From assembly GCA_903825415.1 (NCBI GenBank), contig CAIKAN010000028.1, positions 3,474 to 67,473 on the forward strand: a DNA stretch of 64,000 nucleotides. Direction: 5' to 3'. The notes below the pieces were generated by a model. It made no database searches. It worked only from the letters and a program-made list of their open reading frames with translations, and was not told the origin of the DNA. The position numbers and the translations under genes were made by a program. This document shows positions 1 to 64,000 of this stretch, piece by piece (the first letter of the stretch is position 1; each line of letters begins with the position of its first letter). Source of the DNA: an uncultured bacterium (GTDB taxonomy: Bacteria; Patescibacteriota; Minisyncoccia; Phycocordibacterales; PALSA-1337).

Positions 1-170
1 TTCGGAGTTATTGTCAGCATTATGAATGCGGCCCTCTCGTTTTTCTACAACGTTTTCAAGTTGGTCCTATACATTTCACCGGGAATCGGAATATTCCTGA
101 TCCTTACCGTAGTTGGCGCATACGGCATAGCTTTAGCCAAAAAGAGGCTTAAGTTACCCCATAATTAGCC
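1..170 (+). CDS. C-terminal fragment of a hydrophobic (membrane) protein running in from upstream of the window
   Basis: Frame 1 is open from position 1 to a TAG at 168-170 and translates to a hydrophobic peptide (…VFKLVLYISPGIGIFLILTVVGAYGIALAKKRL). No homology recognised. Confidence 0.3.
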
Positions 171-183
171 CCTAAATGCCCCT

Positions 184-438
184 GTGTACGCTTTTCAGGC
201 GAGGTTCGGGGGTAATTACAAACATATGATTTCAAAACAAGCGTTAGAAGAATTCAAAGAGATTTGGCGAAAGGAAAACCCTGGCCAAGATATCGACGAT
301 GCGACTGCGATGGATCAGGCAGTAGCTTTGCTTACTCTCATGGATACAGTCTACAGACCAGTGAAGAAAGAATGGTTCGAGAAGTACAAAGATGAAGTCG
401 ACGAAGAAAATAGTGAAGATAAGGGTGGGGTGAAATAA
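184..438 (+). CDS. hypothetical small acidic protein; its 3' end carries box copy 1 of the ATAGTGA…GGGGT repeat
   Basis: 84-aa ORF in the track. No recognisable motif. It ends inside the 24-nt box at 411-434. Confidence 0.3.
   Translation: MYAFQARFGGNYKHMISKQALEEFKEIWRKENPGQDIDDATAMDQAVALLTLMDTVYRPVKKEWFEKYKDEVDEENSEDKGGVK
411..434 (+). repeat. ATAGTGA-N10-GGGTGGGGT box, copy 1 (ATAGTGAAGATAAGGGTGGGGTGA), followed by a GGGT/ACCC hairpin
   Basis: Matches 3393-3416 at 22 of 23 positions. Related copies start at 617, 3473 and 3680. Confidence 0.6.
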
Positions 439-616
439 CCCAAGGTCGTTATTTACAGTAAAACTTTATAATTTGATAACGCCTGATCATGCCTGTTAAC
501 TCCTGACCGTTAATACGGTTAAATTACGGTGGTCGACCTGATAGAACAGGAAAATAACAGGTGAGCTGGTCCGCAAAGAATTTACGGTGATTACGGTCAC
601 TTAGAAGTAGTCCGAA

Positions 617-640
617 ATAGTGAATGAGACTGTAGGGTAA
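617..640 (+). repeat. ATAGTGA…GGGTAA box, copy 2 (ATAGTGAATGAGACTGTAGGGTAA), followed by the hairpin GGGTAAT…ATTACCC
   Basis: Direct sequence comparison. It starts 206 nt after copy 1. Confidence 0.5.
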
Positions 641-679
641 TAGCCTAAATTACCCATATTTGTCTGCGTTTTATCGGTA

Positions 680-708
680 TTGACAATAGTGCAATATGGG
701 TGTATAAT
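680..708 (+). promoter_or_regulatory. Consensus sigma70-type promoter TTGACA-N17-TATAAT for the DGR target gene; the spacer ATAGTGCAATATGGGTG resembles a degenerate ATAGTGA…GGGTG box
   Basis: TTGACA at 680-685, a 17-nt spacer, TATAAT at 703-708. A 5'-UTR hairpin follows (TCACAGCAGA…TCTGCTGTGA, 746-791), then the RBS AAGGAA before the ATG at 852. Confidence 0.5.
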
Positions 709-851
709 AGTTACATAGTTCTTTGATAGGAAATTGCGAGTTTTATCACAGCAGAAAGTGGCTCATACACATAGGCCATTCTCTGCTGTGATGAAACCAA
801 TGTGGCCAAATCGACAGCGAATCAAACAATGTAAGAAAGGAACAGCTCATC

Positions 852-1583
852 ATGAGTACAGCCTTGAATGAAGTCCCGGGATGGTATATCGAATTCCAAG
901 CGGCGCTTTTGCGCCAAGCTCCTCGCCCGGGGGAGATTGATCAGATGACGGCCGAAGGATGGACCAGCAATCAAAAGGGTCTCAAAAAGAACCTGGCGAA
1001 TTGCCTCCTTCCTCAAACGTCCGTCGTCCCTGTCGAACCGGCCAAGCTCGAGCTTTTGCTCGATCTGGTTGGAACGGTTACAACATCGGCAACCACCAGC
1101 AAGTTCGTCGCCAAAGACAAGTTCGTGGTCAACACCAAGTGCAACGCTCCGGTGAAGATCTCGGCAGTCTGGGACAACTTCACCAGCTGGTTCCTGTCGG
1201 GCGACGGCAAGACCGAAGACCCTATCAGCGAACAGACGCTCCGCTACCACAAATTGCGGAAGTCTTCAGTTGATGGTCCCATCATTACCGAACTGGGTGG
1301 CGAGGAGAAATCCGAAACCACTTTGACGGAAATGTTCTCCTTGATGGAGAAGCAGAAGAATGGTGAAGACGGTGTTCTCCTGAACAACGGCTACGCCAAC
1401 ATCTTCTACATTCGGGACCAGAATGGTGTGCTTCGCGCGGTCTACGTGCGCTGGGACGACGACGGCTGGCGCGTCAGTGCGTTCTCCGTCGAGCTCCCGG
1501 ACGGGTGGGGTGATGGCGACCAGGTGTTCTCTCGCAATTCTGTTCTCGAATCCTCGGAACCTTCGGCTCCGGCGCAAGCCTGA
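852..1583 (+). CDS. DGR target (variable) protein with a C-terminal variable region, presumably a C-type-lectin/FGE-like fold
   Basis: The C-terminal segment …GVLRAVYVRWDDDGWRVSAFSVELPDGWGDGDQVFSR is the nucleotide-level homolog of the downstream template repeat. All mismatches fall at template adenines. Confidence 0.65.
   Translation: MSTALNEVPGWYIEFQAALLRQAPRPGEIDQMTAEGWTSNQKGLKKNLANCLLPQTSVVPVEPAKLELLLDLVGTVTTSATTSKFVAKDKFVVNTKCNAPVKISAVWDNFTSWFLSGDGKTEDPISEQTLRYHKLRKSSVDGPIITELGGEEKSETTLTEMFSLMEKQKNGEDGVLLNNGYANIFYIRDQNGVLRAVYVRWDDDGWRVSAFSVELPDGWGDGDQVFSRNSVLESSEPSAPAQA
1425..1536 (+). repeat. DGR variable region (VR)
   Basis: A roughly 112-nt stretch aligns with 1902-2013. About 17 mismatches, every one at a TR adenine, in the first and second positions of AAC codons. 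The shared 3' end CCAGGTGTTCTCTCG is IMH-like. A GC hairpin (CGGAACC…GGCTCCG) lies at about 1552-1574. Confidence 0.65.
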
Positions 1584-1901
1584 TCCTTTGTCCCTTGGAC
1601 CCTTTGACCCTCGGTCTGCTTCGGCGGATTGGGGGTCAATTTTTTTATATTTAAATTTCTCTTGCTATACTTATTTCCGAAATCATGTGTTACGTGACGG
1701 TCATGGCTTTCACGTCATGGTCTTAGGATATTTTTCTCGAGAGTCATACTGGGTACGCCTTGTATGAGAGTGGGGAAAGTCTCTTCAAAAAAATAACAAG
1801 AATTGGTATATGAGATTAGCGGACTTTGATGTCCCGGATAAAATTCAGCTGGTCATGGTTTGGCTGGCGGTGATATAGATGATCTTGTATACGATAACGC
1901 T

Positions 1902-2013
1902 GGTGTGCTTCGCGCGGTCAACGTGAACTGGAACGACGACGGCTGGAACGTCAATGCGAACTCCGTCGAGAACCCGAACAGGTGGAATGATGGCAACCAG
2001 GTGTTCTCTCGAA
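1902..2013 (+). repeat. DGR template repeat (TR); A-rich with many AAC codons
   Basis: Encodes …NVNWNDDGWNVNANSVENPNRWNDGN; the corresponding positions in the VR differ. ORFs in the track that overlap this repeat on either strand are judged to be translation artefacts. Confidence 0.65.
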
Positions 2014-2034
2014 ACTGTTGGTTTTCTCCTCGGC

Positions 2035-2429
2035 TTAAGGTCGGGGAGTTTTTGCTTGCAAACCCTTCTTCCAACCACCAAGTTGTCGCCCTATTTCCTC
2101 AAGTCTTCCGATTAAGTCCGAGTATGTATCAGTTGGAATAATTTTACTTTCCCATGCGAGTTGCACAAAGAACTTCACAATATCAAGTTTTGTGATGGCT
2201 TTGTTTAATATTGGTATTTTGTGTTCAGGTGGGAGATAAGAAAGACAGAATGTGTATTCAAGTACATCAAGAAAAGCCTGTTCAATTCTGTTTCCAATTC
2301 CATACCGTTCGACTTTCGGAAAATCACGATAGATAGAGAGCCAAAAACGATATGTCTCTTTCGATTTGAGAATTACCTGTGGTAATTCTCGGGGGGGGGG
2401 GTAATATGATCCTTATTAGTATGAGTCAT
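2035..2429 (-). CDS. avd: Avd-like four-helix-bundle protein (accessory variability determinant / 23S-IVS protein family); frame interrupted at the G11 (C11 on this strand) tract
   Basis: The minus-strand frame is open from 2412 to a TAA at 2035-2037. It translates to …ELPQVILKSKETYRFWLSIYRDFPKVERYGIGNRIEQAF…LDIVKFFVQLAWE…LIGRLEEIGRQLGGWKKGL. These match the FPxxERFGL…A.GS…EIGKML.GL family pattern and the Bordetella phage Avd EVGRILGSW. The only upstream ATG (plus coordinates 2429-2427) is out of frame by one nt. A 12-nt tract would give a protein of about 125 aa, MTHTNKDHITPPPPRELPQV…. Confidence 0.55.
2391..2401. repeat. G11/C11 homopolymer tract at the avd/RT junction
   Basis: Eleven consecutive G residues. 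The tract lies 4 nt upstream of the RT ATG at 2406, so it may act as the Shine-Dalgarno element. On the minus strand it lies inside the N-terminal coding region of the avd-like gene. Confidence 0.8.
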
Positions 2430-3416
2430 GAGTATAAGAATATCATATCCATCAAAAATCTATGCGATGCGTGGACCGAATTTATATGTGGCAAGAAATC
2501 TAAAAAGGACGTTGCTGAATTTTCTCTGAATCTCTCTCAAAACATTTTCAAATTGCACGAGGAACTGCGAACAAAAATGTATAGACATGGTGCATACGAA
2601 GCTTTTTCGATAAGTGATCCGAAACCGAGAAGTATTCACAAGGCTACGGTCCGAGATAGATTATTGCATCATGCTATTTACAGGATTTTGTATCCCTATT
2701 TTGATAAAAAGTTTATTTATGATTCCTACTCCTGTCGACAGTTCAAAGGAACACATCGAGCGTTAAATCGGTTCAATGATTTCATGATGAAAGTATCACA
2801 AAGTAATAGTAGGGCATGCTGGGTTCTGAAATGCGATGTAAGAAAGTTTTTCGCATCTATTGATCATGAAAAGCTTATTGAAATATTCAAGCGACATATT
2901 AATGATATGGAAACGATCTGGCTTGTTGAACGCATTGTTGAGAGTTTTCAAAGTACTGGTCCAGGTAAGGGTTTGCCTTTAGGTAACCTGACCTCGCAAC
3001 TTTTGGTAAATGTTTACATGAATGAGTTTGACCAGTTTGTGAAGCACAAGCTCAAAGCTAAGTATTATATTCGGTATGCCGATGACTTCGTTATTATGCA
3101 CCATGAGAAAGATGTGTTGGTGGATATTCTGCCAAAGGTCCAGAGCTTTCTCAGTGAGCAACTAAAGCTGTCTCTTCATCCAGATAAGGTGTTTATAAAG
3201 ACAGCTTCATCAGGCGTAGATTTTCTGGGATGGGTCCATTTTCCGCACCATCGAGTGATACGGATAACAACAAAAAATCGTATGTTCAAGAAAATCAAAG
3301 ATTCTCAAGAAAAGCCGGAAGTCGTCCAGTCGTACCTCGGACTTTTGAGTCATGGTAATGGTTGGAAATTGAAACAGAGAGTTAAGGATAAAATAGTGAA
3401 GACAAGGGTGGGGTAA
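2406..3416 (+). CDS. DGR reverse transcriptase
   Basis: RT motifs are present: N-terminal NLCDAW…GK, motif 4 LPLGNLTSQLL (the DGR-diagnostic [ILV]GxxxSQ), and motif 5 YADD. Size is about 337 aa with no maturase/X domain. The track ORF starts at GTG 2379; ATG 2406 or 2421 is more likely. Confidence 0.85.
   Translation: MILISMSHEYKNIISIKNLCDAWTEFICGKKSKKDVAEFSLNLSQNIFKLHEELRTKMYRHGAYEAFSISDPKPRSIHKATVRDRLLHHAIYRILYPYFDKKFIYDSYSCRQFKGTHRALNRFNDFMMKVSQSNSRACWVLKCDVRKFFASIDHEKLIEIFKRHINDMETIWLVERIVESFQSTGPGKGLPLGNLTSQLLVNVYMNEFDQFVKHKLKAKYYIRYADDFVIMHHEKDVLVDILPKVQSFLSEQLKLSLHPDKVFIKTASSGVDFLGWVHFPHHRVIRITTKNRMFKKIKDSQEKPEVVQSYLGLLSHGNGWKLKQRVKDKIVKTRVG
3393..3416 (+). repeat. ATAGTGA…GGGGTAA box, copy 3 (ATAGTGAAGACAAGGGTGGGGTAA); it overlaps the RT stop codon
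   Basis: Near-identical to copy 1 but read in a different frame. A GGGTAA…TTACCC hairpin follows it. Confidence 0.6.
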
Positions 3417-3472
3417 CTCAATAATTTTACCCGTAATAACGGGAAATTAACGGGAAGTCACTTTTTCGCAAC

Positions 3473-3496
3473 ATAGTGAGTGAGAGTGTGGGGTAA
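3473..3496 (+). repeat. ATAGTGA…GGGGTAA box, copy 4 (ATAGTGAGTGAGAGTGTGGGGTAA)
   Basis: Sequence comparison. Confidence 0.5.
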
Positions 3497-3679
3497 GACT
3501 GATAAAGCAGTTAAAAAGCAGTCTCGCACTCCGTTGTTAATACAACGTGAAAACAACGGCAGTTATTGCCGTTAAAAAACGGTGAAAAAACGGTTAACAC
3601 CCGCCCTTTAAAAAGGGTAAAAAAGGGCGTAGTTATTATAAATACAGATCTGATACAGAGAAGAAATTACTTTTTAGAT

Positions 3680-3703
3680 ATAGTGAGTGCTGGTGTAGGG
3701 TAA
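3680..3703 (+). repeat. ATAGTGA…GGGTAA box, copy 5 (ATAGTGAGTGCTGGTGTAGGGTAA)
   Basis: Sequence comparison. It starts 207 nt after copy 4, mirroring the 206-nt spacing between copies 1 and 2. Confidence 0.5.
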
Positions 3704-3865
3704 CAATCTTTGAAGCTCGGAATGTAGATCGTAGCATCGTCAATTTTTCGGAATATTTCTGTAACTTGAGCGACCACGCGACCCCGAGAAAATGACAGAA
3801 TATTGCGCGATATACCTATTACCTTCTGTGGAGACGGAGAAGAAGTTAGGCTATAATGGCTGATC

Positions 3866-4276
3866 ATGATCTATTTCATCCGTCATGGCGAAAGCGAAGC
3901 CAATCTCAGGGAGGTGTTCGCGGGACAGAAAGACGATTCAGCATTGACCGAAAAAGGCCGTGAACAGGCCAGAGAGGCTGGCAACAAGATCAAGAGCCTC
4001 GGTTTGAATATCGATATCATAGTGAGCTCTCCGCTCATCCGAGCTTTTGATACAGCAAAGATCGTGGCGCAAATCATCGGTTATTCCAAGGAGATCGTCA
4101 TCGATGGCCGCATAACAGAATATGATATGGGAATACTTACAGGTACTCCGGGACATCAGATCACTTCAAAGGCGCTGGTGTCTGCGGAAAATGCCGAAGA
4201 CCCAGAAGCTTTTTGTAGCAGTGGTCGAGCTCATTTGATGGTCTGTGATGTTGTCTATAAACTGACTCTATGCTAA
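3866..4276 (+). CDS. histidine phosphatase (phosphoglycerate-mutase-like) family protein, apparently C-terminally truncated
   Basis: N-terminal FIRHGESEAN (the RHG catalytic motif), …SSPLIRAFDTA and E..MG.LTG are present. At 136 aa it lacks the C-terminal second-His region. Confidence 0.5.
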   Translation: MIYFIRHGESEANLREVFAGQKDDSALTEKGREQAREAGNKIKSLGLNIDIIVSSPLIRAFDTAKIVAQIIGYSKEIVIDGRITEYDMGILTGTPGHQITSKALVSAENAEDPEAFCSSGRAHLMVCDVVYKLTLC

Positions 4277-4493
4277 TTTAGATATCGGTTTAACTGGTCT
4301 TGATGGACGAAAGGTCAGCTCGTTCGTTAATTCAGCCGTCCAAGAAAGGATATCTTATGACGCCCGGAAGAGCCTGTGAAAGATTAAGTTTCCAGTAACA
4401 GAAGCGTCCGGGGACAGACCTTTGATTATATGTTTGTCAGTCTATCCATAATCGAGGAGGTTAGCAGCTGACTCGTGTCTTGGGTAGACGGAA

Positions 4494-4535
4494 TGGCCGC
4501 TGTTTCGCTCGGTGGCCATTTTTATTTCTTAATAG
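4494..4535 (+). terminator. rho-independent terminator candidate
   Basis: ATGGCCGC…GGTGGCCAT stem followed by TTTTTATTT. Confidence 0.4.
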
Positions 4536-4724
4536 GGCTAAGAATCTCTATTTCTGAGATTGTAATGCTGTAATGGCTAGTCGATTCAAACGGCATTATG
4601 GCATATGAAAGCTCTCGCTGTATCCTTCAGAATATCTGAACAGCAAGGGAGATTATTTTTTGGACAAAACCATATCGTGGCTCTATACTTACTCATAGCC
4701 AAATAAGCTTAATCTCTAATAACC

Positions 4725-7700
4725 ATGAATAAAACAAAACTCGCGCGGGTGGGGATCGTTGTGCTGGTCGTGGTCCTCTGTGTCGCTGCGTATGCGGTGT
4801 TTCATGGTTTGATAGGGAATCCTTTTCATATCCCAGCCAAGAATTATCAGGCCGCCTATCGTTTGGTCCCCGAGAAAGTCTCGCTATCGGCCGCCATCTC
4901 CGTCTCTTTGCCAACGGGAACGAGCATGCAGAATTTTGATCCGACGAAGCAGGTGATGTTCGACCCAAAGATAGAAGGAAGATGGATCGATGGTAAAGTC
5001 GCCTCGATCATACCGAGCGCGCATGCTGCTGAGGCGGAGCCTGTATATTATTTCCAGCCAAATAAAACGTTGGCTTTGAACAAGCATTATTCGGTGACCT
5101 TGGCGCTCTCTGAAGGGAAGACGATGCAGTCTGATTTTCTGGTCGTGCCTGATCCGGCTGTCATATCGATCTTGCCGCACGATGGAGAAGTTGTGACTGA
5201 TACCAAGATCAGTATCGTCTTCAATCGTCCGATGGTGCCCTTGAGCACGATAGATGAGATGTCACCGACAGATCCGCCCGTTTCTATTTCTCCGAACACG
5301 GCCGGCCGATTCAAGTGGATCAGCACCAACACCTTGCAATTCATATCCGATAGCGGTTTGATCGGATCAGCCAAATACACTGTTTCAGTCAAGGCCGGTC
5401 TCAAATCTCTCGAGGGGCTCGATGTGAAGCCGTTCACTGCATCATTTACGACCCGACATCTCCGATTTTGGACGGATCCTTCTTCGTATAGCGATAGCAA
5501 AGCGACTACCGCAGTAAGAGGCTATAATCAGCCATTCTTGATCAGATTCAATCAGGCCGTCGATCTGGATCGCACCAAAAATTCTGTGACTGTGAATGAT
5601 GGCGAAAAGAATATACCTTTCTCTGTGCAAGAAGGGAAGATCGATGGTCCGCTAGACCCTAGCATCATGGCTATCTATCCAGCTGGCGGAGATAGCGGAG
5701 TTTGGCAGCTACATCGCACTTATACCGTGACCGTCACCCATGCCTATCCAGCATCCCATGGAGATATCAGTCTCGATGCCCCTGGCACATTTTACTTTTC
5801 GGTAGATAATATCTATTCAAGCCTGACCGTTCTCTCACCGAGGACTAGCGATGCCAGTCTAGACCGCTTCGATCCACAGGGACAGCTAGCTATGCATTTT
5901 TATGAAGATATCGATCTGGCCAAAAGCAAGATCACTGGTCCAGCAGTCAACTCTGTAGTTTATGGAGAAAAGTGCAAAGATGATGTCAATACCTCGAAAT
6001 GTACAAAGGTTCCCGATCAGTCTCTTCTCCTTGTCTCTTTCGATGCTGACAAACTGAAGACTGGCGATACGACTGAGGTTGATCTCGATTCGATCGCTTC
6101 AGCCTCAGGAAATTCTCTGAGCTCTACTCGCACACCCATCAGTCTCAGTGTATACGGTCCTTTGGCTATATTTGATGTGAAATCTGGCGATTCTTTGAAT
6201 ACGCTCACAATCTGTTCCAATAATCCTTTGCAGACTGATAGCGCCAAGCAAAAGATCGATTCTACTCCAGTTGTTAAGCCTCTATCTTGGTCGCACTCTT
6301 ACAGATCAGATGTGAATCATTATGGCACGATCAGCCCTTGCGCGGTCGGTCAATTTATCACCTCGGTCTCTGGATATCTATTGCCTCAGGCTGGATATCA
6401 AGGAAAGATCGAAGCAGCCGATGTATTCGGAGGCTCAGCTAGCAAAGCTTTTGATTTCAGTACAAGAGATGCGACTGACAATGATTACGAGCTGCATAAT
6501 TATCAGAGCACGGACATCGTAGCTGTGCCAGGAAAGACCAAGATGACCTTTGCTGAGACATTCTTGCCGAGGATCACATCTACAGTCTGCCGCCTGTCTC
6601 CTTATGATTATTATCGAGTGCGACAAGATTATAAGCTCGACGCCAGAGACTATTGTCAGGAGACTGTTTCCAAAACGATAGAACTGCCGACTGATCAACC
6701 AGGCAGAGTCTTCTTTGGTGTCGATATCGCCGATTATTTTCCGGATCAGATCGGGAATTATGCCGTGCTCCTATCCAGCCCATTGTTGGCGGTGAATCGC
6801 AATAATTCATGGAGATATTCGACGGTCTCATATATCTCAGTGACGAATCTGGTCGTGACACAGAAGAGCATCAACCCTTCTTTGACTGCTGGTTATAATG
6901 GCGCCATTTTGAGAGGCGATCAGATCAATAAGCTGCAGAATATGTATTGGGTCATCGATGCTCGCACGCAAGGTCCGGTGGCAGGAGCATCTGTCAAAAC
7001 ATATAAAGATGGCAGTGTCGTGGAAACAGCTACGACCAATGATCAAGGCCTGGCATATCTCGTCCCGATCGCTGATCCTGAGATGACCGTCGTCTCGTTA
7101 GGCGGCGATAATGCTGTCATGGCTGGCGGCGCAACGGTTCTCAACTATGCTGAGAGCGCGAGCAATGCCCAAAAGACTTTCCTGTATACGGATAAACCGA
7201 TCTATCGACCTGGCCAAGAAGTAGATATCAAGGGCCTTTTACGAGCGGGGTATGACGGCTATTATGAAGCCCCGTCGGCTACTCCTATGACTCTCACTGT
7301 AACTGACCCTTCGAATGCAGCCGTGAAGCAAGTCCAATTGACACCCAACGGCTTCGGATCGATCAGTACTATTCTCGATCTCGACCCTTCAGCGAAGCTG
7401 GGAACATATAGCGCCTGTATCAAATATCAATGCGCCTATTTTGACGTCTTGGATTATGCCCCGGCAGCATTCAAGGTGGACATGACGACGGCTAAGGATG
7501 AGTATAATAAAGGCGATGATCCGGCTATCCAAGTCAGTTCCAATTATTATTTTGGCATCCCCGTCTCTAATGTGGCGTTGAATTATCATGTAAGCAGCCA
7601 ATATTATTATTTCGACAAGTACACCAAGGAATATCTCAACTTCAATAATCTAAGCGATGATATGGGGCAGGGTTATTATTATGGCGATCGCTATATAAGC

Positions 7701-10700
7701 AGCGGTCAAGCGACGCTCGATCAGAATGGTCAGACGACGATCAAGCCGACGGGCTCAGTCTTCTCAGGCACCGGCCAAGACCAGAGCAAGATCGTAGTGA
7801 TCGATTCGACGGTCAAGAATCAAGAAGGGAGGAGCATATCGGCGCAGAAATCATTCATCATGCATGCCGCACCGATATATATCGGAAGCAAGATCGTAGA
7901 GCCATTCATCGGCAAAGGAGAAGCGATCTCGCTCAAATTGAAGACTGTCGATACCGCTGCTAACCCAAGATCGCTCGGAGTCAAGGTCAATCTGTATCAC
8001 GTCTATTGGACGAGCACCAAGAACGGCAATGGCAATATGATCTGGGATCAAAAGCGCGATCTAGTCAAAGCCATTGACGCCAGCACGGATTCCAATGGCG
8101 ATGGCAGCCTTGCTCTGCCGCAAGTCGATGAAGGAGAATATGCCGTCGATGTCACCTCAGGGCAGGATGGCGCGGCAGTCGGCAGCCGATCTTGGTTCTA
8201 TGTCTATGGAGACCAGAATGTCTCTGTGAGGGGCAGCGACGATACATCGCTTGAAATGGTCTTGAATGATACCACGGTCAAGAGTGGCACTACGGCAGAA
8301 GTCCTGATCAAAATGCCGGAGGGGAAAGGCAAGGCGCTAGTGACGATCGAGCGAGGCAGCATCTATAGTTACAAGATCATAGATCTTACTGGGTCACTGA
8401 CTCGTTTTCAATTTCCCGTTGAGCAGAGATATTATCCCAATGTCTATGTGAGCGTCGTAGCCTATGCTCCGAACAGGGCAGTGCGCTTCGGCAGTCAGAA
8501 TATAAAGGTAGATAGCGATCAAAAGAAGCTCGATCTGACCATCTCTCCCGATAAGCAGCAATATAGCCCTGGCGATAAGGTGACATTGAATATCCGCTCT
8601 ACTGATTCCAGCGGCAAGCCTGTCATCGCTGATGTCTCATTAGCCGTTGTCGAGATGAATGTGCTCGCGCTTCGAGGCAATCCTCACAAGGACCCGCTCC
8701 AATATTTTTACGGGAATATCCCGCTCACAATTGGAACAGCGTCGAATTACAAGAGCTTGCTCAAGGATATACCTTGGCAAAGCAGTGACGGCAAGGGAGG
8801 GGGAGGTGGAGACCTAGACAAGCAGAAGAGCCGCGGCAATTTCAAGGAAGTGGCCTATTGGAATGCTGATATCATGACGGATCAAGGCGGCAATGCTGTC
8901 CTCTCATTCGTTTTGCCGGACAATCTGACGACTTGGCAAGCAGAGGCAGTCGGCATCACACAGGATACGAGCCTCGGAGTGGCTTATAAGGAATTCATCT
9001 CGAGCAAAGAGCTGATGATCGTTCCTCTCGAGCCGCGATTCGTATTGCCTGGCGATAAGTTCTCTCTGGGGGCGACTATCTTCAATAATAGCCGAAATGA
9101 TTTCAAGGGGAGCGTCGCTTTGACGGTCCCATCTACACTAGATTCTTCAAAAGCCTCTCTGAAGAGCGACATGAGCTTGAAGGCGGGGGAATCAAAAGAT
9201 GTATATTTTGATCTGTCTGTGCCTGAAACAGCTCAGCCTGGAGATATCCCTTATACTATCGAGGCCTCTGGATCAGGCTTATCGGATTCGGTCGTGGACA
9301 CGATCAAAGTCAATCCGAGCAGCGCATACGAGGTGACTGCGACGGCCGGTCAAACCGATTCTTCCGCCAGCGAATCAATATATGTTCCTACTACCATAAT
9401 CCCGAATATGGGCGAATTGTCTGTCAGAAGCTCGGCCACTCTAGCTATGTATCTGCCTCAGGCTTTGAATTATATGATCGATTATCCTTATGATTGCACT
9501 GAACAGATGGGGAGCCAGATCCAAGCGATAGCGCTCATGGATAAGGCACATCTGCTTTTCACCAACGGGACTTCTACTTATACAGGGAAGATCTTGTTCG
9601 ATGGAAAGGAACAAAAAGCTCAGGATATCATCCAGAGCCGATTGCAATCGATATATAACAGGCAGAGCTCCGATGGAGGATTCAGGCTCTGGTCCGAAAG
9701 CTATAGTTCGAGCTTATTCGCGACCGAGGAAGCTTTGAAGGCTTTTGACACCCTGAAGAGCGCTGGCTATAGCATCGATGAGACTGCTTGGGATAAGGGC
9801 GCAGATTATCTGTACAGTCAATATTCACATTCGAATATAGTATATTCAGACGAAGAGATCATTGCTTTTGCGGAAGCCCTATACACGAGGCCGCGATATG
9901 TCTCTGATCTATCCTTCGCGAAAGATTTCAATTCTGCCGTAGATCGTATCCTTAAAAATGAAACTGTCTCTACCGGCACCTTGCTCTCCATTAGCGGATT
10001 GTCGCATCGATACGGATTCTTGGCTTCGCAATCAAAAAAGATCGATCTCACGCTTGAGAACAGGGTGATAGTCGATTCTCGAGGCAGTTTCCTTGATGCT
10101 TCTAGTGGCGGCTATCGCTATGAGACTGCTATATCTAATACAGCTCGCTATATAGAATTGCTCTCCATGGAAAAGCAAAATCAGGCCGAATTGCCAAATC
10201 TATTGCGCTGGCTGACCCTGTCGCGCTCGAAAGACGGCTCATGGGACTCGACAGAGAATAATCTGGCTGTGATCAAGGGTTTCACCCAGTATCTCGATTG
10301 GCAGCCTGAGACATCTGCTGTCTTCATGGAAACCAATTCCTTGAATGGGGAGACGATCGATACCTTCTCTTATAAGCCTGAAAATATCCTGACCACGATC
10401 TCGAAGACTCTGCCTATGAGCCGATTGCAGTTCGGTGGCATGAATACGGTGGCCTTCGCCAGATCGGCCGATGGAGCCGCTTCAAAAGGCAAGATCTATT
10501 ACGACCTTAGCTTGAAGTATTATCTTCCGGCCGATACTATGGGACCGCGTGATGAGGGCTTTGCTATCTCGCATGGATTCTATGCTCTATCCGATACCAA
10601 AGGGCAGACCCCCATCAACCAAGCGCATGTTGGAGATGTTCTGCGGGAGCATATCGAATTCACCGTGCCGGTGACCAGGAATGATGTATCGATCGAAGAC

Positions 10701-11039
10701 TTCATCCCTGCAGGAATGGAGATAGTCGATACTAGTCTAGCGACTGAAGATAAGACCCTTTCTAACGACGTCGTTCGTTCGGCGTATGAAGATCAAGATA
10801 TTTCCAACAGTGAACAGGATGTGCAAGATTCGACATTCTGGCCAGACCATCAGGAGTGGAAGGATGATCGAGCTTTTCTCTATAAAGAGAGCCTTAGCCC
10901 AGGCACCTATTCATTCGATTATAAAGTGAGAGCGCTCGTTCCGGGCAAATATCTGCGCCTGCCAAGCCAGATCTCTGAATTATACACGCCTGAGAATTTC
11001 GGTCGCACAGGAGCAGGATCATTTACTATCGATAAATAG
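4725..11039 (+). CDS. alpha-2-macroglobulin family protein with a thioester, N-terminally membrane-anchored
   Basis: 2104 aa. N-terminal TM helix. Thioester motif DYPYDCTEQMG (CxEQ). Large beta-rich body. Confidence 0.85.
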   Translation: MNKTKLARVGIVVLVVVLCVAAYAVFHGLIGNPFHIPAKNYQAAYRLVPEKVSLSAAISVSLPTGTSMQNFDPTKQVMFDPKIEGRWIDGKVASIIPSAHAAEAEPVYYFQPNKTLALNKHYSVTLALSEGKTMQSDFLVVPDPAVISILPHDGEVVTDTKISIVFNRPMVPLSTIDEMSPTDPPVSISPNTAGRFKWISTNTLQFISDSGLIGSAKYTVSVKAGLKSLEGLDVKPFTASFTTRHLRFWTDPSSYSDSKATTAVRGYNQPFLIRFNQAVDLDRTKNSVTVNDGEKNIPFSVQEGKIDGPLDPSIMAIYPAGGDSGVWQLHRTYTVTVTHAYPASHGDISLDAPGTFYFSVDNIYSSLTVLSPRTSDASLDRFDPQGQLAMHFYEDIDLAKSKITGPAVNSVVYGEKCKDDVNTSKCTKVPDQSLLLVSFDADKLKTGDTTEVDLDSIASASGNSLSSTRTPISLSVYGPLAIFDVKSGDSLNTLTICSNNPLQTDSAKQKIDSTPVVKPLSWSHSYRSDVNHYGTISPCAVGQFITSVSGYLLPQAGYQGKIEAADVFGGSASKAFDFSTRDATDNDYELHNYQSTDIVAVPGKTKMTFAETFLPRITSTVCRLSPYDYYRVRQDYKLDARDYCQETVSKTIELPTDQPGRVFFGVDIADYFPDQIGNYAVLLSSPLLAVNRNNSWRYSTVSYISVTNLVVTQKSINPSLTAGYNGAILRGDQINKLQNMYWVIDARTQGPVAGASVKTYKDGSVVETATTNDQGLAYLVPIADPEMTVVSLGGDNAVMAGGATVLNYAESASNAQKTFLYTDKPIYRPGQEVDIKGLLRAGYDGYYEAPSATPMTLTVTDPSNAAVKQVQLTPNGFGSISTILDLDPSAKLGTYSACIKYQCAYFDVLDYAPAAFKVDMTTAKDEYNKGDDPAIQVSSNYYFGIPVSNVALNYHVSSQYYYFDKYTKEYLNFNNLSDDMGQGYYYGDRYISSGQATLDQNGQTTIKPTGSVFSGTGQDQSKIVVIDSTVKNQEGRSISAQKSFIMHAAPIYIGSKIVEPFIGKGEAISLKLKTVDTAANPRSLGVKVNLYHVYWTSTKNGNGNMIWDQKRDLVKAIDASTDSNGDGSLALPQVDEGEYAVDVTSGQDGAAVGSRSWFYVYGDQNVSVRGSDDTSLEMVLNDTTVKSGTTAEVLIKMPEGKGKALVTIERGSIYSYKIIDLTGSLTRFQFPVEQRYYPNVYVSVVAYAPNRAVRFGSQNIKVDSDQKKLDLTISPDKQQYSPGDKVTLNIRSTDSSGKPVIADVSLAVVEMNVLALRGNPHKDPLQYFYGNIPLTIGTASNYKSLLKDIPWQSSDGKGGGGGDLDKQKSRGNFKEVAYWNADIMTDQGGNAVLSFVLPDNLTTWQAEAVGITQDTSLGVAYKEFISSKELMIVPLEPRFVLPGDKFSLGATIFNNSRNDFKGSVALTVPSTLDSSKASLKSDMSLKAGESKDVYFDLSVPETAQPGDIPYTIEASGSGLSDSVVDTIKVNPSSAYEVTATAGQTDSSASESIYVPTTIIPNMGELSVRSSATLAMYLPQALNYMIDYPYDCTEQMGSQIQAIALMDKAHLLFTNGTSTYTGKILFDGKEQKAQDIIQSRLQSIYNRQSSDGGFRLWSESYSSSLFATEEALKAFDTLKSAGYSIDETAWDKGADYLYSQYSHSNIVYSDEEIIAFAEALYTRPRYVSDLSFAKDFNSAVDRILKNETVSTGTLLSISGLSHRYGFLASQSKKIDLTLENRVIVDSRGSFLDASSGGYRYETAISNTARYIELLSMEKQNQAELPNLLRWLTLSRSKDGSWDSTENNLAVIKGFTQYLDWQPETSAVFMETNSLNGETIDTFSYKPENILTTISKTLPMSRLQFGGMNTVAFARSADGAASKGKIYYDLSLKYYLPADTMGPRDEGFAISHGFYALSDTKGQTPINQAHVGDVLREHIEFTVPVTRNDVSIEDFIPAGMEIVDTSLATEDKTLSNDVVRSAYEDQDISNSEQDVQDSTFWPDHQEWKDDRAFLYKESLSPGTYSFDYKVRALVPGKYLRLPSQISELYTPENFGRTGAGSFTIDK

Positions 11040-12881
11040 GTCTCTGGCTTTCTCGATATCATCGCCGGATATCTCGTAGGCAGAGTTTGTCGTCCCTCCG
11101 ATCGGGCGGATCTTATCAAAAGCGAAAGGAGTCTTCTTGTTGTATGTAGAATGCGACATGAGCTCCATGACCTGACTCCAAATCTCGCCGGCGCCGCTCT
11201 GTCCGGACAATCTCTTTGTAGATTTGTTATCGGCATTGCCGACCCATACTCCTACCAAGAAATCTGGCGTGAATCCTATAACCCAACTATCATGATAATC
11301 GTCGGATGTCCCAGTTTTCAGCGCGTAATTATCTAGAGGAATATTCAGATCGCTCCTGTAGCCGAATTGATCCGTAGCGAGATGGCGGTCGGATAGGATC
11401 TTTGTCACTAGCTGGGTGTATTGTGGTTCTATGACTTGTCTTGAGCTTTGCGGAAAGAAGCTGGAATTCAAACTTTGATCGGAGAATAGATGCATTGAAT
11501 TCAGTTTTCCTTGATTGGGGAAGATGGTATAGAGATGAGCCAGATCCGGAAGGGTCATATCGATGGTACCGAGAGCGGCGCCTATGCCGAGAGCATGCAC
11601 TTTTTTCGTATCTGCATATCCAAGGGTGCTCAAAAAATCGGCAAAATGATCTACTCCTACAAAAGAGAGCGTCTTGACTGCGGGAATATTTATGCTGTTA
11701 TCTAGAGCATACGCTGCTGTGATCCTGCCGTGGAATTTCCCATCATAATTCCTAAGATAGAACGATTGGCCATCGTCAGTCTTGTACTCATACTCCTCGT
11801 CGTCGATCAGGGTATATGGCCTGGCTCCCATCTCAAAAGCTTTAGCATAGACTAGAGGCTTTATGGTCGAAGCGACTTGGCGCGGTTCTTGGAGCATGTT
11901 GATCTGTTGGCCATAGCTAATGCCTGTCGGGTCCGGGCTTCCGATGAAAGTCAGGATCTCATTCTCAGGCAGCTTCATGATCACGATAGCCATATTGTGC
12001 GCATCGCGATCTGATAGAGAGGGGACTATTGATCCGAGGATCTGCCGAACATTCGTGGTTAATTTTGAATCGATCGAGGTCTTGATCTCTTTGGGCATAT
12101 CTTTCATCGACTGGATATATGGCCTGAGCTCGAAGCTATCTTCCTTTTCTTGAAATGAAGACAGATTCTGTTTGACTGTATCTGGACTAGCGAAGCTCTG
12201 ATCTACTGTTTGTACGCCGAGCTGCTTTGCCAGGATTCTCGACTTGCGGATGTTGCTCTCGGATAAGGGATTATCGAAACTGGGATCGCTCAATGTTCCT
12301 AATAATTGGACTATCTCCTCTGTCGAGAGCTTCTCAGGAGATTTATTGAAATATGCCTTACTAGCCGTTTTCAGACCTTGAATATGATTGCCGAAATAGG
12401 CCGTATTGCAGTAGGCGAGGAGGATGGAGGATTTCGGCATATAGAGGTCATACATCATCGCATCCATTGTCTCAATCGCTTTATTAGAAATGGTTCGCCT
12501 AGTCTCGTTCCCAAGCAGCATCTTGGCGAGCTGCTGATCGATGGTGCTAGCGCTGCGGCGATTCCCGATCCCCATTTTAGTGAGGATGAGCTGTGTGGTC
12601 CCAATCGGATTCATGCCAGGATGAGAGTAGAAATGCTTGTCTTCTTTGCTCAGCAAAAGCTCAGCGAATCTTTGCGGTACGCTCGTCGCGAATATCGAAT
12701 AGTTGCCTCTGCTATTCGGCAAGATCCAGATCGGTTCGCCGCTCCTATCAACGACGACTGTCGACTGAATATCTTCATACGCTCTATTGAGCCCTCGGCT
12801 GATCATGGCGGTGAGGACTATGAGAATGAAAATGATGAGCAGGCTTGCTTTCAGTACGGTTTTTTTCAGGGAAATCTTCAT
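11019..12881 (-). CDS. pbpC: class A penicillin-binding protein (PBP1C-like transglycosylase/transpeptidase)
   Basis: N-terminal TM. Glycosyltransferase motifs EDKHFYSHPG and RSASTIDQQ. Transpeptidase motifs STIKP (SxxK) and KTGT. Convergent with the A2M gene, overlapping its end by 21 nt. Confidence 0.85.
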   Translation of the reverse strand: MKISLKKTVLKASLLIIFILIVLTAMISRGLNRAYEDIQSTVVVDRSGEPIWILPNSRGNYSIFATSVPQRFAELLLSKEDKHFYSHPGMNPIGTTQLILTKMGIGNRRSASTIDQQLAKMLLGNETRRTISNKAIETMDAMMYDLYMPKSSILLAYCNTAYFGNHIQGLKTASKAYFNKSPEKLSTEEIVQLLGTLSDPSFDNPLSESNIRKSRILAKQLGVQTVDQSFASPDTVKQNLSSFQEKEDSFELRPYIQSMKDMPKEIKTSIDSKLTTNVRQILGSIVPSLSDRDAHNMAIVIMKLPENEILTFIGSPDPTGISYGQQINMLQEPRQVASTIKPLVYAKAFEMGARPYTLIDDEEYEYKTDDGQSFYLRNYDGKFHGRITAAYALDNSINIPAVKTLSFVGVDHFADFLSTLGYADTKKVHALGIGAALGTIDMTLPDLAHLYTIFPNQGKLNSMHLFSDQSLNSSFFPQSSRQVIEPQYTQLVTKILSDRHLATDQFGYRSDLNIPLDNYALKTGTSDDYHDSWVIGFTPDFLVGVWVGNADNKSTKRLSGQSGAGEIWSQVMELMSHSTYNKKTPFAFDKIRPIGGTTNSAYEISGDDIEKARDLFIDSK

Positions 12882-12990
12882 GGCTTTGACGATAGCGGTT
12901 TAGAACGAGCGCGTAGAATATAGTGTACGTGCTCCTTGTGATTATTTCAATCTTTGCGGCTTAAATCCGTTCGAATAATGCTCACACGGC

Positions 12991-13830
12991 ATGCTAGTAA
13001 GTGCTATACTGTCTCCCATGAGTTTTTTCAAATTCAACAAAGAAATAAAGACGGAGGATTTGAAACTTTCAGATTACGATCAAATCTGGACAAAGTTTTG
13101 TTTTCTGGATGAGACAGGGAGTCTGAACAATCTAACAGACCCGTTTTTCAGCGTCGGCATCATTAAATTGAGTCAGCCGTATTATTTGATGAATAAGATC
13201 CTCTATGAGAGAAACAAGAGGAATTTTCATGATGAGATGCATTTCAACAAATTATCGAGGAAGAATATTGAATTTGCGAAGTTTGCGTTAGGAGCATTTT
13301 TTGATGCGAAAAGCACACATTTTTATTCATATTCTATCGATAAGGAAGGGGAATATTTCAAGAAAGAATTTGGCAACGATCCATGGCAGGCGTATGAGCA
13401 ATTGACGATGCGATTGATTGAAGCCGCGCTAGCGGAAAAAGAGATTCTTATCTTACTTGCTGATCATGTCACAACGCCGAAAGATGTTCGATTCGAAGTG
13501 AATGTAAAGAAGAATGTTAACAGTAAGCTGGGCAGATTGGCTTTGGCTGGGGTGTGTCGAATCAATTCGCGCTCTAATGATTTGTTACAGTTAGTTGACC
13601 TCATAATTGGAGCAATCAGTTATGACTTGAAAATCAAGACAGGTGCGATAGAGGGTAATAGTCGCTGTAAAAGAGAATTGCTCAATTGTCTGAAAAAGAA
13701 TCTAGGGACTGATACTCTTATAAATGGATTCAAAAATAGGAATTTCAATATATTTGTCGATAAGGATATGAAGCAAAGGTTGCCGTTGCCGCCAAATACT
13801 GAGGTAAATGAAAAAGAGCAATCATCCTAA
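12991..13830 (+). CDS. hypothetical protein, DUF3800-like (FLDETGS motif)
   Basis: N-terminal …CFLDETGSL… resembles the DUF3800 'FIDESG' signature. Nothing else recognised. Confidence 0.35.
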   Translation: MLVSAILSPMSFFKFNKEIKTEDLKLSDYDQIWTKFCFLDETGSLNNLTDPFFSVGIIKLSQPYYLMNKILYERNKRNFHDEMHFNKLSRKNIEFAKFALGAFFDAKSTHFYSYSIDKEGEYFKKEFGNDPWQAYEQLTMRLIEAALAEKEILILLADHVTTPKDVRFEVNVKKNVNSKLGRLALAGVCRINSRSNDLLQLVDLIIGAISYDLKIKTGAIEGNSRCKRELLNCLKKNLGTDTLINGFKNRNFNIFVDKDMKQRLPLPPNTEVNEKEQSS

Positions 13831-13955
13831 CGGTTGACGCCCTTTCTCGGTACATTTACTATACTAGCGTATGTAAGAAAAAGGTGCAAGAGAGAGGGTA
13901 ATCGGTTACTCTTCTATGATAGTATTCGTATATTACAGAATAACTATAAAACCCT

Positions 13956-14621
13956 ATGAAAAAGAACAAAGACGTACAGATCGAAGAAGAATGCATGTGC
14001 GCAGGCGATGATAGCTGTTCATGCGATGATCTGCTCTCATGCGGCTGCGCTCCATTGTCAGCGACTGATAGGATTATGGACATGAAGCTCAAGGCCTTCT
14101 ACAAAGGCGCCGAGAAGGAGATATCTCTTTCCGATTATCGTGGAAAATGGCTGATCCTCTTCTTCTATCCGGCCGATTTCACTTTCATCTGTCCCACCGA
14201 GCTCGAAGAGATGGCGGATATGTATCCAGAATTCCAGAAAGAGAAAGCTGAAGTCTTGAGCGTCAGCACTGATACGGTCTATACGCATAAGGCTTGGCAG
14301 GATGCTTCTCCGGCCATCAAGAAGATAAAATTCCCCATGATCGCTGATCGCGCAGGCGAGCTTTCTAGGATGATGGGCGTCTATATCGAGGAAGAGGGGA
14401 ATGCCCTGCGCGGCAGCTTCATCATCGACCCTGAAGGAGTGATCAGATCGGTGGAGATCAATGACAATAGCATCGGCAGGAATGCCAAGGAGCTCCTCCG
14501 GAAATTGCGCGCTGCGAAATTCGTCTATGAGCACAAGGACGCTGGTCTAGTTTGTCCAGCTAGCTGGAATCCTGGAGATGATACCTTGAAGCCGGGGATG
14601 GATCTGGTAGGGAAGATCTAA
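13956..14621 (+). CDS. 2-Cys peroxiredoxin (AhpC/Prx1 type); probable true start at ATG 14076
   Basis: Peroxidatic Cys in FTFICPTE and resolving Cys in GLVCPASW. The upstream in-frame extension (13956-14075) is Cys-rich and may be non-coding. Confidence 0.8.
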   Translation: MKKNKDVQIEEECMCAGDDSCSCDDLLSCGCAPLSATDRIMDMKLKAFYKGAEKEISLSDYRGKWLILFFYPADFTFICPTELEEMADMYPEFQKEKAEVLSVSTDTVYTHKAWQDASPAIKKIKFPMIADRAGELSRMMGVYIEEEGNALRGSFIIDPEGVIRSVEINDNSIGRNAKELLRKLRAAKFVYEHKDAGLVCPASWNPGDDTLKPGMDLVGKI

Positions 14622-14682
14622 TCAACCATTGTTTTGTAATGAGCTGATATCTTGTATTAAGAACATCCTGTATACTTAACCC

Positions 14683-15708
14683 ATGAATTTCCAACTCAAA
14701 AGATATCCCAGCAATAAGGACGCCAAGCCGATCTTGGTTCCGAGGCAAGATATCGACTGGGAAGTCAAAGCAGTCTTCAATCCTTCGGTCGTATATGACA
14801 AAGGGGTATTCAAGATGCTCTATCGGACTTATCCGGCGAGGCTGGGGTTGACGACTCCAAAGATGTTCTGCCCGGGATATTTCTTTCGGAATCAGACTTC
14901 CTACATCGGTTATGCGGAAAGCAAAGACGGCATCAATTTTGAGAGGAGGGATACTCCATTCATTTCGCCTGATACGGCATACGATGGATTCGGCTGTGAA
15001 GACCCGAGAATAACCAAGATAGGCGATACCTTCTATATCACCTATACAGCCATAGACGGCTCTCTCGAGCGCATTGAAAAAGGCCAGAGAAGCAAGACGA
15101 ATGTCCGGATCGCCATGGCTTCCACAAAAGATTTCATCACTTTAAAAAAGCATGGCATCATCGGCCCGCCGACATGGTCAAAGGCGGCGGCATTCTTCCC
15201 GGAGAAGGTTAAGGGAGGGAAGATCGGCTTGCTCATGACGATCGGTTCTGATACAGCCAACTCGCAGGTGATGGCAAGATATTATGACTCTATGGAAGAC
15301 GTGGTCTCCTCTTCTGTTGCTCAATGGGACGAATTATTAAAGAGCGGTAAGCCAACTCTGCGCACATATTCATGGCTTCATCGCGGGCCGGAATTAGGCG
15401 CAGCTCCGGTGAAGACAGACAGAGGGTGGCTGCTCATCTATTCCACAGAGTCCATGGGAAGTATTTGGACCGTCGGAGCCGCTCTCCTCGATATTGATAA
15501 CCCCGATATTTTGTTAGCGAAATCCGCCGGCAATATCTTGCAGCCGGCGACTCTCTATGAGAGGGATGGGCTAGTGCCCAATGTGACTTTTCCAGAAGGC
15601 GCAGTGATTGTGGAAGACGAGCTGTATGTATATTATGGTGCAGCTGATACAGTCATAGGCTTGGCGACTTGCAAGCTTGATGAGCTATTAGGTAGTCTCA
15701 AAAGCTAA
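14683..15708 (+). CDS. GH130-family glycoside phosphorylase/hydrolase-like protein (DUF377 beta-propeller)
   Basis: Motifs FNPSVVYDKG…, GCEDPRITKIGDTFYITYTA and YYGAADT are typical of GH130/GH43-like five-bladed propellers. Confidence 0.55.
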   Translation: MNFQLKRYPSNKDAKPILVPRQDIDWEVKAVFNPSVVYDKGVFKMLYRTYPARLGLTTPKMFCPGYFFRNQTSYIGYAESKDGINFERRDTPFISPDTAYDGFGCEDPRITKIGDTFYITYTAIDGSLERIEKGQRSKTNVRIAMASTKDFITLKKHGIIGPPTWSKAAAFFPEKVKGGKIGLLMTIGSDTANSQVMARYYDSMEDVVSSSVAQWDELLKSGKPTLRTYSWLHRGPELGAAPVKTDRGWLLIYSTESMGSIWTVGAALLDIDNPDILLAKSAGNILQPATLYERDGLVPNVTFPEGAVIVEDELYVYYGAADTVIGLATCKLDELLGSLKS

Positions 15709-15775
15709 AAATAGCAAAAAATCAGTACAACACATGTTTACCCAAGTAAAGCATTGACATTAAATTTAATAGTGC

Positions 15776-15985
15776 TAGTCTACTCAACTAGACAGCTGGT
15801 GAGAAGATAGCGTCAGGCCGCAAGGCCACTTGAATAGGCCCCTCCCTATGAGGCGCTACAATACAATTAAGACGCTTGAAACTTCCAGTAGCGGTATGCT
15901 GGGACAATACCAGTAACTTAGCTTGGATGCACATCGGCTGTCTGTTCTTTCGCCTCCTCCCCCTGGGTGGAGGTTTTTTATTTGG
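15776..15985 (+). ncRNA. candidate small ncRNA of about 200 nt with its own promoter and terminator (6S-like or unknown)
   Basis: TTGACA (about 15758) and a TAGTCT-like -10 lie upstream. The 5' end AGACAGC can pair with a 3' GCTGTCT. It ends in a CCTCC…GGAGG hairpin plus a T-run (about 15950-15985). A GNRA-capped helix GTCAGGCCGCAAGGCC is present. There is no ORF. Confidence 0.35.
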
Positions 15986-16082
15986 AGATCATGTTTCGGA
16001 ACGGAATGAATGAGCCTGCATTTGGAAACTGCAGGGGTGATTTTTTGTATATGAAATGATTCGATTGTGATAGACTCCTAAT

Positions 16083-16322
16083 ATGAAGAAACACGATATC
16101 AAAATATATTCGACCCCTACTTGTCATTATTGCACTGAGGCAAAGAGCTATTTGAAAGAGAAAGGGATCGCTTTCACGGAGATAGATGTCGGCGCTAGAA
16201 AAGAGATGATCAAGGAGATGGTCGAAAAGAGCGGACAGATGGGAGTGCCGGTTATCGATATAGACGGCACTATCATAGTCGGATTCAGGCAGGATCTGAT
16301 CGATGCTTCTCTCGCAAAATGA
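16083..16322 (+). CDS. glutaredoxin/NrdH-like small redox protein (CxxC)
   Basis: 79 aa with TCHYCTEAK (CxxC) in a thioredoxin-fold context. Confidence 0.75.
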   Translation: MKKHDIKIYSTPTCHYCTEAKSYLKEKGIAFTEIDVGARKEMIKEMVEKSGQMGVPVIDIDGTIIVGFRQDLIDASLAK

Positions 16323-16356
16323 ACCATCATCTCATGGATGCGCGATGGGAATGAGA

Positions 16357-17457
16357 TCAAATGAAAGTGATCTTCACTATCTCCGCCCTTGTCCCTACTC
16401 GTAGCGGCGGTCCCCAAGTGCCTGCACCGCTTGAAGTATAGACCTGCATTTTGCCGTAGCTGTGAAGCCCATAATCGTATCTTCTATATATCCACTTGGT
16501 GATGAAATTTAAGGGAAAGATCTGGGCGCGATGGGTATGTCCAGAGAGCTGTAGAGATATGCTGTGCTTCTCGGCGATGCTGAGAAGATCTGGTCGATGC
16601 TTGAGAAGTATTGAAGGTTCTCCATCATCTATATCTAGCCCCGCCAAATTATCTTCGAATCGCTTTGTTTTCGTCGAATCCTTGTCATTGACTCCTATGA
16701 TACGCAGTCCATCCAGATTCACAGCTTCATTGGCTAGGACATGGATACCAGCGCCACGTATGGCATCAGTGAATCTATCGCTGCTGCGGAATTCTTCATG
16801 GTTTCCGGTGATGAAATATGTGCCGAATGGGGCGCCTATCGTGGAGAGAGGGAAGATGATATCTTCGACATCGACCTTGACCCCATCATAGAGGTCTCCA
16901 CCGATGAAGACGATATTGGGATGCAGGCTCTTGATCATATCGGCTATCTTTTTCGCGAAGGCTTTGCCGCGGATCTGTCCGAGATGTAGGTCACTTACGA
17001 AGACGGCTGTCCTATTCTTCCAAGATAAAGGCAGATTGGGTATGGTTATAGAAATCTCTTTTTTGTATATATGCTTGGCATGGATCATCCCGTATATGGT
17101 CAAGACTGCGGAGATACAGATGAGGAAGATGCCGAATGATGACGGATTTGATCCAGGAGAGAAGATATTGCTGAGGGCAAAAGCGATGCTATATAGAAAG
17201 GAAGAGATGAATAGATAAGCGGATAGCCCGAGCCATATCGATGATGCTAGATATAATTTCCTTGAAGTCGCGCTATTAACGAAGCTTATCAGGAGAGATG
17301 AATATATGAAGCTGATCCAGAGGATGATGAATATCGCGCGTAATGTCCAAATCAGAGCAGGAGATTGGATAGCGAATATGCTGACGAACATGGCGTATAT
17401 GATCAAATGAAGCAGTGCTAGGAATGCTGTCGCTATGAAAATAAAGAGGATGATCAT
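16357..17457 (-). CDS. membrane-anchored calcineurin-like metallophosphoesterase
   Basis: Multi-TM N-terminus followed by VSDLHLG, GDLYD and GNHE phosphoesterase motifs. Confidence 0.75.
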   Translation of the reverse strand: MIILFIFIATAFLALLHLIIYAMFVSIFAIQSPALIWTLRAIFIILWISFIYSSLLISFVNSATSRKLYLASSIWLGLSAYLFISSFLYSIAFALSNIFSPGSNPSSFGIFLICISAVLTIYGMIHAKHIYKKEISITIPNLPLSWKNRTAVFVSDLHLGQIRGKAFAKKIADMIKSLHPNIVFIGGDLYDGVKVDVEDIIFPLSTIGAPFGTYFITGNHEEFRSSDRFTDAIRGAGIHVLANEAVNLDGLRIIGVNDKDSTKTKRFEDNLAGLDIDDGEPSILLKHRPDLLSIAEKHSISLQLSGHTHRAQIFPLNFITKWIYRRYDYGLHSYGKMQVYTSSGAGTWGPPLRVGTRAEIVKITFI

Positions 17458-17613
17458 AGGTTTGTTGAACGGTCTATACCTCTATCATATCATGTACTTC
17501 TTACACATGCGGCTTGTTAATGCTTTTTAACATTTACGGCTTCTTGCTTTATCAGTCAATGGGGAGTAGAATCTGAATAGGAACATAAAATATCATTAAT
17601 ACATAATAAATAT

Positions 17614-19614
17614 ATGAAGAAATACATCATTCTTTCAGTTTTTGTATCTACCTTGCTGGTGGCCGGATCGCTAATGGCCGTTCCAGCCCATGCGCAAGAA
17701 GCTTCTACAACTACTACGACTAGCTGCTATGCATTAACGAGAAATCTCGGTGAAGGCCGATCTATCAATTCTCAGGAAGCAGCGACTCTGGCCAAGGTCT
17801 TGAGCGATGCCGGTGTTTGGGATGCTGGGACTCCAATTACGGCATATACGGAAGAGGTCGCTTCAGCTGTTTCTGGATTCCAGCAAAAATATGCTTCTCA
17901 GATTTTGACTCCCAACAAGCTCACTTATGGCACAGGCTTTGTCGGTGCTTCGACTAGGGCAGAGATCAATAGTTTGTCAGGCTGTACAGTAACGAGCACA
18001 GCAGCTGATTCAAATGATACAATCGCTGCTTCCACGGCGAATATAGATCCCTATGCCTTCAGTGCCATGAATAGAGGGAATGGCGCAGCTCGATGCCCAG
18101 CGGGATATACCTGTACGCGTAAAGATGCGGCTCCGGCTCCCTTTGTTTGTCCAGCTGGATACACATGCAACCCTATAGGTTCCAAAGATAGTCAGCCTAC
18201 GAATGTGAGCCCTGTATCTGACTATACCAATAATTCATATAGTTATTCAAAAACATATTACTCCTCATCTATCGCATATCAGGGACCAACATTCACAACT
18301 GCTGACGGAGTCACTCTAGACACCAAGCTTGTCGACGCTTCGCAGGATAAGATCAGCGGCGATTTCAATCTAGGCGCTGGATTCGGCAATAGGAATCCGA
18401 ACGATTGGCATTGGTCCGCTTCCATCTCTTCTTCGCAAGCCAAGACGATCAGTACTATATTCATCCAGTCGAATACCGGTGGAGAGGGATGGTCGACTAC
18501 TGATAGCAACGCTTTGATGGGCAAGGTCTTGTATCCGATCAAGGTATTGCTCAATAGCTCTCCTTTGAACAGCTCGTATAATCAGAATTTCTCTTTGCCT
18601 TCTGGCCATACTTCATATGATCTATATGGACAACCAGAGACTACTCCTTTTGCTGGAGGGACTATCACCATTATTTTCTCTGATGGTACCGGCATAAGCT
18701 CAAATATACAGCCGTCTAGCATCACTCAATCATGGGCTAATATACAATCTACTCCGCCTATCCCGACTACTCCATATATCACCCCGATCAATCCGGTTAA
18801 CGCTTGTCCTACAGGATATAATTGTTCATCAACGACAAATAACAATTCAAACAATCAGACTCAGCTCTACATAAGCAGCATCAGTCCAGCCTTCGCAAGT
18901 TTTGCTGCCGGTCAATCAGGAACGTGGATAGTCAATAGCATCGATACCAAGCCCAATTACGGTGGCGTGTTATATTCAGCTGATTGGGGAGATCAGAGCA
19001 CGACTCCTGGACAATCCATCAATTCCTTCACTCATACGTATGCGAATCCTGGAGTCTATACTGCTACATTCACAGTGAGAGAGATCGTTTCGGGCATCAG
19101 CGTTCAAGCGACATCGGTCGTAAAGGTCGGAAATCCGGTACAAACTCAGACAGCCAAAGCTAGTCTTTCAGTCGATGCTTCGAATCCACCGACCGTCACG
19201 GTTGCCGTCTCAGATACTACCAACGGCCAATACCTAGCCTTGCCGATTTTGACCTTCGATATTAACTCACAGACGATGGCAGCTTTGAAAGCCGCGTCAG
19301 TACAGGTCACATCCTCACGGATATCGGCTGTAACGGCTGCATATCTCTATCAAGGCAGCAATCTGATCGCTTCAGCTTCGGTCTCTGGAGGCGTGGCTAG
19401 CTTCAGTAATATCAATGGCGTGAAGCTTCAGACGAATACAGCTACGCCATTCACAGTCAAAGTCGATATCTCCGGTATTCCGCCAAAAGATACATCGACA
19501 ACTGTTGTAGCCAGCGTCAGCTCTGATATGGTGACATTACAAGATACAAATGGCACTGCTGTGGTGCTATCTGGCAGCGTCTCGGGCAATACCATAACAG
19601 TCACCAATAATTAA
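17614..19614 (+). CDS. secreted Ser/Thr-rich protein with a PKD-like segment
   Basis: Signal peptide. Low-complexity S/T-rich repeats. GVYTATFTVREI is PKD-like. Confidence 0.45.
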   Translation: MKKYIILSVFVSTLLVAGSLMAVPAHAQEASTTTTTSCYALTRNLGEGRSINSQEAATLAKVLSDAGVWDAGTPITAYTEEVASAVSGFQQKYASQILTPNKLTYGTGFVGASTRAEINSLSGCTVTSTAADSNDTIAASTANIDPYAFSAMNRGNGAARCPAGYTCTRKDAAPAPFVCPAGYTCNPIGSKDSQPTNVSPVSDYTNNSYSYSKTYYSSSIAYQGPTFTTADGVTLDTKLVDASQDKISGDFNLGAGFGNRNPNDWHWSASISSSQAKTISTIFIQSNTGGEGWSTTDSNALMGKVLYPIKVLLNSSPLNSSYNQNFSLPSGHTSYDLYGQPETTPFAGGTITIIFSDGTGISSNIQPSSITQSWANIQSTPPIPTTPYITPINPVNACPTGYNCSSTTNNNSNNQTQLYISSISPAFASFAAGQSGTWIVNSIDTKPNYGGVLYSADWGDQSTTPGQSINSFTHTYANPGVYTATFTVREIVSGISVQATSVVKVGNPVQTQTAKASLSVDASNPPTVTVAVSDTTNGQYLALPILTFDINSQTMAALKAASVQVTSSRISAVTAAYLYQGSNLIASASVSGGVASFSNINGVKLQTNTATPFTVKVDISGIPPKDTSTTVVASVSSDMVTLQDTNGTAVVLSGSVSGNTITVTNN

Positions 19615-19668
19615 ACGGGGGATACCTAGAGGCTTTACTTAAATCCGTTCCTGTTTTATATTGGACTA

Positions 19669-19983
19669 ATGAAACCAGATTTCAAGAAGATGGGTGGGCT
19701 TTTGCCAGCGATCGTTCAGGATTCCGAGACCAAGGAAGTCTTGATGCTCGGATTTATGAATGAAGAAGCTTGGAAAAAGTCTTTCGAGACCGGCAGGGTC
19801 ACATTCTTCAGCAGGACTAGGAATAAGCTCTGGACCAAAGGCGAGACCTCAGGAAATTTCCTTCTGATCAAGGAGGCCTTCTTGGACTGTGACGATGATA
19901 CCGTTCTCATAAGAGTCGAGGCACAAGGACCTACTTGCCATACGGGAAGCGCTTCTTGTTTCTTTAAGGCAATAAAAAAATAA
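19669..19983 (+). CDS. hisI: phosphoribosyl-AMP cyclohydrolase
   Basis: LLPAIVQD…VLMLGFMN…[24 protein letters not shown]…CDDD…CHTG. Confidence 0.85.
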
Positions 19984-19984
19984 T

Positions 19985-20860
19985 ATGAAGAAGATCTTAA
20001 AATTGGGGATCCCGAAAGGAAGCTTGCAAGAAGCGACTATAGACCTGTTCAAAAAGGCCGGCTTCAATATCCGTATCAGCGAGCGGTCGTACAAGCCGAC
20101 CATCGACGATGATACTATAGAATGCCGTTTGATCAGGGCGCAAGAGATACCGAAATACGTCGAGCAAGGAGTATTGGATGCTGGGCTTTCCGGAGAAGAT
20201 TGGATTCAGGAGACGAGCGCTGATGTGCATGGAGTGTCGGAGTTGGTGTATTCCAAGACTGGATTCGGCAAGATCAGGCTGGTCATCGCCGTCCCTGAGA
20301 GCTCGTCCATCAAGAGGGTCGAGGATCTGGAAGGCAAGAGGATCGCAACTGAGCTCGTGAATGTCACGAAATCATATCTGAAGAAGCATAAAGTCAAAGC
20401 GGAAGTCGAATTCTCATGGGGAGCTACGGAAGTCAAGGTCCCTGAATTGGTAGATGCCATCTCTGAGCTCACTGAGACTGGCTCTTCTCTGCGCGCCAAT
20501 AATCTGCGTGTCGTCGATGTGGTCATGGAATCCAGCACGAAATTCATAGCCAATAAGGCATCGATCAAGGATGCTTGGAAGAAGCAGAAGATAGATGATA
20601 TGGCCATGCTCCTCAAAGGCGCCTTGCTCGCTGCTGGCAATGTCGGACTCAAGATGAATGTGAGCAAAAAGAATCTGGCTTCTGTCATCTCCATGCTCCC
20701 AGCCATGAAAGATCCGACGGTCTCCAATCTCTATGGTGGAGATTCGGTGGCGATCGAGGTAGTGATCGAAGAAAAGACGGTCAGGGATATCATACCGAAG
20801 CTTATCAAAGCGGGTGCGGAGGGGATAGTAGAGTATCCGCTGAATAAGGTCATCCGTTAA
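19985..20860 (+). CDS. hisG: ATP phosphoribosyltransferase (long form)
   Basis: 291 aa. [10 protein letters not shown]…[23 protein letters not shown]… plus a C-terminal regulatory domain. Confidence 0.85.
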
Positions 20861-20910
20861 AGCCCTTTTGCTCGATATAGGTAGAGCGGGTATCTGATAT
20901 AATCTCTGTT

Positions 20911-21639
20911 ATGACGACTTTCCAAAAAATATTCAATGCTACAGTTTTTGTTGTATTTGCTTTTATCCTCATAGGTGGCTTCATCTGGTACAGGCATGAT
21001 TCCGAAGTCCTGCAGGACGGTCACGATATTTCTGGAGCTGTATCGTCGTCTGGCATGGCCAATCAAAGTCCAACGACGGTGCCTGTAAAATTGAGCCATC
21101 ATGATATCAGCATGAACTCTCCCTGGGGGGCTGAGATGAGCTATAAAGGCGGAAAGGGTATCGGCCAGTACACTTTCGCTAGTGGAGCCAAGATGGCGGT
21201 ACTTGTTTACAAAAATGGCCCGAGGGAGCAGATAGAACAGGATACTAGCCTTACTGCTTCTGAAAAAGAGAGCTATGAGCCCCTGTTCCAGCTGCTTTCA
21301 TCTAAATTCGGCCACGATTTTACTTCGTATGAGTTTTTGCGATTAGTCATGGAAACAAAGCAAAAGGATATCGATGATGCAACGTCTACTATGGCGAGAC
21401 AGGGTTATGCGAAAGCGCTAGAGCTCAAGCCAGATCTTCTATTCGGATCTGATTCACCTTTCAAATTCGCCAACAGGAGCGGTGGCGGATTCATTTACAT
21501 GACCAAGGATTATTCAGTGCCCATAGGACTCGATTATTTTGATAAGAATGATGATAGGTTCACTTTCATGTTCCCAAGGATGAAAGAGATAACAAAGCCA
21601 GATATAGAGATCATGATGAATTCTGTGACAGGCTTATAG
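20911..21639 (+). CDS. hypothetical membrane-anchored protein
   Basis: N-terminal TM. No motif recognised. Confidence 0.4.
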   Translation: MTTFQKIFNATVFVVFAFILIGGFIWYRHDSEVLQDGHDISGAVSSSGMANQSPTTVPVKLSHHDISMNSPWGAEMSYKGGKGIGQYTFASGAKMAVLVYKNGPREQIEQDTSLTASEKESYEPLFQLLSSKFGHDFTSYEFLRLVMETKQKDIDDATSTMARQGYAKALELKPDLLFGSDSPFKFANRSGGGFIYMTKDYSVPIGLDYFDKNDDRFTFMFPRMKEITKPDIEIMMNSVTGL

Positions 21640-21855
21640 CGGTTGGGGGATGGAATGCTTTAGCTTGGATACGAAATAGCCTTATTTATAGGGCTATTAC
21701 AGCATACAATACTCTCGCGAATATACTTGACAAACGATACCAATATGTGCTAGTATACAAGCAGATCACAACAGCTTATTGAAAGACTCGCTCGTAGAGA
21801 GGGGTCAACAAATAAGTGGTAAAACGCCCAGTTGTGAACAACAAACCAGAGTTCT

Positions 21856-22482
21856 ATGAAATCAATTCGTCAATTCGTTCTCGCGGCGGTCTTTTCCGCC
21901 GCCCTGTCCTTCACCGCCATCGCCCAAGAAATTCCCACCGGGTCGTATGTGGCCCATCCCACTCCAGACGGCATCGGTGTCGTTTGGAACGACACCAATT
22001 ATTTGTCAGTCGAGTTCGGCACAAATATTGTCATGTCGTTCGCCGTCGATGGTGGGGAAAACTATGTCTGGGATCAGTCGGGGAAAGTGACAGGCACACG
22101 AGTGTTCGCTGACCCCAGTAAATGGTTAAAGTTCGCGTCGAACGTCCTGGCGGACTTCTACCTTTCCCCTACGGGGGACTGGTATGTCGAGAAGACCCCT
22201 TGGGTCTTCATGGGTAAATCCGTGCTCGTCGAGCACGGGGAGACACCCGATAGTCGCAGGGCTCTGGTTTTTGCCAGATCAAGCGACTATAAGTCCATTC
22301 CGCTCCCCGAATGGATGGGGCCGATTCCGAAGAAACTCGAGGCGGTGACAATCGGCCAGACCGACAGCGGGGACCTCTACTTCTTCCCCGCGACTGCGAC
22401 ATTGGATGGCAGGTTCATGCCGTCCGACGCGCTGCTGAAGCAGCTTGAAAAAGACAGAAAGGAAGTAGCCGGCGAAAAGTAG
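21856..22482 (+). CDS. hypothetical secreted protein (signal peptide) in a locally GC-rich patch
   Basis: Signal-peptide-like N-terminus. GC content is visibly higher than in the flanks. Confidence 0.4.
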   Translation: MKSIRQFVLAAVFSAALSFTAIAQEIPTGSYVAHPTPDGIGVVWNDTNYLSVEFGTNIVMSFAVDGGENYVWDQSGKVTGTRVFADPSKWLKFASNVLADFYLSPTGDWYVEKTPWVFMGKSVLVEHGETPDSRRALVFARSSDYKSIPLPEWMGPIPKKLEAVTIGQTDSGDLYFFPATATLDGRFMPSDALLKQLEKDRKEVAGEK

Positions 22483-22864
22483 CTTCGCGGAACTTGCGTT
22501 TCGAACCCCTCGGGCAATCCGGCCTGGGGGGTTTATTATTTATATGTAATGAAATACCAACTTACCATGGTCTATTGACATGTAGTCAGTGGAGAGGTAG
22601 CCTTAAAGTGAAGTGATCTTTGTCAAGGTCATTCCTAGTAGAAACAAAAACAGTATTTCTCGCGGAAGCGGGAACATGGAAGGAATAAATCTATGAAGAA
22701 GCTGATAGCAGCTTATGACAGGCTTGATGCTTGGGTGGACAAGCGCCTGTCACGCAAACAGCAAGTCGTTCTCTCGGGCATCGCAATCCTCTTGTTTATT
22801 TGGGGGATTGTGGAGTTTAACAACTACACCAACCATCAAGCGGTTAAAGAGTACAGGCTTCACC

Positions 22865-23437
22865 ATGAAAATAAAGCTGGGTAGGATCATTGGCTCTGTT
22901 CTCGTGGTTGTAGTCGTCTCCATTGCAGTTGTTGCTGTGGGAACTGTTGCAGTTACTTGTGCCATAAGATGGTGCAGAACACTTGATAACTCACCATTAC
23001 CCAATCGTTTCAAGAACGACGACACGATGAGAGCACCAGCACCAGCAGGTACTAATGGTATTATGGTCTTGTCTCAAATCGGCCATTATTTCATTGTGGT
23101 CACAGATGAAGTCTCGCTTTTATCTGTAGACTTGCCACAGGTTCATCCAGTCGTTCAGATGACGATAGTGACCAATAGGGTCGTATTGTCTATGACGAAC
23201 GATGCCTCATGGCAAACGCCCGACCTCCAGCGGTATTTCGACAAGAACGGCTTTCCCGTCAATTCAGCTTGGGGTTCGGTGAGCGGCGATATGACTGTCG
23301 CCATTCAAAGGACTACCAACTTCATGTACTGGGAGACGCTCGCTTCGGGAGTGCCTATCTGGTTGAACAAGACCAACTTCTACCAGGACTTATCCGCTAC
23401 GAATGGCTCTTTTTACTTCTATCGGACAGTTCAATAA
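22865..23437 (+). CDS. hypothetical membrane-anchored protein (the track ORF starts at 22715; the internal Met before the TM helix is more plausible)
   Basis: MKIKLGRIIGSVLVVVVVSIAVVAV… TM anchor. A terminator follows. Confidence 0.3.
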   Translation: MKIKLGRIIGSVLVVVVVSIAVVAVGTVAVTCAIRWCRTLDNSPLPNRFKNDDTMRAPAPAGTNGIMVLSQIGHYFIVVTDEVSLLSVDLPQVHPVVQMTIVTNRVVLSMTNDASWQTPDLQRYFDKNGFPVNSAWGSVSGDMTVAIQRTTNFMYWETLASGVPIWLNKTNFYQDLSATNGSFYFYRTVQ

Positions 23438-23461
23438 CAATGAGCAATGATCTTGCTCGGC

Positions 23462-23493
23462 AGGGCGGCAGTGTATCGCCGCCCTTTTATAAT
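23462..23493 (+). terminator. rho-independent terminator
   Basis: GGGCGGCagtgtatCGCCGCCC followed by TTTT. Confidence 0.6.
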
Positions 23494-23733
23494 ACCCGGA
23501 AAATTTACGGTTTGTGCTTCACGTTAGAATTTACCCCCCACTCCTTGACAACCAATCCATACATGTTACACTCATGCGGTAACTCAATCTCACGGTTTTT
23601 CTTTTTAGGAGATACTCTTAAATCGTTCAAGTTAGGGCCTACAAGCTTTATCTAAAAAACTCTCAGACAACCGATTAGCATAACTACGGTATGAGGATTA
23701 AGTTATCGGACGAGAGTCCCTAAAAGAAATACT

Positions 23734-24978
23734 ATGTTCAGACAATCATCAGGGTCACATTTTCGTGCTGCTGGAAGCCATGCACCCGCAAGGTCTTTCA
23801 ATTATCGCGCACCGAAGCGCTCTTTCGGAGGGCGGGGCGGAGGGGGCAGGAATGGTAATAACAGGAATATGGGGGATCGTATAGATCCAGCCAGATTCGT
23901 GAATAAGGCGGTCATCACTGAGACGGCCGATCATTTCATTCCCGTGAATAAATTCCAGGATTTCAAGATCGATGAGACTTTGAAACAGGCTATTATTAAA
24001 AAAGGTTACATTGATCCGACACCTATTCAAGACAAGGCTATACCGCATGTCTTACAAAATGTAGATGTCATAGGCATTGCCAATACGGGTACAGGCAAGA
24101 CGGCGGCTTTTCTCATACCGCTAATAAATAAAGTTCTCCATAACAGGCAGGAACAGATCATGATAGTTGTGCCAACGAGGGAATTGGCGATTCAGATAGA
24201 CCAAGAATTCAAAGGCTTCGCAAAAGACCTGAAAATGTATTCAGTCTGTTGTGTTGGCGGCATGAATATCTTCCCGCAGATCAAGCAGCTGCGCTATTTG
24301 AATAACTTCGTGATCGGTACGCCAGGACGCCTCAAGGATCTTATAGACAGGAAGAACATAACCCTTTCGAAATTTAATACCATCGTTCTCGATGAAGCTG
24401 ATCGCATGCTCGATATGGGATTCATTCAGGATATGCGTGCCATCATGGCAGGAATGCCCAAGACTCGTCAGACGCTATTCTTCTCCGCGACGGTATGTCC
24501 AGAGATCGAAAAGCTCATCAAGGAGTTCTTGAAGGAGCCAGTCAGGATCTCGGTCAAGAATAGGGATACGGCCAAGAATGTCGATCAGGATGTGATCAGG
24601 GTCAATGTGGGCAAGAATAAATTCGACGTTCTGAGCGATCTTTTGAAACAAAAAGAATTTTGCAAGGTCCTTGTCTTCGGACGCACCAAGCATGGAGTGG
24701 AAAGGCTTTCCAAGCTGCTTTCGGATAGGGGATTCAAGGCGGAGTCGATTCACGGAAATAAGAATCATTCAGGACGCCAGCGAGCACTCAAATCATTCAA
24801 GGAAAATCAGATCCAAGTCTTGGTGGCGACTGATGTGGCCGCCCGCGGTCTCGATATACCAGACGTAAGCCACGTGATCAATTTCGATCTGCCAGCTACT
24901 TATGATGACTATGTGCATCGTATCGGCAGGACGGGGAGGAGTAATAAGATGGGAAAGGCGCTCACTTTTGTCGACTAA
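23734..24978 (+). CDS. DEAD-box ATP-dependent RNA helicase with a Gly/Arg-rich N-terminal tail
   Basis: Motifs GKTAAF (Walker A), DEAD, SAT and HRIGRTGR. Confidence 0.85.
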   Translation: MFRQSSGSHFRAAGSHAPARSFNYRAPKRSFGGRGGGGRNGNNRNMGDRIDPARFVNKAVITETADHFIPVNKFQDFKIDETLKQAIIKKGYIDPTPIQDKAIPHVLQNVDVIGIANTGTGKTAAFLIPLINKVLHNRQEQIMIVVPTRELAIQIDQEFKGFAKDLKMYSVCCVGGMNIFPQIKQLRYLNNFVIGTPGRLKDLIDRKNITLSKFNTIVLDEADRMLDMGFIQDMRAIMAGMPKTRQTLFFSATVCPEIEKLIKEFLKEPVRISVKNRDTAKNVDQDVIRVNVGKNKFDVLSDLLKQKEFCKVLVFGRTKHGVERLSKLLSDRGFKAESIHGNKNHSGRQRALKSFKENQIQVLVATDVAARGLDIPDVSHVINFDLPATYDDYVHRIGRTGRSNKMGKALTFVD

Positions 24979-25000
24979 GATTCTCAGTACCAGCAAGTTG

Positions 25001-25135
25001 GCGCATATCATTTTCTCTGCATTGGTTAAAATCGCCTCCGCCGACTGCATCCATATCTTGCCTTACCGGAGGCGGCAAGATATGGGCAATTGTAGTTTCG
25101 GCTCAATCGCATTAACCCATGCGAAAGAAACTACA
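25001..25135. repeat. palindromic element, family 2, copy 1 (MITE/RPE-like)
   Basis: Conserved core AATCGCCTCCGCC…ATATCTTGCCTTACCGGAGGCGGCAAGATATGGGCAATTG…ATCGCATT. It is flanked by a copy-specific inverted repeat GCATTGGTTAA / TTAACCCATGC. Confidence 0.6.
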
Positions 25136-25192
25136 TTCACGAAGCTCGCAGGGAGGAGCGTTTACACATCATTCGGAGATTCGGCCTGAAGC

Positions 25193-26002
25193 GTGTTAGA
25201 ATATGGCAAAACAATCATGGCCAAATCGTTGAAAAGAGAGCAGAAGAACAAAAGGGAGGAGAATTGGCTTCATAGGCGCGTACATTGGCGATCCGCAGCT
25301 ATCGCTCTCACGATAGTTACAATAGCAGGAGTGCTCATCTTAAATAGAGGGATCACGATCATCATATCTAGCGATCAATATCCTACATACGCCTCTATGC
25401 CCATAAAGGAGATAGTTCGTGGCGATGCGACCAAAAAACAGGTCATCTTTACTTTCGATGGAGGAGATGGAGTGCAATCAGCAGATAAGATCATGACGGT
25501 TCTAGCGGAGCATAAGGTTACGGGCACTTTCTTTTTGACAGGAAAATTCGTCGAGAAGAATCCTATACTCGTGAGAAAAATGGCTTTATCGGGAAATGAG
25601 ATATTCAATCATACTTATGATCATCCGCATCTGCCGGAATTATCTGCCGAAGAGATCGGGCGTGAATTGGCGATGATGGATCAAACTACAGAAAGAGTGA
25701 GTCGTTATATTCCAAGGAAATATTTTCGTGCTCCCTATGGCGATCGTGATCAGAGGGTCTTGGCGGCCGCGCAGGCAGCAGGTTATGAATCGATTTATTG
25801 GACAGTCGATGCCCGCGATTGGCAAGAACCGGAGGGGGAGACTGATGCCTCGGTCAAGGCGCGTATCCTCTCGACCCTTGCTCCAGGAAATATCTATCTC
25901 ATGCATATAGGCGATAATATCACTGGCAATATACTCGATAGCGTTTTTACCGAGATCGAGAAGCGCGGATACAAGATCGTTTCTCTCACACAGGGGTTGT
26001 AA
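25193..26002 (+). CDS. polysaccharide deacetylase (NodB-type carbohydrate esterase family 4)
   Basis: FTFDGGDG and HTYDHPH motifs. N-terminal TM. Confidence 0.75.
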   Translation: MLEYGKTIMAKSLKREQKNKREENWLHRRVHWRSAAIALTIVTIAGVLILNRGITIIISSDQYPTYASMPIKEIVRGDATKKQVIFTFDGGDGVQSADKIMTVLAEHKVTGTFFLTGKFVEKNPILVRKMALSGNEIFNHTYDHPHLPELSAEEIGRELAMMDQTTERVSRYIPRKYFRAPYGDRDQRVLAAAQAAGYESIYWTVDARDWQEPEGETDASVKARILSTLAPGNIYLMHIGDNITGNILDSVFTEIEKRGYKIVSLTQGL

Positions 26003-26227
26003 TAGCTGGATTTTCTTCGCAGACGAAAGCGTAGGTTTGTCTTAGTTTTGGATCTGCGGGACTCGCGTCTTAAATTGCAAGGTTTTTCGGCTCGACGGAG
26101 CGACCAAAAAACCTAGCAATTTTACGACGCTCAAACACCGTCCTCGATCCAAAACTAAGACAAACCTCCGCTTTCGTCCGCGGCACGGGTTTGCTCTTTA
26201 TCATTTGTTCACTTATAATCAAGCCCT

Positions 26228-26878
26228 ATGAATACAAAAAGAATCGTCTTCTGGCTCATATTCGCCGTAGTTATAATCTTGATAGTTTGGGGTCTCATCG
26301 TTGCTATGAATAAGCCGCCCAAAGGCAGCAGTTTTGGCATACCGGCGCCTGTGACTTTGGCTGATCATATCACTGGCCCTGCGAATGCTCCTGTTACTCT
26401 GATCGAATATAGCGACTTCCAATGTCCAGCTTGCGAGAATTATTATCCGGTCGTCGAAAGGCTCCTTTCGGAGAGTTCGACTACTCTACGTGTCGTCTAT
26501 AGGCAATTTCCTCTTTCACAGCATGCCAATGCTATGCCTGCCGCTATGGCCTCCGAAGCAGCTGGCGCGCAAGGCAAATTCTGGGAGATGTATCGTGAAT
26601 TATTCTCGAATCATACCGATTGGACCGAGCTGACAAATCCTACGGATGTATTCGTAGGCTATGCTACGAAGATCGGTCTCGATATCCCCAAATTCAAGGC
26701 TGATCTGGCTAGCTCGACTCTTCGAGATATCGTGAATGCCGATGAGCAGGAGGGTATATCTTTGGGAATCAATTCTACGCCCACATTCTTTGTGAATGGA
26801 AAAGTCCTCGTTAATCCGGAAAATTATGACCAATTTAAAGCCATTATTGACTCGGCCGCTCAGGCCAGTGTCCAATAA
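26228..26878 (+). CDS. DsbA-like thiol:disulfide oxidoreductase
   Basis: N-terminal TM and CPAC active site (YSDFQCPACENYYP). Confidence 0.7.
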   Translation: MNTKRIVFWLIFAVVIILIVWGLIVAMNKPPKGSSFGIPAPVTLADHITGPANAPVTLIEYSDFQCPACENYYPVVERLLSESSTTLRVVYRQFPLSQHANAMPAAMASEAAGAQGKFWEMYRELFSNHTDWTELTNPTDVFVGYATKIGLDIPKFKADLASSTLRDIVNADEQEGISLGINSTPTFFVNGKVLVNPENYDQFKAIIDSAAQASVQ

Positions 26879-27296
26879 GATAATCATCTTCGCCTTTCTT
26901 GTGGCGCTCATCGGCTTTTGCGATGCCACATATCTCTCCATCGAGCATTTCCGGGGAGTGGTTCCGCCTTGCTCCATTACTGCAGGCTGTGAAAAAGTCT
27001 TAACCAGCTCATATGCAGTTGTCGCAGGTATTCCTGTTTCGCTGGCCGGGTCTTTTTATTATCTTGTTGTTCTTATCGGGCTCCTTGCTTATTTGGAAAG
27101 CGGCAATCTCAAGATACTCAAACAGACTCTATTTTTGACCTTCTTGGGATTGTTGGCTTCTCTCGGCTTCATCTATGTTCAAGTGTTCATAATCGGCTCA
27201 TATTGTTTATATTGCATGGGCTCGGCCATCACATCTACGATCCTATTCGTTACAGCGGTGGGTATTATCAATAGTCAGCCTCATTTCCATGAATGA
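26865..27296 (+). CDS. vitamin K epoxide reductase (VKOR) family protein, a DsbB-like partner for the adjacent DsbA
   Basis: TM helices with the CDATYL…C and CLYCMG (CxxC) VKOR signatures. The track ORF starts at 26796 inside dsbA, so a later alternative start (GTG at about 26866) is likely. Confidence 0.55.
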   Translation, partial: PVSNKIIIFAFLVALIGFCDATYLSIEHFRGVVPPCSITAGCEKVLTSSYAVVAGIPVSLAGSFYYLVVLIGLLAYLESGNLKILKQTLFLTFLGLLASLGFIYVQVFIIGSYCLYCMGSAITSTILFVTAVGIINSQPHFHE

Positions 27297-27434
27297 TCGG
27301 GTGTTCATGCGTGCATCGATTGAATTTTCAATTTACAAATTCCAATTTTCAATCAATTTCCAATATTCAAATTTTCAAATAGAAACATGCAATAATTATT
27401 GTCATATTTACAAGTCTTAGATTAATAATGAAAT

Positions 27435-28457
27435 ATGGAAATCTTGATCACAAAACCTAGCGCCGATTATGAGCTTCTAGATTCTGGAGAAGGGGAGAAA
27501 CTGGAACGATTCGGTGAGATAATATTGGCGCGACCAGATCCTCAAGCTCTCTGGAGAAAGAACGATCCTGCTTCTTGGAAAAAGGCGGGAGGGACATTCT
27601 CGCGCGACGGGAAAGGCGGAGATTGGTCTATGAAGAAGGATACGCCCGACAAATGGCAGATCGATCTGGCGGGACTGAAGTTCGTGATCAAACCGACGGC
27701 TTTCAAGCATGTGGGGGTGTTTCCCGAGCAGGCGGGGAATTGGGAGTGGGTTGAAGAGAAAATTTCAAAATCCAAAATCCAAATTTCAAATCAAATCCAA
27801 AATCCAAATGACGAATCGCGTCAGCCGCGACCGTCGCAGGCGGCGACAAGTGGCGACTTTGGCGGAGCGCAGCGGAGCCAAACGAAGGCACTTCGTCGCG
27901 CCGAGGAGGGAGCGGGGTACGAAGCAAACGATGAGATTGAAGTGCTTAATTTGTTCGGTTACACAGGCGGGGCGACTCTTGCTTGCGCAAAAGCTGGAGC
28001 CAAGGTAGTGCATGTCGATGGATCGAAATCAGCGATCGCTTGGGCCAGAGAGAATGCCGAGCTTTCAGGCTTAAAAGACAAGCCGGTGCGTTGGATCCTG
28101 GAAGATGCGCGCTCTTTCGTGAAGAGGGAATTGAAGCGCGGAAGGAAGTATGCTGGCATCATCATGGATCCTCCTGCCTTCGGCCATGGTCCGGACAATG
28201 AGCTGTGGAAGATTGAGGATGATTTCCTCCCTCTCATCGATGATTGCATGAAGCTCCTTTCGGATGCGCCGCTCTTCTTCATCATCAATGGGTATTCTGC
28301 TGGCTATTCCGCCATTGCTTATGAAAATAATTTGAAACCTTTACAGGAAAGATATGGGGGAGATATCGAGATGGGTGAGTTGGCTATTCAGGAATCCAAG
28401 ACCGATAGGCTCTTGCCTTGTGGGATATTCGCGAGATGGAGCGCAAAGAATAATTAG
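27435..28457 (+). CDS. RlmI/YccW-family SAM-dependent rRNA (m5C) methyltransferase carrying an in-frame repeat-element insertion
   Basis: The C-terminal half NLFGYTGGATLACAKAGAKVVHVDGS…IIMDPPAFG is a class I MTase. Residues encoded by 27757-27925 are low-complexity plus a GC-rich element. Confidence 0.7.
   Translation: MEILITKPSADYELLDSGEGEKLERFGEIILARPDPQALWRKNDPASWKKAGGTFSRDGKGGDWSMKKDTPDKWQIDLAGLKFVIKPTAFKHVGVFPEQAGNWEWVEEKISKSKIQISNQIQNPNDESRQPRPSQAATSGDFGGAQRSQTKALRRAEEGAGYEANDEIEVLNLFGYTGGATLACAKAGAKVVHVDGSKSAIAWARENAELSGLKDKPVRWILEDARSFVKRELKRGRKYAGIIMDPPAFGHGPDNELWKIEDDFLPLIDDCMKLLSDAPLFFIINGYSAGYSAIAYENNLKPLQERYGGDIEMGELAIQESKTDRLLPCGIFARWSAKNN
27808..27925 (-). repeat. GC-rich element, family 1, copy A (inverted orientation, inside a CDS)
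   Basis: Its reverse complement matches 53444-53552 and 54982-55100 (CCGCTCCCTCCTCGGCGCGACGAAGTGCCTTCGTTTGGCT…CGCCAAAGTCGCCACTTGTCGCCGCCTGCGACGGTCGCGGCTGACG…ATTCGTCATT). Confidence 0.65.
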
Positions 28458-28555
28458 AAAGGCATATTACGATGCCGTTAGAGAGTTTGGTGGGCATATC
28501 GCCTAATCACCAAAGTCGAATTTAGCAAGTCTCAGTTTTATGCTATGCTCATCCC

Positions 28556-29383
28556 ATGTCTGCCTTGATCATCGATGGCAAGAAGGCTCGAGAAGCTCTG
28601 CTCCTAGAGTTTGAGAAAAAGATAAAGGCCCTTTCTCGCGTGCCGACTTTGGCTATCATACAGGTAGGAGATCGCCCGGATTCTTCTTCATTCATTCGGG
28701 CCAAGAAATCATTTGCCAAGAAGATAGGCGTGAATGAAAGGCATATCCAATTACTGGAGAATGTTTCCCAGGAAGAGTTGATCGCTGAAATTGAGAAGTG
28801 CAATACCGATGAAGCCATTCAAGGAATAATCTTACAATTGCCTATACCGGATCATTTGAATAAAAGGGCTGCCATCGATTCCATTGATCCCAAGAAAGAT
28901 GTAGATGCTCTGACTTCCAAGAGTGTGGCGTTATGGACGGCTGGGAAAGGTATATTACCGGCTACCGCCAGAGGTATCCGCGAATTATTGAGATTTTACA
29001 AGATCGATTTGGAAGGGAAGGAGGTGACAGTTGTAGGGCGTTCTGAATTAGTAGGCACTCCCATAGCGGTGATGTGCAGGAATGAGGGAGCGATTGTGAC
29101 GGTCTGTCATAGCAAGACGGTTTCTTTATCAGAAGGGACTAGGCCGGCTGATATCTTGATCGTGGCGGTTGGAAAGCCGAAACTTATCGGCTTAGAACAT
29201 GTGAATAGCGGGCAAATCGTGATAGATGTGGGAATCTCTCGTATCGGGGAGGGAACATTGGCAGGCGATGTAGATTTTGAATCCGTGAAGGATGTGGTGG
29301 CGGCTATCTCTCCTGTACCAGGAGGAGTCGGGCCTATGACAGTCTTTGGATTATTCGAAAATCTGGTTGACTTGTCAAAATAA
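28556..29383 (+). CDS. folD: bifunctional methylenetetrahydrofolate dehydrogenase/cyclohydrolase
   Basis: IIDGKK…PTLAIIQVGDRPDSSSFIRAKKSFAKKIG…VVGRSELVGTPIAVM…. Confidence 0.85.
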   Translation: MSALIIDGKKAREALLLEFEKKIKALSRVPTLAIIQVGDRPDSSSFIRAKKSFAKKIGVNERHIQLLENVSQEELIAEIEKCNTDEAIQGIILQLPIPDHLNKRAAIDSIDPKKDVDALTSKSVALWTAGKGILPATARGIRELLRFYKIDLEGKEVTVVGRSELVGTPIAVMCRNEGAIVTVCHSKTVSLSEGTRPADILIVAVGKPKLIGLEHVNSGQIVIDVGISRIGEGTLAGDVDFESVKDVVAAISPVPGGVGPMTVFGLFENLVDLSK

Positions 29384-29532
29384 CCATCTTTGTGATAGGG
29401 TATCTCTCGGACATAGATCGCTCTCCTAGGTATAGCATCCGGCACAATGAATCCATGCAAGTCCTCTCGGATGCGTATCTCATGTTCGGTGCGAGGCAAC
29501 TCGCCTTCCCTTGCTCCGACAGATCATGGCCA

Positions 29533-29570
29533 AAGCCGGCACTGCCCTCGGGTGCCGGCCTTTTTTCTTG
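29533..29570 (+). terminator. rho-independent terminator
   Basis: GCCGGCACtgccctcggGTGCCGGC followed by TTTTTT. Confidence 0.6.
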
Positions 29571-29859
29571 CATACTAATAGCGCTTATTGTAGAGTTGCC
29601 ATGAATCCCTTGTCCCACCTTATCCTGCATGTAAGCATTTGCACCTACATTTGCTGACCGTCTTCGTTTCGGGCTGAATAACCAGAGTTACCACTGCTCT
29701 ACTCGACACTAGAAATGTGTCGCCCACAGTCATTATCTCCAACAAAAAGAGCTTCACGGGGATCATCCGACACCTAGGTGGGTGTCGGATTTTTCATTCA
29801 TAGCCTCGCATGCTAGTATTAGTCCATTACCATTATTGCTAATAAATATCATGAATATC

Positions 29860-30639
29860 CAAGAAAAATTCTGGAAATCAGCTTCGCTAGCATGTCTACT
29901 TTTGGTTATATTCCTCGCAGTCATATCTATCAAAGAGTTGAAATCTATAGGCTATGTCGGCAAGAATCTTCAGACAACGAATACCATTTCAGTCGAGGGG
30001 ACTGGCGACGCCGTGACTATCCCCGATATCGCCACTTTCTCATTCATGGTGACCGAGACGGCGAAGACTGTCGCTGACGCTCAGACTCAGGCTACTGCCA
30101 AGATCGATAATGCCCTCAAGGCCGTCAAAGATGCTGGCGTCGATGATAAGGATATCCAGACTATCTCTTACAATATCAATCCTCACTATGAATATCAGGG
30201 GGTGGCATGCAGTACGAATTATTGCCCTCAGGACAAACAAGTTCTAACTGGTTATGATGTGAGCGAGAGCATCCAGGTCAAGGTGAGGGATCTAGCCAAG
30301 GCTGGGACCATATTCAGCTCAATCGGTTCTATCGGGGTTCAGAATGTAAATGGCTTGAATTTCTCAGTGGACAAGCCAGATGCAGTTCAAGCAGAAGCGC
30401 GCGCCAAGGCGATCGCTAACGCTCAAGCCAAGGCTGATAAGCTCGCTGATCAATTGGGGGTATCGTTAGTCAGGATCACTAGCTTCAATGAATCTACAGG
30501 CGGACGTCCTGGAGTCACATATGGAATGGCATATTCTTCTGCAAGAGCGATGGATTCTGTCGTTGTCCCAGCACCGGCCATTCCGACAGGGGAACAGAAG
30601 GTTACTAGTGATGTGACGATAACGTATGAAATTAAATAG
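29860..30639 (+). CDS. SIMPL/DUF541 (BP26/OMP28-like) periplasmic protein
   Basis: Signal/TM N-terminus, then ISVEGTGDAVTIPDIATFSFMVTE…, typical of the SIMPL domain. The track start at 29782 overlaps an upstream terminator, so ATG 29860 is preferred. Confidence 0.6.
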   Translation, partial: QEKFWKSASLACLLLVIFLAVISIKELKSIGYVGKNLQTTNTISVEGTGDAVTIPDIATFSFMVTETAKTVADAQTQATAKIDNALKAVKDAGVDDKDIQTISYNINPHYEYQGVACSTNYCPQDKQVLTGYDVSESIQVKVRDLAKAGTIFSSIGSIGVQNVNGLNFSVDKPDAVQAEARAKAIANAQAKADKLADQLGVSLVRITSFNESTGGRPGVTYGMAYSSARAMDSVVVPAPAIPTGEQKVTSDVTITYEIK

Positions 30640-30721
30640 GTATAAAGATCTTGTCTAGGATAAAAAAACCAGAGGCATGCCCCTGGTGTTCTTGCGGATC
30701 ATGATAGACCTTCGGTGTTCA

Positions 30722-31039
30722 TTATGCCGGTCTGCTTTGCTTGCCGCAACTTGGACAAGTGTAGACCAACTTCTGACCGCAGTCCGTAGCGGTCATCCGA
30801 GAATGATCTCTGTACAAGCTGGTCGAGCAATCTGAACAATAGCCGTAGTTTCTGGGTAGTTGGTGATACTCGACCAAAGGAACTTGTACGGATTTCTCAG
30901 CGATTGGCTGTGCAGGAGCGCTTTGACGTGCCCCATAAGCCTGAATGACTGACTGGAGGGTGCAGACGATAGGCTGGAATAATCCGTCGGTTAGATAGCC
31001 TATACGACAGCCTCTCGGGTCAACGATCTTTTGTATCAT
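30722..31039 (-). CDS. hypothetical Cys-rich (zinc-ribbon-like) small protein
   Basis: CxxC…CxxC pattern (CSDC…CPSC). No further assignment. Confidence 0.3.
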   Translation of the reverse strand: MIQKIVDPRGCRIGYLTDGLFQPIVCTLQSVIQAYGARQSAPAQPIAEKSVQVPLVEYHQLPRNYGYCSDCSTSLYRDHSRMTATDCGQKLVYTCPSCGKQSRPA

Positions 31040-31238
31040 AGTCTGTATTTAGTTTTGGTTTGCGCTGTACAAATCATCCAGCCTTTTGCTGGTAGATTCT
31101 GAATTGATACTACTTCTCGTGACCAATCTAGTCAAGAAAGATACCCCGCCTCATTTATTTGACTCCTGAATCTCCGTTATGGTAGGATACCCTTATCAAC
31201 TCCTGCCAGGGGTTTTTTAATACAAGAATACAAAAGCC

Positions 31239-31415
31239 ATGAAAATGACCGAATACATCAAGGAAACAAGATCAGAGATGAGCCATGTCAATTGGCCGAG
31301 CCGCGAACAGACCATCCGATATACAGTCTTGGTCATCGTCACGTCTATCGCTACCGCCGCTTTGCTTGGGGTGGCTGACCTCGTGTTCTCCAAGCTCTTG
31401 ACTCTGCTATTTTAA
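31239..31415 (+). CDS. secE: preprotein translocase subunit SecE (58 aa; below the ORF-track length cutoff)
   Basis: MKMTEYIKETRSEMSHVNWPSREQTIRYTVLVIVTSIATAALLGV… lies immediately upstream of nusG, the conserved secE-nusG-rplK order. Confidence 0.7.
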   Translation: MKMTEYIKETRSEMSHVNWPSREQTIRYTVLVIVTSIATAALLGVADLVFSKLLTLLF

Positions 31416-31427
31416 ACTTAAATCAAC

Positions 31428-31973
31428 GTGTCAAAACAAATCACAACCGGTGAGCGAGCGTGGTATGCCATTCATACCTATTCAGGCTATGAGAATGCCG
31501 TTGCTCGCAACTTGAAACAGCGCATCGAGTCTCTCGGCATGGAGGACAAGATATTCAACGTGATCGTACCGACCGAGAAGAAGATCAAGATCAAGGGCAG
31601 CAAGAGGGTGGAGGAGGAAGAGAAGATTTATCCCGGCTATGTCCTCGTAGAGATGATAGTCACGGACGATTCATGGTATATCGTGCGCAATACTCCTCGC
31701 GTTACCGGCTTCGTCGGTTCAGGGGTCTTCCCAGTACCTCTCGACAAGGCAGAGATCGATTCTCTCTTCGCTAGGATGTCCAAGAGCGATACCGAGCACA
31801 CGATCGACCTTTTGCCAGAAGATCTGGTCAAGATCGTGGATGGCCCATTCAAGGACTTCGAAGGCAAGGTTTCGGAGATAGACAATCAGAGGGGCAAGAT
31901 CAAGGTTCTAGTGTCTATGTTCGGTCGCGAGACTCCGGTCGAGCTTGACTTCTTGCAGGTCAAAAAGGTATAA
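31428..31973 (+). CDS. nusG: transcription termination/antitermination factor NusG
   Basis: WYAIHTYSGYENAV…KIFNVIVPTE… NGN domain plus a KOW region. Confidence 0.85.
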   Translation: MSKQITTGERAWYAIHTYSGYENAVARNLKQRIESLGMEDKIFNVIVPTEKKIKIKGSKRVEEEEKIYPGYVLVEMIVTDDSWYIVRNTPRVTGFVGSGVFPVPLDKAEIDSLFARMSKSDTEHTIDLLPEDLVKIVDGPFKDFEGKVSEIDNQRGKIKVLVSMFGRETPVELDFLQVKKV

Positions 31974-31982
31974 GGAGTAATA

Positions 31983-32100
31983 ATGTCAAAATCCAAATTT
32001 CAAATGCCAAATCAAATCCAAAGCTCAAAATCCAAATTAACCCATGTGTTTTTTGACATTTGGGTTTTGGATTTGATTTGACATTTGGATTTTGAGCTTT
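31983..32100. repeat. AT-rich 'caaaat/ccaaat' hexamer array arranged as a large imperfect inverted repeat (hairpin) between nusG and rplK
   Basis: The left arm CAAAATCCAAATTTCAAATGCCAAATCAAATCCAAAGCTCAAAATCCAAAT is mirrored by ATTTGGGTTTTGGATTTGATTTGACATTTGGATTTTGAGCTTTGAAATTT. Confidence 0.6.
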
Positions 32101-32129
32101 GAAATTTATTGTTAAAAATAGTAACTACC

Positions 32130-32552
32130 ATGGCAAAAAAGATAATCAAAACTGTAAAAGTCCTCGCCCCAGCCGGTAAAGCTACTCCAGCGCCTCCGCT
32201 CGGACCTACTCTCGGTCAGGCTGGCGTCAATATCGGTGATTTCACCAAGAAGTTCAATGATGCCACAAAAGACAAGATCGGAGATATGATCCCTGTGGTC
32301 ATCAATGTCTATGAAGACAGGACTTACGATTTTATTCTCAAGACCCCTCCGGCTTCTAGCCTTATCCTAAAAGCTATCAAGAAAGACAAAGGTTCAGGCA
32401 AGCCTAATACCAGCAAAGTCGGCACGATCACCAAAGCTCAGATCAAGGAAATCGCTGAGAAGAAGATGCAGGACCTCAATGCCAACGATATAGAAGCTGC
32501 CATGAAGATCATCGCGGGAACGGCTAGGCAGATGGGGGTGGAAGTCAAATAA
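32130..32552 (+). CDS. rplK: 50S ribosomal protein L11
   Basis: [35 protein letters not shown]…. The track start at 32109 is a TTG; ATG 32130 is preferred. A terminator hairpin plus T-run follows at about 32585-32615. Confidence 0.85.
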
Positions 32553-32903
32553 AAAGTCAAAAGTTAAAAGGCAAAAGTAAACAAAAATACCGTCGCATGA
32601 GTGGCGGTATTTTTGTATGATATAATGACTGTATTACAATTAAATTAACTAACATGGATTCATCTGAATTAGGCGTTGAAAAAGTTATTGTCGATATCGA
32701 ATTTACAGCGTTGGATGGGCGAGTAGAGTGGCACAAGAAATATGCAGATGGATCGCAGGGGCCGGATGTGGCAGCAGAGGTAGACACTGATGATAGGAAT
32801 AATATTTTGAGATTGATAGAACGATTGCGCAAAGAGAATAACTTAGAACAACCACCAGAATAGATTCAAGGTATGTATATCAGCCCTTGCTAATATATTT
32901 CGG

Positions 32904-33401
32904 TCAGCGAATGACTGTGTATTCAGTGAGCAAAGAACCGTTTTCTGTCCTTGTAGAATCTATCAACTGCAGCTTGAAATCCAACTCTTCTTTGAAAAGC
33001 TTGATCCCATCGCCGAAAACAATCGGTTCTATCGTCAGATAGAGGGTATCTACCAAACCAGATTTCATGAACATGGTATAGATCTGCGAACCGCCGCAGA
33101 TGGCGACCTCTTTGAATCCTCGAGATTCTAATTCTTGCAATAATTCTGCAGGGCTTTTCATGGTCGTTTCCATGCCTTGGACGGGAGGAAGAGGGGTAGG
33201 GGAATATACGATGTTTAAGCGGTCTTTTAATGGCTTGCCTAAGGTCTTCCAGGTATTAAGACCCATGATCATGACTCCTGCGCGCTTGGTGATCTCGACA
33301 AAGCGCTTCTTGTCCTCCTTGCTGGTCCACATGGCGGCATGAGAAGAGTTGCGGCCTATGTAGCCGTCAGTAGTCAGGGCGGAGATGATGAAACATTTCA
33401 T
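32904..33401 (-). CDS. dihydrofolate reductase (DHFR/RibD-C-like)
   Basis: MKCFIISALTTDGYIGRN…MGLNTWKTLGKPLKDRLNIVYS…. Confidence 0.7.
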   Translation of the reverse strand: MKCFIISALTTDGYIGRNSSHAAMWTSKEDKKRFVEITKRAGVMIMGLNTWKTLGKPLKDRLNIVYSPTPLPPVQGMETTMKSPAELLQELESRGFKEVAICGGSQIYTMFMKSGLVDTLYLTIEPIVFGDGIKLFKEELDFKLQLIDSTRTENGSLLTEYTVIR

Positions 33402-33454
33402 AGGAGATTAAAAATTATTGTCTGTCACTCTTTCATTTTAGCAGCTACGCGATA

Positions 33455-34142
33455 TACTACAAGCATGTCTCATTCATACGAAGTAGAAATTAAGAGCCTC
33501 TTGGGATCAAAAGAGAATGCAGATGCATTGATAGACAGTCTGAAGAAGCACGACAAAGGCTTGAAGCTTGCCGGACAAGGCAAGCAGCTCAATCATTACT
33601 TCAACTATCCTGAAGGAGCAGATCTGTATTCGGCTTTGAAAGGCAATATCTCAAAAGAAAAGCTTCCTGCCTTTGAACGCATCCTCAAAGAAGGCAAGAA
33701 GCTCTCTGTCCGTACCCGCGATGCCGATGGCAAGGTCATTTTCGTAGTCAAAGCCTCGGTGGGTGATGATACCAGTTCCAATGGCGTGAAGAGGATAGAA
33801 TTCGAAGAGACTGTGAAGATGTTTCTCAAGGAATTAGATGTTCTACTTCTCAAAGCGGGTCTCACTTATCAGGCAAAATGGTCTAGGGAAAGGCAGGAGT
33901 ATGTGAGCAAGGATACGCATATCTGTCTGGACAAGAATGCCGGCTATGGATATCTGGCGGAATTTGAGAAAGTTACGGATGATGAATCGTCTTTGGAGAA
34001 TGTCCGTAAAGAGCTTCTGGCTTTCATGAAAGAGATGGGCGTAGAAGAATTGCCGCAAGACCGTTTGGAGAGGATGTTCGCTTTTTACAATGCCAACTGG
34101 CCCAAATATTACGGGACTGATAATATATTCACAATTAAATAA
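33455..34142 (+). CDS. CYTH-domain protein (CyaB/thiamine-triphosphatase-like)
   Basis: YEVEIKSLL (ExExK) near the N-terminus. The track start at 33339 is probably too early. Confidence 0.55.
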
Positions 34143-34151
34143 TTCAATACC

Positions 34152-34733
34152 ATGTATCTATCCGATTTCGATATCAAGAAAGCGTTGAAGGCAGGCGATA
34201 TAATCATCCGGGATTTTGATAAGGATAGACTGGGCACAGTCAGCTACGACATTCTTCTAGGTAATAAATTCTTGATATCGACTACCCACGCCACCAAGCT
34301 CATCGATCCAGCCAACAAGCATTTCGGCAAATTACATGAAGTATCAGTAGATGATGGGGAAGAGTTCATTCTCCATCCGGGCGTCAGTCTTCTGGGAACC
34401 TCAAAGGATTACTTTGGCTCGAAGAAGTATCTAGTCCAGCTTCATGGCAAGAGCAGCTTGGCTCGTATTGGCCTTCTCGTCCACAATACTGCCGGACTCA
34501 TCAACCCGGGTCATTTCTTGAATATCACGCTCGAGCTGTGCAATTTGAATAGGGTACCCATAGTTTTGAGGCCTGGAATGGAGATCGGCCAGATCACATT
34601 CTGCCAGCTCACTTCGCCTGTGCAGACTGATTATGCGGAAATCGGCCGCTACTACAACAATGACTGGAATGGATTCATTCCTCCGAACAAGAAAAAGGCC
34701 AAAAAAGCGACCAAGAAGGCTTCAAAAAAGTAA
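34152..34733 (+). CDS. dcd: dCTP deaminase
   Basis: MYLSDFDIKKALKAGDIIIRDFD…GHFLNITLELCN… with a Lys-rich C-terminus. Confidence 0.8.
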   Translation: MYLSDFDIKKALKAGDIIIRDFDKDRLGTVSYDILLGNKFLISTTHATKLIDPANKHFGKLHEVSVDDGEEFILHPGVSLLGTSKDYFGSKKYLVQLHGKSSLARIGLLVHNTAGLINPGHFLNITLELCNLNRVPIVLRPGMEIGQITFCQLTSPVQTDYAEIGRYYNNDWNGFIPPNKKKAKKATKKASKK

Positions 34734-34751
34734 TTTCTAATAATAAATTTT

Positions 34752-35789
34752 ATGAAAAAGACAAAGCATCCAGAATATCAGTATCTCGATCTTTTGAAGG
34801 ATATCATGGAAAATGGCTTTGAGAAGAAAGAGTTCAATAGCGGGATCGCTATCAGGAGCGTCTTCGGTCGGACTATGCGCTTTGATCTTTCGAAGGGATT
34901 TCCTCTCCTCACGACCAAGAAGGTCTTCGTGAAGGGCATCATCCATGAATTGATCTGGTTCCTCCGAGGCTCGACGAATATAAAATATCTGGTAGATAAC
35001 GATGTCCACATCTGGGATGATTGGCCGTATAAGGAATACAAGAAGGCGGTGGAGAAGGGAGAGGCCCCTGCTATGACCATGGAAGAATTCATCGCCAAAA
35101 TGAAGGCTGACAAGCTGGATGGTGATTTCGTGAAGAAATGGGGAGAGCTCGGTCCAGTCTATGGTAGGCAGTGGAGGCGCTGGCCGGCTGCTGATGGGCG
35201 AGAGATCGATCAATTGGCATGGGCCATCGAGAAATCCAAGAAATATCCTGACAGGAAGCATGTGGTCATATCCGCTTGGAATCCGGAATATGTCTATGAA
35301 ATGGCCAAACCTGGCACTTCGATGGCTATACCTCCTTGTCATACGATGTTTAATCTGAATGTCACCAATGGCAAGCTATCTCTAGCTCTGTATCAGAGGA
35401 GCTGCGATACTTTCCTCGGCGTGCCATTCAATATCGCTTCATATTCTTTGTTGACCATGATCTTGGCGCAAGTCTGTGGATATAAGCCTGGAGAGTTCGT
35501 GCATTTCTTGGGAGATACTCATATCTACGGCAATCACTATGATCAGGTCAAGGAGCAGATGAAGAGGAAGCCTCGTCCTTTTCCTGTCATGAAGATCAAT
35601 CCGAATGTGAAGAATATCGATGATTTCAAGTATGAAGATTTCACGATCGAAGGATATGATCCGCATCCTCCTATAAAAGGGGAGATCACCGTCGTTGGTG
35701 GCTTCAATGAGAAAGACCGGAAAGATTTTACTTACAAAGGAAAAGGAGCCAAGAAGAAGGTTGTAATAAAGAAGGTCAAGTCTAAATAG
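34752..35789 (+). CDS. thyA: thymidylate synthase (ThyA) with a Lys-rich C-terminal extension
   Basis: [11 protein letters not shown] catalytic-Cys motif, [10 protein letters not shown] and [11 protein letters not shown]. Confidence 0.85.
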
Positions 35790-35964
35790 AATAGAGCAGC
35801 TTTGATGATGAATTTCTAAACGGGCATAACCCTGTGGATAAACTGTTGATAAACAGTTTATTTTAATTGACACTATTTTTTATAGGAGTACTCTTATAGT
35901 AGGTGACGATCGGTTCCTCATCCGTTAGATCTAACCTAGAGGAGGTTTGTTTGGTTGTTTAGGT

Positions 35965-36005
35965 TGACGGGCCGTCGGGCAGGCATGTTCGGCGGCCTTT
36001 TTTGT
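35965..36005 (+). terminator. rho-independent terminator
   Basis: GGCCGTCGG…CGGCGGCC followed by TTTTTT. Confidence 0.5.
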
Positions 36006-36169
36006 TTCTCATGGTGATCGTACCGGATAGTTTTTGACTCAAATGAAGGTTAATTGGACATGTCTCATTGACAGCATTATTCCAAGGTGTACGATTGAAC
36101 TGGTTGGGGTTGGATAAATAGTGTTCCGACCCTGCGAGTGGTTGAAGTGTGTTGTTCGGTTACTGCTAC

Positions 36170-36215
36170 TGCCGGACTTGGGTGGGTCCGGCGGTTTTTT
36201 ATTTTTCTAGACGCT
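36170..36215 (+). terminator. rho-independent terminator about 90 nt upstream of glyA
   Basis: GCCGGACttgggtggGTCCGGC followed by GGTTTTTTATTTTT. Confidence 0.6.
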
Positions 36216-36304
36216 TCCTGACTGGCTTGCGCGGTGGTACACTTAATTGGTCAATCTATTAATAATATAAATGGCGGAGAAAGCTTTTCATCGCCCAAAC
36301 TCTC

Positions 36305-37501
36305 ATGAAAGACACACAAATAAAGAAACTGATAGAAGCGGAGAAGAAGAGGCAGAAGAAAGTGATCAATCTGATACCATCGGAAAACTATCTTTCCAAA
36401 GATGTTTTGGAAGCTTTAGGATCTGAACTGAACGATAAATATTGTGAAGGCTATCCAGGCCGCCGCTATTATGGAGGTAATGGGATTATGGACAAGATAG
36501 AGCTGCTCTGCATCGATCGTGCGCTGAAAGCCTTCAAACTCGATCCAAAGGAGTGGCATGTAAATGTTCAACCGCATTCAGGTTCGCCAGCAAACTTGGC
36601 AGTGTATCTCGCGTGTGTGCCAAAGGAGGGGAAGATAATGGGTATGTCATTAGCTCACGGTGGACATCTCACCCACGGTCATAAAGTTTCGGCTACAGGC
36701 AAATTATGGACTCAGATACCTTACGGTCTTGAACCGGTCACTGAGGTGCTGAATTACGATCAGTTGCGTGAAATGGCTATGAAAGAAAAGCCTGTTATTA
36801 TCGTGGCTGGGTATACGGCTTATTCACGGTTCATTGATTGGGCGAAGATGAGGGAGATAGCGGATGCTGGAAATTCACTTTTAATGGTCGACATGTCCCA
36901 TATTGCAGGTTTGGTAGCAGGAGGGGCGTATCCGTCGCCTTTTCCATTTGCAGATATCGTCACCACGACGACGCACAAGACTTTGCGCGGTCCGCGCTCA
37001 GCGATCATCTTCATGAGGAAGGACGAGCGCGAGCTAGACAAGAAGATTGACAAAGCAGTCTTTCCTGGGCTTCAAGGCGGTCCTCACATGAATCAGATCG
37101 CGGCTGTGGCTGTAACATTGAAAGAAGCCAGCTCTCCATCTTTCAAAAAATACGCTGCCCAAGTCGTGAAGAATACGAAAGTCTTGGCTGATGAATTGCA
37201 TAAGTACGGTTGGCGGGTAGTTTCTGGAGGCACTGATTCGCATCTTTTCTTGTTGGATACATGGAATAATGGCGTAAATAACGAGAAAGGCGCCGGAGGC
37301 GTTTCTGGAAAGGATGCCAGCGACAAGCTGGAGAAGGAGGGCATCATCGTGAATAAGAACGCTATACCATTCGATACGCGCCCGCCGGCTGATCCTTCAG
37401 GGATACGCTTGGGCAGTGCCGCTGAGACGACCAGGGGGCGCAAGGAGAAGGATTTCAAGGCTATAGCCAAGAGGATTGACAAGATTTTGAGGAAGGCGTA
37501 G
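36305..37501 (+). CDS. glyA: serine hydroxymethyltransferase
   Basis: LIPSENY…GYPGRRYYGG…HLTHGH…MSHIAGLVA…TTTHKTLRGPR. Confidence 0.9.
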   Translation: MKDTQIKKLIEAEKKRQKKVINLIPSENYLSKDVLEALGSELNDKYCEGYPGRRYYGGNGIMDKIELLCIDRALKAFKLDPKEWHVNVQPHSGSPANLAVYLACVPKEGKIMGMSLAHGGHLTHGHKVSATGKLWTQIPYGLEPVTEVLNYDQLREMAMKEKPVIIVAGYTAYSRFIDWAKMREIADAGNSLLMVDMSHIAGLVAGGAYPSPFPFADIVTTTTHKTLRGPRSAIIFMRKDERELDKKIDKAVFPGLQGGPHMNQIAAVAVTLKEASSPSFKKYAAQVVKNTKVLADELHKYGWRVVSGGTDSHLFLLDTWNNGVNNEKGAGGVSGKDASDKLEKEGIIVNKNAIPFDTRPPADPSGIRLGSAAETTRGRKEKDFKAIAKRIDKILRKA

Positions 37502-37855
37502 TATTCTTCCAGACCATTTGCCTGAGTGACTTGGTTTTAGTCGAGGGAACCGTACAGGCTGATGTCTCCATTGGAGATCATGACCATCGGTTGTATGGGT
37601 TGGATCCTCGTAAAACCTCGGAGGACCTATGAGCATTGCAGTGTTCCTTGCCGACTGCTTCGCGCGCGGCCCGTAGGGGGACCTCGCCGGTAGTTATCGC
37701 TCAACTCGAGTTTCTATCGTTAGAATCACGTGGCCGCCGCCCTGGCTCCTATGGGTTGCGGCCGCTTTTTTTGTACATTTATTGATTTTTGGAAAGGGGG
37801 ATGTGGCCAAAACACACTTGACAAGAACATGTGGAGTATGGTATACTAGCAAAAG

Positions 37856-38126
37856 AGAACAGAGTGCAGGAAGCAGCTATGGATGCGGGTTCCCCGTACA
37901 GGGTACGGTAAGGGTCGAATTCCCTTGATGGTCTGATTCCGAGATAGTCTTTCTGGTCATAGAGTAGGCGGGAGGATGGTTGCTCTTTCGCGGAAGAGCG
38001 AATCGCCGACAATGTAACACCGCCACCGATAGATGAATGGGAGCATGATATAACAAATAGATTGCATGCTCTCTCGAAGGATCCCTGCACCTCTCTTTCT
38101 CCCAAGCCGGTTCGCCGGCTTTTTTG
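37856..38126 (+). ncRNA. candidate ncRNA of about 270 nt, bounded by a consensus-like promoter and a terminator, in a GC-rich 700-nt intergenic region
   Basis: TTGACA-N18-TATACT at 37819-37848. The terminator AGCCGGttcgCCGGCT plus T6 is at about 38104-38126. Internal hairpins (AAGGGTCGAATTCCCTT). No convincing ORF. Confidence 0.3.
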
Positions 38127-38210
38127 CGTATACGATCACAACCACCGTTCACCGTATCACAACTCATCTGTCTCATTTTTCTTTGAAGCTCTTTCTGCTA
38201 GAATGACGTC

Positions 38211-39920
38211 ATGAAAGAACAGATCCTAGAATGCCTGAAAAAGGCAGTTACAAAGCTTGGAATAGATGCGTCTGACGCGAATTTGAGCTTTCCTGATAAT
38301 GTCGATCATGGCGATTATACGACCAATATCGCTCTCATAAGCGCTGGAAAAAGCAAAACCAATCCGAGAAAACTAGCGGAAGAGATAGTCAAAGAGATAG
38401 AGATCAAAACACCTGACTTCTTGGAATCTGTCACTATCGCCGGGCCAGGGTTCATAAATTTCAAGATCAAAGAAGGGATTTTGGCGAAAGAGGTCGTTAA
38501 GCTTTCTGAGGCAGGAGATGATCTCGGTAAATCTCAAACTGAGGCTGGCAAAAAGATCCTGATCGAATATACGGATCCAAATACATTCAAAGCTTTCCAT
38601 ATCGGCCATTTGATGGCGAACGCCATAGGTGAGTCGTTGTCTCGGCTCATTGAATGCTCCGGCGCCTCAGTCACTCGCCTGTGCTATGCGGCAGATATAG
38701 GTTTGCATATCGCGAAAGCTATTTGGGCTTGGCAAAGACATTTGAATGAGACTCCAGCTGACGATGCTGATATCATTCCACGCACCGCATTTCTGGGAAA
38801 GATGTATGTCGAGGGGACGAAAGCTTACGATGATGATCCCATCGCAAAAAAAGATATCGATGCCCTGAATAAAGTCATTTACGATAAGTCTGATGACAAA
38901 GTGATGGCCTTATATGAAAAGGGCAGGAAGTGGAGCCTCGATCATTTCGAGCTTTTGTATAAGCTATTGGATACGAAATTTGACGCTTATCTTTATGAGA
39001 GCGAGATGGCTACGGTCGGCTTAAAGATCGTGAAAGAGAATATGAGCAAGGTATTCAAAGAAAGCGATGGAGCGATAGTCTTCCATGGTGAAGATTACGG
39101 TCTTCATACCAGAGTATTCATAAACTCTGTCGGCTTGCCTACATACGAGGCAAAAGATATGGGGTTGAATGCCACGAAATTCTCAAAGTATCCTGACATT
39201 GACCAGTCTATTATAGTCACCGCGAGCGAGCAGAACGAGTATTTTAAAGTCATCCTCAAGGCGCTTTCCTTATTTGATAAGGAAGCCGCAGCCAAGACTA
39301 TGCACATAGGGCATGGAATGATGCGCTTTGCTTCCGGTAAGATGTCTTCGCGTACAGGAAATGTCATCACTGCGGAATCCTTACTCGCTGATGTGAGAGA
39401 GATGGTTGCTGAGAAAATAGCAAGCCGAGGATTCGGTGAAGGGGAAGCGACCGAGATATCGGATATTATCGCTGTAGGTGCTATAAAATATTCCGTTCTC
39501 CGTTCAGCGATCGGCAGCGATATCATCTTTGATTCAGCAAAATCTATCTCCTTCGAAGGCGATTCTGGTCCATATCTACAATATTCTGCCGTGCGAGCCG
39601 CTTCTATATTAGAAAAGGCTAAGCAGGAAGGGGTGTCGCAGACTGTCAATTCATTGCCGGAAAAAGTCTCTTTGGTTGAAAAGCTTTTGATCAGATTCCC
39701 GGAGATCATCTCTAGAGCCAAAGCCGAATATGCTCCACAAGGAGTCGCCAATTATCTGATGAGCTTGGCGGGAGCATTCAATAGTTTCTATGCTTCGCAA
39801 GTCATCGTAGACAAGAATGATAAGCTCTCTCCGTACTATGTAGCGCTTACTAAGGCATTCAGACAGACGATGGTGAATGGGTTGTGGGTGCTGGGAATAA
39901 AAGTCCCTGAGAAGATGTAG
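38211..39920 (+). CDS. argS: arginine--tRNA ligase
   Basis: Class I HIGH-type motif region (…FHIGHL…) and a KMSSR-like GKMSSRTGNV. Confidence 0.85.
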   Translation: MKEQILECLKKAVTKLGIDASDANLSFPDNVDHGDYTTNIALISAGKSKTNPRKLAEEIVKEIEIKTPDFLESVTIAGPGFINFKIKEGILAKEVVKLSEAGDDLGKSQTEAGKKILIEYTDPNTFKAFHIGHLMANAIGESLSRLIECSGASVTRLCYAADIGLHIAKAIWAWQRHLNETPADDADIIPRTAFLGKMYVEGTKAYDDDPIAKKDIDALNKVIYDKSDDKVMALYEKGRKWSLDHFELLYKLLDTKFDAYLYESEMATVGLKIVKENMSKVFKESDGAIVFHGEDYGLHTRVFINSVGLPTYEAKDMGLNATKFSKYPDIDQSIIVTASEQNEYFKVILKALSLFDKEAAAKTMHIGHGMMRFASGKMSSRTGNVITAESLLADVREMVAEKIASRGFGEGEATEISDIIAVGAIKYSVLRSAIGSDIIFDSAKSISFEGDSGPYLQYSAVRAASILEKAKQEGVSQTVNSLPEKVSLVEKLLIRFPEIISRAKAEYAPQGVANYLMSLAGAFNSFYASQVIVDKNDKLSPYYVALTKAFRQTMVNGLWVLGIKVPEKM

Positions 39921-39950
39921 GGTATTCCACTCGAACCCGATTTTGGTTTC

Positions 39951-40229
39951 TTGAGAAGTAGTAAAATAAATAAAAAGTGCTACTATCATTCTATGACTAC
40001 AAAGAATCAATTCAATATCATCATAAAGAGGACCAGAAAATGGTTCATCGGTTGGGTGGAAGAGATTCCAGGAGTTAATTCTCAGGGTAAATCTCTCAGA
40101 GAGCTGCGACAGAACCTTCATGATGCATTGCTCATGATTATTGATGCCAACAAGACTATTGCTCGGGAAAATATCAGTAAAAGCAAGAATTACCGCAGAG
40201 AGCTATTGAATATTCAAGTCCCGGCTTAA
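39951..40229 (+). CDS. hicB: HicB-family antitoxin
   Basis: FIGWVEEIPGVNSQGKSLRELRQNLHDAL matches the HicB N-terminal (UPF0150) pattern. The start is probably at an internal Met. Confidence 0.6.
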   Translation: MRSSKINKKCYYHSMTTKNQFNIIIKRTRKWFIGWVEEIPGVNSQGKSLRELRQNLHDALLMIIDANKTIARENISKSKNYRRELLNIQVPA

Positions 40230-40235
40230 TTCGAT

Positions 40236-40430
40236 ATGAAAAGGCTAGACTTGATGAAGCACTTGAAAGAAAATCATTGCGAACTCTTTAGGGAAGGGGC
40301 AAAACACTCTGTGATCAAGAATATATTGAACAATAAGGTATCTTCGATCCCAAGACATTCAGAAGTCGAAAACCATCTTGCGAGGAAAATTTGTAGGGAC
40401 CTCGGTGTAATTGAGATCACAAAGAAATAG
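40236..40430 (+). CDS. hicA: HicA-family mRNA interferase toxin
   Basis: MKRLDLMKHLKENHCELFREGAKHSVIKN…IPRHSEV… (HicA/YcfA pattern). Confidence 0.6.
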   Translation: MKRLDLMKHLKENHCELFREGAKHSVIKNILNNKVSSIPRHSEVENHLARKICRDLGVIEITKK

Positions 40431-40470
40431 CTAGAATTAAGGCGGCAAAAGATGTTAAGATAACTTCATC

Positions 40471-43400
40471 ATGGATGAGTTAAAACCAAACAAAAGCCCG
40501 CATGCCGAGCGCGAAGAGCGCATTTTGGCGTCATGGAAAGAGAAGGGAATATTCGAGAAGAGCTTGGAGAAGAACAAGGGCAAGGGTAAAGATTTCCTCT
40601 TCTATGAGGGTCCTCCCACTGCCAATGGCCGTCCAGGCATCCACCATCTCGAAGCTCGCGCTTTCAAAGACGCTATACCTCGATACAAGACCATGCGGGG
40701 ATTTTATGTGCGCCGCAAGGGAGGGTGGGATACTCACGGCTTGCCTGTAGAATTACAGGTTGAAAAGGAGCTTGGTCTCAAGTCCAAGAAAGAGATCGAA
40801 CAATATGGCATAGGCGCATTCAATGATAAATGCAAAGAGAGCGTCTGGAAATATGTCCATGAATGGGAGGGCTTCACCGATCGCATGGGGTATTGGGTCG
40901 ATCTCAAGAATCCGTATATCACATACAAGCCCGAATATATCGAATCTGTCTGGAATGTGATCAAGACTGTCGGTGACAAAGGCTTGCTCTACAAAGATTA
41001 CAAAGTCGTGCCATGGTGCCCTCGTTGCGGTACGGCATTGTCTTCGCATGAATTGGCGCAGGGGTATCAGGACGTGAAGGATCTGGCGGTCACGGTGAAA
41101 TTCAGAATCAATAATCAAAAGGCAAAAGGCAAAAATGAAAGTCAAAACTCAAAAGTAGAAGACACTTACTTGCTAGCTTGGACGACGACACCTTGGACGT
41201 TACCGGGGAATGTGGGGTTGGCAGTTAATTCAAAAATTGAATATGTGAAGATAAAAGTCGAAGATGATGGTTTCTATATTCTTGCGAAATCTCGTCTGGC
41301 GGTCTTGAAAGATACGAAATATTCGACCGTTGAAACAATGAAAGGTTCAGAGCTTGTCGGTATGGAATATGAGCCTCTTTATCCGTTTTTGAAGGACAAT
41401 ATCTCCGGTCCCGAAAAAGAGAAATTGGGCAACGCTTACAAAGTCTATGCCGCTGATTTCGTCACCACCGAAGATGGCACGGGCATAGTCCATACAGCCG
41501 TGATGTATGGCCAAGACGACTTTGAATTGGGAACGAAAGTAGGTCTGCCCAAATATCATTTGGTGAACGAAGATGGGACATTCAAAAAAGAGGCCGGATT
41601 CTTGGCGGGTGCTTTTGTTAAAGATCCAGGTACAGATGTCGCTATCATCAAGGATCTAGCTGGCAGGGGATTATTATTCGCAAAAGAAAAGTATGAGCAT
41701 AGCTATCCTTTCTGTTGGAGATGCCATACCCCTCTCATTTATTTTGCGCGCGATTCTTGGTATATCAAGATGTCGGCCCTGAGGAATGACCTGGTCAAAG
41801 AGAATGAAGGCATACACTGGGAACCTGGGCATATCAAAGAAGGGCGCTTTGGCGAATGGCTATCCGAGGTCAAGGACTGGGCTATTTCTCGTGAGCGCTA
41901 TTGGGGCACACCTTTGCCTGTCTGGTCATGTGAAAAGTGTAAGAAGATAAAGGTTGTAGGTTCGAAGGCGGATGTCTCTCAAAAGCCGAAAAATAGCTAT
42001 TCCATCATGAGGCATGGACAGGCTGAGAACAATACTCTCGGTATCATAAGCGATAAGCCTGAATATCCGCATCATTTGACGGATTTGGGCAGGCAACAAG
42101 TGGCTGAGACTGCTGAATCTCTGAAGGGTTCGAAATTTGATTTGATATTCGTATCTCCATTTGTGCGCACGATGGAGACGACGCAGATCCTGAAGGGTAA
42201 GCTCGGCTGGAAAGATGAGCAGATCCATGTCGATAGCCGCATCCACGAAGTTGGGGTCGGTGATTGGAGCGGCAGGAAGGTCGCGGATACCATGAAGGAG
42301 TTCAAGTATGAAGATAGATTCGAGCGTTGTCCGAAAGGAGGGGAGACTTATGCTGACGTAAAAAAGCGCATGGGAGATTTCCTGTATGACCTTGAATCAA
42401 AATATGAAGGCAAGAAGATTTTGATCATCTCTCATGAGACGCCGTTGTTCCTATTAGTCGCTGTAGCCAAAGGTTTGGACCGCAAACAATCTCTCGATCT
42501 GCGAGGAGATAAAGAATATATCGCCAATGCCCAAGAACAGGATCTTGATTTTGAGATCATTCCACATAATTCTGAGTATGAGCTCGACCTGCATCGTCCA
42601 TTCATAGATGAGGTAAAGTTGGCCTGCGAGTGCGGAGGCACCATGAATCGTGCCAAGGAAGTTTTGGATGTCTGGTTCGATTCCGGGTCTATGCCTTTCT
42701 CGCAGGACCATTATCCATTTGAGAACAAAGAATTGATCAATGGCAAAGGCTATCCAGCCGATTTCATTTCCGAAGCCATAGATCAGACTCGTGGTTGGTT
42801 CTACACTCTCCATGCTATCGGCATTCTGATGGGCAAAGGCAAGGCTTTTAAGAATGTCATTTGCTTGGGCCATATCTTGGATGCCAAAGGCAAGAAGATG
42901 TCCAAGTCGATCGGGAATGTGGTCAACCCTTGGGAGATGATGGATAAATACGGAGCCGATGCTTTGCGCTTTTGGATGTATTCGGTAAATCAGCCGGGAG
43001 ATTCCAAGAATTTTGAGGAGAAGACTGTAGATGAGATCGTGAAGAAGGTGTTTAATCTGGCGGCGAATGTATTGTCTTTTTATAAATTGTATGAGGATGA
43101 TGAAATCAAAAATCAAAAATCAAAAATCAAAAATACAGATAAAAAAGTCAAAAATAATCAATCGCAAAATGTTTTGGATCAATGGATTGTTGCTAGGTTG
43201 AATCAATTAATAAGCACGATTACAAAAGGACTGGATGGTTACATATTCATGGAACCAGCTAGGGCGATACGTGATTTTATGGCGGATCTATCGCAGTGGT
43301 ATCTCCGGAGATCGAGAGATAGATTTAAAGAGGAAGGGGAGGACAAAGAACAGGCTCTGGCGACAACCAGATTCATACTGATCACTTTAGCAAAGGTGAT

Positions 43401-44001
43401 GGCGCCATTCACGCCATTCTTCGCCGATTATCTGTACGAAGAGGCGGGCGGTGGATTGGAGAGCGTTCATCTTGAGAATTGGCCGGAGGCGAGCGAAATT
43501 GATATAAGTATCTTAAAGGATATGGAAACAGTAAGATATTTTTCTTCGAAAGGACTTGAGGCGCGATCACTTGCAAGGATAAATGTTCGGCAACCGCTTA
43601 AGACATTCCATATCAACGAATATAAATCATACATGCTCAAGCACGATTCAAATGGCTCCAATAAGGTTCCTAGTAGTGAGAAGATATCTCTGTCAGAAGA
43701 TATGGTCAATCTGATTCGTGATGAAGTAAATGTTAAGAATGTCTTATTTGATTCGACTATAGAAGAAGAGGTAAAACTAGACCTGATCATCACTCCTGAA
43801 TTAAAAGAAGAAGGCGATCTGCGAGAGCTTCTCCGCAAAATCCAAGACTTACGCAAGGAGAAAGGCTTAACTGTCGGTGACTTGGCGGTTTTGATGGTCA
43901 CGGATGAATTCAAGGCTATCGTTACCAAGAATGGAGACGCTATCAAGAAGGCTACGAATCTTAAGAGTATTGAATTTGGCGCAAAGTTGGAGATAAAATA
44001 G
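40471..44001 (+). CDS. ileS: isoleucine--tRNA ligase with an embedded histidine-phosphatase (PGAM-like) domain and low-complexity in-frame inserts
   Basis: HHLEAR (HIGH-like), WCPRCGT, the editing-domain region, DWAISRERYWGTPLPVW, DVWFDSGS, DQTRGWFY and KMSKS. Residues about 508-668 (nt about 41992-42474) read SIMRHGQAENN…SPFVRTMETT…EVGVGDWSG…GGETYADV…ISHETPLF, a histidine-phosphatase fold. Confidence 0.9.
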   Translation: MDELKPNKSPHAEREERILASWKEKGIFEKSLEKNKGKGKDFLFYEGPPTANGRPGIHHLEARAFKDAIPRYKTMRGFYVRRKGGWDTHGLPVELQVEKELGLKSKKEIEQYGIGAFNDKCKESVWKYVHEWEGFTDRMGYWVDLKNPYITYKPEYIESVWNVIKTVGDKGLLYKDYKVVPWCPRCGTALSSHELAQGYQDVKDLAVTVKFRINNQKAKGKNESQNSKVEDTYLLAWTTTPWTLPGNVGLAVNSKIEYVKIKVEDDGFYILAKSRLAVLKDTKYSTVETMKGSELVGMEYEPLYPFLKDNISGPEKEKLGNAYKVYAADFVTTEDGTGIVHTAVMYGQDDFELGTKVGLPKYHLVNEDGTFKKEAGFLAGAFVKDPGTDVAIIKDLAGRGLLFAKEKYEHSYPFCWRCHTPLIYFARDSWYIKMSALRNDLVKENEGIHWEPGHIKEGRFGEWLSEVKDWAISRERYWGTPLPVWSCEKCKKIKVVGSKADVSQKPKNSYSIMRHGQAENNTLGIISDKPEYPHHLTDLGRQQVAETAESLKGSKFDLIFVSPFVRTMETTQILKGKLGWKDEQIHVDSRIHEVGVGDWSGRKVADTMKEFKYEDRFERCPKGGETYADVKKRMGDFLYDLESKYEGKKILIISHETPLFLLVAVAKGLDRKQSLDLRGDKEYIANAQEQDLDFEIIPHNSEYELDLHRPFIDEVKLACECGGTMNRAKEVLDVWFDSGSMPFSQDHYPFENKELINGKGYPADFISEAIDQTRGWFYTLHAIGILMGKGKAFKNVICLGHILDAKGKKMSKSIGNVVNPWEMMDKYGADALRFWMYSVNQPGDSKNFEEKTVDEIVKKVFNLAANVLSFYKLYEDDEIKNQKSKIKNTDKKVKNNQSQNVLDQWIVARLNQLISTITKGLDGYIFMEPARAIRDFMADLSQWYLRRSRDRFKEEGEDKEQALATTRFILITLAKVMAPFTPFFADYLYEEAGGGLESVHLENWPEASEIDISILKDMETVRYFSSKGLEARSLARINVRQPLKTFHINEYKSYMLKHDSNGSNKVPSSEKISLSEDMVNLIRDEVNVKNVLFDSTIEEEVKLDLIITPELKEEGDLRELLRKIQDLRKEKGLTVGDLAVLMVTDEFKAIVTKNGDAIKKATNLKSIEFGAKLEIK

Positions 44002-44028
44002 AGACATGCCGAGCGCGCGATTCCCATA

Positions 44029-44757
44029 ATGTATAGCATCCAAACTACCCCTGGTTTCATCATCGATTCGCGGGCATACGGCGAAGCGGGGAAGATGTTA
44101 TTCATTTTCACGAGAGATCTGGGTTTGGTCATGGCGGTGGCGCAGGGGATACGCTTCGAAAGATCGAAGCTGCGGCCTTTCACGCAAGACTATTCATTCG
44201 GGGAATTCTCATTTGTCAGAGGGAAAGAGATGTGGAGATTGACGAGCGCGCAGGAATTCGATGAGTCCGGCGAGCTCGGTGAATATCATTTTCCCTTGTC
44301 AGGTAAAATCGCCTGCTCCAATTGCAACCGTATCATGGCTTGCCAGAGGCGCCAAGATACGGGCAATTGTAGCAGGCTCGAATCGCATTACCTGACAAGG
44401 GAAAATGATATTCACCGAGCTCGCCTACGCTCTGAATTGATAGCACGAGTAGCTTCGCTCCTTCGGCGATTCCTTCGAGGGGAAGAAGCGCATCCTGAAT
44501 TATTCGAATGTGTGAGGGCTTGTGGCGTCTTCTTGGCTAGCGATGAAGGCGACCTGACTTCAGAACAAATGGAGACACTTGAATCGTTGATCGTGATCCG
44601 CATCTTGCATAATCTAGGATATGTGGGGGATGTCTCGGGTTTGAATGGGGAAGTCTCTTCCAATGAGATCAGTCTGAGCTTGCTCGATGGCTTGAAACAA
44701 CATAGGGTGGCGATGAATAGGCATATAAACAAAGCGTTGAAGGAATCGCATTTATAA
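44029..44757 (+). CDS. recO: DNA repair protein RecO carrying an in-frame palindromic-element insertion
   Basis: N-terminal OB-fold region (…GKMLFIFTRDLGLVMAVAQGIRFERSKLRPFTQ…) and a C-terminal helical domain. Residues encoded by 44281-44413 correspond to the repeat element. Confidence 0.65.
   Translation: MYSIQTTPGFIIDSRAYGEAGKMLFIFTRDLGLVMAVAQGIRFERSKLRPFTQDYSFGEFSFVRGKEMWRLTSAQEFDESGELGEYHFPLSGKIACSNCNRIMACQRRQDTGNCSRLESHYLTRENDIHRARLRSELIARVASLLRRFLRGEEAHPELFECVRACGVFLASDEGDLTSEQMETLESLIVIRILHNLGYVGDVSGLNGEVSSNEISLSLLDGLKQHRVAMNRHINKALKESHL
44281..44413. repeat. palindromic element, family 2, copy 2, with perfect 26-bp terminal inverted repeats, located inside recO
   Basis: GAATATCATTTTCCCTTGTCAGGTAA … TTACCTGACAAGGGAAAATGATATTC are perfect reverse complements. 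The core AAAATCGCCTGCTCCAATTGCAACCGTATC…GGCGCCAAGATACGGGCAATTGTAGCAGGC…ATCGCATT has nested inverted repeats. Confidence 0.75.
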
Positions 44758-44901
44758 ACGTTGATTGTTATAAACAGTAGCGGCAAGAGAGGAGGAGACT
44801 GAGAGGCTTGACTTCTATCTAATATTTGCTAACCTTTTAGATGAAGAAAACTTTCGGCCGCAGTTCTATACGACTGCAACTTGGCGGAGGGTTTTTTTCT
44901 T

Positions 44902-45306
44902 TTAAGCCGGAAAGACTGACATAAAATACTTTTGCTTGTGCTTATTCTCTTTGATCTGAACATAGAATAACTCTCCAGTATGAATTTGACCGATAAATCT
45001 ATGGAGTATCTCTGATTTTCTCATGGGATTTGTCTGAGAATACGGTTTTAACATTGTATTCTCAATGAGATCTAGAGCACAAAGATAATATTTGAGACGG
45101 CGTACGCGATCATGCATATTCTTTTCTCTAAGATGTGCCCAGAAATAATCTAGTAATATCTTCTCTTTTTTGAAATATTTCGATCTGATATATGGCCGCC
45201 TTTTGGTTCTGGATTCGATATCCTTGTATATAGATAATGCCGTCGGATAGATTTCCGAATATTTTGTTCCAGCAAGCGGCCGCATCATCGTCTTGAATAT
45301 ATTCAA
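44902..45306 (-). CDS. hypothetical protein
   Basis: ORF only. Basic and Tyr-rich. No motif recognised. Confidence 0.3.
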   Translation of the reverse strand: MNIFKTMMRPLAGTKYSEIYPTALSIYKDIESRTKRRPYIRSKYFKKEKILLDYFWAHLREKNMHDRVRRLKYYLCALDLIENTMLKPYSQTNPMRKSEILHRFIGQIHTGELFYVQIKENKHKQKYFMSVFPA

Positions 45307-45777
45307 GGTTTCCAGATTCTATCAAACCATTATGAAAAAACGCTGAATTTTTGTTCAAAAAAGGATAAAGTTTTTGTGAGCTATTGGTTTTCAATAATAT
45401 CTGGGGAGGGAATATCAGATAGGAGCAATGAAAGATCCCCATAGGGCTACGGATATGGTATGGAGTGCGATCAAGAAGCGGTGTTTAGAGGAGAGAGGCC
45501 TTGCGGTCTCTCACACTGCTTCCTTATCTGATCCCAAGTTATATCCATAGCCCCATGGGGACTAGGTTTCAGCTTTCGCTGATCGAGGTGATGGTGACTC
45601 TATGAGCCTACAGATCCCAGATCCTATAAGCTCATTAAAGTGGAGTAATTTTTGACAAGTTTTACTCCGTGATCAGTACGGATACCGATCAAACTTGCCA
45701 AGGAGGCGATCCTTGGGGTCGTGCCGCTGCGCTCTGCGGCCGAGGTTATGGAAGGTTTATTTACGACCTATAAAGAA

Positions 45778-47364
45778 CTACAATTTGAGACCGTCTAAGA
45801 CACCCCAGACTTCTTTTCCCAGACCAAAACCCTCTGTATTCTGCCCGACCAAAGGTGTGGATGCCTCCGAAGTCTCTTCTATCGACTGTGGCGGTTCAGG
45901 ATCTGATGGTGTCGTTACGGTTTTGGTCAACTGTAGAAGCAACTTTTTCTCATACACCTTTGCTAGCGCTTCCACATGAGCCACTGTTGGACTACTCATC
46001 CCTGACTCCCAAAGCGCTCGATTGGCCAGCTCCTTTGGATCTGTCCACTGAACGAGGTCCACCCTTTTATTCTCCTGTTGTTTTCCATTCAGGGTGACGC
46101 TTTTGATCTTTCCCATCGTTCCTTTGTCTCCAAAAGGAATCTGACACTTTGAAGGATGGCCTCGGAACCACTCACCGTAGCTCCATTCGCCTCTCCTGCT
46201 ACCTGTCTTTCCCACGATAACCAAGACGTCGTTTTGTCCCGGCATTTCAAGAATGGGCAAGAGGTCGTTAGTGCCGCAACTGACGCGGACGAATCCTTCT
46301 GGTGCAGTCGGGATTTCGTTCAGGCGGCTTTGCAGCCACTTGTATTCATCAGGCGACAGACGCTCGCCTTTGACAAAGTAAACGATCTCCTTGCATTTTC
46401 CATCGTCGTCATAACGATCTTCGGCGGTGCTCGTCAACACACCCTGTGTTTCGATGAACAGTTGCCAGAGATGATCGAGGCGGTCTTGGCGGATCTTTTC
46501 CGCACCGAACACCAACCGTTCCAATTCCGAGATATCCTCTTTATTGAACCGATAGAAGCGTTCGCGTTTTCCCGGCCAATTCTTCTCGTAACGGATGGTA
46601 TGGGCCGATTTTAACCCTGGAGACATCGGGAAATAACTGATGTCTCCGTTTATTTCTCCACCCAATGTCTCAAATATCAGGCCATAGTGGCCATTGGGAC
46701 ATGAATGGTCTCTCAGTGCTGTCCCATCTCTCCTGGCCACTTCCTCCAACCGCGCCATGAACTGCTGGCGCAGGGGAAAGACTTCTGCTTCGGTTTGGAG
46801 AAATTTCTCAACCTCTTCGAGAGGTGCGACCCATAGCCGGCTTTCTAATTTGCCTCGTATGCGCTCTTTCCTAAGAAGAAATGCTGCGGCGTTGCCAAAA
46901 GCGAGCAGGGTATTGGTCTCCACATCTGAGTTCGGAGTGTCACTGAGGACTTCCGAAATCACTGCACCCCATGATGGGTTGCCGGATTCAGACGCGCACT
47001 CAACGATCCCGAGTCCGGGAATACCGTACTGGCCAAGAAGGCGAGTAACCTTGCCCAAGTATGATTGCTTGGCGCTCTCGCGCTCCTCCTGCACAGCTTT
47101 GACCGTATCATTCCGACGCTCAGCAAGGATGCCTCGCCCTTCGTCGAGCACCTTTCTGAGAGTTTCTGGTTCCGCGTCCGGGATGATCATTCCGCCTTTT
47201 GACAAGACGATCCCAAACTTACGGAACTCATCGGGTGCGATTTCGTAGTTACCTACGAATGTACCACCCTTCTTTGCGGCGGCGATTGAACCGCCCCACA
47301 GATATTTTGCGAACGATTCGTTCGCAACAATAACATCCGTGGTAATTTTTTCAAATTTCGGCAT
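45778..47364 (-). CDS. hypothetical 528-aa protein at the distal end of a higher-GC island
   Basis: Long ORF with GC richer than the flanks. No motif recognised by eye. Confidence 0.4.
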   Translation of the reverse strand: MPKFEKITTDVIVANESFAKYLWGGSIAAAKKGGTFVGNYEIAPDEFRKFGIVLSKGGMIIPDAEPETLRKVLDEGRGILAERRNDTVKAVQEERESAKQSYLGKVTRLLGQYGIPGLGIVECASESGNPSWGAVISEVLSDTPNSDVETNTLLAFGNAAAFLLRKERIRGKLESRLWVAPLEEVEKFLQTEAEVFPLRQQFMARLEEVARRDGTALRDHSCPNGHYGLIFETLGGEINGDISYFPMSPGLKSAHTIRYEKNWPGKRERFYRFNKEDISELERLVFGAEKIRQDRLDHLWQLFIETQGVLTSTAEDRYDDDGKCKEIVYFVKGERLSPDEYKWLQSRLNEIPTAPEGFVRVSCGTNDLLPILEMPGQNDVLVIVGKTGSRRGEWSYGEWFRGHPSKCQIPFGDKGTMGKIKSVTLNGKQQENKRVDLVQWTDPKELANRALWESGMSSPTVAHVEALAKVYEKKLLLQLTKTVTTPSDPEPPQSIEETSEASTPLVGQNTEGFGLGKEVWGVLDGLKL

Positions 47365-47612
47365 ATAGCCTTTCCACCTCCTCCCAGCATCTTTGATGGA
47401 AGAGATTGTTCTGTTGTCGGGATGCTCCGACTGTTGTTGACTAACTGATCAACCCGCGATTCCTATCGTGGGCTGAAAAAGTTTGGTGAATGTCCGCATA
47501 CATTCACCATTGGGAACCGCATTATGCATCAAGCGGGATGCAAGAGGTTTTTTCAATGAGTCCTTCTAAACTCATAAATGTTTTCAGCGTGTACATTCAA
47601 CGTCTCGTTTCT

Positions 47613-48146
47613 TTAGCCTGCGATCTGACCGAGCAGGTGGCGGTACACCATAGCTGCTACCGCCGAATCGTAGAGGGGATTATGCGTCCCACCCTCGAAC
47701 TCGCCGACGGACAGATTGTGTTTCTTCACATATCCATCCACCGAGGTCGCATCCTCGCCTGCCTGTTGCAGGTTTCCGCTTACATCGTAGAGCGGGTAGG
47801 GTGCATCCCAGTCGCCAATGAGCTTCTGGGTGTGCATGTCGCGAAGAACTTTCGTCTCTACGATGTAGCCCATGTGAACGACCACATCGGCTCCCTCCTT
47901 GTTGGCTTTGTAGAAGGCCGCGAAGGCAGCGAGGAGTGCCTCGTACGTGTCGTGGGTCACGGGGATGTTTGCGATCTTGGGGAGGACGTTCTCCTTGACC
48001 CAAGGGTCGGTGACTTCCGTGTCCGGGAGCCGTCCGACAAACCGAGCGATTTCGGAGCCTTTCTCGTCATAGACGAGCGCACCGATGGCGAACGCCCGTC
48101 CCCACAGCCCGTTTGTTTCGGCGTCAAAACTAAACAATGTCTTCAT
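47613..48146 (-). CDS. DEDDh-type 3'-5' exonuclease (DnaQ/oligoribonuclease-like fold)
   Basis: Exo I motif FSFDAETNGL (D-x-E) and Exo III motif H-x4-D (THNPLYDSA). 177 aa. Confidence 0.55.
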   Translation of the reverse strand: MKTLFSFDAETNGLWGRAFAIGALVYDEKGSEIARFVGRLPDTEVTDPWVKENVLPKIANIPVTHDTYEALLAAFAAFYKANKEGADVVVHMGYIVETKVLRDMHTQKLIGDWDAPYPLYDVSGNLQQAGEDATSVDGYVKKHNLSVGEFEGGTHNPLYDSAVAAMVYRHLLGQIAG

Positions 48147-48515
48147 ACTGTAATTCCATTTCTTTTCCTGATTTTTCCGCCGGAATCGCGGTCAAGCCAT
48201 CATGCTCCTGCGTTAGGTTTCACGCAGAAACAGGTTGCTGCCAGACAAGCAACACCGGACAAGAGCCGAAGCTCCACATGCGAGCTGATGGTTGAAACAA
48301 TCTTCTTGAACACCTCCTTTGAAGAGAGATGCTCAAGATACTGTTCCAACGATAAACACCTATGTTATGAACAAAGGCTCTACCGACCGCCGAGATCTCT
48401 CTCAGCAAGCGGATAAAGTCCAGCACCGATCTTTCGATGGTGCTGGGAATTAATGAACGCCGCAGCGTTCATTGTGATGGTGATCAAGCAACTATGAGCC
48501 TGCGGGCTCACTGGA

Positions 48516-49238
48516 CTATTCGCTGGAGTAGAGCAGTGCCTCGAGCTGCCCTATGGTTTTGGCTTTTTCCGATGCGTACTGAGGATTGCCGAGCCAACCG
48601 AGACTCGGGTCCTTCCAGATGGAAAGAGCGACCGACCCTCCAGCGTTTGGAGAATCATTCTCCAGTGATTCCGCGAAATCCGCCGCGGGGCGAATCTCTT
48701 CGGAGACGAGACGGTTGAGTAGGTGACCAAGGTCACCCAGGGCGGCCATGAGGCCATCCCAAATCTGGGTGTGTCTCTTGGCCGATTTGAGGGAGACGAT
48801 GCCCTCAATGTAGTCGTTGAAGTCTCCGGCGCCGTCGTCTTTCTCGCCTTTCTTGGCGCAGAGGGAGAGTCGGAATCCGTATTCGTCTTCCAAGGAGGTG
48901 ACGATGTCTTTGATGGGCACGCCGGCTCGGATTTTCGACGACAGGCCGTCGAAGGTCATGTGGCCGATGGTCACCTGACCTTTCAATACGGCCACCTCGC
49001 CGGGAAAGTTGCCCCTCCCGGCGATTGGATTCCAGAACTTATATCCGCTGTCGGTCTTGTAGACCTCTTCATGGATATCGAGCCTGATGGTGGAATTCAA
49101 GTTGCACTTTTTGGCCCACGCACGGACGATCTTCTCGTCCGCCGAACCCCACTTTCCATCTCGTTCAATGGCGACATCGATGTCGCCTGCGGCCGTCGTA
49201 GAAACAGAACTGCCGAATATTACAATGATTCTTGCCAT
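48516..49238 (-). CDS. nucleotidyltransferase-fold (Pol-beta superfamily) protein with an unknown C-terminal domain
   Basis: N-terminal IIVIFGSSVSTTAAGDIDVAI matches the hG[GS]-x9-13-DhD minimal NTase signature. The rest is unassigned. Confidence 0.5.
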   Translation of the reverse strand: MARIIVIFGSSVSTTAAGDIDVAIERDGKWGSADEKIVRAWAKKCNLNSTIRLDIHEEVYKTDSGYKFWNPIAGRGNFPGEVAVLKGQVTIGHMTFDGLSSKIRAGVPIKDIVTSLEDEYGFRLSLCAKKGEKDDGAGDFNDYIEGIVSLKSAKRHTQIWDGLMAALGDLGHLLNRLVSEEIRPAADFAESLENDSPNAGGSVALSIWKDPSLGWLGNPQYASEKAKTIGQLEALLYSSE

Positions 49239-49542
49239 AAGTACTCTTTGATTTTTGTTGTTGATGTTTAACTGCGGATTTCAAACCTGAATGATCAGGC
49301 CTAAAATCCGTAGTTAAAATTTGTAACAACAAATAGCTATGGCAGAACGATTAGACTTACGAACACGGTCGAATCACTCTACCGGATGCCGAGATCTTCC
49401 TCAACGGCCGGATAAAGTGGAGAAGTGACCATACTTTAATGAACACTTCTCCGACATTCATCAAAGGCAAGAGCTCGCAATACCGCTCTTGCTGTTAACC
49501 AAAGAACCATTTGCGCATTGCGATACGCACCCCGGAAAGGGA

Positions 49543-49779
49543 CTATTTGAGCAGGGCGGTCAGCTCGCTAGCCGCCTCACCACCACCGTTGTGATCGAGC
49601 CATTCGACCACCCGGTCGAACACTTCGCGAGGCACCGTAACAGGCGCCACCGCCTTCGCCCATCCGGCTGCCAATTGGTTCCCAAACTGCCGGAGAGTTT
49701 GCGGGTCGACCACCTCGGCGACCCCGAAGCTGCCGTCAGCCGCTCCAGTTTCCCGGAGAATTTTTGTTGTGATCATCAA
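49543..49779 (-). CDS. hypothetical small protein
   Basis: 78-aa ORF. GC-rich. No motif. Confidence 0.25.
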   Translation of the reverse strand: MMITTKILRETGAADGSFGVAEVVDPQTLRQFGNQLAAGWAKAVAPVTVPREVFDRVVEWLDHNGGGEAASELTALLK

Positions 49780-49887
49780 CTCTCATTCACCACACGGCGG
49801 TGAGACTCTTTGATCATTCAAACTACAGCTCGCACTTGCGAGCAAATCAAATAGTAGAAGCTCCAGATGGCCTTCTACTATAGGGGA

Positions 49888-49918
49888 TCTTGCGACCCCT
49901 CTTGTCTTGCCGACCTAG
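49888..49918. repeat. 31-nt direct repeat TGCGACCCCTCTTGTCTTGCCGACCTAGAAG, copy 1, part of a roughly 75-nt repeated unit
   Basis: Identical 31-mer at 50519-50549. The extended units share …GTCAGCA…AAGAGGRRTAACATT. Confidence 0.65.
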
Positions 49919-50100
49919 AAGCCCAGTATGCTTCAAGTCAGCAGTAAAAGAGGGGTAACATTTTGACTCTACTGTTTTCGTCCTTTAGGACTCATCAGTC
50001 GGGATACGCATCCCGAGAACAGTGGGGGAGATGGATTGAACATCTCCCCGTCACGATCTAAAAAGAACTATTTTTTGCCAGTGTGGCGGTGACGGGAGTT

Positions 50101-50367
50101 CTATAGATAATGTTCTTTTCTGTAGAACTCTTCGGTAGCGTAGGATATTCTCCCCATTCCTACCTCCACTTGGTAACGGGCGTGTGCTCGTCCCAGATCC
50201 CACCTGAGGGTGGAATCCAACCTTGCCTTCTTCCTCAGGATTGCGTGACGCAGTCCTGAGATCCATGTGGTCGCTGCCCACATGATGGCCCAAACAGCCG
50301 CCATGATAGCAACCATCGCCACCAGCCCCATCAAACCACCGACGAAAGCTTTAAATAGCATGAACAT
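50101..50367 (-). CDS. small membrane protein (single TM); start chosen at the internal Met with a good RBS
   Basis: MFMLFKAFVGGLMGLVAMVAIMAAVWAIMWAATTW… is preceded on the minus strand by AGGAGaaaagttATG. Flanked by the 31-nt direct repeats. Confidence 0.4.
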   Translation of the reverse strand: MFMLFKAFVGGLMGLVAMVAIMAAVWAIMWAATTWISGLRHAILRKKARLDSTLRWDLGRAHARYQVEVGMGRISYATEEFYRKEHYL

Positions 50368-50518
50368 AACTTTTCTCCTCCCAGTATTATTCGGCATACT
50401 GGAGCCGTTTTGAAGATGTTTGAATGCCGGCACATCTTCGTAAGCCGGAAGACTTCCGCTATACTTATTCGTATAGTCTTTTGCTAGGATCACTACCCAG
50501 GCTACTCGCCTAGGAATT

Positions 50519-50549
50519 ATGCGACCCCTCTTGTCTTGCCGACCTAGAA
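50519..50549. repeat. 31-nt direct repeat, copy 2
   Basis: Identical to 49888-49918. Confidence 0.65.
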
Positions 50550-51284
50550 GTATTTTACGCTATCGGTCAGCACGACGAAGAGGAATAACATTGCAGAACT
50601 ATTTGTTCCGCGTTTTCCCATTCAAGGAAATGCAAAGCATCTCGCTTGAACTTTATCTTCGCTATTCTACTGTCAAACATCATCCTTGTCTTTTACCTTC
50701 ACTTTCCTTCTTCGCATAAAGCCTTGAAGGACTTCAGGTCACAAGGACATTTCCGTCAAGAAAGCATACCTTCTTGTCTAGTCTGTCCTCACGACTGCGG
50801 ATTTTCAAAAGGGAAGTGATGTCGTCTTGCCATCATAGTTCGATGAAATCACTATAATAAACAAAAGCGGTCCATATATCCCTTCAAATCAAATAGAGAA
50901 GAGATATATAGACCGCCTTTCTTGTGATGAGCATATCAATAATGCCCCAAAGCGATGTTATAGGACTCTCCTCTAAGAAAATCCATGTATTCGTTTGTTA
51001 TGTACATACCGTACTCTGACTCATATAGTCTAGCATACCCTGTACAAACTGTCAAGTATATTTCATTATGTTTATGTAGTCATGAGAGTATGGCTCAGAA
51101 TATGGGTATTTTGAGAGGCCTATTTCATATTCTCTTGAGCATTTTTTTGTGGTTGTTGAAATAGGTTGCATCTCCATGAATTTTCTCCGCCAATCGGCGG
51201 ATTCAAATTCCCCTTCTTCGCTCCTCGTGGTTCGACTAGCTCACCACAAGTTACCTCGGAGCTTCGCAGGGCAAGCAAATTCCA

Positions 51285-51410
51285 ATTTTCAATCAAATTT
51301 CAATGAAATAATCTCCAATCGATCGGTCATGGTTCTTTCTAATGAAAATTTGAGACTTGTAAATTGATTGAAAATTGGAATTTGAAAATTGGTCATTCGA
51401 CCATATTCAA
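51285..51410. repeat. AT-rich 'ccaatt/ttcaat' hexamer array with inverted-repeat symmetry
   Basis: TTCCAATTTTCAATCAA … TTGATTGAAAATTGGAA. Confidence 0.5.
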
Positions 51411-51470
51411 CACACAGCCTTTTGGTTACCAGACGGATTTGTAGTCTAAATATATGTTATAATCTGACAA

Positions 51471-53417
51471 ATGCTTCCCGAGAATAAAAGCAGCATCGAG
51501 GAACTGAAGAATTCCTTGTATTCGAGGAATGCGCCGGAGGTGCGCACTAGGAGGAAGCTTCGATATGCAGATATCAAGGACGATGTACAGAAGGGATGGG
51601 AGCCTCCCAAGGAAGAAAAGCCCCCGGAACCGGTCGCCGCGCCGGAAGCGAGAGTAAGCGGACACCCTATGTCATTTTTCACAAAGATATTCATCGGTTC
51701 GATCTTCTTCTTCATTGCAGCAGTGGGGATTGGCCTCTATCTTTTCTTGAACGGCGCCAATCTGATCTCTGCCAATAATATAGACATCTCAGTGAGCGGT
51801 CCGGTATCTGTGCCTGGAGGCACGCCGGTCACATTCAATGTGATGGTGACAAATAACAACAGCGTCGATCTTCAGTTGGCCGATCTACGCATCGATTTTC
51901 CGGCCGGCACGACGGATCCCAAGGACCCGACTCAAGATTTTTCTACATACAAACAGCTGATAGGCGATATACCGGCCGGAGGCAGCGTCAAACGCACGGT
52001 GCAAGCGATAGTTTTTGGAGAGGAGAATATGCAAAAACAAGTGATGGTCTCGCTCTCTTACAACGTCAAGGGATCTTCTTCCATATTCACCAAGGAGAAG
52101 TCGTATGACATCCTCATCAATTCCTCGCCAGTGACTCTGGCGGTCGATTCCTTCAAGGAAGTGTCTTCGGGACAAGAATTCGATATGAAGGTCAGCGTTA
52201 GATCGAATTCTCAGGACGTTCTGAAGAATGTGCTATTGACTGCCACTTATCCTTTCGGTTTCAGCTATATATCCTCTGATCTAAAGCCTCTATCAGACAA
52301 TGCTACGTGGCGTATCGGCGATATACCGGCTGGCAGAGAGCGCACGATCACTATACATGGAAAGCTCACTGGAGTTGATCAGGATAATCGCAGTTTCCAT
52401 TTTTCCGTAGGTTCGCAGAGCTCGCGCAATCAGAATGCGATAGGCACGGAGTTCATGTCTGCCGATCAAGAGGTGGCTCTAAAGAAGCCGTTCATGACTA
52501 TAGGGTTGTCCGTCAACGGCGATAAGCAGCAGACAAGCGATGCTATTGGGCAATTCAATCAACCCATATCTATGGAAGTATCTTGGTTCAATAATCTGCC
52601 GACGGCGATATCAGATGCAGAGATAGTCGTGAAGCTGTCCGGCTCAGCCTATGACAAGACCATGGTCCAACAAAATGAAGGGTATTTCCGCTCATCGACT
52701 GATGAGATGGTCTGGAATCAGCAGTCTACTCCGGTATTGGCGTCTATAGGTGCTGGACAGGGAGGCAAGGTCAATTTCTCTATCACCCCGCGCGATCTAG
52801 GTGCATCTGGCAGGCCTCTGGTCAATCCGACAGTTTCATTCACCGCCAATGTGACCGCAAAACATACGCAGGAATCAGGAGTCGCGGAATCTCTAGCTTC
52901 AGCTGCGGCTCGAAATGTCAGGATATCGTCGTCGGTATCGTTGTCGGGACAGGTGGTCAGAACCATTGGCCCATTCGTAAATACCGGGCCCGTTCCTCCG
53001 AAGACCGATCAGAAGACCACTTATACTATCGTCTGGTCTCTGGATAATACTGTCAACCCTGTAGAAAACGGTCAGGTGACTGCGACCTTGCCTCTCGGTG
53101 TCAAGTGGCTGAATGTGATCAGTCCGACGACTGAAGATTTGAGCTATGACGAAAGCACGGGTATAGTCACTTGGAATACAGGTGCTCTGGGTACGAATAT
53201 CGCTGCAAGCGGTTCACGCAAGCAGGCTTCTTTCCAGGTGTCATTCGAGCCGAATTCAAACATGGTCGGAAGCGCCCCAACTCTTATCAATGATGCGACA
53301 TTCACCGGAACAGATTCATACACAGGCGCCAATCTGATGAGTAAGCAGACTTATCTGACGACTAGCTTCAGTACGGATCCGGCATTCAAGGATGGGGACC
53401 AGAGAGTGGGGAATTGA
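51471..53417 (+). CDS. hypothetical membrane-anchored extracellular protein (beta-rich, CARDB/DUF11-like repeats)
   Basis: Charged N-terminus, a TM helix (FTKIFIGSIFFFIAAVGIGLYLFL) and a long Ser/Thr/Val-rich beta region. Confidence 0.45.
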   Translation: MLPENKSSIEELKNSLYSRNAPEVRTRRKLRYADIKDDVQKGWEPPKEEKPPEPVAAPEARVSGHPMSFFTKIFIGSIFFFIAAVGIGLYLFLNGANLISANNIDISVSGPVSVPGGTPVTFNVMVTNNNSVDLQLADLRIDFPAGTTDPKDPTQDFSTYKQLIGDIPAGGSVKRTVQAIVFGEENMQKQVMVSLSYNVKGSSSIFTKEKSYDILINSSPVTLAVDSFKEVSSGQEFDMKVSVRSNSQDVLKNVLLTATYPFGFSYISSDLKPLSDNATWRIGDIPAGRERTITIHGKLTGVDQDNRSFHFSVGSQSSRNQNAIGTEFMSADQEVALKKPFMTIGLSVNGDKQQTSDAIGQFNQPISMEVSWFNNLPTAISDAEIVVKLSGSAYDKTMVQQNEGYFRSSTDEMVWNQQSTPVLASIGAGQGGKVNFSITPRDLGASGRPLVNPTVSFTANVTAKHTQESGVAESLASAAARNVRISSSVSLSGQVVRTIGPFVNTGPVPPKTDQKTTYTIVWSLDNTVNPVENGQVTATLPLGVKWLNVISPTTEDLSYDESTGIVTWNTGALGTNIAASGSRKQASFQVSFEPNSNMVGSAPTLINDATFTGTDSYTGANLMSKQTYLTTSFSTDPAFKDGDQRVGN

Positions 53418-53443
53418 TAGAAAAAATTAATATAGTAAATTAC

Positions 53444-53552
53444 TCCGCTCCCTCCTCGGCGCGACGAAGTGCCTTCGTTTGGCTACGCTACGCTCCGCCA
53501 AAGTCGCCACTTGTCGCCGCCTGCGACGGTCGCGGCTGACGAGATTCATTTT
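53444..53552 (+). repeat. GC-rich element, family 1, copy B (intergenic, upstream of glyS)
   Basis: CTCCGCTCCCTCCTCGGCGCGACGAAGTGCCTTCGTTTGGCTACGCTACGCTCCGCCAAAGTCGCCACTTGTCGCCGCCTGCGACGGTCGCGGCTGACGAGATTCATTTTTGG. Confidence 0.65.
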
Positions 53553-53586
53553 TGGTAATTATGCGGTTTTAGTATAGAATACCCTC

Positions 53587-54972
53587 ATGTCTAACCAAAC
53601 CAAACCCGATCTCATGGAATCTTTGATTTCGCTATGTAAGAGGCGCGGCTTCATCTTTCAAGGTTCCGATATATATGGCGGTTTGGCAGGTACTTGGGAT
53701 TATGGTCCGCTCGGTGTAGCTATAAAGAACAATATCAAGAAGCTGTGGTGGAAGCGTTTTGTAGATGATCGTGACGATATGTTCGGCATGGATGCCGCCA
53801 TACTCATGAATCAGAATGTCTGGAGGGCTAGCGGCCATGTAGCCGGCTTTTCTGATCCTCTGGTCGAATGCAAGAAATGCAAGAACCGTTTCCGATTCGA
53901 TCAATTGCCGGGGGTGACTATGGCAAAGAATGCCGAAGGCAAGAATTCATGGCAGATGTCCAAGGAGACTGTCTGTCCGAGCTGTGGTTCAGAGGGTTCG
54001 AAGTTCCTGAGCGAGCCGCGCGATTTCAATATGATGTTCCAGACTCATGTCGGAGCGGTTCAGGATGATTCTTCTATCTCATATTTGCGCCCGGAGACGG
54101 CCCAAGGCATGTTCGTGAATTTCAAGAATATCATGGATTCGCAGCATCCCAAGCTGCCATTCGGCATGGCCCAGATCGGCAAAGCCTTCAGAAACGAGAT
54201 CGCGCCGCGCGATTTCCTATTCAGGGTCAGGGAATTCGAGCAGATGGAGATCGAGTATTTCGTCCATCCGAAGGAGTGGGAGAAGGTCTTCGAGGATTTC
54301 AGATCGGAGACCAAAGCCTTCTTTTCAGATCTAGGATTGGGTATGTCCAAAGTCCATGAATTGGAAGTGCCAGATGGCGAGCGCGCTCATTACTCCAAGA
54401 GGACTATAGATTTTGAATTTGATTTCCCATTCGGCCGGAAAGAATTGAGCGGTCTGGCATACAGGACAGATTTTGACCTGAAGCAGCATTCGGAATTCAG
54501 CAAGGTCGATCTCTCATATTACGATGAAGCGAACAAGGAGAGATTCCTGCCGCATTGCATTGAGCCGTCGTTCGGATTGGATCGGGCGGTCTTGGCGGTT
54601 TTGGCGGATTCGTATACCGAAGATAGTCTTGGCGGAGAGACTAGAGTCTATCTCAAACTTTCGCCGGCTGTGGCGCCATTCAAGGTGGCAGTTTTTCCGC
54701 TCCTCAGGAATAAGCCCGAGCTGATCAAGAAAGCAGAAGAGATCTTCAAGGCTATAAAGAAAGAGATACCCGCAGCGACCTTCGATGATAATGGCAATAT
54801 CGGCAAGCGCTATCGCCGCCAAGACGAGATAGGTACTCCTTATTGTGTGACTATCGACTTTGATACGATCGAGAAGGGCGCAGGCGTTACAGTCAGGGAT
54901 AGGGATAGCGGGAAGCAGGAGCGCGTCGGTGAAAAAGAGCTTGTGGCGTATTTGAAGTCGAAAATTAATTAA
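53587..54972 (+). CDS. glyQS: glycine--tRNA ligase (dimeric class II GlyQS type)
   Basis: 461 aa with class II motifs (…FRNEIAPRDFLFRVREFEQMEIEYF…, a GLDR motif). Confidence 0.9.
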   Translation: MSNQTKPDLMESLISLCKRRGFIFQGSDIYGGLAGTWDYGPLGVAIKNNIKKLWWKRFVDDRDDMFGMDAAILMNQNVWRASGHVAGFSDPLVECKKCKNRFRFDQLPGVTMAKNAEGKNSWQMSKETVCPSCGSEGSKFLSEPRDFNMMFQTHVGAVQDDSSISYLRPETAQGMFVNFKNIMDSQHPKLPFGMAQIGKAFRNEIAPRDFLFRVREFEQMEIEYFVHPKEWEKVFEDFRSETKAFFSDLGLGMSKVHELEVPDGERAHYSKRTIDFEFDFPFGRKELSGLAYRTDFDLKQHSEFSKVDLSYYDEANKERFLPHCIEPSFGLDRAVLAVLADSYTEDSLGGETRVYLKLSPAVAPFKVAVFPLLRNKPELIKKAEEIFKAIKKEIPAATFDDNGNIGKRYRRQDEIGTPYCVTIDFDTIEKGAGVTVRDRDSGKQERVGEKELVAYLKSKIN

Positions 54973-54981
54973 ATGCAAAAT

Positions 54982-55152
54982 CACCCCGCTCCCTCCTCGG
55001 CGCGACGAAATGCCTTCGTTTGGCTCCTCCGCCAGCCGGCGGATCCGCCAAAGTCGCCATTTGTCGCCGCCTGCGACGGTCGCGGCTAACGCAATTCGTC
55101 ATTTTTGCATTTTACATTGTCATTTTCCATTTTGATTTTTACATTTTACATT
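54982..55152 (+). repeat. GC-rich element, family 1, copy C, plus an AT-rich CATTTT-type tail (between glyS and the peptidase gene)
   Basis: CACCCCGCTCCCTCCTCGGCGCGACGAAATGCCTTCGTTTGGCTCCTCCGCC…GCCAAAGTCGCCATTTGTCGCCGCCTGCGACGGTCGCGGCTAACGCAATTCGTCATTTTTGCATTTTACATTGTCATTTTCCATTTTG…. Confidence 0.65.
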
Positions 55153-55159
55153 AACAAAC

Positions 55160-56434
55160 ATGCAATTCAAAAAGACCACCCTCAAGAACGGCTTGCGCGT
55201 TATAACCGTGCCGATGGCTGATAATCCTTCGGTGACTATACTTGTGGTGGTCGAAGCTGGCTCGGAATATGAGACCAAGGAGCTTAATGGCATCTCGCAT
55301 TTCTTGGAGCATATGGTCTTCAAGGGGACGACGAAAAGGCCCAAAGCGATCGATATCTCGAGAGAGCTGGATGGGATCGGGGCCATATATAACGCATTCA
55401 CCTCTGCAGAATTCACTGGGTACTATGCCAAGGCTGATTCCAAGCGCGTGGACGATATCTTGGATGTGGTCTCTGATATGTATCTCGATCCTCTATTCGA
55501 TGAAGCAGAGATGGAAAGAGAGAAGGGTGTCATTGTCGAGGAGATACGCATGTATCGCGATCTGCCGCAGAGACATGTACAGGATGTATTCACTGCTTTG
55601 TTGTATGGAGAACAACCAGCCGGCCGGCATGTTGTAGGAACAGAAGCGAATGTAAGATCATTCTCTCGCGAAGCCCTGGTCAAATATCGTAAAGAGCGAT
55701 ATGTGAGCTATACGACCACGGTCATGGTGGCGGGTTCTTTTGATGAGGCTGAAATGATAAAAAAGATCGAAAGGACTTTTTGTTCGATCTCTCCTGAAAA
55801 GGCGGAAAATAAATCCCAGGTGACTGAGAGCCAGAAGTCGCCAGCGATAAGCATAGAATTCAAAGAGACGGATCAAACCCATCTGGTCATCGGGGTCCGC
55901 ACCTTTCCCGTCACTGACAGAAGGATGCCGGCGATGTCTGTGCTATCAACCCTGCTCGGCCATGGCATGAGCTCGAGGCTATTTTCCAAGATGAGAGACG
56001 AGTTGGGCATCTGCTATTATATCAAGGCTGACGACGACCCATCGACTGATCATGGCTCATTCTCTATCTCCGCAGGAGTTGATAATTCTAGGATAGAAGA
56101 AGGTATCAGGGGTATTCTGGCTGAATGCGATAGGCTCAAGAAGGAGCTGGTATCGGAAAGCGAGCTCAAGAAGGTCAAGGACTATATCGCCGGTACGACC
56201 ATTCTCGGTCTGGAGACATCAGAGGCGCGTGCGGAATTCTTTGGTCTGCAGGAGGTCTTGAAGAAGGACATCGAAAGCCTGGACGAATTGATCGCCAAGA
56301 TCAATAGCGTGACAGCGGAAGATGTGCGCGACTTGGCTAGGTCTATATTTGTAAATGAGAACTTGAATATGGCGCTCATCGGTAGGGTTAAGGATGATTC
56401 GATATTCAAAGTGTATTTCAGATTCAGTGACTAG
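55160..56434 (+). CDS. M16-family (insulinase/pitrilysin-like) zinc peptidase
   Basis: HFLEHMVFKGT (the inverted HxxEH zinc motif) and a roughly 420-aa two-domain layout. Confidence 0.8.
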   Translation: MQFKKTTLKNGLRVITVPMADNPSVTILVVVEAGSEYETKELNGISHFLEHMVFKGTTKRPKAIDISRELDGIGAIYNAFTSAEFTGYYAKADSKRVDDILDVVSDMYLDPLFDEAEMEREKGVIVEEIRMYRDLPQRHVQDVFTALLYGEQPAGRHVVGTEANVRSFSREALVKYRKERYVSYTTTVMVAGSFDEAEMIKKIERTFCSISPEKAENKSQVTESQKSPAISIEFKETDQTHLVIGVRTFPVTDRRMPAMSVLSTLLGHGMSSRLFSKMRDELGICYYIKADDDPSTDHGSFSISAGVDNSRIEEGIRGILAECDRLKKELVSESELKKVKDYIAGTTILGLETSEARAEFFGLQEVLKKDIESLDELIAKINSVTAEDVRDLARSIFVNENLNMALIGRVKDDSIFKVYFRFSD

Positions 56435-56547
56435 CCACTAGTGATTAGCTAATAGTCTTTGCTTCTGGCGTTTCACTAGTGGCTAATCACTAGTGGCTAG
56501 GACCTAACTCGTTGGACTAATTTTACTTACGGTATTATACTCAAACC

Positions 56548-57654
56548 ATGTTCGACTTGAATCAAGGCCAGCATATGTCTATCAGTACGGGCACGATCAT
56601 CCGTTTCTTTGTGATAGCCATCCTCTTGGTTGCTCTTTATTATCTATCAAGCGTTGTCCTTGTAGTCTTGTCTGCAGTGGTCTTTGCATCATCTATCGAG
56701 CCGGTTGTTCGCCGATTGAGGCGGTTGAGATTCCATAGGACGGTGGCCGTCGTAACGATATATGTGGTGATATTGTTGTTAGTCGTAGGTATCTTCGTAT
56801 TCTTTATGCCGATGGTCATCAATGACATTTCTTCTTTCTTGAATGATCTGCCAAAGACCATAACCTTAGAGGAACTTTGGAGCCCGATCCGTGATATCGG
56901 GCTGAATTTCGGCCAGATGTCGCAGTCACTATCGACGCACACTATATCGCTGACTGATTTCGTGAATGGCTTGAAGTCCGACATTGGCGGGTCGAGCGCG
57001 AGCGTCTTCCATACGGCCAGCGTCATCTTTGGAGGCCTTCTTTCCCTGATCCTCATCATCGTGCTTTCGTTCTATCTCATAGTCCAGGAGGAGGGGGTCG
57101 ACGATTTCTTGCGCATCGTAACTCCGGTGAGGCGTCACGACTATATCATCAACCTTTGGAAGAGGTCGCAGAGAAAGATCGGTCTTTGGCTTCAAGGCCA
57201 GATACTTCTGGGTATCGTCGTTGGGGTTCTGGTCTACATCGTCCTTGTGATCGTCGGCATTCCTCACGCCCTGTCTCTAGCAGTCTTGGCGGGTCTCTTT
57301 GAGATCATCCCTGTATTCGGGCCGATCATATCTTCTATACCGGCCATCTTGGTAGCCTTTTCAGATAAAGGCGTTGGTACAGGTATTTTGTTGGTGGTGC
57401 TATATTTGGTCATATATCAGCTTGAGAGCCAGCTTTTCTATCCTCTGGTGGTGAGAAAGGTTGTCGGCATCAATCCGGTCGTGGTCATACTCGCTTTGAT
57501 CATCGGCGCAAAATTAGCGGGAGTCTTGGGCGCCTTGATCGCTGTTCCGCTATCCGCAGCTCTCATGGAATATGTGAATGATATCGAGAAACACAAGAAG
57601 GCAGAGGTGGCAGAGAGAGATGGGACTGGCAAACAACCGCTATTGGGATTTTAG
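56548..57654 (+). CDS. AI-2E family transporter (PerM/UPF0118)
   Basis: Multi-TM protein, 368 aa, with an organisation typical of AI-2E/YhhT-like permeases. Confidence 0.7.
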   Translation: MFDLNQGQHMSISTGTIIRFFVIAILLVALYYLSSVVLVVLSAVVFASSIEPVVRRLRRLRFHRTVAVVTIYVVILLLVVGIFVFFMPMVINDISSFLNDLPKTITLEELWSPIRDIGLNFGQMSQSLSTHTISLTDFVNGLKSDIGGSSASVFHTASVIFGGLLSLILIIVLSFYLIVQEEGVDDFLRIVTPVRRHDYIINLWKRSQRKIGLWLQGQILLGIVVGVLVYIVLVIVGIPHALSLAVLAGLFEIIPVFGPIISSIPAILVAFSDKGVGTGILLVVLYLVIYQLESQLFYPLVVRKVVGINPVVVILALIIGAKLAGVLGALIAVPLSAALMEYVNDIEKHKKAEVAERDGTGKQPLLGF

Positions 57655-57656
57655 TT

Positions 57657-57686
57657 AAGGACTAGCCACTAGTGGCTAGTCCCTTG
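57657..57686. repeat. perfect 20-nt palindrome ACTAGCCACTAGTGGCTAGT (probable terminator hairpin); the related GCCACTAGTG motifs are at 56440-56520
   Basis: Self-complementary sequence. The motif recurs 3 times around the transporter gene. Confidence 0.5.
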
Positions 57687-57728
57687 CGCGCGCTTGGTTT
57701 TTGGGCCTTTTCCATGTAGACTTTCATC

Positions 57729-59237
57729 ATGTCTAAGGAAACAAAGATGAAGCCTTTCTATATAACTACTACGATTCCGTACGTGAACGCGGAAGCCCAT
57801 ATAGGCCACGCCCTTGAATTTGTCCGTGCGGATATCATCGCGCGCTCAAAGCGATTGTCGGGCTATGAGGTATTTTTTAACACTGGAACCGATGAGCATG
57901 GCATCAAAGTCTTTAAAATAGCTGAACAATTAGGTCTCGAACCACAGGTCTATGTCGATCAGATATCGATTAAATTCAGAGAGATCATGCCTTTATTGGG
58001 TATCAGCGATGATGTGAATTTCATCCGTACTACGGATGCTCATCATATCAAGGCTGCGCAAGAGTTCTGGAATATCGTTAAAAAGAACGGCTATATCTAC
58101 AAGAAAGATTATTCCATAAAATACTGCATCGGTTGCGAGCTGGAGAAGACCGATTCTGAATTGGTGGACGGGCATTGTCCTCTTCATCCGAATCAGGATA
58201 TCGAGATCGTCAAAGAAGAGAATTACTTTTTCAAATTCAGCGCTTTTCAGAGACAGCTACTTGAATTATATTCATCACATCCGAAACTGGTGATCCCTGG
58301 TTCGCGACTGAATGAGATCAGAGCTTTCGTGGAAAGAGGACTGGAAGATTTCAGCATTTCCAGACTGAAGAGCAAAATGCCTTGGGGTGTTCATGTGCCG
58401 GATGATGACCAGCATGTGATGTATGTCTGGTTCGATGCTCTGGTGAATTATATCTCGGCGATAGGTTGGCCAGACGATGTGATTCAAGAAAAAGAAGCCC
58501 CCGGATCATTCAAGAAATGGTGGATAGAGAGCGGCGGGGTAGTGCAATATTGCGGCAAAGACAATCTCCGTCAGCAATCGGCGATGTGGCAGGCAATGCT
58601 CATGGCGGCGGGATTGACGCAGTCGCAGACCATCATCATCGATGGATTTGTGACCGGTGAAGGCGGTATCAAGATGTCGAAGTCTCTGGGCAATGCCGTC
58701 GACCCTCTTGAGATCGTCAGAGAATATGGCGCCGACGTCTTCCGATATTATGTGGCTCGTGAGCTTTCTCCCTTTGAAGACAGCCCATTTACGGTTGATA
58801 AATTCAAGGAAGCCTACAATGCTCATCTGGCGAATGGTTTAGGCAATCTAGTGAGCCGGGTCATGAAGATGGCTACCGCGAATGGTATAGCGCTCTATGA
58901 AGGAGATAAGTCTCGATCAGATTTCTCCAGCACAGACGAGGGGGTGGCTGCGATCAAGGGGTATGGAGAAGGCTTCAATGGATTCGATCTGCAAAGCGCT
59001 TCGAATGTGATCTGGAGCTTGATATCGAAAGCGGATTCGATCATCCAAGAGCGCCAGCCTTTCAAGAAGATAAAGACGGATCGAGCAGAAGCGGAGAGAG
59101 ATATCCTTGAATTGTTGGGCCGCCTTGAATTTATCGCCAAATCATTGTTACCTATAATGCCTGAAACAGCGCGCAAGATCATCGAACTCATTCGGAAAAA
59201 TGAAATGCCAGCATCTCCGCTATTCGCAAGGAAATGA
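57729..59237 (+). CDS. metG: methionine--tRNA ligase (short form)
   Basis: TTTIPYVNAEAHIGHALEF (HIGH), CxxC knuckles (CIGC…CPLH) and KMSKSLGN. Confidence 0.9.
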   Translation: MSKETKMKPFYITTTIPYVNAEAHIGHALEFVRADIIARSKRLSGYEVFFNTGTDEHGIKVFKIAEQLGLEPQVYVDQISIKFREIMPLLGISDDVNFIRTTDAHHIKAAQEFWNIVKKNGYIYKKDYSIKYCIGCELEKTDSELVDGHCPLHPNQDIEIVKEENYFFKFSAFQRQLLELYSSHPKLVIPGSRLNEIRAFVERGLEDFSISRLKSKMPWGVHVPDDDQHVMYVWFDALVNYISAIGWPDDVIQEKEAPGSFKKWWIESGGVVQYCGKDNLRQQSAMWQAMLMAAGLTQSQTIIIDGFVTGEGGIKMSKSLGNAVDPLEIVREYGADVFRYYVARELSPFEDSPFTVDKFKEAYNAHLANGLGNLVSRVMKMATANGIALYEGDKSRSDFSSTDEGVAAIKGYGEGFNGFDLQSASNVIWSLISKADSIIQERQPFKKIKTDRAEAERDILELLGRLEFIAKSLLPIMPETARKIIELIRKNEMPASPLFARK

Positions 59238-59275
59238 TCATTTTAGAACTCAGCACATATCGTTTCTTTGGATCA

Positions 59276-59330
59276 AGCAAAATCGCCTCCGCCAATTGCA
59301 ACCATATCGAAAACGCCTTCCAATTTACTT
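59276..59330. repeat. palindromic element, family 2, truncated copy (left half only)
   Basis: AAAATCGCCTCCGCCAATTGCAACCATATCG… matches the core 5' half and lacks the 3' half. Confidence 0.5.
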
Positions 59331-59339
59331 CATAGTCAA

Positions 59340-60158
59340 ATGAAATACATCGATATCCACAGCCACATAAATTTTGCCGCTTATGATGCCGATAGGGAGG
59401 CGGTGATAGAGCGCGCACGGAATGCGGGCGTCGCCATGATAGATATCGGCACGAATCTGGAAACCTCAAAGAAGGCGGTGGAATTGGCGGAGAAGCATCC
59501 TGACCTTTACGCGACTGTAGGATTGCATCCTGTGCACACTTCAAGTCATCCCCATCCTGATCCGCATGAATCAGTGGAGGCGGGCGATGGCTTCTTCGAG
59601 GTGCCTGATATGGACGCCTATAGGGCATTGGCTGCCAAAGATAAGGTCGTTGCGATCGGCGAATGCGGGCTGGATTTTTTTCATCTTGATGAAGATCAGA
59701 CATCGCTTCAAAAGAAAGTATTTGAATCGATGGCAGACCTTTCCTTGGAAGTTAACAAACCATTGATGCTTCATTTGAGGAGCGAATCTGGCCGTTCGGC
59801 CTATAATGAAGCATTCGATATCTTGAAATCCAAACCGGGTATCGCTGGCAACCTGCATTTCTATGCAGGGAGCATTGAAGAGGCGAAACCATTTTTGGAT
59901 ATGGGATTTACTTTTTCGTTTACAGGAGTTATCACTTTTGCCAGGAATTATGACGAAGTCATCAAGTATCTGCCGATGGATAGTATAATGTCCGAGACCG
60001 ATTGCCCTTATGTGGCTCCGAAGCCATATCGTGGGAAAAGGAATGAGCCGGCTTATGTCATTGAAGTTGTCAGGGCTTTGGCGGGGATAAAAGGAGTAGA
60101 TGAAGCTGTTATGGCAGGGCAGATCATGGAAAATGCGAAGAGGGTATTCGGAGTGTAA
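59340..60158 (+). CDS. tatD: TatD-family metal-dependent deoxyribonuclease
   Basis: MKYIDIHSHINF…GLHP…ECGLDF…SFTG…ETDCPY. The track start at 59268 would include the repeat remnant, so ATG 59340 is preferred. The terminator GCGGAGGtcagaCCTCCGC plus a T-run follows at about 60161-60205. Confidence 0.8.
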   Translation: MKYIDIHSHINFAAYDADREAVIERARNAGVAMIDIGTNLETSKKAVELAEKHPDLYATVGLHPVHTSSHPHPDPHESVEAGDGFFEVPDMDAYRALAAKDKVVAIGECGLDFFHLDEDQTSLQKKVFESMADLSLEVNKPLMLHLRSESGRSAYNEAFDILKSKPGIAGNLHFYAGSIEEAKPFLDMGFTFSFTGVITFARNYDEVIKYLPMDSIMSETDCPYVAPKPYRGKRNEPAYVIEVVRALAGIKGVDEAVMAGQIMENAKRVFGV

Positions 60159-60389
60159 GCGGAGGTCAGACCTCCGCGGAAATTTTATCCTTTTTTTATC
60201 AGAAATTCAGCGTTTTTTCATAATGATCTGATACACTTTGAATAGCTTTGTGTATGATTGTTCACAGTAACAATTCTTGCGCAAAGCAGCGTTCCGTGAT
60301 AGTCTCATTTCATTATAAGTAATCGTGATCAGTCCCTGTCCTAGGCGGGGTTCCGAGCATCATGGCGAGGATCACTGGTCGCATACAAA

Positions 60390-60905
60390 ATGAACGAAAC
60401 TACCAACGAGCGCGCGTCCGTTTATGAAGTCAGCTATCTCATCGCTGATTCGGTGCCTGAGGAGAAGGTCCAGACCGAGTCTGATGCGGTCAAGAAGATT
60501 GTCCTCGATTCGGGGGCGACGGTGATAGCCGAGGAGAATCCTCATCGGGAGAGCTTGGCTTATTCTATCCGCAAGAAGACCGTATCGGGTGCTTATGATT
60601 CTTATGATAAGGCGTATTTCGGCTGGATCAAATTCGAGGTCGGATCTGACAAAGTCGAAGCTATACGCAAGTCTGTAGAGCTATACCCAGCAGTCTTGAG
60701 GGCGCTAGTCATATCGACAGTCCGTGAGAATACCTATCTGGGAAAGAGGGCAACTATGATCGCGGCATCATTCGCTCCCAAGATGGATACTCTGGTCACC
60801 AGAGCTGAAGTCAAAGAGGAAAAGAAAGAGCCCAAGAAAGAGGTCGTTCACGCTTCTGTCGAGGATATGGACAAGAGCATCGATGAGATGGTCAAGGAGT
60901 CATAG
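60390..60905 (+). CDS. rpsF: 30S ribosomal protein S6 (with a long acidic C-terminal extension)
   Basis: YEVSYLI…; rpsF-ssb-rpsR context. Confidence 0.8.
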   Translation: MNETTNERASVYEVSYLIADSVPEEKVQTESDAVKKIVLDSGATVIAEENPHRESLAYSIRKKTVSGAYDSYDKAYFGWIKFEVGSDKVEAIRKSVELYPAVLRALVISTVRENTYLGKRATMIAASFAPKMDTLVTRAEVKEEKKEPKKEVVHASVEDMDKSIDEMVKES

Positions 60906-60959
60906 TAGTTATAAAAATATCGGTCAGTCAGGCCGATATCTAGTGGGCGATCACAATAT

Positions 60960-61427
60960 ATGTATCTAAACAAAGTGTTCATTATAGGGAATCTGACTCG
61001 CGATCCTGAGCTCAAGGCACTGCCTTCAGGGAGCAAGGTCTGCAGTTTCGGAGTCGCTACCAATCGCGTCTTCAAGGACAAGGAGGGCGCCAAGCAAGAA
61101 TTGACAGAATTCCACAATATCTCAGCCTTCAACAAGCTCGGGGAATTGTCTGGACAATATCTCAAGAAAGGCCAGCAGGTATTGATCGAGGGAAGGATAC
61201 AGACTCGTTCATGGGATGGACAAGATGGACAAAAGAGGTATCGCACTGAGATCATTGCCGACAATATCCAGTTCGGCCCCAAGGGCACAGGGTCCGGCAG
61301 CTCAGCAGGAGCTTCATCGTCACAGGCTCCATCTTCTGGAAAGAATACCGAGATGCCAGCTTCGGAACCTGGAGAGAAGATCGATTATCCGCAAGAAGAG
61401 ATCAATCCAGACGATATACCATTTTAA
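60960..61427 (+). CDS. ssb: single-stranded DNA-binding protein
   Basis: MYLNKVFIIGNLTRDPEL… OB fold, Gly/Ser-rich linker and an acidic C-terminal tip DDIPF. Confidence 0.85.
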   Translation: MYLNKVFIIGNLTRDPELKALPSGSKVCSFGVATNRVFKDKEGAKQELTEFHNISAFNKLGELSGQYLKKGQQVLIEGRIQTRSWDGQDGQKRYRTEIIADNIQFGPKGTGSGSSAGASSSQAPSSGKNTEMPASEPGEKIDYPQEEINPDDIPF

Positions 61428-61461
61428 TCAAATAGCAGCATAAACCATAATCAGCAATCAT

Positions 61462-61665
61462 ATGAAAAAGCAATGTTATTTCAGCCAGCATAATATCAAG
61501 TATATAGATTACAAGGATACAGAGATCCTCAAGCGCTTCATCAATCCGCATGGCCGCATTGTGAGCCGCAAAAGGACAGGCATCTCAGCCAAGTTCCAGA
61601 GGCAATTGGCTACAGCTATCAAGCGCGCTCGTTTCATGGGTCTTATCCCATACGTAGCGAATTAG
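61462..61665 (+). CDS. rpsR: 30S ribosomal protein S18
   Basis: …[39 protein letters not shown]. Confidence 0.85.
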
Positions 61666-61684
61666 TGGGGTTACGTTGCATGTA

Positions 61685-61839
61685 AAATCCCCTCACATAT
61701 TCTTTCTTTGGGTATGGCAAGGTCGCCTGCGCCAATTGCAACCGTATCTTGCCTTACCGGAGGCGTCAAGATACGGGCAATTGTTGCTTCGGCTCAGATC
61801 ACATTGCCATACCCAAAGAAAGAATATGTGAGGGGATTT
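61685..61839. repeat. palindromic element, family 2, copy 4, with perfect 36-bp terminal inverted repeats, between the convergent rpsR and efp (candidate bidirectional terminator)
   Basis: AAATCCCCTCACATATTCTTTCTTTGGGTATGGCAA … TTGCCATACCCAAAGAAAGAATATGTGAGGGGATTT are exact reverse complements. The core is GGTCGCCTGCGCCAATTGCAACCGTATCTTGCCTTACCGGAGGCGTCAAGATACGGGCAATTG…. Confidence 0.75.
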
Positions 61840-61848
61840 CGTGTTGCT

Positions 61849-62415
61849 TTAAACCCTCTCTCGATATTCTCCGGTCTCTGTATTGATCCTGATAACATCT
61901 CCTTTGTTGACGAAGAGGGGAGCGTTGATGGTTGCACCAGTCTCCAAGGTGATGACTTTGCTGCCGCCTGTCGCGGTATCTCCTTTGATGCTTGGGGGAG
62001 CATCGACTACCTTGAGGTCGGCGGTGATAGGAAACTTGAAACCCATAGGCCTTTCTTGGAAGAGTAATTGAGTCACGACGGTATTGGCGGTAAGGAATCG
62101 GCCTCTTTCACCGATGACTTCTTCGTTGACATTGAAGCGCTTTGAAGGATCTGTAGGGTCTGCGAACCAGTATTCTCCGCGGCTGTTATAGAGATATTTC
62201 AGCTCTCGCGAATCGATCTCGGCCTCTTCGATCTTCTCTGATTGATGGAATGAGTATTCTGTGACTTTGCCAGTCATGAGGTTCTTGAGCTTGGTGGCAT
62301 TGACCGGCTTCCTCTGTTGCTTGCGGAAAACATGAGAAGTGATGACTTCATAGGGTTGACCGTCAAGGACGATGTATTTCTTTTCTGTGACTTCGTTGTA
62401 TTCAAGTAAAGACAT
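61849..62415 (-). CDS. efp: elongation factor P
   Basis: MSLLEYNEVTEKKYIVLDGQPYEVI… 188 aa, three OB-like domains. Confidence 0.85.
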   Translation of the reverse strand: MSLLEYNEVTEKKYIVLDGQPYEVITSHVFRKQQRKPVNATKLKNLMTGKVTEYSFHQSEKIEEAEIDSRELKYLYNSRGEYWFADPTDPSKRFNVNEEVIGERGRFLTANTVVTQLLFQERPMGFKFPITADLKVVDAPPSIKGDTATGGSKVITLETGATINAPLFVNKGDVIRINTETGEYRERV

Positions 62416-62584
62416 AGTTTAAGCATTCTATAGGAGTTTGACGGAAAAAGCAAAAACATTAATTCCATTCTAGTTTCGTTTCACAACGCGCACATCTGAT
62501 CCGTACCCCCCATAAGGTGGACACGGTACAGTGCTTTTTAGTTGTATTCTGTAATGTTTCAACCTGTTGGACGGCATCTTAATT

Positions 62585-64000
62585 ATGAAAAACTCACAAA
62601 AAGTCATCGCACCCATTATCATGGTTCTTATCGTTGCGGTTATTCTTGGCGGGGTGTATCTTCTCGTCAGACAGCAAGGAAATAAAAAGACAGAAGTGCC
62701 TATCATATCCGCCGATGTTTTTAAAAATGCCGTATATCGCATTGTTTTTCCTGGTAAAGATGTCACTCCTCCAAGGGAATTTACGATGATTGATGGTTTT
62801 GCTCAGAATATTGACAAGGTCGAAGGTGGTTGTAACATTGTTGATGCCATTTCCAATAAATATCTCCATCCAGATTCTAAAGAACTTTTGGTCGCCACGA
62901 TTGATCAAAGTGGAAATAAAGGCGTGGTCGCTGTCTATTGCAATTACGGCGCAAGTGCTAATGATATATTTTTTGTTGCATTTAAAAACTTGAACGGCGT
63001 TCCTGCGCAAACTGACGCGGTTGATCTTCGAAAGCATCCTGATTTGCAATCTCGCAACCTTTATCGAGTTGGTGTAAAACAAATCGCTCTTGACGCAAAT
63101 GGAGTGCTTACGGTTACCGCACTCGTTGTACCGGATGCGCTTCGTAACGCACCGGGTGTTCAACAAAATGCGAGTGAATCGGTCGCTATTAGTTATAGTC
63201 TGGACAATCAAGGGAAACTTATATCTACCCCAACGTTAACTATCGATTCAACTAATCAGAAAATCCTTAGCAGTTTAGTAACTAATTGGAAAAAGATTGG
63301 TCATGATATTATTCCCGGTTTTCCTGATCCAAGCAAAACTTTTTATGGCTATCCATATATAATCCAATTCATAGGAAACAATCGCATTGTTATCGCGTAC
63401 GAAAATGATTCTAATCCTCTTTTTGCTGTATTGAGTTATGATCCCGCTCAACAAAAGTTTTCTTATCTTGACAAACACGGGTCTCCTGATTTTGAGCTTA
63501 ATGAAACACTCTGGAATGTCTGGAGAAATAAATATGGTGACATTTCCGTTACCCCGCAGTCCTATAAGTATTCTTCAACGAGAACCGGAGACGCTGTTAT
63601 TTTGTCTGATTGGAAACCGATCATTGAAAACCCTTTTGCTTCTTTACCCTCTCCCGCCGTAACGACTGATTGGAAAACATACACAAATGAGAAATATGGT
63701 TTTTCAGTTCAATATCCAACAGGAACCCAGATAGATCTGAGTGATACAAGTAGCAAAAAAGTAGGCTTTCAGCCAATCACAACAAAAGGTAATTTGAGTA
63801 TAGATGTTATACAATCATCAGCGAATTGCTTTGATACTACTTCTGGTGCAGATCCAACATATAAAACAATCGGTGGTATTAATTTTACAGTGTGGAGTGA
63901 GAGTAAGGGATATAGTACCGGATCAGACACTTGGGCTTCAGCTGTGCGGTATTGCACAGCTCGTAACGGCTACGAATATAATCTGATCGCTAAACTCTCA
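62585..64000 (+). CDS. partial (runs off the window end) membrane-anchored secreted hypothetical protein; not in the ORF track
   Basis: ATG at 62585 followed by an uninterrupted frame to position 64000 (MKNSQKVIAPIIMVLIVAVILGGVYLL… TM anchor). The antisense ORF 62594-63211 in the track is probably spurious. Confidence 0.5.
   Translation, partial: MKNSQKVIAPIIMVLIVAVILGGVYLLVRQQGNKKTEVPIISADVFKNAVYRIVFPGKDVTPPREFTMIDGFAQNIDKVEGGCNIVDAISNKYLHPDSKELLVATIDQSGNKGVVAVYCNYGASANDIFFVAFKNLNGVPAQTDAVDLRKHPDLQSRNLYRVGVKQIALDANGVLTVTALVVPDALRNAPGVQQNASESVAISYSLDNQGKLISTPTLTIDSTNQKILSSLVTNWKKIGHDIIPGFPDPSKTFYGYPYIIQFIGNNRIVIAYENDSNPLFAVLSYDPAQQKFSYLDKHGSPDFELNETLWNVWRNKYGDISVTPQSYKYSSTRTGDAVILSDWKPIIENPFASLPSPAVTTDWKTYTNEKYGFSVQYPTGTQIDLSDTSSKKVGFQPITTKGNLSIDVIQSSANCFDTTSGADPTYKTIGGINFTVWSESKGYSTGSDTWASAVRYCTARNGYEYNLIAKLS

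What the first reader, a model, noticed from the sequence alone, without database searches (positions are those of the whole stretch)
45700..50600. Higher-GC island encoding a minimal-NTase-fold protein, a DEDDh exonuclease, a 528-aa unknown and a small TM protein, punctuated by repeated intergenic motifs: a candidate defence or mobile module
All five ORFs are on the minus strand and differ in composition from the surrounding AT-rich housekeeping DNA. The 240-aa protein has the GS-x10-DxD Pol-beta nucleotidyltransferase signature (FGSSVSTTAAGDIDV). The 177-aa protein has DEDDh exonuclease motifs (FDAETNGL; H-x4-D). The 130-aa ORF reduces to an 88-aa single-TM protein with a strong RBS. A related motif of about 60 nt (CTCTACCG…GCCGAGATCT…GGATAAAGT… followed by an AATGAAC…GTTCATT hairpin) follows both the 78-aa ORF and the NTase gene (49377-49470 and 48378-48475). 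The TM gene is flanked by 31-nt perfect direct repeats (49888-49918 and 50519-50549), part of repeated units of about 75 nt that form a CCCCTCTT…AAGAGGGG hairpin. NTase plus nuclease plus small membrane protein plus an unknown large protein resembles signalling or abortive-infection defence systems or a phage-derived module, but it matches no system I can name.
Basis: partly seen in the sequence, partly recalled or inferred. Interest (0 to 1): 0.65.

Follow-up and report, generated by a model that had tools for sequence, protein, structure and literature searches.

The report
Ribozyme-punctuated accessory operon in a CPR bacterium

Summary
The ORFs, the GC excess and both repeat families are real.

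- **177-aa protein:** it is a DEDDh exonuclease by predicted structure (pLDDT 90; RNase T and Pol III epsilon are the top matches).
- **240-aa "NTase":** an orphan with no profile, PDB or homologue support.
- **PADLOC:** no model matches any of the five proteins.
- **Conserved part:** only the gene pair 177 aa + 528 aa recurs, in 8 other Patescibacteria loci, each in a different housekeeping context. The 78-aa, 240-aa and TM genes occur only in this genome.
- **Missed feature:** a complete type III hammerhead ribozyme lies on the coding strand at 49970-50024. Related hammerheads lie upstream of, and in L018 also downstream of, the 528-like gene in 8 further loci; in an alignment of nine copies from eight loci, 9 of 13 pairs covary.
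- **Partner swapping:** where the 177-type gene is absent, an NrN-like DHH phosphodiesterase (3 loci) or a Pfam RNase_T gene (1 locus) takes its place.
- **528-aa family:** 86 hits among 1.84 billion representative proteins, with no recognisable fold.

Best reading: a horizontally acquired operon cut by a hammerhead, with a phosphodiesterase + unknown-protein core. It is probably a conflict module, but its function is untested.

The parts
50504..50753 (-). Conserved leader of the element. It contains promoter-like hexamers (AAGACA-17-TAGAAT, 50692-50664) that are kept in L012.
   Evidence: 69% identical to L012 3882-4115, which lies directly before that locus's exonuclease gene. Promoter scan.
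50513..50590 (-). Repeat unit B: a ~75-nt hairpin holding the 31-nt perfect repeat (50520-50550).
   Evidence: MFE -32.5, z -4.2. L012 keeps the helix with U-G to U-A changes, which fits only the minus strand.
50101..50367 (-). 88-aa ORF with one hydrophobic N-terminal segment and a strong Shine-Dalgarno sequence. Found only in this genome.
   Evidence: No relative in any locus. No profile hit.
50025..50049 (-). 9-bp hairpin ending 8 nt before the ribozyme cleavage site. It would form the 3' end of the upstream cleavage product.
   Evidence: A hairpin at the same position but with a different sequence is predicted in L004, L006, L016 and L017 (weakly in L018; not in L019's minimum-energy fold).
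49970..50024 (-). Type III hammerhead ribozyme. Predicted cleavage is after C50017 (triplet UUC).
   Evidence: Rfam RF00008, 42.1 bits, E 1.5e-7, complete core CUGAUGAG...CGAAA. The MFE fold gives the three-way junction. 72.9 bits with the family model R1, which it helped train. Covariation.
49884..49960 (-). Repeat unit A: a diverged paralogue of unit B with the same 31-nt core (49891-49921).
   Evidence: MFE -37.8, z -5.9.
49828..49843 (-). Terminator-like hairpin between unit A and the 78-aa ORF.
   Evidence: consensus scan only.
49543..49779 (-). 78-aa ORF. Found only in this genome; function unknown.
49377..49470 (-). Copy 2 of the ~95-nt 3' element (a hairpin plus the conserved ACUUUAUCCG...GAUCUCGGC...CGGUAGAG domain).
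   Evidence: z -3.6.
49254..49333 (-). Very stable 80-nt hairpin directly before the 240-aa ORF.
   Evidence: MFE -36.9, z -9.6.
48516..49238 (-). 240-aa orphan ORF carrying the G-S...D-I-D string. NTase identity is not validated.
48378..48475 (-). Copy 1 of the ~95-nt 3' element.
   Evidence: MFE -52, z -6.5.
47613..48146 (-). DEDDh 3'-5' exonuclease / phosphodiesterase (177 aa). First gene of the conserved core.
   Evidence: AF2 pLDDT 90.1. Foldseek: RNase T, Pol III epsilon, ExoI, 3'hExo and Orn, prob 1.0, TM 0.64-0.69. D8, E10, D103, H155 and D160 are invariant. At least 757 homologues, the 120 listed being 71-100% identical.
47376..47431 (-). Conserved 5'UTR element of the 528-aa gene. 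It has an invariant hairpin GUCGG-N6-CCGAC. The hairpin loop can pair with GAUGC downstream, and a second helix takes in the Shine-Dalgarno sequence.
   Evidence: Present in the window, L004, L012, L016, L018, L019 and L020. The loop-downstream pairing shows one compensatory A-U to G-C change.
45778..47364 (-). 528-aa protein of a small uncharacterised family. Second gene of the conserved core.
45435..45562 (-). Conserved 128-nt structured RNA hairpin (GCAA loop) downstream of the 528-aa gene.
   Evidence: The 350 nt after the stop codon align to L012 at 77% mean column identity, against about 62% nt identity for the BLAST match spanning the gene. 46 predicted pairs, 5 with compensatory changes in two sequences.

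Best explanation
**What it is.** The island (about 45431-50753, minus strand) is a horizontally acquired accessory operon of a Patescibacteria (CPR) genome.

**Conserved core.**
- A gene for a divergent DEDDh 3'-5' exonuclease/phosphodiesterase (177 aa).
- Next, a gene for a 470-540-aa protein of a tiny family with no recognisable fold (528 aa here).
- Conserved RNA parts: a leader with a promoter-like site and a ~75-nt hairpin; a pseudoknot-like 5'UTR that occludes the ribosome-binding site of the 528-aa gene; and a 128-nt 3' hairpin.

**Additions in this genome.** Three strain-specific orphan cassettes (88-aa TM protein, 78 aa, 240 aa) sit between the leader and the exonuclease gene. Each is bounded by paralogous hairpin modules. 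One boundary carries a type III hammerhead ribozyme on the coding strand.

**How it most likely works at the RNA level (inferred).**
1. The leader promoter drives one polycistronic RNA.
2. The hammerhead cuts itself after C50017.
3. The upstream mRNA is left ending in a hairpin with a 2',3'-cyclic phosphate.
4. The downstream RNA starts with a 5'-OH ribozyme scaffold, so the cistrons acquire separate stabilities. In most related loci the same ribozyme sits just before the 528-like gene.

**Protein function (inferred, about one chance in three).** The pair is a conflict module, either defence or anti-defence. The phosphodiesterase would remove a small nucleotide or oligonucleotide that controls, or is produced by, the 528-aa protein. 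This parallels the NrN or DEDD 'off-switch' enzymes found next to CorA in type III CRISPR loci.
For: **Hammerhead**
- Complete core and three helices.
- Related same-strand copies lie upstream of, and in L018 also downstream of, the 528-like gene in L004, L006, L016, L017, L018 (two or three copies), L019, L020 and L037.
- In the 9-sequence alignment, 98.3% of cells pair and 9 of 13 pairs have compensatory changes. 0 of 500 shuffles reach this, and slid controls pair at 50% or less.
- The window ribozyme is 92.7% identical to that of L016, while the adjacent genes are 64% identical at the nucleotide level.
- A hairpin just 5' of the cleavage site recurs with different sequences.

**Core gene pair**
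- The 177-like gene lies directly upstream of the 528-like gene in 8 other distinct loci. None of the other three ORFs has a relative anywhere.

**Mobility**
- Every locus has different housekeeping neighbours.
- tRNA genes abut the module in L004, L009 and L017, and one lies about 2.3 kb downstream of it in L022.
- Large serine recombinases abut it in L018 and L022.
- GC and GC3 are in excess.
- The window's neighbours are aminoacyl-tRNA synthetases, RecO, SHMT, EF-P and similar.

**Inserted cassettes**
- In L012 the leader plus hairpin unit directly precedes the exonuclease gene.

**Phosphodiesterase partner**
- DEDDh fold with invariant catalytic residues.
- It is replaced by an NrN-like DHH protein in three loci: L006 (PADLOC DHH_CorA 3.8e-37, C3a116 5e-54), L017 (1.5e-15) and L038 (tblastn 1.8e-14 to the L017 protein). 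In L037 a Pfam RNase_T gene stands there instead.
- NrN and DEDD enzymes are the two alternative partners of CorA in SAM-AMP signalling (PMC10600005).

**Precedent**
- Bacterial hammerheads flank single genes or short gene blocks in prophages. [quoted passage not shown]
Against: - The window hammerhead scores below Rfam's gathering threshold (42.1 against 48.5 bits). No cleavage or transcript data exist.
- The window has one hammerhead, 2.6 kb upstream of the 528-aa gene rather than next to it. Six loci with a 528-like gene and enough upstream sequence show none (L009, L012, L013, L014, L015, L026).
- Terminator-like hairpins between cistrons may mean several transcripts rather than one.
- There is no integrase, att site or empty-site comparison for this genome.
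- The conflict-module role is guilt by association. No PADLOC model hits either core protein. No cas10 or CRISPR-type CorA is linked.
- The 528 family is absent from IMG/VR viral contigs.
- The three orphan ORFs have no evidence of being expressed proteins beyond their length, GC3 and ribosome-binding sites.
Confidence: 0.6

Rival explanations
1. All five genes form one nucleotide-signalling or abortive-infection defence system: the 240-aa NTase makes a signal, the small TM protein or the 528-aa protein is the effector, and the DEDDh nuclease resets the system.
For: - The G-S-x8-D-I-D string sits at the N-terminus of the 240-aa ORF and is the only such match in the window.
- A phosphodiesterase of the DEDD or NrN kind is a known off-switch in SAM-AMP signalling.
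- A membrane protein also sits inside the module in L012 (TerC).
Against: - The 240-, 78- and 88-aa ORFs have no relative in any of the related loci or in a 5.8-billion-protein database. They are not co-inherited with the core.
- No NTase profile or PDB match appears even at E<=10.
- No PADLOC hit.
- About 0.4 chance occurrences of the pattern are expected in the window.
Confidence: 0.08
2. A phage-derived cassette array. The genes would be early or accessory phage genes left in the chromosome or carried by a small integrative element. The exonuclease would act as an anti-defence enzyme that destroys host immune nucleotide signals.
For: - 177-family genes occur in 5 IMG/VR viral contigs at 44-67% identity. 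In L035 the gene lies about 1.4 kb downstream of an anti-restriction gene (phrog_2059), among genes with PHROG hits.
- Hammerhead-flanked single genes, including ardA, are a prophage feature.
- Serine recombinases lie beside the module in L018 and L022.
Against: - The 528 family has no relative in viral contigs or in BFVD structures.
- No hammerhead is found in the viral loci.
- The window shows no structural or integration genes near the island.
- blastn against 50,697 phage records found nothing.
Confidence: 0.25
3. Ordinary housekeeping. The 177-aa protein would be the lineage's DnaQ-like proofreading or RNase T / Orn-like enzyme, and the island only looks foreign.
For: - The best structural matches include Pol III epsilon, with near-identical spacing of the catalytic residues.
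- In L029 the gene directly follows dnaE.
- The family is very well conserved.
Against: - At least 757 clusters (90% identity) among 1,427 word-sharing candidates, with the 120 best-scoring 71-100% identical, suggest patchy and recent spread rather than a universal CPR gene (inference).
- It occurs in viral contigs.
- Its neighbours differ in every locus.
- GC3 is 0.71 against 0.50-0.56 for host genes.
- It is replaceable by unrelated DHH enzymes.
Confidence: 0.05
4. Cassettes bounded by hammerheads are mobilised or expressed through excised, possibly circular, RNAs, as in eukaryotic retrozymes.
For: - In L018 same-strand hammerheads flank the 528-like gene on both sides (531-597 and 2412-2466; gene 776-2341).
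- In L016 two hammerhead-type elements flank a 63-aa ORF.
- The window has direct repeats with a perfect 31-nt core on both sides of the TM gene + ribozyme.
Against: - The window has only one hammerhead.
- No reverse transcriptase or ligase gene is linked.
- Perreault et al. looked for spliced or circular products in bacterial cases and detected neither.
- Unit B matches the ancestral L012 unit on both sides of the core, so the two units are not hybrid att-like sites.
Confidence: 0.04

Closest known systems
Hammerhead-flanked gene cassettes in bacterial prophages (Perreault et al. 2011, PMC3088659; e.g. the Agrobacterium tumefaciens triple hammerhead around ardA)
   Same: - Hammerheads lie on the coding strand between genes of one transcription unit.
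- They flank single genes or short gene blocks whose identity varies.
- They are linked to mobile DNA, integrases and recombinases.
- The proposed role is to process a long transcript into gene-length mRNAs.
   Different: - The host is a CPR bacterium; I found no paper linking hammerheads with CPR.
- This hammerhead lineage travels with one particular gene family (528-like).
- There is a conserved hairpin just 5' of the cleavage site.
- Four loci carry a U4-to-C core variant.
- The window has no prophage around it.
CorA + NrN/DEDD phosphodiesterase modules of type III CRISPR SAM-AMP signalling (Chi et al. 2023, PMC10600005)
   Same: - A small phosphodiesterase gene, alternately of the DEDD or the NrN-type DHH family, sits next to a partner gene.
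- The NrN-like partners in L006 and L017 hit the CRISPR CorA-associated DHH profiles.
   Different: - The partner is a soluble 470-540-aa protein of unknown fold, not CorA.
- No cas10 or CRISPR array is seen.
- The 177-aa family hits no PADLOC model.
- The CorA gene next to the L027 copy does not hit any PADLOC model, including the CRISPR-associated ones.
DEDDh exonucleases RNase T, Pol III epsilon and oligoribonuclease (Orn)
   Same: - Same fold.
- Same catalytic residues, with D-x-E ... D ... H-x4-D spacing almost identical to epsilon.
- Same size, about 175-205 aa.
   Different: - No Pfam RNase_T match.
- A profile of the family finds nothing in the PDB by sequence.
- Distribution is accessory and patchy, and includes viral contigs.
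Synthetic ribozyme insulators (RiboJ type), from my own knowledge
   Same: - A hammerhead placed just upstream of a coding sequence cuts off the upstream RNA.
- It stays on the 5' end of the mRNA, giving a fixed 5'UTR. L017 shows this layout, with the ribozyme ending at the Shine-Dalgarno sequence.
   Different: - This case is natural and is combined with a conserved pseudoknot-like 5'UTR.
- In the window the ribozyme precedes a different cistron.

Membership tests
Hammerhead ribozyme, type III (Rfam RF00008) | Conserved catalytic core CUGANGA ... GAAA and an NUH cleavage triplet | tested here: met
   CUGAUGAG ... CGAAA, triplet UUC, A15.1-U16.1 pair present.
Hammerhead ribozyme, type III (Rfam RF00008) | Three helices around the core, with stems I and II closed by loops, supported by covariation | tested here: met
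   The MFE fold gives the junction. Across 9 copies, 98.3% of cells pair, 9 of 13 pairs are compensatory and 0 of 500 shuffles reach this. Only 2 pairs of stem III were modelled.
Hammerhead ribozyme, type III (Rfam RF00008) | Score at or above Rfam's curated gathering threshold (48.5 bits) | tested here: not met
   42.1 bits in the window and 38.4-43.4 in related loci, with E 1.5e-7 to 1e-4.
Hammerhead ribozyme, type III (Rfam RF00008) | Self-cleavage activity | not testable with these tools
   Needs in vitro transcription or 5'-OH end mapping.
DEDDh (DnaQ-like) 3'-5' exonuclease superfamily | RNase H-like exonuclease fold | tested here: met
   AF2 pLDDT 90.1, pTM 0.88. Foldseek top 30 hits at E<=1e-3 include RNase T, epsilon, DexA, ExoI, 3'hExo and Orn.
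DEDDh (DnaQ-like) 3'-5' exonuclease superfamily | Catalytic D, E, D, H, D residues in motifs Exo I-III | tested here: met
   D8, E10, D103, H155 and D160 are invariant in 29 family members.
DEDDh (DnaQ-like) 3'-5' exonuclease superfamily | Match to the Pfam RNase_T (PF00929) profile or to solved relatives by sequence | tested here: not met
   No Pfam hit at E<=10. A profile search of the PDB returned 0 hits. hhalign against the RNase_T protein of L037 gave probability 0.2.
Minimal nucleotidyltransferase (Pol-beta superfamily / MNT / CD-NTase) | hG[GS]-x(7-13)-Dh[DE]h signature | tested here: inconclusive
   The string is present once (FGSSVSTTAAGDIDV). It is the only hit among 29,336 residues, and about 0.4 are expected by chance.
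Minimal nucleotidyltransferase (Pol-beta superfamily / MNT / CD-NTase) | Profile or homology support | tested here: not met
   No Pfam, PHROG, PADLOC or PDB match. No homologue among 5.8e9 proteins.
Minimal nucleotidyltransferase (Pol-beta superfamily / MNT / CD-NTase) | NTase fold | not tested
A single-sequence model of an orphan would also be unreliable.
Known anti-phage defence systems (PADLOC-DB v2) | At least one signature protein matching a system model | tested here: not met
   No significant hit for any island protein or for homologues of the core pair.
Type III CRISPR CorA / SAM-AMP signalling module | Phosphodiesterase partner of the NrN (DHH) or DEDD family | tested here: met
   DEDDh here. 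NrN-like DHH in L006 and L017 by PADLOC models and in L038 by tblastn similarity to them.
Type III CRISPR CorA / SAM-AMP signalling module | cas10 effector complex and a CRISPR-type CorA membrane effector in the locus | tested here: not met
   None among the neighbours examined. The CorA of L027 hits no PADLOC model. The whole window was not scanned.
Prophage hammerhead-flanked cassette arrays (Perreault 2011) | Same-strand hammerheads between or around genes | tested here: met
   Window: one copy between the TM gene and the 78-aa gene. L018 and L016: on both sides of a gene.
Prophage hammerhead-flanked cassette arrays (Perreault 2011) | Location in a prophage or next to an integrase | tested here: inconclusive
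   Not in the window. Serine recombinases are adjacent in L018 and L022. A tyrosine integrase lies 9 kb away in L006.
Integron gene cassettes | IntI integrase and attC sites with R''/R' boxes | tested here: not met
   No integrase among the examined neighbours. By eye, the hairpin units lack GTTRRRY/RYYYAAC boxes. This was not tested with an attC model.

The most novel reading that the evidence does not exclude
The phosphodiesterase + 528-aa pair is a previously unrecognised conflict or signalling module of CPR bacteria, tied to S-adenosylmethionine or a SAM-derived nucleotide.

- The partner enzyme alternates between the same two families (DEDD and NrN-type DHH) that degrade SAM-AMP next to CorA.
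- In locus L020 the whole DEDDh-hammerhead-528 operon lies behind a bona fide SAM-I riboswitch with its own promoter and terminator. It would therefore be switched on when SAM falls, for example under attack by a phage SAM lyase.
- The hammerhead and the pseudoknot 5'UTR would then set the ratio of enzyme to effector.
Probability: 0.12. Interest if true: 0.8.

Novelty: new variant of a known kind. Interest (0 to 1): 0.55.

Why it matters
- **An experimental handle on ribozyme function.** The biological roles of most bacterial hammerheads were described as unclear when they were catalogued in 2011 (PMC3088659). Here one ribozyme lineage travels with one gene family across many CPR genomes, and a protective hairpin and a 5'UTR element evolve with it. 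Natural ribozyme-based separation of cistrons could be tested directly on this case.
- **A clue to the protein function.** The gene pair is complete dark matter: no Pfam family, and no fold match for the 528-aa protein. Its partner enzyme is swapped among three unrelated phosphodiesterase families. That pattern points to a small-nucleotide-handling function in organisms whose defence and signalling systems are almost unknown.
- **If the SAM link holds,** it would tie riboswitch control, a ribozyme and a SAM-AMP-type phosphodiesterase together in one operon.

Tried and rejected
1. **Twister ribozyme.** The ~60-nt motif contains CCGGAUAAAGUGGAG, which resembles rice twister, but on the non-coding strand. 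Rfam found no twister, pistol, hatchet or other ribozyme there even at E<=10. I dropped the idea. With only two copies, the motif's structure cannot be tested by covariation.
2. **Degenerate hammerhead between the 177-aa and 528-aa genes.** This is where L004, L019 and L020 have one. The model R1 finds none there. The partial complementarity between 47411-47425 and the ribozyme (I6) arises because the 5'UTR hairpin shares AUCCCGAC with stem I.
3. **Integron or att-site reading of the 31-nt repeats.** Unit B matches the L012 unit on both sides of the core, so the two units are not hybrid sites.
5. **Distant relatives of the 528 family.** An exhaustive profile search returned 86 hits. Ten multidomain ones were scanned and have no Pfam domain.
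6. **Phage database.** blastn of the island found no match.
7. **Literature.** Weinberg et al. 2015 (ribozyme-associated gene classes) is not held. I therefore could not check whether these families are already on its list.
9. **Other loci with a riboswitch.** Only L020 has a SAM riboswitch.

Full report
**1. Observation**

The five minus-strand ORFs are at the stated coordinates:

| ORF | Coordinates |
|---|---|
| 528 aa | 45778-47364 |
| 177 aa | 47613-48146 |
| 240 aa | 48516-49238 |
| 78 aa | 49543-49779 |
| 130 aa from GTG, 88 aa from the ATG at 50367 | 50101-50493 |

- Island GC is 0.511 against 0.461 for the rest of the window, higher than any other 5.3-kb block (0 of 235).
- GC3 of the 177-, 240- and 78-aa genes is 0.68-0.71, against 0.50-0.56 for IleRS, RecO and DUF11.
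- Both repeat families are real and confined to the island.
- The perfect 31-mer lies at 49891-49921 and 50520-50550.
- The hairpins fold far better than shuffled sequence, with z from -3.6 to -9.6.
- The flanks on both sides are housekeeping genes on the plus strand: SHMT, ArgRS, IleRS and RecO on one side; DUF11, a class II aaRS, an M16 peptidase, MetRS, TatD, S6 and EF-P on the other.

**2. The proteins**

No island protein has a significant Pfam, PHROG or PADLOC match.

*177 aa.*
- The family has at least 757 members, and the 120 listed are 71-100% identical. All are unnamed, from Patescibacteria metagenome-assembled genomes such as Taylorbacteria.
- The AlphaFold model is confident (pLDDT 90.1, pTM 0.88).
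- Foldseek places it firmly among DEDDh exonucleases: RNase T, Pol III epsilon, DexA, ExoI, 3'hExo and Orn, probability 1.0, TM 0.64-0.69.
- D8, E10, D103, H155 and D160 are invariant.

*240 aa.*
- It is an orphan. The only hit among 5.8 billion proteins is itself. Nothing turns up in Pfam or the PDB at E<=10.
- The NTase-like string is the only match to a loose pattern in the window. About 0.4 matches are expected by chance.
- The NTase claim is not validated.

*528 aa.*
- The word-indexed search found 33 relatives. An exhaustive profile search of 1.84 billion representatives found 86.
- The N-terminal ~90 residues also occur on proteins with other C-terminal parts, none of which has a Pfam domain.

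**3. What is conserved**

Genome and metagenome scans place the family in CPR bacteria, for example Falkowbacteria.

- A 177-like gene lies immediately upstream of the 528-like gene in L004, L009, L012, L015, L016, L018, L019 and L020.
- The 240-aa, 78-aa, TM and 134-aa ORFs have no relative in any locus.
- Every locus has different housekeeping neighbours.
- tRNA genes abut the module in L004, L009 and L017, and one lies about 2.3 kb downstream of it in L022.
- Large serine recombinases abut it in L018 and L022.
- A divergent TrmB-family regulator recurs in L006, L012, L036 and L038.

L012, the closest relative with long flanks, shares four things with the window:
- the 528-like gene;
- the 5'UTR;
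- a 350-nt 3' non-coding stretch;
- the leader with hairpin unit B.

In L012 that leader directly precedes the exonuclease gene. The window therefore carries an extra segment between the leader and the exonuclease gene. In order it contains: TM gene, ribozyme, unit A, 78-aa gene, motif, 240-aa gene, motif.

**4. The hammerhead**

- Rfam finds a complete type III hammerhead on the coding strand at 49970-50024. It scores 42.1 bits (E 1.5e-7), below the 48.5-bit gathering score. The core is CUGAUGAG...CGAAA and the cleavage triplet is UUC.
- The minimum-energy fold reproduces the three-way junction.
- Same-strand relatives lie upstream of, and in L018 also downstream of, the 528-like gene in L004, L006, L016, L017, L018, L019, L020 and L037. 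Weaker extra copies occur in L006, L016 and L018.
- In the nine-sequence alignment, 98.3% of cells pair and 9 of 13 pairs show compensatory changes. No shuffle reaches this, and slid controls pair at 50% or less.
- The window and L016 ribozymes are 92.7% identical, while the neighbouring genes are 64% identical.
- A hairpin ending 4-9 nt before the cleavage site recurs with different sequences in the minimum-energy folds of six of the seven ribozyme contexts folded (weakly in L018). This fits a protected 3' end for the upstream product.
- L004, L017, L019 and L020 carry a U4-to-C core variant.
- No hammerhead was found in loci that hold only the 177-family gene, or in the viral loci.
- This matches the picture of Perreault et al. 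2011. [quoted passage not shown]
- I found no paper linking hammerheads with CPR bacteria.

**5. Other RNA parts**

- *5'UTR element (47376-47431).* A ~55-nt element upstream of the 528-like start codon is nearly invariant in seven loci. It has a 5-bp hairpin whose loop can pair with GAUGC downstream, with one A-U to G-C compensatory change. A second helix includes the Shine-Dalgarno sequence.
- *3' hairpin (45435-45562).* A 128-nt hairpin with a GCAA loop follows the 528-aa gene. It is conserved with L012, with 5 compensatory pairs of 46.
- *Leader.* The promoter-like hexamers (50692-50664) are kept in L012.
- *Hairpin unit.* Its outer helix varies C-G / U-G / U-A among unit A, unit B and L012. 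That pattern fits pairing on the minus strand only.

**6. The partner enzyme is swapped**

- In L006 a 261-aa gene occupies the place of the DEDDh gene, upstream of the ribozyme and the 528-like gene. It hits the CRISPR CorA-associated DHH models (DHH_CorA 3.8e-37; C3a116 5e-54).
- L017 and L038 carry related NrN-like genes near their 528-like genes.
- L037 has a Pfam RNase_T gene directly downstream. That protein is unrelated in sequence to the 177 family.
- About 13 of the roughly 15 loci with enough sequence on both sides therefore pair the 528 family with a 3'-5' exonuclease or phosphodiesterase of one of three lineages.
- NrN and DEDD enzymes are the two alternative partners of CorA in type III CRISPR. 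There NrN degrades SAM-AMP and is thought to act as an off-switch (PMC10600005).
- No cas10 or CRISPR-type CorA is linked here.
- Some neighbours are defence-like: a mad3/AriA/GajA-like ATPase in L004 and DUF3800 in L012.
- 177-family genes also occur in five IMG/VR viral contigs. In L035 the gene lies about 1.4 kb downstream of an anti-restriction gene. The 528 family does not occur in viral contigs.

**7. Mechanism**

*Shown:*
- the composition anomaly;
- the conserved gene pair;
- the DEDDh fold;
- the hammerhead with covariation;
- the conserved RNA elements;
- the cassette insertion relative to L012.

*Inferred:*
- One leader promoter drives a polycistronic RNA.
- The ribozyme cuts after C50017 and gives the flanking cistrons separate ends and stabilities.
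- The hairpin modules delimit cistrons.
- The phosphodiesterase and the 528-aa protein act together on a small nucleotide, in a defence or anti-defence role.

My confidence is 0.6 in the architectural account and about 0.35 in the conflict role.

**8. Comparison and novelty**

- The architecture belongs to the known kind "hammerhead-punctuated mobile gene cassettes".
- The gene content, the fixed ribozyme-gene association, the accompanying RNA elements and the CPR host are new.
- It cannot be filed under any defence system, under CorA/SAM-AMP modules or under integrons, because defining features were tested and not met.
- One lead deserves follow-up. In L020 a SAM-I riboswitch scores above its Rfam gathering score (46.6 against 44.4 bits). 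A TTGACA-17-TATACT promoter precedes it and a terminator follows it, and it heads the DEDDh-hammerhead-528 operon.

**Verdict.** The main feature, the ribozyme, was missed. Interest is moderate.

Noticed in passing
L020:1749-1935 (riboswitch 1802-1895): A SAM-I riboswitch scores above Rfam's gathering score (46.6 against 44.4 bits). A TTGACA-17-TATACT promoter precedes it and a hairpin plus U-tract follows it. It sits in the leader of the DEDDh-hammerhead-528 operon. No other locus has one.
   Followed up: partly
window 40471-44001: The isoleucyl-tRNA synthetase gene carries an inserted histidine-phosphatase (His_Phos_1, RHG motif) domain in the middle of the protein, according to the precomputed Pfam list for the identical gene in L001.
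   Followed up: no
window 44902-45306 (minus strand): A 134-aa ORF with very low GC (0.36; GC3 0.39) and no relative or profile hit. It is the only other minus-strand gene next to the island, and its composition is unlike both the island and the host.
   Followed up: partly
window 51276-51303 / 51357-51384: A 28-nt inverted repeat, 93% complementary, lies in the ~700-nt non-coding stretch between the island leader and the DUF11 gene. 51336-51397 resembles L026 365-426, upstream of another 528-like gene.
   Followed up: no
L004 9827-9880, L017 4938-4991, L019 1178-1231, L020 2646-2700: These hammerheads have CCGAUGAG instead of CUGAUGAG (U4 to C in the catalytic core), yet they keep covarying stems. 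They may be slow or regulated variants.
   Followed up: partly
L012:8649-8717 (minus strand) and 7969-8625: A DUF3800-IX RNA (RF02968, 40.5 bits against a 36.8 gathering score) lies next to a DUF3800 gene, immediately downstream of the 543-aa homologue. DUF3800-associated RNAs have no known function (PMC5737381).
   Followed up: partly
L006 7264-8040, L012 2623-3405, L036 3116-3955, L038 301-1212: A TrmB-family regulator gene is transcribed divergently, 300-900 nt upstream of the module, in four loci and in one locus that has only the 177-family gene. It is absent from the window.
   Followed up: partly
C-termini of P0001 (window 45778-45840), P0003, P0009, P0031: Four family members end in a shared tail, GFGLG..W..L.GLKL, after a disordered linker. 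It could be a docking or targeting peptide.
   Followed up: no
window 49254-49333: An almost perfect 80-nt hairpin (MFE -36.9, z -9.6) lies directly before the 240-aa ORF. L013 has a long hairpin that also starts UGUUUAAC before its 528-like gene, and L021 carries a related sequence at its contig end. These could be RNase III-type processing sites.
   Followed up: no
[not shown]
   Followed up: no
L036 4336-4758 and L038 1486-1935: A ~140-150-aa protein (shared motif YAW..G....G.HEP......S...PLY) recurs between the TrmB gene and the 528-like gene in two loci. It has no precomputed Pfam hit.
   Followed up: no
L016 399-590: A 63-aa ORF with a good ribosome-binding site lies between a strong hammerhead (187-240) and a weaker hammerhead-like element (627-681). 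This is another single-gene cassette bounded by ribozymes.
   Followed up: partly
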